This document shows positions 1 through 64,000 of a stretch of 64,000 nucleotides of DNA, one piece after another (positions within the stretch are counted from its first letter, which is position 1; each line of letters starts with the position of its first letter). The stretch comes from Eledone cirrhosa (lineage: Eukaryota). The notes under the pieces were generated by a model. That model saw only the letters and a program-made list of their open reading frames with translations, was not told the origin of the DNA and ran no database searches. The DNA lies in contig OZ024746.1 in the NCBI GenBank assembly GCA_964016885.1, positions 4,402,001 to 4,466,000 of the forward strand, written 5' to 3'. A program made the translations under genes and the position numbers.

Positions 1-1160
1 ACTAATATAGTCATACAGTTGTATATTGGTAAACTAATATATAGTAATACAGTTGTATATCTGTAAACTAATATATAGTCATACAGTTGTATATTGGTAA
101 ACTAATATAGTAATACAGTTGTATATCTGTAAACTAATATAGTCATACAGTTGTATGTTGGTAAACTAATATAGTAATACGGTTGTATATCTGTAAACTA
201 ATATAGTAATACAGTTGTATATCTGTAAACTAATATAGTAATACAGTTGTATAATGGTAAACTAATATATAGTAATACAGTTGTATATCTGTAAACTAAT
301 ATAGTAATACAGTTGTATATCTGTAAACTAATATAGTAATACAGTTGTATATCTGTAAACTAATATAGTAATACAGTTGTATATCTGTAAACTAATATAG
401 TAATACAGTTGTATAAAGGTAAACTAATATATAGTAATACAGTTGTATATCTGTAAACTAATATAGTAATACAGTTGTATAATGGTAAACTAATATATAG
501 TAATACAGTTGTATATCTGTAAACTAATATAGTCATACAGTTGTATAATGGTAAACTAATATATAGTCATACAGTTGTATATTGGTAAACTAATATAGTA
601 ATACAGTTGTATATCTGTAAACTAATATATAGTAATACAGTTGTATATTGGTAAACTAATATAGTAATACAGATGTATATCTGTAAACTAATATATAGTC
701 ATACAGTTGTATATTGGTAAACTAATATAGTAATACAGATGTATATCTGTAAACTAATATAGTAATACAGTTGTATAATGGTAAACTAATATATAGTCAT
801 ACAGTTGTATATTGGTAAAATAATATAGTCATACAGTTGTATATTGGTAAACTAATATAGTAATACAGTTGTATATTGGTAAACTAATATATAGTCATAC
901 AGTTGTATATCTGTAAACTAATATATAGTCATACAGTTGTATATCTGTAAACTAATATATAGTCATACAGTTGTATATCTGTAAACTAATATAGTAATAC
1001 AGTTGTATATCTGTAAACTAATATAGTAATACAGTTGTATATTGGTAAACTAATATATAGTCATACAGTTGTATATCTGTAAACTAATATATAGTCATAC
1101 AGTTGTATATCTGTAAACTAATATAGTAATACAGTTGTATATTGGTAAACTAATATAGTA
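1..1160. repeat. 29-31 bp AT-rich minisatellite
   Basis: Tandem ACTAATAT(AT)AGT(A/C)ATACAGTTGTATAT(CT/TG)GTAA units, running off the window start. Confidence 0.95.
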
Positions 1161-1218
1161 AATAACCTTATCCTAAGTATATTGATCTGGAAGATAAGAC
1201 CAGAGTGGTTGGTGGCGT

Positions 1219-1812
1219 ATGTCGGGTGGCAGTTTGTGTGTGTGTCGGGTGACCGTCTGTGTGTGTGTGTGTTGGGTGACAGTCTGTATGTGTATCGGGT
1301 GACATTCTGTGTGGGTGAGTGTCGGGTGACATTCTGTGTGTGTGTGTGTCGGGTGACAGTCTGTGTGTGTATGTCGGGTGACAGTCTGTGTGTGAGTGCC
1401 GGGTGACAGTCTGTGAGTGTGTGTGTGTCGGGTGACAGTCTGTGAGTGTGTGTGTGTCGGGTGACAGTCTGTGAGTGTGTGTGTGTCGGGTGACAGTCTG
1501 TGTGTGTGTGTCGGGTGACAGTCTGTGTGTGTGTGTGTGTCGGGTGACAGTCTGTGTGTGTGTGTGTGTCGGGTGACAGTCTGTGTGTGTGTGTGTGTCG
1601 GGTGACAGTCTGTGTGTGTGTGTGTGTCGGGTGACAGTCTGTGTGTGTGTGTGTGTCGGGTGACAGTCTGTGTGTGTGTCGGGTGACAGTCTGTGTGTGT
1701 GTCGGGTGACAGTCTGTGTGTGTGTGTGTGTCGGGTGACAGTCTGTGAGTGTGTGTGTGTCGGGTGACAGTCTGTGTGTATGTGTTGGGTGACAGTCTCT
1801 GTGTGTGTGTGT
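1219..1812. repeat. GTCGGGTGACAGTCT(GT)n compound minisatellite
   Basis: Constant 15-mer separated by variable (GT)n. Confidence 0.95.
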
Positions 1813-1910
1813 GTATTTTTACTTCAGTTGTTCTTAGTATTTAGTCAACGAAGAAATGGCATTGTCCATGATCCTTTTCTGGAACTCCGACACTAGCGAG
1901 AGGGTAGGGC

Positions 1911-1991
1911 CATATATAGATATATAAACACCTACATATATATATATATATATATAAACACATACATATATATAGATATATAAACACATAC

Positions 1992-2043
<52 letters not shown>

Positions 2044-2065
2044 ACACACATATATATATATATAA

Positions 2066-2107
<42 letters not shown>

Positions 2108-2528
2108 ACATACATATATATATATATAAACACATACATATATATATATATAAACACATACATATATATATATATATATAAACACATACATATATATATA
2201 TATATAAACACATACATATATATATATATATATAAACACATACATATATATATATATATAAACACATACATATATATATATATATATAAACACATACATA
2301 TATATATATATATATAAACACATACATATATATATATATATAAACACATACATATATATATATATAAACACATACATATATATATATATAAACACATACA
2401 TATATATATATATATAAACACATACATATATATATATATATATATAAACACATACATATATATATATATAAACACATACATATATATATATATATAAACA
2501 CATACATATATATATATAAACACATACA

Positions 2529-2562
<34 letters not shown>

Positions 2563-2583
2563 AACACATACATATATATATAA

Positions 2584-2639
<56 letters not shown>

Positions 2640-2645
2640 ACATAT
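1911..2645. repeat. AACACATAC(AT)n compound microsatellite
   Basis: Direct inspection. Confidence 0.95.
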
Positions 2646-3180
2646 GATGGCTGTACCTTGATTTCTAGAATTGCCATCACCTGATCCTTTAGTCACACAA
2701 GGGTGACACGGACATGATGTTTCAGTCCCGTCATGGAGTTACGTTCCATTCCGCAGATGCTGCAGCTAAATGATCCTCAAATTATAGAACACAGCTTTGA
2801 ATAAAGAACACATTGGATAATGTAATCCTAGCAGCCCCTAAAGAACTGGATAATATAGGATATAATGTATATAATATAGGATATAATGTATAGTCAATCA
2901 TAGATCTGTTTAACGAACGTGGGCCTGGCACTTAAAATCTATAGGAACAATAACGACATTTATATATTTAGATTAAGCCAACAAAGATGGTCGCTTTGGC
3001 AGAGTCGGTGGTGGGTTGGTTGCCCGTGTTCTGAGTCTAAATATTGCCGGTGTCCATTTTACCTTTCAGAGTCTATCAAATGAACTAGCCCAGTGTTGGT
3101 GTATCCCTTACTTGTTTCAGCAAATAACACAGTACAATGAAGAAATATATTATTAGTTTTACGATTGATATAGTAGGAAC

Positions 3181-3222
3181 AGAGTCTTAACGTTTCGGGC
3201 GCTAGTCCTTCACCAGAAAATA
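3181..3222 (-). ncRNA. degenerate minimal HHR motif (PLE pLTR remnant)
   Basis: Minus strand TTTT-CTGGTGA-AGGACTAGCGCCC-GAAACGTT-AAGA; related copies at 34196-34240 (-) and 35180-35220 (+). Confidence 0.45.
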
Positions 3223-3544
3223 TAATGAGAAATTAATGAAGAAATAGAACGAAAGAGTAGACGGGCAGTGGTGGAAACAAAATCAAAATTTGTCATGTTG
3301 TCATCACTAATAGGAAGAAATTCATATACATAACTAAGTAAAAAAGAATGAAATATTCTATAATGATTTCAAACATAGGCACAAGGTCAACCATTTTGGA
3401 GTATCGTATATTTGATTATATCAGTCATAATATTTATTTAGTATATATTTTATCGACATATTGGATGACGGAACATAAAATTCAATTGAACACAAAGCGT
3501 AAAGGGGCATAAACACTGTCAAGTATTTTGACGGTCGCTCTAAT

Positions 3545-3725
3545 GTTTCTACTTTTAGCACAAGGCTAGCAATTATCCCAGTACATTACTGGTACTTTAT
3601 TTTATCGACCCCGTAAGGATGAAAGGCAAAGTTAACCTCGGCGGGATTTGAACTCAGATCGTAAAGGGATGTAACTATGCTAGAAAGCGTGGCGTCCAAC
3701 CCTCTACCGATACTGCCAGTTCACA
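3545..3725 (-). mobile_element. tRNA-derived SINE, family 1
   Basis: A box TGGCAGTATCGG, B box GAGTTCAAATCC, core GCCTTTCATCCTTACGGGGTCGATAAAATAAAGTACCAG. Confidence 0.9.
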
Positions 3726-3804
3726 ACAATGCAAGACGTTCATATACTACGGACACAGTCAGTTTTAAGAATATCATTCTCTCATATACACTTACGTAAG
3801 AATG

Positions 3805-5304
3805 TAGATACACGAATATATATATATATACACTCTAATATATACACTAATATATTCACACGAATATATACACATGAATATAGATATACACACGAATATA
3901 TACACACTAATATATATACACTAATATATACACACGAATATAGATACACACACGAATATATACACAGTAATATATACACCAGCCGAAATACACAGTAATA
4001 TATACACCAGCCGAAATACACAGTAATATATACACCAGCCGAAATATACAGTAATATATACACCAGCCGAAATACACACGAAGTGTGTATCTGCATGGTT
4101 TAACTCAATCCCATTACTACACTAGGGCTTGGTGAACACAACCACAAGGATATGGTCCGAACGGGGAAGAGCTCAACTCCCACTGTCATCGCCTTCATCT
4201 CTCTGACCCTCCCCATCTCTCCGTATGGTGAGCAAATGGGGTCCCACGTGCTGGCTTCTCCATCGCCGCGGCGGACAGAATAGAGAAGGCGTTTCCCCGG
4301 AGGATGGTAAGAGAGATGCGCTGGAAGAGCTATTCCATCTCGCGAGGCTCACACCTGCGGCTGGTCAGCTCAGCGCCCATGGTGGTGAGTAGGGAGGTAG
4401 CCCTAGGGGTACATGAATATATACACAAGTTGAAATACACAGTAATATATACACCAGCCGAAATATACACTAATATATACCCCAGTCGAAATATACACTA
4501 ATATATACACCAGCCGAAATACACAGTAATATATACACCAGCCGAAATATACACTAATATATACCCCAGACGAAATATACACTAATATATACCCCAGTCG
4601 AAATATACACTAATATATACACCAGCCGAAATATACACTAATATATACACCAGCCGAAATATACACTAATATATACACCAGCCGAAATACACAGTAATAT
4701 ATACACCAGCCGAAATATACACTAATATATACCCCAGACGAAATATACACTAATATATGCCCCAGTCGAAATATACACTAATATATACCCCAGTCGAAAT
4801 ATACACTAATATATACACCAGTCGAAATATACACTAATATATACACCAGTCGAAATATACACTAATATATACACCAGTCGAAATATACACTAATATATAC
4901 ACCAGCCGAAATATACACTAATATATACACCAGCCGAAATATACACTAATATATACACCAGCCGAAATATACACTAATATATACACCAGCCGAAATATAC
5001 ACTAATATATACACCAGCCGAAATATACACTAATATATACACCAGCCGAAATATACACTAATATATACACCAGCCGAAATATACACTAATATATACCCCA
5101 GTCGAAATATACACTAATATATACACCAGCCGAAATATACACTAATATATACACCAGCCGAAATATACACTAATATATACACCAGCCGAAATATACACTA
5201 ATATATACACCAGCCGAAATATACACTAATATATACACCAGCCGAAATATACACTAATATATACACCAGCTGAAATATACACTAATATATACACCAGCCG
5301 AAAT
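3805..5304. repeat. ~28 bp minisatellite (ATATATACACCAGCCGAAATATACACTA), interrupted at 4081-4411
   Basis: Tandem units on both sides of a GC-rich insert. Confidence 0.95.
4081..4411 (-). mobile_element. 3' fragment of CRE-clade non-LTR retrotransposon
   Basis: Minus strand reads PRATSLLTTMGAELTSRRCEPREME*LFQRISLTILRGNAFSILSA, matching the LFQRISxxxxRGNA C-terminus of CRE ORFs. Confidence 0.7.
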
Positions 5305-5443
5305 CTCCTGGGTGAATCTGTCCCATGATGAGTTTCATATTTTCATATCGCATGCCCCCCCCCCCCCCTAAACACCTTTGTTAGGGTTACCGCTTTATTA
5401 TTCAAACATGCATTATGTTGTATTGAGATATATACGTGTGTGT

Positions 5444-5507
<64 letters not shown>

Positions 5508-5826
5508 TTTAAAGACGTAGTGGGTCTAGAACTATCCAACATAACCTTTTAGACAATAGTTTAAGGAGGAATTGGCTGCCATTTCTAGCAAGCAGAACAC
5601 CAAGTAAAGCCCCCCCCCCCCCCTAGTGTTGTTATTGTTAGTGGTGATTGTTGTGGTGCTGATGTTTTTTGCTCTGGTCATTAATTCTTCTCTTAATAAT
5701 GTTATTTTCGTTAAAGTAAAGATTATATGTATGTACACACACATACACACACACACACACACATACATACATATATATGTATATGTGTGTGTATGCATGT
5801 ATGTATGTGCGTGTATGCATATATAT

Positions 5827-5900
<74 letters not shown>

Positions 5901-6851
5901 TATCTCTTTCTCTCTCTTACTGCTCCCTCGCTCTCTCTGTTTCTCCTACTTTCTTTCGCCCCCTCTGTCATGTCAGTTAACTCTTCCTCACACTTCCACT
6001 CACTCACTCACTGTTTCTCCTCTTCTCACTTCATCCCGTTCGCGACGAAATCATTTTCTCTCTTTCTCACATTTGAATTCGCTCCTGAAAGGTCTTTTTT
6101 CTAAGCGCTCATATATTCACCTAGCTTATGCTAACAGAATAACTATGAAGCTTGTTCCCTTCCTTCTACGGTTAGCTATCCTCTTTGTTGTTATCTTGTT
6201 TCACTCGCTTTACGCGTTTTAATTGTCCTAATAACTTAATTTAGTTATTATTGCACCGACGTGAGGTATATGATTTTTAATGCAATGAAATATCTATGAT
6301 CGTCGGCAAATCACTGATGAGGGACTTATTTTATTACATGTTATCCATGTGCAACCAGCAGTATTCTTCTCCCCATTTTTTCATATATATATATACTTAT
6401 TAAAAAAACAAAAAAAAATACAGGAGGCAATTTTTACACAGTTATATTAGGTTCACGCTTTCCAAACACACGCACACACACGCACGCACACAAACACACA
6501 CAAACACACACATATATATGAGCGTGTGTGTGTGTATGACGACACTATTAGATAACAATCCTATTATTGTTCATCTATTTGCAAATGTGATGCAATCTGC
6601 CTCTGTGTGTAGGCAGCCATGTTTCTAGCGTAAATCACATACAATTATGATATAAAACTATTTCATTTGTTAGAAGAAGACAATAAAACATATGAGGGAT
6701 GGTCAGTAATTGAGTTTCAAAATATATAAAGAAACACATAAACATATCAATAAATAGATAAATGTATTGTTTTTTAATATGAGAAAAAGAAGGAAATTTG
6801 TAATTTAAGGTTTATGTAAAAAGCAAGTGGTTATAATGCGTATAGAATAAT

Positions 6852-7031
6852 TGTTTCTACTTTTGGCACAAGGCCAGTAATTAACCAGTACATTACTGGT
6901 ACTTTATTTTATCGACCCCCGTAAGGATGGAAGGCAAAGTTAATCTCGGCGGGATTTGAACTCAGAATGGCAAGGGCCGTAACTCTATACGTGAAAGCAT
7001 GGCGTCTACCGACATTGCTAATCCACCGCCC
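6852..7031 (-). mobile_element. SINE family 1, near full length
   Basis: Same head and core as 62388-62541. Confidence 0.9.
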
Positions 7032-7157
7032 TGTGTATAGAATAATGTCGTGTCTTTATTAGTGAGAAGGACCGAAACATGAGGAACAATACAAGAGACA
7101 AGGCCTGTGGGGGTTTACAGAATAGTGAAAACCTGTCAACTAATCTAATAGATAACA

Positions 7158-7287
7158 ATAAACAATAAATTAATAACAATAGAAATAAATTTGTCAATAG
7201 GAGAAGCATCACCCCACAGCCCGAATCTGTGGGTGATGCTTCTCCTATTGACAAATTTATTTCTATTGTTATTAATTTATTGTTTAT
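7158..7287. repeat. near-perfect palindrome (~62 bp arms)
   Basis: ATAAACAATAAATT...CATCACCCCACAG / CTGTGGGTGATG...AATTTATTGTTTAT. Confidence 0.9.
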
Positions 7288-9129
7288 AGTAGTGTAAAGT
7301 CAGAAGATACTCTTGTTTTCTTACAGCAGCAGTGTATGAGTGCGTGTTCAGTGTTTTCTTTTCGACAGAAGAACACCCCCCCTCTCCGCTCACCTGCAAA
7401 TTTTAAAATACCAGATTCATAATAAAAATAGTGGATTTAGAGACTGCAGGCGATCTGAGAACCTTGACATTTTAACTCCAATATTCTGCCACTGAGCAAC
7501 ATATTGTTGATCAACAAGCTTTCCCTTTAGCATCAGCATCACATAATCGGTTTTTTAAGTGATACGAGACCAAGGGATATATGTTTTCATATTATCCTTA
7601 TCACATACTTCTATACGCAAAGGTGACTATAGATTTATAAATATATATATACACACACGTACACCTATCTATATTTAAACACACAAATATATCCCGATAT
7701 GTACTAAGGTTCGTTCAAATGTCGCTCTTCCTATATCACTTAGTATGATATAAGCACTTAATCGAAATCAATATATATTTATAGATTAGTAGTAACTCAT
7801 CAAAGTATTGATCGAATACAAATACGACCAGTGGGATACAAAAATACATCAACCAAATTTAAAACCTTATTAGTGAACATCTTCGATCCACAATCAATAG
7901 AAAGGTTCAGAAGAATTTGAGAAAATCGATAGCAACAAAAGCCTTACGCGGGAAAAGTGTCAAGACGGACTTTAGGAAGAAAATGATGTATTGGAAATTC
8001 ATCATATTTAATTCCATCTGGCTTATTTTCTTATTTTAAAGCCGTCGCTGCTTTTTCGAACGGCTTAGTAGAGAGCGAAATATAAGCTGTAAAATACGTA
8101 TATCTAAAAACATTGCTTACAAGTGATCTAGAAGCTAACCAAGGCTCTCCATCATTCCACTTCTTTGTACTGATGGTCAATGCCATAAAAGCTTAACGAA
8201 CGATGCTCACATGCATTCAACATCAGGCATTTCTTTGAATGATATTAAAAAAATGATATCACAACAAAAACAAACAGGAAGCTATTAACTTGATATCATC
8301 TAAACAACTCACCACCAACTCATAATAAGAAAAGTGGAACAACAAACAAAAAATTATCTTCTTCACCACAAACACTACAAACCAAAAGATCACTTCATTT
8401 ATGTTATTTGAAGAGATTTTTAAAGATTATTGCTAAATACTTCTCACCGTAGCTGACCTTTGCTTGTTTACTCCCTTAAAATATTCTGCTATCTTTAAGG
8501 GTTCAATAACCTTTCCAATACCAATTTAGCTTTCTTTCGTCCCTTTTCTTTTATATTCCTTCTCCTATTGATATCTTTTTCTGTCCTTAATTTTCTTTTT
8601 CCTTCCATTATCCTGCTTCTTTCTTGTTATTCAACATTCGCGTTTTTTCCCTACCTCTGTGTATTTATATATTTTACCATATATATATTTTCTTCCTTTT
8701 CCAACAATAACCTACAAGTAAACGGACCACACACAAACTAATCGTATTTTAATACATGCAACTCTAGATATGAGTGACGTAGGACACAAAGAAAACACTT
8801 AACAAGCAAATTCTGTCAGTTGGTTTCGATTCCAGGCTGGGTTATGTTAATCTATTTCATATAAATCGTTATCTTTGAAAAATGCATATATGTCATCTTG
8901 TCATACTCATTCAAAAGTATATAAATATGATCCCTTGCATTTATGTATATATGCATATCTAAATACAGAAACACATACATATATATCCATGTATGGTGCC
9001 GTAACTAGTGAAGGAGTCTTAGGTGTGTGTGTGGGGGGGGGGGGTTATTTGACATACAGCCTTTCTAAGGTATTTGTAAATCTGGCGGAACATATCCCTC
9101 TCGAGATCTGACGACACCAGATTTCTTGT

Positions 9130-9380
9130 GAGAAAGAAATAGAGGACTGGTACTGATTCAATGGACTTGGAATGGATGAAAGGCAGAGTCGACCTTGGTG
9201 GGAAAAGGCAGAGTTGACCTCGGTGGGAAAAGGCAGAGTCGACCTCGGTGGGAAAAGGCAGAGTCGACCTCGGTGGGAAAAGGCAGAGTCGACCTCGGTG
9301 GGATTTGAACTGAGGGAAGAAAACTCGAAACAAATACTGCAAAGCATTCTAGCCGACATTCTAACGACTCTGCCAATTCG
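9130..9380 (-). mobile_element. SINE family 1 relative with internal 25-bp tandem expansion (5 units)
   Basis: AGGCAGAGTCGACCTCGGTGGGAAA x5 at 9181-9302 between the SINE core and the B-box complement. Confidence 0.8.
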
Positions 9381-9389
9381 TTACTTATA

Positions 9390-9514
<125 letters not shown>

Positions 9515-9637
9515 TAATGTTTTTGTTTTTATATCGGCAATATTGGCAACATGGCTATCCCCAAATATAAAACTATCGGTTCCAACACACGATTTCACAT
9601 GAGGAATCTTGCAGAACACGTACATAAACGTTTAATA

Positions 9638-9705
<68 letters not shown>

Positions 9706-9808
9706 ATGCGATGAAATATCAATGATGGTTGGCAAATGACTGACGAGGGACTAATTTTATCATATGTAACCCATGTGCAACCACGCAGTATTCTTCTTTC
9801 TTCTCATG

Positions 9809-9847
<39 letters not shown>

Positions 9848-10007
9848 ATATATGTGTGTATATATGTGTATATATATACAGTTTAGAATCCATATTCAAT
9901 AAACAAACCAGGATTTTTCATTCTGAGGATTGAAAGCAAAACCTTTTGCTTTTAAGAAACCACTGGTAAATGGAATAATTGCCTTATGTTGTTTATTACA
10001 TAATAAT

Positions 10008-10066
<59 letters not shown>

Positions 10067-10069
10067 TAG

Positions 10070-10275
10070 TAATAATAATAAATGTGAAGACTAAAATCCA
10101 AAGAGTGCTCGATAAGGATAATATATATATCAAATATATAAGAACCCTAGAGCAGATATTTATAAAAATAACAGATTAAAGTTTAAGCAGAGAATCGCTG
10201 CTTTCACCCTTAAGAAGATCCCGTTAAGGTTGAGCGCAGCGATTCTTTGCTTAAACTTTAATCTGTTATTTTAAT
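10070..10275. mobile_element. (TA)n-embedded module A with head-to-head inversion
   Basis: Inverted arms 10165-10272; homologous to 21548-21731 and 51181-51275. Confidence 0.75.
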
Positions 10276-10277
10276 TA

Positions 10278-10355
<78 letters not shown>

Positions 10356-10370
10356 CTGTGTGTATACATA

Positions 10371-10580
10371 TAGGGAATAGAGTTAGGACCCCGACGGCAG
10401 AGCTCAAGCCGTTTCTACGGCTATTTCTGGACTATTTTCAGAAATAGCCGTTGAAACAGCTTGAGCTCTGCCGTCGGGGTCCTGACTATTTTCCTATTAC
10501 CCACTCTACTACTCCAAAGTATCGAGTACTCTGGTGCCTTATGGTCCACCTGGTTCCTTACCACACTTCCTTCGTTATGT
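10371..10580. mobile_element. (TA)n-embedded palindromic module B
   Basis: Arms TAGGACCCCGACGGCAGAGCTCAAG.../...CTTGAGCTCTGCCGTCGGGGTCCT; second copy at 51367-51562. Confidence 0.8.
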
Positions 10581-10827
10581 ATTTATATATGTTCAGGGTG
10601 TCCCAAAACAACATTCTAATAAAAGTGTGTGTACATTTTGTGGGGATTTATATATATATATATGCAGATGTTATATTTAATTTGTTGGGATTCAACAAGC
10701 TTAAACATTTTTATAACTGATATAAACCACTCAACAGTTTAGTGGAGTAAATACTATCCAGGAAGCTCCAACCGTTAAGGTTGTCTTTTTTCCTGGTATG
10801 TCAATATTTATTTATAAAACAAATCTG

Positions 10828-10893
10828 TATTTTATCTGATGAAAGCGCACCATAATTTGCCTTGGTTGCCCTTGAAATATATATAATAAAATA
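10828..10893 (+). ncRNA. type I HHR (module C, 10665-10922)
   Basis: Stem I TATTTTAT/ATAAAATA, CTGATGA, stem II, GAA, palindromic stem III ATATATAT, H17=A. Confidence 0.8.
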
Positions 10894-11255
10894 AATATGG
10901 TTTTATAAATATAGTTTCCATTACAGCGTATTGCAAAATACACTGTATATACATTCATATATATATCGCTATTTCAGAGCACCAATTCTAATTTTCAATT
11001 TCTGCCTGACCGGCAACCGCTCTGTATAATCAGTTCCTGATTATTACTAGAATTCTATAAGAATCAAACATTCATGATTTTCAGTAAACAGGTGGAGTAC
11101 TTGGCTTTGACAAGTACCAATCAGTACGAAACAGAGCTCTGTCAGCTTTATCTCCCCTGTTTGCTGAAAATTTAATGTAAGTGAGGCTGTCACTACTCTA
11201 AAACAAATGCTTTTAATTAAGCATACAGTGTATTGCAAAATACACTATATATACA

Positions 11256-11350
<95 letters not shown>

Positions 11351-11867
11351 GTGTATTTGTGGATTTAGTCACAATTGACTGTGCGAGTAATCAAGCCGAG
11401 TCAGCAATTCCTTTAGAAACCAACACACCATAATATACAATTTAAGAGGGAACCTCTATGTGGTTGCTTGACCTGCTACAAATATCAGCCAAATCTTCCT
11501 CAAAGGTCACCCTAACGTTCCACAATAAATGGCGTGTATATTGTATAGATATATATACAAGTACATAATAGCTTCATGGGCACGCTTGAAATCTCTTAGT
11601 AGCACTACATGTTTAAAGTAGCTTGGTTTAACACCAACACTAATATAACTGATATATTCTACATAACAGAGTATAAAACACACCTTATTACAGTTTATGT
11701 CAAACATAGCTGTTTTCATTTAATTGTTTCACCATCAAAATACATATAAAATTTACTCCTAATGTTTGTTGAAATAAACGACTGATAATTTAGTAGAATG
11801 AACACAAGGGAGTTGAAAATCATAATAAAAAATGAATAAAACATACATTGATTTTCAACTTTACGAT

Positions 11868-12980
11868 TCTACTGCTGCCTACAACAGAGAACAATTCCTA
11901 CTTCCTGAATTCTACTTACAGTTTCTACCGCTGCCTACAACAGAGAACAGTTCCTACTTCGTGAATTCTACTTACAGTTTCTACCGCTGCCTACAACAGA
12001 GAACAGTTCCTACTTCGTGAATTCTACTTACAGTTTCTACCGCTTCCTACAACAGATAACAGTTCCTACTTCGTGAATTCTACTTACAGTTTCTACCGCT
12101 TCCTACAACAGATAACAGTTCCTACTTCGTGAATTCTACTTACAGTTTCTACCGCTTCCTACAACAGATAACAGTTCCTACTTCGTGAATTCTACTTACA
12201 GTTTCTACCGCTTCCTACAACAGATAACAGTTCCTACTTCGTGAATTCTACTTACAGTTTCTACCGCTGCCTACAACAGAGAACAGTTCCTACTTCGTGA
12301 ATTCTACTTACAGTTTCTACCGCTTCCTACAACAGATAACAGTTCCTACTTCGTGAATTCTACTTACAGTTTCTACCGCTTCCTACAACAGATAACAGTT
12401 CCTACTTCGTGAATTCTACTTACAGTTTCTACCGCTGCCTACAACAGAGAACAGTTCCTACTTCGTGAATTCTACTTACAGTTTCTACCGCTTCCTACAA
12501 CAGATAACAGTTCCTACTTCGTGAATTCTACTTACAGTTTCTACCGCTTCCTACAACAGATAACAGTTCCTACTTCGTGAATTCTACTTACAGTTTCTAC
12601 CGCTTCCTACAACAGATAACAGTTCCTACTTCGTGAATTCTACTTACAGTTTCTACCGCTTCCTACAACAGATAACAGTTCCTACTTCGTGAATTCTACT
12701 TACAGTTTCTACCGCTGCCTACAACAGAGAACAGTTCCTACTTCGTGAATTCTACTTACAGTTTCTACCGCTTCCTACAACAGATAACAGTTCCTACTTC
12801 GTGAATTCTACTTACAGTTTCTACCGCTTCCTACAACAGATAACAGTTCCTACTTCGTGAATTCTACTTACAGTTTCTACCGCTTCCTACAACAGATAAC
12901 AGTTCCTACTTCGTGAATTCTACTTACAGTTTCTACCGCTGCCTACAACAGATAACAGTTCCTACTTCCTGAATTCTATT
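11868..12980. repeat. 56-bp minisatellite, ~20 copies
   Basis: GAATTC recurs every 56 bp (11963, 12019...); two linked variants GCTG..GAGA and GCTT..GATA. Confidence 0.95.
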
Positions 12981-14142
12981 TAAAGTTAATGTGTCTGGAG
13001 TTTTTCATAGCTAAGTAATTTGGAAATAGAAAATAAGCAATACCAATTACATAACGATTTAGTCACAGTTATCTTCTTGACGAAGTCACTCACAATCTAA
13101 CTAAATATATTATCCTAAACCAAACGATGCGTGTTAGAAACTGACGAATCCCATGACATATTCTGGATATCATGTTCATTCTGACTCAAGAATAAGTATT
13201 GAGAATAAGAACCAACAGCCACAGCTTTCTTTTTAGTATTTTATCCAGAACAGCGATGGCAGTGTCTATAGGTCACTGAGTAAATAATAATCACTTCAGT
13301 TGTTACGTCGTTTCAAGCTGAAGCTGAGTAAAAGAAGAGTGCAAGTGGGTTGTTTTATTCGGAATGAAATGCTTCAGTTAATGTATCAAGTGAAGTTTAA
13401 CAAGAGACACTATGTTTTGAATAAGATAAACTATGAGAGAAATGTAATTGTGGATAGCTGCCAATAGAAATATCTTGACATATTAATAGTAAGGGTAAGA
13501 GCTCATTCTTGCAACGAGAGAAAACACAAGAAATCTCTGCACATTAGATTAATGATTGAAGATTTTGACGTCAATGTTTGAAGGTGTTATCTAGAAGTTC
13601 TGGTGACAGAAACAGAGCATGATATGTAATGAGAAATTACTGGGATGCCATTACTATGTACTCAGTGTTCCGTGTTACAACATCATCAATGTCATTAAAC
13701 AACATTGATTAGGTTCTTGTTGACTTCCAGTTATCAGTTCCATTCCAACCTTTCCGTTATTGGTACTACAGTTAATATAAGAGGATTTCTTATTAGAGAA
13801 ATAATATTGATTAGCTCAGTCATATTGCTATCACGTTGTTATCCATATATAGTAGTGGTGGCATTCCGTCAGTTACGACGACGAATGTTCCAGTTGATAC
13901 AAGCAATAGAACAGCCAACTCATAAAATTAACGTGCAAGTGGCTGAGCATTCCACAAACACGCGTACCCTTCAAGTACTTCTCAGGGATATCTGTATATA
14001 TCCTAAAGAAAATTCATCCAAGACAGTTGTGTTTGTTCTCTACATATTCATTATAACATTCAGTGAGTATATTTCATAACCAATTCACGAGAACAATTTT
14101 ATAGAGAATATGTTAGTTTAACTCGAGGAAAAGTAGTCATGT

Positions 14143-14338
14143 TTAACCCTTTGGCATTCAAACCGGCCATATCCGGCCAGATTTCTGGCCACTCATACTA
14201 ACTTTAAGGTATTATTCTCAAAATAAATAACATCAAAATGTCATAGATTCGATAGTATGTGAGATAATTAGGTAAGATAAAGCCTTTACCGCAAAATACA
14301 ATAGTAAATATAGAGTAATGTAAATGATAAAGTGTTAA
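14143..14338. mobile_element. possible piggyBac-type MITE
   Basis: TTAA-CCCTTTGGCATT ... AATGATAAAGTG-TTAA imperfect terminal inverted repeats. Confidence 0.4.
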
Positions 14339-14359
14339 AACAGTGATTTGGTGGTGAGA

Positions 14360-14776
14360 CAGACGTACCGTGTTAATAGTAGTGTGTAGGTGAGAGAGAG
14401 AGACGTACCGTGTTAATAGTAGTGTGTAGGTGAGAGAGAGAGACGTACCGTGTTAATAGTAGTGTGTAGGTGAGAGAGAGAGACGTACCGTGTTAATAGT
14501 AGTGTGTGAGAGAGAGACGTACCGTGTTAATAGTAATGTGTAGGTGAGAGAGAGAGACGTACCGTGTTAATAGTAGTGTGTAGGTGAGAGAGAGAGAGAG
14601 ACGTACCGTGTTAATAGTAGTGTGTGAGAGAGAGACGTACCGTGTTAATAGTAATGTGTGTAAGAGTGAGAGACGTATCGTGTTAATAGTAGTGTGTGTA
14701 AGTGAGAGAGAGAGAGACGTACCGTGTTAATAGTAGTGTGTAAGTGAGAGAGCCAGACGTACCGTGTTAATAGTAG

Positions 14777-14847
<71 letters not shown>

Positions 14848-15112
14848 TACCGTGTTAATAGTAGTGTGTGTAAGAGAGATAGACGTACCGTGTTAATAGT
14901 AGTGTGTGTAGGTGAGAGAGAGAGAGAGAGAGACGTGCCGTGTTAATAGTAGTGTGTGTAGGTGAGAGAGGTGTATCGTGTTAATAGTAGTGTGTGTAGG
15001 TGAGAGAGAGAGAGAGACGTACCGTGTTAATAGTAGTGTGTGAGAGAGAGAGAGAGACGTACCGTGTTAATAGTAGTGAGAGAGAGAGAGAGAAGCGTAC
15101 CGTGTTAATAGT

Positions 15113-15164
<52 letters not shown>

Positions 15165-15186
15165 GTACCGTGTTAATAGTAGTGTA
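14360..15186. repeat. ACGTACCGTGTTAATAGTAGTGTG + (GA)n compound minisatellite
   Basis: About 19 units with variable GA tracts. Confidence 0.95.
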
Positions 15187-15636
15187 AGAGTGTTTCTTTC
15201 TATGTATATGTTTGTTTGTGTGTGGGGAGGTTCTCTCTGCCTCTCTCTCTCTCTCTCTTTCACTTTTTCTCTCCCCCCCCTCTTTCTCTCTTTCTCTCTC
15301 TCTTTCTTTCTCTCTGTCTCTCTTTTTCAGTCTTTCTTTCTCGCTTTTTCTCTCTCCCTCTTTCTTTCTCCCTCTCTCTCCCTCTCTCCGTGATGGGAGA
15401 AAATAAGGAATGGTATATAAAGAGCGAGGGACAGTGTTAAAATTATGTTGGAACTCTAGTAAATGTGTGACAATGTTGTGGGTAAGTAAGTAGAAAATAA
15501 GCCTGGTATTCCTATTAAACTAATTTATTTTAAATACGGTCATATTTTGACCTTTGTCTCCAACAGTCATCCATCAAACACACGCTTTCAATCGAATACA
15601 AACGAAAACTGGATAATTATCATCTAGAAGTCACTT

Positions 15637-15669
<33 letters not shown>

Positions 15670-15693
15670 TTACATACATATATATATGTACAT

Positions 15694-15889
<196 letters not shown>

Positions 15890-16135
15890 TTACATACATA
15901 TATAGATATGTACATGCACACACACACATACATATAAATATGTGTGTATGTGTGTGCGTGTGTATACATACATACATATGTGTGAGTAGCCACAACGGCA
16001 TGTATAATATGGAAGTGAATGTGCTTACGTATGTAAATATATGTATATATATATACATACATATGTATGTGTATGTGTGTGGGCATGTGTGTGTGCGTGT
16101 GTTGGGGGGTATTGTGTTGGTATATATATGAATTA

Positions 16136-16215
<80 letters not shown>

Positions 16216-16283
16216 TAATTCATATATATACCTCTTTCCTTCCTTGCCCACCACACTCTGCTATCATCTCTGTTCTATGTATG

Positions 16284-16364
<81 letters not shown>

Positions 16365-16779
16365 ACACACACTCTCAAGAGCGTGAAACTAATAAACCCT
16401 TCTTCTTACTGCCTCTCTGTTTTGTTCCCATTCCATTTTTCACTATATATGAATACATACATACATAGAAGAGAGATGATAGCAGAGGGTGATGGGCAAG
16501 GAAGGAAAGAGGCTGAAGGTGGCTGAATCGCTGACAATGAAGATAGAAAATTTGAAGGAAAGTAAAGACTTGAGGCAAGTGACAAGGCAATTACTTGAGT
16601 GGCAATAATTTCTGAAGTGTTCATCTGTCAGACGACTGAGATCAGGTCAGAAAAATGCAACTAGAGAAATAAATGGCTGTTTTAATTTCTGCTAAATGAC
16701 TTTGAGCTTTGACATCACAGAATTGTTTTATCTTGCACCGTGGAGGTGTATACGTTGGTAAAAGAGATAAAGATGGATG

Positions 16780-16819
<40 letters not shown>

Positions 16820-16883
16820 AAAACACAAACTCACACGCACCTACATATATATGTGTGTGTATATGTGTATATATATAAAAGAG

Positions 16884-16938
<55 letters not shown>

Positions 16939-17575
16939 TTGTTTATTACATGGACAGTAAAGAACTGAGTGAGGGAAAGAAGGAAAGAAAGAACAATTTG
17001 AAGAAGGAAAAGAAGGATGAGGAGAAACATCGTTTCCTATTTAGGGGGAAAAAAATACAAAAGTTGCTCAACAGTACATAAAAATTTGCGTCGAGATTTC
17101 AGTAATATACATACAAGGTTAAAGGAATTATCAATGATGTAATTAAAAATAGAATTATAGGCTGACTAGCTCCGGCAACTGAGTTAAATTAAGTACTGTA
17201 GATGTGTTTATGGGCCTCTATATAATATAAACAACTCGTAGCATTAACGGCGCCTCTTCATTAATAGTAAATTTTATCAATGAAGCTAAATCGTTGACTC
17301 GATTAAATTTCCTTTATTGATATGTATAAGGTTGTATAAGGGCGGCTTGTGTGTCAGTTAGAAGAAATGTATTCATTCATACGTGGCAATAGATGCACTG
17401 CTGAATATAACGAAGAAAAGTAGCTACCATTTAAAATGGAGATTAAAACACGTGTTATCTTAATGAGAGTAAGTTAAGGTTTAGATAGAAGAGAGTAACG
17501 AATAAACTAGAAGTAAAGGAAAGACAGCATAAAATTATTTAACAAGGTACATAAATATATACATCTTTATATCTA

Positions 17576-17615
<40 letters not shown>

Positions 17616-17635
17616 TATCTATCTGTCTGTCTATC

Positions 17636-19043
17636 CACCTCATGCGATACATCATAGAGAGGGCGGGGTGTAAACCTGGTTTCGGTGAGGCTCTGATCAA
17701 TTTAGATCAGTCTAAGGCGTTCGATAGGGTCGACCATCGATACTTGGAAGCGGTTCTCAAGGAGGCTGGTTTCGGACCCGTCTTCAGAGGCTGGATCACT
17801 GCCATGCACACCAACATCTGCTCGACAGTCAAGGTGAACGGCTACCTGTCGGAGCCGTTCGCAATCACGCGTTCCATCCGACAGGGATGCCCTCTCTCCT
17901 TCATTCTGTACGTATTGACTCTGGCGCCACTACTGCGGAAGCTGGAGCTTTTGCAGGGCATCCCGTTGGAACCGGGACTGCGGAAAGCGGCGTCGGCTTA
18001 TGCCAACGACGTGACAGTAATGGTGTCGAAAGCCTCGGAAATCGGGGCGATCGGCAACTTACTGCAGGAATACGAAAGGCTCACAGGAGCAAAACTCAAC
18101 CCGGACAAGTCTGTCGGTTTGCAACTCGGAACTTTGAGAGGCAAACCGATGCCGTCCGACAGCGTCGTCGGACGCTGGGCGGAAGGACCGGTGAAATTGC
18201 TCGGGGTCTGGTTCGGTTCGGACCTCCAGGTGGAGAAAAACAGGAACGAGGTCACGGCCAAGGTATTTGCGCTCACCTATGGACAACTTCCAAAGGTCCC
18301 TGGCCTGGCAGTGCTACCGAGGAGCTCTATCAGTCCGAGACAAGATCTACAGGAACGGACGCCCCGGTAGGGATCCTTCCAAGAGGACGTGTCCAAGATG
18401 CGAGCAGGACATTGAAACCGTCCTGCACGCAATTGAACACTGCCCGGGCGTAACCGACCTGTGGAACTACGCAGAACAACTGCTGTCGCGTATGGGACGA
18501 ATCCAGTTGAATGCCGAGTCCATAGTAAGGATCAAACCGCCAAGTTCTTTCAAAAACGAAAGAGAGGCGGTTTTCCTCTGTATAGTGGCTATGGTGAAAG
18601 AGGTTATATGGTGGACAAGGTTGAGAGGACTGAGGACAGATGCCTTTCTCTCCGGACAACAACTCATTCCCTTCTTTAGGTACCACTTTAGAAGGAGAAT
18701 CAGAGTGGCGAGAGAGGCACTGCACTCCAGTAAATATACTGAAGGTGGGTGAATGTAGCAAAAATGGCTCGAGTGATTGGGCCTTCTCTGTATATAAACC
18801 TGTAGGTTGAAGAAGAGAGCAAACGGAAGAATGGAGCACTTGCACAACATGCTCCTGAAGTTGAGGGTTGTTCTATCGACGGGATATTAAACAACACATT
18901 TGTAACGCCTCCTCCCTATTGGAGATTTCGATTGTTAAATTTGTTTGTTTTAATAATATTTTTACATGACTGTATGTAAAATCCCCGGCATGTGTCTTTG
19001 TATTGTTTCCTTTTCTTGTGCGCCCTTGTGGTAAATAAAGAAA
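17636..19043 (+). mobile_element. 5'-truncated, internally deleted Tx1/L1-clade LINE
   Basis: LDQSKAFDRVDH, RQGCPLS, AYAND (YADD mutated), then CPRC-x8-H-x4-C knuckle in another frame; 3' UTR ends AATAAAGAAA; TATC-like flanks. Confidence 0.9.
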
Positions 19044-19239
19044 TATATCTATATATCTATCTATCTGTATGTCTGTCTATCTATTTGTCTATCTATCTAT
19101 CTATACATCTATCTTTCATAGTACCCACCCTCTAAATCCGACATAGGAATAGTGAGCTAAAAATACTTGGTAGGGAATACCCATGCTAAAAACAAACTAC
19201 AAGTCCAATTGTGCTCTGACATGAAGTACGTCCTACACA

Positions 19240-19620
19240 ACAGGAATGGAAATCAGTACAGCAAAGACTGGGACACTGGTGTCTCAAGGAAACCTGTGCA
19301 CTCTACAGGGAAATGGAGTTCCATAGAAGCAGGTAGAGACGTCCAAGTATCATGGGGCCGTTTTCACGAGTGATGAGAGGCTGAATTAAGTGCAAGAATT
19401 GCAAGGGCTGGTGCAGTACTTGCTGCAAGTTGTACTGGTGCCACGACCCTTCCCAAAAAGTGTATGTGCCGGTGAAGAAGAAGAAGAAGAAGAAGAAGAA
19501 GAAGAAGAAGAAGAAGAAGAAGAAGAAGAAGAAGAAGAAGAAGAAGAAGAAGAAGAAGAAGAAGAAGAAGAAGAAGAAGAAGAAGAAGAAGAAGAAGAAG
19601 AAGAAGAAGAAGAAGAAGAA
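19240..19620 (+). mobile_element. RTE-like RT fragment followed by (GAA)n
   Basis: ISTAKT...CTLQGNGVP*KQVETSKYHGAVFTSD resembles RTE QVExFKYLGxxFTSD; (GAA)~49 at 19474-19620. Confidence 0.55.
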
Positions 19621-20904
19621 ATGGGACATTATATTAAATGTGAATACGAAGGTAGGTAAGTTGAGCTATGCGTTTTATGAAAGACACGAGTTGCGTTGTC
19701 AAATAAAGATAAATTATGTAGAAGTATTATTTCTGACTAAACCTTTCCTAGATGTGACATCCACCAAAATATACTTTGGGACGTGAGAAAAATGAGCAAA
19801 CATCTAGACTTTCTATTCCTAGAAAGGAAACCCTGAGGGGCTAATTGAGATTGAAACTAGTTCCAATTGTGCTAAAGTACTCAAGTTAGCCTTTGTTCGC
19901 ATGAATAATCTTGTAGCAGTACAGTGATCGATTAGTTATGACGGGTTGTAATGGTGAGATGCTTGAGGAACCTAATCTTTGAGTGACTACTACAATTGCT
20001 GGCGGGAGTTTCTCGCTTTCACTGTTAGACGTCCTTTAGCGAACAGCGAAAATATATAGAATCTGAAGCAGGGCGGTGGGTAGGCTGGCGCAACATAGAG
20101 AAAAACTTTCAAATAGATATATCATTCGCTGCTCAGTCGTAGACGTACATTAACATTAATTGCTTCACTGCCTACCGTAAATGTTGGTGTGTAAAAATGA
20201 TATCAAAGGAAGATGAATTTATTGACAGATCGACGCTTCGTAGAATTGCAACAAAAGAAGACATGAATGTCGTTAAGGTCTCAAATGAAATTGACGGCAA
20301 GTAAAAGGTCCAGCGGGAAAAATATATAACGAGAATGTATGGTTGCCAAATAAAACTGGAATATTCATGTGTTTAGTAAGAACGATTCAGTAAAAGCAAC
20401 AATAAATAGATAAATATAGAAATGAATAAACAAATAAAAGAATAGACATTGTTGTTAATTTTATTCAGTTTTTACAAAGATAGTTGACGCATGTTCGTCT
20501 TGATGTACACTACAAACTTAATGTTGACACTGTTTATTGAATAGTACAGATATAAAGACGTCATTTTCAACTGTTTTGTATGTATGGTTTGTATTTGGTG
20601 TGTTTCTCGAGCTCTTCTCATTAGTGTTATTTATATTGTTCTTCTTTTTGCTAATGCCGATGTTATTGATGTTGTTGTTGATGTCGTTTTGTTTTCTTTC
20701 TTCTGCCATTATTTTTTGGTGAAGTTATTATAGATATTGCGTTGTTATTGTTGTTGTTTAATAAGTCGTATTTTGATGAAAGAAAACAGAAGAAAAAAGA
20801 GGCAAATCAATTGTTCTTTTGATGATGAGATCAGTGACAACGTAAAGAAACTAACATTTGTAATAAGTTATCACTTGCAAACATATACACGCTTCACTTG
20901 TAAG

Positions 20905-21125
20905 CGAGCCAACTTAAAGAGCCTCTCCTCTCTCCCATGTTCGGCTAGAAATAGATGCCAAATCTCTCTTAAATCAAACGCTGCCTCTTTAGAAGTAAAG
21001 GAATGACAAATTGAGTAATGTAGTTCTAATTAAAATATTCTTGAAAATAAGATGTGTTGATCACGGCTGAAAACCTTTGATCATAAGTGTATTTATCTAG
21101 AGCTGAGCTGAACACAACAATAAAA
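20905..21125. repeat. old dispersed repeat (SINE-tail-like)
   Basis: GCTAGAAATAG..GCCAAATCTC motif shared with 11440-11520 and, inverted, 5520-5600. Confidence 0.45.
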
Positions 21126-21547
21126 CCATCAGACACACTGTATTGGTCACATATGTTTAACACGCATACACATACACACACAGCATTTATGATAGATCAT
21201 TATGGATAAACGTTCAACAATTATAACACATTTAATTAAAATTCAAAATAAGGAACTTTCTCGCTGGAATTAACGACCCAACCATACTAAAAATAGATTG
21301 TGCAGAGATAAAATGTAACTTAAAGTATAAGGCCTGGAGAGGGATGGGCGCCGCTAGGCTTAAAATGCCCAAGAAACACTGTATGTCAATATGGCGCCCC
21401 TAAAACTCTATCAGGAGTTACGAGACCATACGATAAGAGTATAGATCCGTACACAGATTCATATAAAAACTGTAGATAATGCTATTAATGAAACGATGTA
21501 TTAAATAAAAAGATACGTTAAAGCGATGACTATACGTTATATGAGTT

Positions 21548-21641
21548 TCAGATGATCGCACTTAGGGTGAAAGCGAAAACTTTTTGCTCATAATTTTAAT
21601 CTGTACTAATAATAAATATTTGCTCTACGGGTTTATATATA

Positions 21642-21683
<42 letters not shown>

Positions 21684-21731
21684 ACCCTTATCGAGTCGGC
21701 TTTGGATTTTGGTCTTTGTATTTATTATTAT
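21548..21731 (+). mobile_element. module A copy with degenerate HHR-like core
   Basis: CAGATGATCGCACTTAGGGTGAAAGC; colinear with reverse complement of 10075-10220. Confidence 0.6.
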
Positions 21732-21736
21732 CAATA

Positions 21737-22281
<545 letters not shown>

Positions 22282-22299
22282 CTATATCCACTGTTTTTT

Positions 22300-22829
22300 A
22301 TAGAACCTTACTTCCCCTTTCCAATATATAAGAACCACAAAGTTACTAAGACAAAACATATATATTTGCTAACATAGGTATGCATCTGTATACATATGTT
22401 GGTAGATATACTAATTCTTTATAATTATCTCCAAATTATTTGTTGAGCAAAACTTGCCGAAATTACTACTATGATTAATAGTAGTGGCTAGGCCCTGTCT
22501 TAATAGCACCCCCACTCCTCACTGATTAACCTCAGTGTCACGTGATTGATTCTTTTGAATTTGCCACTTGACCAAGTAGGCAGTGAATTTTTCAATGTCT
22601 TAGAATCTAGTCCCCGCTCGCTTTTTTCCATTCACTGAATTATTTTTATATAAGTTCCCAGTGTCCTCGCATTGCCTGGAAGCTTAGCTGAGAATAGACT
22701 CCCTGATGACGTAAGGCTTCTCTATGGATACGCTCCGTAACCATATTTATCCCCTTACAGAAACTAATTAGTTGGAGTGAAATTTTAGTAAGTAAGTTAA
22801 TTTTCATAACTTTCTTATTTACGCCTTTC

Positions 22830-22832
<3 letters not shown>
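22300..22832 (+). mobile_element. diverged monomer of the 558-bp HHR element
   Basis: Colinear with 59380-59915 (e.g. GTGTCACGTGATTGATTCTTT, CAGTGTCCnCGCATTGCCTG); same 3' end before (TA)n. Confidence 0.85.
22698..22778 (+). ncRNA. variant type I HHR (C10.1-A11.1)
   Basis: ACTCC-CTGATGA-C-GTAAGG...CCTTAC-A-GAA-ACTAATTAGT-T-GGAGT. Confidence 0.8.
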
Positions 22833-22889
<57 letters not shown>

Positions 22890-22916
22890 TTATACATATA
22901 TATATATGTACACATC

Positions 22917-23012
<96 letters not shown>

Positions 23013-23394
23013 CATGTATATATGTATATATACATACGTATATACATATACATATATATATATAAATACATCCATACATACAAAAACATCCATCCATCCA
23101 TACATACATACATACACTGATACGGTTATTAGCGAATTCAAGGGTTAACGGTGCAGTCTCCCAACAAACACAGCTAAACATTAAAAGTTATATTTGTAAA
23201 GATTGAACAAATATGTCTATAAAATCAAATCAGGTATAATATATTAGAGTTTCATTAAATATGACATACGACGAAAATCTTAGGAGACATCTTTGAAATA
23301 TCATGACCTTTGCCCTCCATCTATCTATCCATCAATCCATCTATCATACTAACACCTCTCCTTCATTTCTCTCTTCTTTCCTTGATTATCTCAA

Positions 23395-24177
<783 letters not shown>

Positions 24178-24222
24178 TAAACAAATAATGAACAAACAAT
24201 TCCTTATATTAAACAAAAAAAG

Positions 24223-24377
24223 TTCACTATTTAACGATCGTTTCTAGGGTATATATGTGCTATAATTGGTATGCATATTTAACAGATCTATGTACAAAAT
24301 TATACAAAATTATACAAATTATCAAGATTAAATATACATACCTAACTCATATATACGCCGTCTTCAGAAATAATGAA
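24223..24377 (-). ncRNA. variant type I HHR in PLE 3' pLTR, very long stem II
   Basis: Stem I TTCATTATTT/AAATAGTGAA; CTGAAGA; C-GG-C-GTATATATG...CATATATAC-C-CT-A; GAA-ACGATCGT-T. Confidence 0.8.
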
Positions 24378-25146
24378 GTATATTTATTGATAATAACAAC
24401 AATTCAAAATATCAGTTCAAAATTGACCAATGAAAACACAAAGGGTTAAAAAGCAGTTTGGTGTGTGTATATACATGTAAAACCCTACACACATTTTACA
24501 ATAATGTGTGTATAATATGTATGTGCATACTAAAAAGATGGATGCAAATAAAAAATTTCAAGGTTAATATCTCTGTAAGCTTAATGCGCTGATAAGATAC
24601 GCAATGATACTTATGTAGTCAAGCATATAAATATATTTTTTTCATACTCACACATATCAGTATAATCACACATACATGTGCGTATATATATAAATATACA
24701 CATAACCACGAACACACAAACACACACACACCCCCCACTCACATTTATATATGTGGATATAAAATCATAAGCAAATAGAAATTAAGTCACTCACATAAAC
24801 ACACTGGTACACACATTTCAAGATCAAGATACAGAAATTAGGTGGGAGGGGGGGGGAGGGGTCAGTATTAGGTTGTCAGACCAGACAGCCTAATATAAAT
24901 GTATCTATAAATTATGAAAAATAAAAAAATAAAAACAATAAAATATATTACATATAATATAATGTACATACGCATACAGATATACATACACATACATACA
25001 TGTACGCGCACATAGAGATATCTACACATACATACATACACACATACCTATACTGTCATACACACACATACATTTACACGAACATACACATACACATATA
25101 AAAAGATAAAATTACGGACACACACACGCGCAACACATACACACAT

Positions 25147-25193
<47 letters not shown>

Positions 25194-25304
25194 TATACAC
25201 ACACACACATAGACTCATATATATATACATACACATACATATACTTATACATAAACATATATATCCCACACTCATACCACCATGAAAACACATACAAACA
25301 TCCA

Positions 25305-25353
<49 letters not shown>

Positions 25354-25445
25354 ATACACACACGTACACATATATGCATATATACATACATATATACACA
25401 CATACACATACACATATATACACACACACATAAAATACAGACATG

Positions 25446-25476
<31 letters not shown>

Positions 25477-25572
25477 TTCATTACCCTTATATATACACAT
25501 AGTATATATACATACACAACCTCACTTATACACATATACACATAAGTTATATTACAATAATAATAAAGAATA

Positions 25573-25603
<31 letters not shown>

Positions 25604-25742
25604 TATACACACATATACACATATACATACATACACATACATATACATACATACATACACATACATACATACACCTAAATATAAACATATATAAATACAC
25701 ACATACGAATAAAGACATATATTCACACATAGACACCTATAT

Positions 25743-25784
<42 letters not shown>

Positions 25785-27620
25785 ATATACACACACATAC
25801 ACATACATACACATATATATATATATATACACACATATATACACACGCACACACATACAGACACACATACACACTCACATATATATATATATATATATAT
25901 ATATGTGTATGTGAGTGTGTGCAAATACATACATATATATACACACACGCATACAAACACACACAAACACATACATATGCATACATGCACACACACACAC
26001 ATATATCACATAGATACGAAGATAAACATATAAATAGAGAGACATACAAATATATACAGAACCCATATACACATACATGCAAACACGCATATACATATAT
26101 ACACATATATACACACATATATATATTCCTATATACAAGCATACACATACACACACATATATACATATACCTACACATATATATACCACACATTCACATA
26201 CACATACATATATAATACATATATATACATACATATACATACATATGTATGTACAATCATATATACACACTCAATCTTACATTCATATTTACATGCTCAT
26301 ATATGTATTTTTATATCTAGAAATAAATACCAAAAAAACTATATAGACACCCATCTACCCATATATTCATACATATACACTTACAAAAACAGATGATAAT
26401 AGTATGGGGGAAAGGGGGGGGGGTTTGGAGAAGGGGATCAAAGTAAATATATGTTTCAAGAAACCTATAATATTTTCCATATCTTAATTCAATGTATGTT
26501 CTTACATATTTTCAATGCTAGGAAATACGAAATCTATGCATCACAAAATAAAAAAGTATACCATTAATCATATGTCAACTAAACCAAAGATAGTCAACAT
26601 ATTGATTTCCAAGGTGTAAATTAGTTAGGTTTATAATATTTGAAGCAGAATTATGAAGTCAAACAGTAGTAGATTATTAATTACATTATAACTAAATTAA
26701 AGTTAATAATAGGGAAAAGAAACCCAAATAAAATTAAAATAAAATAAAGTATTACATCGGTAGTAGCATATAAATTATATGTTAACTAAGTTAAAAATTA
26801 TATATTTATTTCAATAGTATATGTTAATTAGTATATGTTAATTAGGTATACAATACATAAAGCAGATATTGTATTTCATCAATAGCATAATATAATTATA
26901 TGCAAATAAAAATCAAAATTAATACGCATACACATACATATACATACACATACACATACATATACATATACATACACATATATATATATATATATATACA
27001 TATATATACACACATACATACATATATAGTCACATAAATATACATACAGATACACATACAATACACACATATACATATACATATAGATATACATATCTTT
27101 TTCAAAAAATTTGCACAGAATATATTAACTAGGTATATATCCAAAAACACCTCCCATTCTATGATTACATGAAATTCTGCAATTCGTCTGTACAAGGATA
27201 CTAATTTTAAGCAAATTAAAATTAAAATTAAAGTTTTAGGTTGATTAAAGCTAAAACCAAATAATAAATATATTTCCAAAATGTATATTAATTAGGTCAA
27301 TAATACTAAAAATTCTTTCTCCGTCATAGGATACATGATATTATTTTGTTATATTTTATCTGTAAAAGAATTATAATAAAAAAAAAAAAAAAAAAAATTT
27401 TATAATAAAAGGTTAAACTAAATTAAAAAATTATAATAAAAGGTTAAAATAAGTTAAAATTAATCTATAAATTAAATTACTGAATATATATTAGTAATAT
27501 TTAAAGGTTTTTCAAAATTAATGATTACATAATATTTTCTCATCTGTAATAAAATATTAATTAAATTAAATTTATAGGTTAACTAACATTTAAATTAAAT
27601 TAAATTCTAGAATAATGTTA

Positions 27621-56344: not shown

Positions 56345-57739
56345 CATTGCTCTCACTGATCATTTCTACGCACCAGAGCCATACGGACCCCCGAAAACCA
56401 CGATGAACTAAAGAAAATGATTGCACATGCGGTGGGGGCCAGCATAAAATTAACCCTTAAGGAACATATGTTCAAATTTAATGGAAAAACATATGCCCAA
56501 GAGGAGAGAGCAGCCATTGGTGTTAGCATTGCAGGCGACATAGCTAACTTATTCATGGTATGGTGGGACAGTAGACTTAAACTTAAACTTAAAGAACAAT
56601 TAGAAGACCCCTTAACCCTGATAATGTACTCCCGCTACGTTGATGATATAAACATCGTAGTTAAAACACCCCACTAGAGAACAGTCAGGAATTAGAGAAA
56701 AACACAATGGAAAGCATCCAGCAAATAGCTAACTCCATCCACCAGAGTATTAGAGTTACTATAGACTACCCAAGCAAACACCCCAACCATCGATTACCTG
56801 TACTAGACACAGAGCTCTGGTTAGATACCATTAGTAACAAAAAAAAATCCTCCATTCCCATTATGCCAAACCCATGACTTCCAAATATCGGACCATACCA
56901 AAATCAACATACTGATTGCGGATTTGGTACGGGTGATGAGAAACGTGTCCCGCATGTGCAACCCCGAAGAACTAGAGAGACACATACAACACTTCATCCA
57001 CCGTATGCAGTTCTCTGGTTACAATCAAAGAGATAAAATCAGAGTGTATAGAGGAGCCAGAACCAAATGGGAAAAAATGGTAAATAATGACACAAATGGG
57101 ACCTGCTCCTTGTATAGGAGCAAATTTTGGAATAGAATAGAAAGAACTAGGAATAAGGCTAATAGAATAAACTCATGGTATGATAGCAATAAATACCAGA
57201 GTGTAATGTTCATCGATACAACCCCTAAAGGTGAATTAGCTTACAAATTTAGAAGGGCCCTAGATAAACATAAACTCAATATTAAGATAGTAGAAAGACC
57301 AGGTACCTCCATAAAAACACTTATTAGCAGGACATACCCTTTTCACCGACCCCCCTGTATAGATAAGAAATGTATAACCTGTAAATTAAGCGCCCATATT
57401 AACTGTAAAACTAGAAATGTAGTATATAGCATAAGATGTACTGAAGGACAATGTAGAGATAAAAATATAGTGTACATTGGTGAGACAGCTCGTAGTGTAG
57501 GGGAACGGATAAATGAACACTAGCGAGACCTTCAAGATAGTAAAGAATCATCTGTACTCTACCAACATGCTAAAATAGAACATAAGGGTAAATTAGAGAA
57601 CATAGAAATAAAAATAGAATCTACACACAGAAAAGACGCAATGTTTAGATAAATCACAGAGGCAATAAACATAAAAGAATTACAACCAAAATTAAATAGA
57701 AAACATGAGTGGAACAGCAACATCACAACTTACAATTAA
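56345..57739 (+). pseudogene. 5'-truncated degenerate PLE RT + GIY-YIG ORF (different clade, Nematis/Neptune-like)
   Basis: AAIGVSIAGDIANLFM, RYVDD, LPVLD, Cys-rich linker, NVVY...VYIGETARSVGERINEH, SVLYQH, LNRK; several stops and frameshifts. Confidence 0.88.
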
Positions 57740-57940
57740 GGACAAAATGAAAACACACACGCACATAGAACAAACAACCAACTATTAACATGTAAATAAA
57801 CAAATAAATAAACGAATATAAACACACACAGACACCCGGATGTGGCGCATGCGCGGACTGAGCACACAATACACACACAGAAACAAGATGGCGTAGGACA
57901 GAACAAAGGAGAGGCACAAAAACAAAGAAAAGTCTCCCCA

Positions 57941-57983
57941 GTCACTGAATAGGTCACAGAATGTGTGACGAAAGAACTTTGAC
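57941..57983 (+). ncRNA. degenerate minimal HHR in pLTR of second PLE
   Basis: GTCA-CTGAATA-G-GTCAC-AGAATGT-GTGAC-GAA-AGAACT-T-TGAC. Confidence 0.55.
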
Positions 57984-58348
57984 AATATATAAACAACCAT
58001 CTGGTTGTGGAACCAACCAACCGGAAATTTATAAATTCCTAAATTTATAAATTTATTATAATAAATTGAAGTGAAAGCAACTGGTGCGTGTGTTTCTTAT
58101 TGGCAACATGACCCTCCCAAAGCATAACAATATCGGTTTCAACACACGTTTTCAGATAAAGAATCTTGCTAAACAAATTCAGAAACGAAATATATATATA
58201 TATTTATATATATATATATATAAACAAAGTTAATTTTACAACAGATTAGAAGCACTCAACGGTTTTTATCCGGAGTATCATTTAACCTCAATGAACTTAT
58301 TACATGAATTCACATGAAGATATGTCACTATCTTTACACCAATTATTA

Positions 58349-58409
58349 TATTTTATCTGACGAAATCGTACTTAAATATTAGTACCCTTGAAATACGTAT
58401 AATAAAATA
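58349..58409 (+). ncRNA. type I HHR (module C relative, 58225-58450)
   Basis: TATTTTAT-CTGACGA-AATCGTACT...AGTACCCTT-GAA-ATACGTAT-A-ATAAAATA. Confidence 0.8.
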
Positions 58410-58450
58410 AATATGGTTTTATAAAGATATTTTCCATTTATTAATATTAT

Positions 58451-58515
<65 letters not shown>

Positions 58516-58705
58516 GATAATTTAATATATCAACCAACATAAGCGCACAGATGCACGCCCATGCTAGCAAATACACAGGTTATGTCATAGTACCTAGGTG
58601 GTTCAATGCAGGAGAATGCAGAACAATAATATAAAAGACGTAAAATAAGAAAATATTTTTTTTTTAAATTTTAAAAAAATTTTTTACTTACTTACTTAAA
58701 TTTTC

Positions 58706-58787
58706 ACTCCAACTAATTAGTTTCTGCAATGGGATAAAGACAGTTACGTAATCCAACTGTCGAGAATTCATTGCGTCATCAGGGAGT
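58706..58787 (-). ncRNA. variant type I HHR (left arm)
   Basis: Reverse complement of 59757-59838. Confidence 0.8.
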
Positions 58788-59756
58788 CTATTCTCAGTTA
58801 AGTCTCCAGGCAATGCGCGGACACTGGCGGCTCATATAAAAATAATAATAATTCGGTAGATCGAACAGCTGGCGAGGACTGGATTCTATGTACCGAAATT
58901 CTCACTGCTACAGGTCAAATGGCCGATTCTAAAGAATCAATCACGTGACACAGAGGCTAGTTAGAAGGAATGGGATGGTAAGATGACTGACGCCTACTAA
59001 CACCCCAAAAAATTTTTTTAGAAGTGGTTTTGGCAAGTTTGCTCGACAAATCAGTGATTTAGAGATAAATATAGATAATTTAATATATCAACCAACATAA
59101 GCGCACAGATGCACGCCCATGCTAGCAAATACACAGGTTATGTCATAGTACCTAGGTGGTTCAATGCAGGAGAATGCAGAACAATAATATAAAAGACGTA
59201 AAATAAGAAAATATTTTTTTTTTAAATTCTTTAAAAATTTTTTACTTACTTACTTAAATTTAAGTAAGTAAGTAAAAAATTTAAGAAAATTTAAGTAAGT
59301 AAAAAATTTTTTAAGAATTTTTTTAAAAAATATTTTCTTATTTTACGTCTTTTATATTATTGTTCTGCATTCTCCTGCATTGAACCACCTAGGTACTATG
59401 ACATAACCTGTGTATTTGCTAGCATGGGCGTGCATCTGTGCGCTTATGTTGGTTGATATATTAAATTATCTATATTTATCTCCAAATCACTGATTTGTCG
59501 AGCAAACTTGCCAAAACCACTTCTAAAAAAATTTTCTGGGGTGTTAGTAGGCGTCAGTCATCTTACCATCCCATTCCTTCTAACTAGCCTCTGTGTCACG
59601 TGATTGATTCTTTAGAATCGGCCATTTGACCTGAAGCAGTGAGAATTTCGGTACATAGAATCCAGTCCTCGCCAGCTGTTCGATCTACCGAATTATTATT
59701 ATTTTTATATGAGCCGCCAGTGTCCGCGCATTGCCTGAAGACTTAACTGAGAATAG

Positions 59757-59838
59757 ACTCCCTGATGACGCAATGAATTCTCGACAGTTGGATTACGTAA
59801 CTGTCTTTATCCCATTGCAGAAACTAATTAGTTGGAGT
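59757..59838 (+). ncRNA. variant type I HHR (right arm)
   Basis: ACTCC-CTGATGA-C-GCAATG-[GACAGTT/AACTGTC hairpin]-CATTGC-A-GAA-ACTAATTAGT-T-GGAGT. Confidence 0.8.
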
Positions 59839-60176
59839 GAAAATTTAAGTAAGTAAGTAAAAAATTTTTTTTTAATTTTTTTTTTAAATATTTTCTTATT
59901 TTACGTCTTTTATATATATATATATATCGAAATGTGAGACTATTGCGTTAACAAGCGGAAAGAAATTTCTCAGTTCAATGAGTTTTTACTCGTAAATGTT
60001 CAAAAAGCTTCTTGAATTGTTACTCTCAGCTTCAGTTTCAGATATCAGCGTTCCAGTGATACCAGTCATTACTTCATTGGAAGCATGTAACCAACGATGA
60101 CAATGTTCACCAAATGTGATATATATACATATTGTGAGAGAGAGAGAGAAATAGATGACATCTTGTATATACATTG

Positions 60177-60244
<68 letters not shown>

Positions 60245-60579
60245 GGAAGCAGAAAATTGCATCTCAGTTTGTCACTACTTCCTAACTCTTCCCCCTTCCT
60301 CTCTCTCTCTCTCTCTCTATACTATTCCGTTTGTCCCCTCACCTTCTGATTCCTCTCTCTCTATATACTAGTAAATACAATTCCAAATAAATGTTTTCTA
60401 TATATATTAAGAATTATTTCAAGAGTAACTCACTCACTATTTTGAAAATTTGGACTGTGAACAACAATTATAATTGAGTGGCTGCTATTTGCAGTATAGC
60501 AATATAAGGTTGCACTTACCAATGAAACGGTCGTAAATACCTGGCTAAAATCCTTCTCTTAATGCTTACCTGTGTTTTC

Positions 60580-60689
<110 letters not shown>

Positions 60690-61339
60690 TATATGGCGTT
60701 GTATGAGGCTAATATAATCACATAAACGTGTCTAAATATACGTTGCCATATCAGTATGTTTTGCAAATACGTTTACGATATTTATCTATGTAAATTATAC
60801 AATTATATCGTGTTTATTGTTGCATTAGTATATTTATCTATCTGTGCTTCTATGTCTACATACATATCGATGCTGGTGTACTTATTTCTTACACTGTATC
60901 TATGTACATAGAGAAGAATAGTTATACAAACTTATCGAACACGAACTTATCAATATAGCCTTTGATTTTTTTTTGATTTTGTTTCATTTTTCATGGAACT
61001 AAAGAAAGTAATAGGAGACGCGGTCGGCCATTTTGCCAACTAATCCACTCACCTCGCGCAGTAATACATCATTTTCTTCATACATAAACACAGTAGTCCC
61101 TGTGGGTATTAACAATAACTTGAAACACTTTGAAGTAAATAGAAATGTGTGTGGCTCTGATAAGAAAATAAATGAAAAAAATTATTTATTGAAAATTTAT
61201 ATTTCAGTATTTACAGACGAGAATAAGTGGTTAAAACATTGAAAAGGAACATAGAGTTCCCATGTTCGTGACTTATTAATAATAATTTCAGCTTTTCTAC
61301 AGAGTGAAAATTCGCTATCCATCGAACTTCACCCCATGT

Positions 61340-62100
61340 CGTATCTATGACAACAGAGAGGAGGAAGAGGACTCACTAGCTATGAAATGTGTGTGAGGTC
61401 GGAGGAAAGGGATCTAGCATGGTATGTAAAGAATTCAAAGGAGAGATTGATGGCAGGAGTAAGAAAGATAAAGGTCCTAAACAGTGATGAAATAAAGGAA
61501 AGGGGAGAATTTAAACAAGACTGACTGAATTTATGAAATTCGCACTTGAAATGTCGGAGAGAGATGACAAAATTAGGAACTGAAAATAAACTAGGAAAAG
61601 GGACTTAAAAGTTTTGCAGCCCAGAAACAGACACTGTTGTTGTTACAGCTCACACCTCTGCAGATTTAGCTGGCCTCCTCCAAGGTATATCTCGTTGGAG
61701 GTGTCTTGGGTGATTTAATGATAGGAACCTCAGTCCTATCATCTCATTTCTACAGCTGAGTAAACTGGAGCAATGTGAAATAAAGTGTCTTGCTCAAGGA
61801 AACAACACATCACCCGGTCCGAGAATTGAACTCACAACCTTTCGATTGCAAGCCCAATGACCTAACCACTAAGCCATGCGCCTTCACTGAGAAGCAACTA
61901 TATCAAGTTCAATATTGACAAGCCTGTGAATTCTCCACTTTAAGCTGTGTGATGAGAAAGATGAGACAATAAAGCACATTATTAGTGAATGAAAGATGCT
62001 TGCTGAGAAAGAGTACAAGTGAAGGCAGGACAACATTGCTAGATTGGTTCAATGGAAGCTCTGTCATAAGTATAACATAAGTAGAAGTGTGGTAATGCCT
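61340..62100 (+). mobile_element. degenerate R4/Dong-clade non-LTR fragment interrupted by a SINE
   Basis: GGRGLTSYEMCVRSEERDLAWYVKNSKERLM...; LRSNYIKFNIDK...KLCDEKDETIKHIISE*KMLAEKEYK*RQDNIARLVQWKLC. Confidence 0.75.
61637..61884 (-). mobile_element. tRNA-derived SINE, family 2, with CACTG target-site duplication
   Basis: TGGCTTAGTGG A box, GAGTTCAATTCT B box, TCCTTGAGCAAGACACTT core, (CAA)n tail; CACTG at 61632 and 61885; fragment also at 33510-33572. Confidence 0.85.
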
Positions 62101-62387
62101 GGAGCTGAATAGGGAAATCAGCAACCTATAGAGAATCTACGATGATTTATATACAAGTGATAATCGTACAAGTATAGGTAAACAACCATTCAAACAGAAA
62201 CAGTTAATTAACACATATTTACACAGAACACAATACATATAACACCCGCGTATCACCAGGAATTATTAAAAGGGAGACAATTTAACCAAATACAAATTTC
62301 AAGTATATAAGCAGTATCAAATGTCGGACATTAGCAAGCGTAAGAAAAGCAGGGAAGAAGTATATGGTTATATTATTACTTGCATAA

Positions 62388-62541
62388 AGGGCGGTGGATT
62401 GGCAGTATCGGTAGAGGGACGGACGCCATGCATTGAAGCATAGAGTTACCTCCCTTTATGATCTGAGTTCAAATCCCGCCGAGGTTAACTTTGCCTTTCA
62501 TCCTTACGGGGTCGATAAAATAAAGTACCAGTAATGCACTG
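62388..62541 (+). mobile_element. SINE family 1
   Basis: GGGCGGTGGATTGGCAGTATCGG...GAGTTCAAATCC...GTACCAG. Confidence 0.92.
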
Positions 62542-62820
62542 AGATAAAGGTAGAAGCAATTATTATTCTTGTATTTGTTAGAATGTTTATAAGATGAGGT
62601 TAAATAATATACAAAGAGAGGAAAGTAAAAGGCAAAAATTAAAAGTAGTTCCGTGGCCACAATAGTAATTAGTTTTCACATTAATGGATATACAATATGT
62701 AAGATCTATATTATTATAAGTCGAGTTCCTCGTCCCAATACTAATGAAGAAATGGAGGACATAAGTTGGTGATATCAGGCGTACAGAGTTCAAAATCGGA
62801 ACTATGAATGACTGATCATA

Positions 62821-63011
62821 ATTGTTTCTACTTTTAGCACAAGACCAGCAATTATCCCAGTGTATTACTGGTATTTTATTTTACCGACCCTGTAAGGATG
62901 AAAGGCAAAGTTAACCTCGGCGGGATTTGAACTCAAGCCATAAAGGGACGTAACTCTTTGCTTCAAAGCATGGTGTCCGACCCTCTACCGATACTGCCAA
63001 TCTACCGCCCT
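62821..63011 (-). mobile_element. SINE family 1, full length
   Basis: Reverse complement of 62388-62541 plus tail. Confidence 0.92.
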
Positions 63012-63058
63012 TGAATGAATGGCTGATAATAATGCCAACTACTATTATGATCTTCATG

Positions 63059-63105
<47 letters not shown>

Positions 63106-63147
63106 GTATATATATCAATGTGTTTATGTATGTATCTCTCTCCCCCC

Positions 63148-63197
<50 letters not shown>

Positions 63198-64000
63198 GCA
63201 TGTATATATTCATTCATACATAATACATATATAATAGAGATGTGTCTGAGTTGATCATATATGCATACAATTATGCGCATAAAGATGCATGCATGTCTGT
63301 ATGTGGAAGATGGATGTGAGTATATACACCAGTCTATTGTTTCAATAAACAAGTTGCTTTATATATCATTATTACTGTTTATCTTACAGAGTATCGACTG
63401 TTGGCGCCTCTGTCTTTCCATACATAATTTCACAGAATGTTATGTAAGGCAAAATATTATAGTATCTCGCACAAATAGTTTCGTGGTAACAGATTATATT
63501 TGATAGTTTAAGAGAATGTGTTCGAGTCCTATTCTTAACTTTCCAACTAAATAGCCAGTATTTCTTTTATTCTAGACAAATGCAATAAATGATTTAGTTT
63601 CTTGAAGACAATTCGTACCAAGTGAATATGCTGTGGTTTGTCCACAAACTACAATCAACATCACAACACTATACTATATATCCATTACATTGTTAATCCG
63701 CTAATAAAATGGTTCTTCTTGAAATCTTTGCTGAATCCAACCTACTATAGACGTTCATCTATTGGCTTATGAGATTATAATCTTCCCTTCCGTGGCGGTA
63801 ACCCTCTCACATGACATGCGAGATGTAGTGCCACATCAAACAGCAAACTTTTAAATTCCGCGGAAGACCTAGATTTCGTTGCCCAACAAACTGACGATCG
63901 CAAGCTGATGAAATATCAACCATTTTGATAGACAGATTAATTATTGAAGATATAACGGTGGAAACCTCGGGCGTTCTAGTGTCCTCTGCGGTGGGACAGA

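Follow-up and report, generated by a model that had tools for sequence, protein, structure and literature searches.

The question raised by this locus is whether a hammerhead motif with a C·A mismatch at the base of an unusually long stem II represents a conserved variant of a Penelope-like element (PLE) lineage or a product of decay, and whether it links an autonomous element, encoding reverse transcriptase (RT) and endonuclease, to a non-coding one; conservation and link had both been claimed in an earlier note on this DNA. The window analysed is a stretch of 64,000 nucleotides, and the PLE on its minus strand that holds the hammerhead at 24377-24223 is referred to as the 6.17-kb PLE; the genome searched comprises 3.0 Gb.

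The host element and the anatomy of its hammerhead

The following features make up the element and its hammerhead:

24172..24222, minus strand: remainder of the 3' pseudo-LTR, ending at the short 3' end 61 nt past the cut, with the (TA)n target next to it
24223..24377, minus strand: type I hammerhead motif in the 3' pseudo-LTR
24245, minus strand: A11.1 in a UAG context, opposite C10.1
24245..24360, minus strand: long stem II region, 116 nt
24378..27620, minus strand: 3.2-kb 3' UTR, rich in TA/TG microsatellite-like sequence, other copies being 93-99% alike
27621..30062, minus strand: intact ORF of 813 aa, RT and C-terminal GIY-YIG-type endonuclease
30063..30246, minus strand: 5' UTR together with the last part of the pseudo-LTR tail; 30246 is where the forward copy starts
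30243..30580, plus strand: inverted, 5'-truncated pseudo-LTR with the 3' half of the hammerhead and the tail as far as the long 3' end; (TA)n follows

The earlier description of the PLE as intact was borne out, the ORF being open from 30062 to 27621 and at least 100 copies being 98-100% identical over the RT half; based on these 100 scored ORF matches the family is regarded as very young. Within the ORF the marks RWR (for RWK), DKT, a CxCX5C linker, CxxC and CxH were recognised, and a Pfam search with the ORF returned no match. The inverted partial pseudo-LTR at 30243-30580 is the typical PLE 5' structure, both ends of the element in the window lie in (TA)n, and its tandem period is ~6,168 bp. 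By its single ORF with C-terminal GIY-YIG domain and the above motif set, by its pseudo-LTRs and (TA)n target and by its tandem and inverted arrangement, the element is assigned to the Hydra-type PLEs, from whose typical, not diagnostic, traits it departs in unit length (6.17 kb versus <3 kb) and in the non-canonical hammerhead. No relative of it was found among viral contigs.

All parts of the hammerhead described earlier, i.e., stem I, CUGAAGA, the C...A, the 9- and 15-bp helices, GAAA, the palindrome and GUU, were located at 24377-24223. Stem I is formed by 24377-24368 with 24232-24223 (10 bp, one G·U) and is followed by the core CUGAAGA (24367-24361, minus), after which C10.1 at 24360 opposes A11.1 at 24245; the stem II so delimited (24360-24245), earlier given as ~115 nt, measures 116 nt. 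Omitted from the earlier description was its very base, where the C·A is followed by G·U, G-C and C·C, on top of which a helix of 9-12 bp, a helix of 15 bp (one U·G) and an apical AU-rich hairpin are stacked. GAAA occupies 24244-24241 and the palindromic stem III 24241-24234 (minus); the triplet is GUU, with the cut predicted at 24233/24232. The C·C at 24357/24248 (minus), position four of stem II, was seen to be kept in every aligned subfamily of the 6.17-kb PLE.

The fold of the region amounts to -42.9 kcal/mol (z = -5.6) and was matched in stability by 0 of 200 shuffles, and a relaxed hammerhead descriptor gave 11 matches in the window and none in any of the 30 second-order Markov simulations run; hence the motif is not considered a chance product. 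Among the best 150 of 345 matches to Rfam covariance models (E <= 1) hammerhead families were absent. The CUGANGA and GAAA core, A15.1-U16.1 and an NUH triplet that characterise type I hammerheads are all present, and the canonical G10.1-C11.1 is replaced by C·A, which excludes the term "canonical" and not "hammerhead-like", since active natural U·U hammerheads exist. Stem III is predicted at +2.4 kcal/mol as a hairpin versus -10.0 kcal/mol as a palindrome duplex of two molecules, and the active monomer fold is predicted to lie 3.6 kcal/mol above the free fold, or 7.9 kcal/mol with wider context.

The window holds seven further type I hammerheads of other families, at 10828-10893 (plus), 47908-47978 (plus), 47787-47717 (minus), 58349-58409 (plus), 34696-34632 (minus), 31553-31483 (minus) and 9916-9975 (plus), most of which combine an AUA triplet with arms of 26-36 nt and with A-U or G·U as the 10.1·11.1 pair, some of them forming fold-back pairs. 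Minisatellite arrays were seen at 40230-43976, 11854-12987, 46788-47379 and 1-1161 (42, 56, 66 and ~32-66 bp), the 42-bp array yielding spurious frames of >1,100 codons. A dispersed repeat of ~170 bp with many copies (3541-3724, 6843-7032, 32224-32461, 36425-36620, 37051-37227, 44071-44218, 62387-63012) presumably resembles octopus SINEs.

Conservation within the family and comparison with other families

Genome-wide counts at position 11.1, obtained with exact patterns of the hammerhead 3' side only, gave A in 12,319 of 12,367 matches (>99%), G in 17 (0.14%) and C or T in 31. In copies fetched by similarity and de-duplicated by their flanks, C10.1 together with A11.1 was found in 26/26 members of subfamilies a and b and in 41/41 of subfamily c. 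The arms of the four subfamilies measure 116, 115, 104 and 101 nt, whereby the 101-nt subfamily sits behind a broken ORF whose endonuclease fragments are ~57-85% identical. In an alignment of 32 sequences, 93.9% of the stem cells are paired, versus 24-60% with the partners slid, statistics that are inflated by the relatedness of the copies; by this pairing and the z value of the fold, stems I and II form. Most of the stem changes are A-U to G·U, and two-sided covariation is confined to 3 pairs, a number equalled in 248 of 500 shuffles. In eight near-full copies transversions were counted at 2/148 hammerhead sites versus 112/1,231 UTR sites (p = 0.0004), and on the evidence of these copies the hammerhead stems are under purifying selection. 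The near-invariance of A11.1, the long arms of all four subfamilies and the transversion deficit support the view, put forward in the earlier note, that C·A and a long paired stem II are a conserved trait of this lineage and not decay. Copies with a canonical pair or an unpaired stem II had been named there as the observation that would speak against it, and the fetched copies uniformly carry C·A, with stem II paired as described.

Two further ideas were considered for the arm and rejected. A heritable editing footprint rested on an A-to-G excess in the hammerhead (10/54 vs 1/96) which had been computed with a differing control copy set; the same eight copies give 8/73 for the hammerhead versus 72/556 for the UTR (p = 0.71), and G·U tolerance explains the A-to-G changes in the hammerhead DNA. 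PLEs retain introns, and GU...AG signals exist in stem II, where an intron was considered; 4 junction-pattern matches versus 9,846 unspliced ones were obtained, the 4 being 3 inversion junctions and 1 chance match, which in itself does not exclude splicing, and no splice joints were seen in run contigs aligned with window positions 24100-24500.

Which of these traits are particular to the 6.17-kb PLE was judged from six further Hydra-type families of the same genome (F2-F7), whose terminal hammerheads were read by eye in 1-3 copies each; protein identity to the 6.17-kb PLE is 42-48% where measured (44-45% for F6 and F7).

F2 hammerhead: U·U at 10.1·11.1, U4A, 13-nt arm
F3 hammerhead: U·U, U4C, 81-nt arm
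F5 hammerhead: A·G, U4C, 20-nt arm
F6 hammerhead: A·A, 21-23-nt arm
F4 and F7 hammerheads: G·U or G-C, 20-nt arm

In this partial survey C·A occurs in 1/7 autonomous families read, namely in the 6.17-kb PLE. Outside this genome, 78 metagenome loci (best 80 of 429) were sorted into 59 families, 44 of them with a hammerhead and 15 with none. Position 10.1·11.1 is G-C in 18 of the 44, U·U in 17, G·U in 4, A-U in 3, A·C in 1 and C·A in 1, C-G being found in 0/44; the arms measure 10-25 nt, none exceeding 25 nt. In L383, the one outside family with C·A, both repeats carry the motif and the arm measures 21 nt; in a midpoint-rooted tree (FastTree or IQ-TREE fallback) from which 3 rows with broken frames had been left out, L383 and the 6.17-kb PLE family do not fall together. 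File S2 of Craig et al. (PMC8557442) lists U·U at the stem II base in 14/26 Hydra rows and GUU in 10/26, and gives Chara PLE-X1_cBra with a C...A base, filed under canonical motifs. Based on the family tallies and these published rows, a loose 10.1·11.1 is taken to be a trait of the clade, with C·A as one recurring state that has arisen independently elsewhere, i.e., in L383 and, as filed, in the Chara element. In the families compared the long arm is the rarer trait.

The relaxed search in related PLEs that had been proposed earlier thus has a divided outcome: the loose base pair recurs, and the combination of C·A with a long arm does not in the 44 outside families. GUU and the palindrome, which had been counted among the recurring marks, fail as signatures, the triplet being GUA in the 101- and 104-nt subfamilies and GUU in the above minority of published Hydra rows, and a palindromic stem III being described as the PLE norm (PMC4209133, PMC6765202). 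A sisterhood of the two long-armed families, F3 and the 6.17-kb PLE (F1), was discarded, since its support of 0.89 in one tree was lost in a second. Published searches that were built on short stems or that discarded mispairs beside the core may easily have missed families like the 6.17-kb PLE with its ~12,000 copies.

Other core variants were encountered alongside. U4A and U4C occur in multi-copy families with intact ORFs (L151, L152 and L154 for F2; L156 and L158 for F3; L160 and L162 for F5; L241), and CUGANGA descriptors miss both. One hammerhead family (L085, L240, L247) has A10.1·C11.1, where editing would give I-C mimicking the canonical G-C, and a metagenome Hydra-like element (L321) displays core covariation at U3-A8.

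Predicted catalysis, read-through and probable editing of the mismatched adenosine

The reading of these data that is considered reasonably probable is that the pseudo-LTR hammerhead of this active PLE is a variant peculiar to its family, in which C·A is fixed and stem II measures 101-116 nt, and which is predicted to be slow and likely to cut only as a dimer. Two hammerheads in a tandem transcript would pair via their palindromes and cut occasionally, whereby unit-length RNA would be released or circularised. The weak 10.1·11.1 pair (a C·A wobble, comparable to U·U and G·U in the relatives) would hold the rate low, and a low rate would let reverse transcription read through; the long arm would be selected as a helix, and host A-to-I editing on it would most likely be incidental. 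Consistent with a slow ribozyme, the core, A15.1-U16.1 and the NUH triplet are intact, and PLE hammerheads have been described as weak and dimeric (PMC4209133). G10.1-C11.1 is called highly conserved (PMC4209133, PMC3088659); natural U10.1·U11.1 hammerheads cut, the best-tolerated mispair at this position being U·U and not C·A (PMC3088659), and the U·U-based axolotl hammerhead HHR_Amex2 was 22% cleaved in 1 h as a monomer and better as a dimer (PMC7229834). By analogy, we infer from the established isostericity of the two pairs that C·A may act as a wobble like U·G; the accessible parts of the literature, including PMC544870, PMC11300833 and PMC9901934, yielded no cleavage figure for this RNA or for any other hammerhead with C10.1·A11.1, and Lunse 2017 and Ruffner 1990 may bear on it.

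The genomic copies point to an RNA template that is uncut or re-joined, because the 3' ends of new copies of the 6.17-kb PLE lie 61 or 198 nt past the predicted cut and 28 of 37 ORF-anchored copies run past the upstream cut site and on through its intact hammerhead, 1/37 stopping there. For an anole PLE, RNA that has not been processed is described as the main template, and its hammerhead as assisted by protein (PMC11167929). No accumulation of copy 5' ends is seen at the cut site, neither in the 6.17-kb PLE (that 1/37) nor in F2, F3 and F5 (none at 0), so that cleavage has left no genomic trace. Matches lacking U17 amount to 605/8,943, and of 30 that were read, 27 are hammerhead-derived with GUA or GUC (4 truncated or mutated) and 3 are template-switch junctions.

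The missing pile-up is also what would be seen if the fold no longer cut and were kept in order to bind or position the protein of the element close to the two starts of reverse transcription. Core departures are common in the Hydra-type families of this genome (U4C in F3 and F5, U4A in F2, many mispairs), which suits such a role, as does the report that hammerhead mutants of the anole PLE left in vitro insertion unaffected (PMC11167929). However, the other catalytic positions, the NUH triplet (GUU, GUA, GUC) and the palindrome are kept in the subfamilies and in the 44 outside families, which is hard to explain without catalysis, and related mispaired hammerheads cleave (PMC7229834, PMC3088659); a fold without catalysis is hence held to be improbable, and the slow ribozyme is retained as the preferred reading. 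The natural variants found in the active elements of this one genome (C·A, U·U, A·G, A·A, U4C, U4A; arms of 13-116 nt) form a ready panel for asking how slow PLE hammerheads may be and what purpose they serve.

A second role for the mismatch was suggested by contigs of three runs that were aligned with window positions 24100-24500, contig depth serving as a rough measure. In run X5, which stems from another sample with the same organism code, is not on record as RNA and comes with no DNA of the same individual, A-to-G was found at A11.1 in 328/1,113 depth (~29%, 21 contigs) and at A15.1 in 365/1,255 (17 contigs), and furthermore at 24328 on the element strand and at three weak sites on the opposite strand. 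The changes private to X5 number 6, each being A-to-G on one or the other strand, and none occurs in run X1, a zero that misses even the 17 genomic G11.1 copies; at 15.1 the genome has G in 19 matches versus 12,319 with A11.1. A-to-I editing at these X5 sites is quite likely real. Coleoid editing is reported to favour A-C mismatches and repeats, A11.1 (UAG opposite C) being a site of the favoured type (PMC8891338, PMC9068888).

Whether this editing has a function is a separate matter. It was considered that the long arm might recruit ADAR and that conversion of A11.1 to inosine, giving a C-I pair, might switch cleavage on or off. Engineered hammerheads do read editing through C-I pairing (PMC3923133), and the preference of coleoid editing just cited, the level of A11.1 change in X5 set against 0 in X1 and 17/12,367 genome matches, the uniform A-to-G type of the six changes and the retention of A11.1 in the non-coding element (6,183/6,211 genome matches) would all fit. 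The host would fit as well, its molluscan hemocyanin being closest to cephalopod chains: the best single-unit PDB matches of the hemocyanin units score 659 and 650 bits versus 460 for the next, the two top chains being those of squid and octopus, so that the host is probably a coleoid cephalopod. The hemocyanin gene clusters were located at G000:C1:173745629-173909524 and G000:C26:21933048-22016816.

Against a switch it has to be weighed that the core base A15.1 is changed as often as A11.1, which makes bystander editing the likelier explanation, that both strands are changed, as expected of bystander editing at inverted repeats, and that the observation stems from one run and from contigs only. 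C·A also occurs with a 21-nt arm in L383 and in the Chara element, which belongs to the plant lineage, and F3 has an arm of 81 nt but U·U. ADAR is not known from the plant lineage. C-G at 10.1·11.1 was met in none of the 44 outside families, and Tuschl and Eckstein are said to have found in 1993 that inverting G10.1-C11.1 lowers hammerhead activity. Genomic G11.1 is not in excess (17 G vs 31 C or T); therefore edited RNA is not being copied. On editing-dependent hammerheads the accessible literature yielded engineered cases only and no natural one, and on octopus hammerheads nothing relevant was found beyond Craig et al. An editing-controlled ribozyme is thus regarded as quite improbable; if editing of A11.1 did shift the rate, it would be a natural case of such control and a direct host handle on a retroelement. 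On balance, the hammerhead of the 6.17-kb PLE probably represents a slow form of a ribozyme class already known, and its mismatched A may be edited by the host.

The non-coding element and comparison with known systems

The second part of the initial question concerns a non-coding element of 525/558 bp, which is present in the window in two subfamilies; for it and for the autonomous families the distances of the 3' ends past the cut were mapped.

22332..22832, plus strand: non-coding Hydra-type element, subfamily NA1, unit 523-525 bp
22698-22778, plus strand: NA1 hammerhead with C·A, 50-nt stem II and GUU
58453..59927: NA2, 558-bp non-coding element in inverted, partly tandem copies
58787-58706, minus strand, and 59757-59838, plus strand: NA2 hammerheads with C·A and GUU
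3' ends past the cut, 6.17-kb PLE: +61 and +198
3' ends past the cut, NA1: +52-56 and +168-172; NA2: +77 and +195
3' ends past the cut, F2: +25 and +114; F3: +58 and +229; F5: +42 and +208

For F6 one end was obtained and for F7 none. A TA...GCTC-like motif follows each 3' end in the mapped Hydra-type families, and a GTYGAG-type box follows the long end in NA1, NA2, F2, F3, F5, F6 and F7 and is absent in the 6.17-kb PLE; motif and box are a candidate for a clade-wide RT priming signal. The pseudo-LTR tails in which motif and box were read are L011, L152, L158, L167, L168, L074 and L286, most of them having the box at the long end. Two internal priming sites have been shown for the anole PLE (PMC11167929), matching the pattern of two 3' ends. 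Since it shares two 3' ends, the common end motif and the (TA)n target, the non-coding element is, judged by its structure, clearly Hydra-type, and it is probably PLE-derived. Its copies are tandem and inverted with (TA)n targets, young and abundant, three subfamilies covary at 7/21 predicted pairs, and as a non-coding tandem repeat with one type I hammerhead per unit it also answers to the definition of a retrozyme. A further retrozyme-like array was noticed in L154 (reverse of the stored strand, ~5300-8000), where a 311-bp unit with one hammerhead each is repeated at least 9 times in tandem.

The earlier note had stated that the stem sequences of the two elements are unrelated, that their hammerhead traits nevertheless recur and that the autonomous RT/endonuclease is thereby linked to the non-coding element. 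The first statement agrees with the absence of significant DNA similarity: a local alignment of the 6.17-kb PLE with the non-coding element gave z = 1.5, with 17/200 shuffles as good, and the best BLAST match had E = 0.006, the same as that to family F7b. As to the second, C·A and GUU do recur, and stem II is shorter, with 50-51 nt in the three window hammerheads of the non-coding element versus 101-116 nt. A TTGGTAGAT-like word that the 6.17-kb PLE and NA1 share close to their long ends was dismissed as proof of kinship, being not significant and absent in NA2.

The proposed link would mean that the non-coding element descends from, and is mobilised by, the 6.17-kb PLE and inherited its C·A hammerhead design. 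In its favour, C·A, a longer-than-usual stem II, a (TA)n target and two 3' ends spaced ~116-137 nt are common to both elements, each of which is young and abundant, and among the seven autonomous families read the 6.17-kb PLE alone has C·A. Yet they share no significant alignment, the best BLAST match equalling one to F7b, their palindromes differ and do not cross-pair via stem III, and the end box of the non-coding element is that of the other families; moreover, C·A arose independently elsewhere, and the survey of autonomous families is partial. Kinship is thus unproven, because GUU, palindrome and C·A all occur elsewhere, and descent from, with mobilisation by, the 6.17-kb PLE is considered unlikely.

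Compared with known systems, the element stands closest to the Hydra-clade PLEs of Craig et al. 2021 (PMC8557442, including Hydra-1_Obim), with which it shares the C-terminal endonuclease, the RWK-type and DKT motifs, the CxCX5C linker, CxxC, CxH, the (TA)n target and a pseudo-LTR hammerhead with palindromic stem III. It differs from them in its unit of 6.17 kb versus generally <3 kb, in a stem II of 101-116 nt versus short hairpins, and in its C·A, which the supplement lists for Chara PLE-X1_cBra and in no Hydra row. The metazoan PLE hammerheads of Cervera and de la Pena 2014 (PMC4209133) are, as here, of type I, located in pseudo-LTRs, provided with an unstable palindromic stem III and predicted to act as dimers, an extra base after A9 being a known trait (see also Lunse et al. 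2017 via PMC6765202); they keep G10.1-C11.1 and a helix II of 7-8 bp, whereas the 6.17-kb PLE has C·A and an arm of ~40 bp. Cleavage despite mispaired bases at the foot of helix II has a precedent in axolotl HHR_Amex2 (PMC7229834). In the engineered editing-dependent hammerheads of Fukuda et al. 2014 (PMC3923133) cleavage can be gated by C-I pairing close to the core, these being artificial, trans-acting and with the pair at another position, in contrast to the natural hammerhead of the 6.17-kb PLE; that the latter is a natural ribozyme gated by ADAR at its C·A, the non-coding element having converged on or inherited the switch, would be a decidedly long shot. The non-coding element itself resembles the non-LTR retrozymes (Cervera and de la Pena 2020, PMC7229834; Li et al. 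2026, 10.64898/2026.07.22.740005) in being non-coding, tandem and equipped with a type I hammerhead, and is set apart from them by units of 525-558 bp versus ~300-390 bp, by its PLE-type inverted insertions and by its two 3' ends.

Follow-up and report, generated by a model that had tools for sequence, protein, structure and literature searches.

A head-to-head pair of hammerhead repeats between (TA)n runs in Eledone cirrhosa, with a join close to the predicted ribozyme cut

The locus described here combines an element and an insertion shape that both belong to known kinds. The element resembles the non-LTR retrozymes of animals (PMC7229834; Li, Clavereau & Pollet 2026, bioRxiv 10.64898/2026.07.22.740005), which are processed to monomers in vivo (PMC7229834) and whose mobilisation is still presented as a proposal in the available text of these sources (PMC7229834; Li et al. 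2026). Of nine Xenopus retrozyme dimers, one cleaved in vitro and eight did not.

The insertion shape resembles the one seen in Penelope-like elements (PLEs). Insertions of PLEs carry an inverted 5' copy and a tail and are biased towards microsatellites (PMC8557442; for the tail, also PMC11167929), and palindromes are common at their head-to-head joins, where they have been read as the product of self-priming (PMC3846280). The PLE enzyme of the anole acts on both target strands, cutting and extending each, and reverse transcription starts at two internal sites downstream of the hammerhead cut, which define the tail (PMC11167929). In the available part of the same work, hammerhead mutants were without effect on insertion in vitro, so that cleavage was dispensable; the substrate in vitro was mainly unprocessed RNA, and the cut coincided with neither the start nor the end of any RNA-seq read (PMC11167929). 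The role of the hammerhead in PLEs has been described as unclear (PMC8557442). In Schistosoma, hammerhead pairs on opposite strands lie 100-700 bp apart, and a dimeric hammerhead with a palindromic stem III has been modelled (PMC4209133, 2014). Outside these groups, an HDV-like ribozyme releases the RNA 5' end of R2 and L1Tc (PMC6765202). In their available text, none of three PLE descriptions (PMC3846280, PMC8557442, PMC11167929) links the join to the hammerhead cut, and a literature search, with subscription papers mostly outside it, found no mapping of PLE or retrozyme inversion joins to that cut.

The 558-nt unit and its head-to-head arrangement

The window (64,000 nt of contig OZ024746.1, positions 4,402,001 to 4,466,000) contains an inverted repeat whose arms are 98% complementary over 587 nt and whose centre lies at 59221-59320. 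The repeat unit is 558 nt long, with 36.8% GC (below the 45% limit used for retrozymes), and is non-coding, with stops throughout all six frames; no ORF was found in it, and the RT and GIY-YIG domains of an autonomous PLE are accordingly absent from the unit. Positions within the unit are given below with a plus sign, +1 being the first base after the predicted cut. The features are as follows.

58453 to 58510, no strand: (TA)n microsatellite at the left boundary, the likely target
58511 to 59261, minus strand: left arm, 751 nt or 1.35 units, from +8 past one cut site to +200 past the next, with one intact hammerhead
58511 to 58628, minus strand: one-sided extension ("tail") of the left arm only, 118 nt, +83 to +200, with a TATAT end at the (TA)n
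58706 to 58787, minus strand: type I hammerhead motif of the left arm, from a descriptor scan, with the predicted cut between 58711 and 58710
59235 to 59282, no strand: perfect palindrome of 48 nt whose midpoint, the inversion centre, falls in AAATTT (59256-59261, +8 to +13 of the unit)
59262 to 59284, plus strand: fold-back copy of the first bases of the unit, then AA (59283-59284), then the restart of the right arm
59285 to 59915, plus strand: right arm, 631 nt or 1.13 units, +6 to +82, with one intact hammerhead
59757 to 59838, plus strand: type I hammerhead motif of the right arm, from a descriptor scan, with the predicted cut at 59833/59834
59822 to 59833, plus strand: self-complementary stem III region, 12 nt, self-duplex at -10.8 kcal/mol
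59916 to 59927, no strand: short (TA)n run at the right boundary, the likely target
22310 to 22835, plus strand: old single copy of the 558-nt family, 74% identical, with approximate boundaries, the same hammerhead core and a compensatory stem II

The outer ends of both arms (+200 and +82) consist of TATAT adjoining (TA)n, and in a check for a target-site duplication the flanks had in common just a 13-nt TA run, itself within the (TA)n. The right-arm sequence is nested inside that of the left arm, and where the left arm repeats itself, the two stretches are identical except in an A/T tract. This tract, from +7 to +80, is 91% A+T compared with 60% in the remainder of the unit, and 4 of the 13 short palindromes of the unit (at least 6 nt) fall in it. 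Its four copies (58640-58710, 59195-59261, 59285-59345 and 59834-59905) all differ, and the differences are linked to the strand, with A runs in the left-arm copies standing as T runs in the right-arm copies; either template switching or consensus error could account for them.

In several respects the unit is like a non-LTR retrozyme: it is non-coding and low in GC, carries one type I hammerhead, continues head to tail past the ribozyme, and is dispersed and common to several organisms. Its length falls within the range of 51-972 bp given by Li et al. (bioRxiv 10.64898/2026.07.22.740005), although it is larger than the units of coral, mussel and axolotl (about 220-390 nt). In contrast to the tandem arrangement of retrozymes, the arms hold 1.35 and 1.13 units head to head, with one hammerhead per arm, whereas Li et al. 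define active elements by at least two consecutive tandem units with a complete hammerhead. The available retrozyme descriptions are also without inverted, tailed insertions, and the present insertion is both.

These features are found in PLE insertions. The head-to-head inverted 5' copy, the palindrome at the join, the one-sided 3' tail and the microsatellite target are all present, and the 3' ends lie downstream of the hammerhead cut, as in PLEs. The palindrome (48 nt) and the tail (118 nt) are longer than in the PLEs described in the available sources (18-38 bp and 30-40 bp, respectively), and, unlike a PLE, the unit has no ORF; compared for pLTR homology, it matched neither of the two PLE-like elements in the window. 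The two hammerheads lie about 980 bp apart, compared with 100-700 bp in the Schistosoma pairs.

The hammerhead motif and its conservation

In the plus-strand motif, stem I (ACTCC, 59757-59761) is followed by CTGATGA (59762-59768), GAAA (59820-59823) and the triplet GTT (59831-59833), which places +1 at G59834. On the left arm, CTGATGA lies at 58782 on the minus strand and the mirror +1 at 58710, also on the minus strand. Together, the parts comprise a 5-bp stem I, CUGAUGA, a 6-bp stem II flanked by C and A with a 37-nt loop II, GAAA and GUU; thus the CUGANGA and GAAA boxes, an NUH triplet and stems I and II that characterise type I hammerheads are all found. An extra A (59819) separates C11.1 from G12, and the old copy at 22310-22835 has it as well. 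GUU is a weak hammerhead triplet. The palindromic stem III is predicted to permit a dimeric (double) hammerhead.

The type I form, 5-bp stem I, long stem II and palindromic stem III are shared with the PLE-type hammerheads of PMC4209133, and so are an extra base between positions 9 and 10.1 and the pair G10.1-C11.1. The motif differs from them, as far as the available part of that paper describes them, in the extra A between C11.1 and GAAA, the GUU triplet, the 37-nt loop II and the lack of an Rfam match. An Rfam search of 59500-59900 at E up to 10 returned a weak snoRNA match and no hammerhead, and a further Rfam search gave no hammerhead among the matches listed (150 of 345).

The old copy allowed a comparison of conservation along the unit. 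The core together with stems I and III is identical at 33 of 33 positions, whereas 275 of 375 body positions are (P about 4e-5 in a post hoc comparison of two distinct sequences), and in stem II two of the six pairs are changed on both sides while none is broken. The hammerhead therefore appears, from this pattern, to be kept by selection. Conservation is not unique to the motif, as a 21-nt run around TCACGTGA (59593-59613) is also identical in the young and the old copy, and is as conserved as the hammerhead; this run may be a promoter or a protein-binding site. For the monomer, the fold of lowest energy is not the hammerhead (-21.6 versus -17.9 kcal/mol, a difference of 3.7). These two points count against a functional hammerhead, as do the comparison of only two sequences, the extra A, the weak GUU triplet, the missing Rfam match and the eight Xenopus dimers that failed to cleave.

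The sequence-only reading had taken the junction as indirect evidence of hammerhead activity in vivo. A conserved and covarying hammerhead is in keeping with such activity, but the junction is the weaker evidence for it; conservation would be the better indication that the ribozyme works.

Relatives in the window and in sequencing runs

The 3' end of the old copy coincides with the end of the right arm (+82), and the recurrence of this end in a lone copy of 74% identity suggests that +82 is a real start site. Its 5' end lies at about +65 to +100, near the far edge of the A/T tract and not at the cut. Directly upstream of the old copy, 21851-21935 and 22205-22288 form an inverted repeat of 82% identity.

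A sister hammerhead family is present in the window at 31.4, 47.7, 10.7, 34.5 and 58.2 kb. Two of its loci (31360-31791 and 47588-48024) are whole asymmetric palindromes, about 86-90% alike, with identical outer ends, centres that agree to within some 20 nt and a long-arm/short-arm design; the arms of one locus share changes that are absent from the other. In both, about 68 nt separate the centre from the CUGAUGA downstream of it. Five sister arms at three loci (31.4, 47.7 and 34.5 kb) start or join 123-140 nt upstream of the cut, the values at 31.6 kb including some spacer, and the palindrome at 47.8 kb has a short A/T palindrome as its centre, a long way from the cut of that copy. A related subfamily occupies 10670-10960, 34500-34772 (minus strand) and 58222-58460. 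The copy at 10.7 kb consists of an inverted tail fragment followed by a forward copy, with arms that stop at unrelated places; the copy at 58.2 kb, similar to it by eye, adjoins the (TA)n left of the target, and the copy at 34.5 kb is single. A diverged head-to-head hammerhead-like pair was also seen at 52990-53230, with CTGATGA at 53084 (minus strand) and 53110 (plus strand), of which the plus copy alone passed the descriptor.

Two PLE-like elements are found in the window. The first, at 27621-30113 on the minus strand, is a candidate autonomous PLE with an intact 830-aa ORF that resembles RT/GIY-YIG clusters, and its upstream region recurs inverted at 24169-24342. The second, at 56340-58190 on the plus strand, was read by eye as the broken remnant of a PLE-like RT/GIY-YIG sequence, with (TA)n runs on either side; it has a minimal hammerhead-like motif at 57945, and its last 90 nt recur at 9541-9630. 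A Pfam search of the two proteins at E 0.001 found nothing, the unit matched neither element, and the window yielded no autonomous partner that shares a homologous end. The window also contains a G-rich 42-nt minisatellite of 81 copies with 97% matches (40357-43762) and a fragment of a LINE-type reverse transcriptase (17555-18750; RVT_1, E 5e-15).

The unit family occurs in sequencing runs of several organisms, with a share of at least 0.2 in nine of 24 runs among the matches listed, and in contigs of runs X2, X4 and X6 the hammerhead likewise passes without a break into the A/T tract, and this into the body. Contigs of four of the 24 listed runs, which drop rare variants, were compared over 59225-59905, with 59846-59905 skipped as a repeat; among the matches listed they contained no strand-change joint and no accumulation of molecule ends at one site, and the one joint present was a variant of the A/T tract. 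Depth at 59225-59293 does not count as support for the junction, because contigs of the tail map there. Runs X2, X4 and X6 have loose ends near 59336-59340 and 59300, which are probably A/T-rich sequence matching by chance and were discounted. None of 40 contig variants among the matches listed falls in the hammerhead core, and as only about 3 would be expected there, this avoidance was not used as evidence.

Both arms carry four alleles that are in the minority in run X1 (59371, 59421, 59451 and 59746), with summed-depth shares in that run of 11%, 12%, 0.02% and 19%, respectively. The arms thus appear to come from one source, and one of them may be a copy of the other. The G at 59451 was considered as a mutation private to the locus and rejected, since the old copy at 22310-22835 has G too, which makes it a rare allele. 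In scans for further copies, metagenome contigs gave three matches, none homologous and all judged to be chance, and both viral contigs and prokaryote genomes gave none.

The join and its possible origin

Cleavage after GUU had been proposed in the sequence-only reading, with both copies ending close to it. The coordinates of the predicted cut, 59833/59834, hold, and its 3' product would start GGAGUGAAAAUUUAAGUAAG. The right arm does begin at 59285, with GAAAATTTAAG, which corresponds to +6, so that 5 nt are missing, and the left arm, thought to end near 59258-59261, ends at 59261, which corresponds to +8, with 7 nt missing. The fold-back between the arms is likewise present, inside the perfect palindrome plus AA. 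Sequence upstream of the cut is absent from the join, and the inner ends of the 631- and 751-nt arms lie within 2 nt of each other. Slip features are seen at the join (a 26-nt duplication and the loss of one TAAG unit), and a restart at +6 is distinguished from a slip duplication by G6-A7 alone. Both copies therefore do stop near the cut as far as the distances of 5 and 7 nt are concerned, but a single junction represents one event and not two independent stops.

How often chance would place the join no more than 10 nt 3' of the cut depends on what is allowed: 1.8% if joins are uniform over 558 nt, 7.7% if a palindrome of at least 6 nt is required (1 of 13), and 25% if the A+T tract is favoured (1 of its 4 palindromes). 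As the join lies in a palindrome-rich tract of 91% A+T, the chance may be as high as the last value. A cut-defined end is plausible in view of the join at +6/+8 and of inner ends that agree within 2 nt, unlike those of the sister copy at 10.7 kb. It is unproven in view of the single event, the A+T tract, the 5' end of the old copy and the sister joins upstream of the cut. The shared minority alleles, the anole PLE results, the non-cleaving Xenopus dimers, the non-hammerhead fold of the monomer, the conserved 21-nt run outside the motif and the lack of an autonomous partner in the window also weigh against it. In the earlier interpretation, the reverse transcriptase ran to the 5' end of a self-cleaved RNA. 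The join lies where such an end would be, although the cut as its cause is not established; from this one example, the possibility that the join marks the end of a self-cut RNA is evenly balanced.

An insertion of PLE type, taken by itself, is very probably what the locus represents. The fuller reading, in which a PLE enzyme inserted the hammerhead repeat pair between (TA)n runs in one event and the join is the 5' end of a hammerhead-cut RNA, could equally be true or false. Starting from the observed anatomy and the conserved hammerhead, we infer the following enzyme, RNA form and order of steps. A longer-than-unit transcript would be cut at the upstream hammerhead, with the next hammerhead left uncut, and a PLE RT-endonuclease acting in trans would nick both strands of the (TA)n target. 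Reverse transcription would be primed at two internal sites, +200 and +82, giving an inverted pair with a one-sided tail, and synthesis would pass the uncut hammerhead and run nearly to the 5' end of the RNA. The ends would then be joined through the self-complementary AAATTT, with 5-7 nt lost and a short fold-back duplicated. A self-cleaving ribozyme that sets the 5' end of a reverse-transcribed RNA, as proposed here, would recall R2 and L1Tc, which differ in the kind of ribozyme and the class of element; in R2 and L1Tc the ribozyme is located 3' of its cut, and their autonomy is intact.

The alternative that survives best retains the PLE-type insertion and an uncut tandem transcript as template, and lets the A/T tract set the join, with RT or second-strand synthesis stalling and folding back at short palindromes, so that the proximity to the cut is a coincidence. 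The composition of the tract, its four short palindromes and a centre placed exactly in AAATTT agree with this explanation, as do the slip features, the differences among all four copies of the tract, the 5' end of the old copy near its far edge and the sister palindrome at 47.8 kb, which is centred on an A/T palindrome distant from its cut. The self-priming proposed for PLE joins (PMC3846280) and the preference for unprocessed RNA in vitro (PMC11167929) also fit. However, the palindrome used was the first that the tract offers past the cut, and those at +31, +52 and +56, among them the strongest (12 nt, at +31), were not used; both arms also reach to 5-7 nt from +1. Overall, we consider this explanation rather unlikely, though one to be taken seriously.

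The template might instead have been a circular monomer, copied more than once round, as PMC7229834 and PMC4209133 propose in their model; formation of the circle would still require the hammerhead. Arms longer than a unit, a perfectly rejoined GUU/GGAG junction and the identity of the repeated part of the left arm outside the A/T tract would all follow. A circle has no end, however, and its stop point would not record the cut, so that a stop at +6/+8 is not predicted; this makes a circular template improbable.

It is also quite improbable that the join is secondary and arose at the DNA level, either by a later inverted duplication of a 1.35-unit insertion or by a central deletion or rearrangement of a longer palindrome. 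Long perfect palindromes are unstable, and the nesting of the right arm in the left-arm sequence, the shared minority alleles and the small duplication at the centre are compatible with such a rearrangement. Against it, the right arm ends at the site used by an independent old copy, no flanking DNA is duplicated, and a long arm paired with a short arm, with the same outer ends, is also seen at the two sister loci (31.4 and 47.7 kb).

A fold-back of a long read, which the sequence-only reading had named as a possible cause of the junction, or an assembly artefact is highly improbable, as a fold-back read would mirror to its end, whereas the locus has 4 differences in 531 positions between the arms (all substitutions), arms of 751 and 631 nt and unmirrored flanks, and the same design occurs at two further loci in the window. 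One 86-nt contig of run X1, which may be the source sample, matches 59260-59345 exactly over the restart region; it has 25 letters left of 59285, below the bar of 31 letters for bridging, and misses the palindrome centre. An artefact is thus unlikely, yet the centre is without independent confirmation: it holds the perfect palindrome, no contig among the matches listed bridges it, and the strand-symmetric differences in the A/T tract could be consensus errors.

Returning to the PLE-type insertion of a hammerhead-cut RNA, its extension to the whole family is tentative: inversion centres may pile up just after the hammerhead site, and the template may be a linear half-cut dimer rather than a circle. 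The locus is a retrozyme-type unit carrying the full signature of a PLE insertion and, as one locus, is suggestive only. If inner junctions cluster at the cut throughout the family, the form of the RNA that is reverse-transcribed would become testable from assemblies alone. If the pile-up after the cut is true, assemblies would offer a direct readout of hammerhead activity in vivo and direct evidence that the PLE machinery moves retrozymes.
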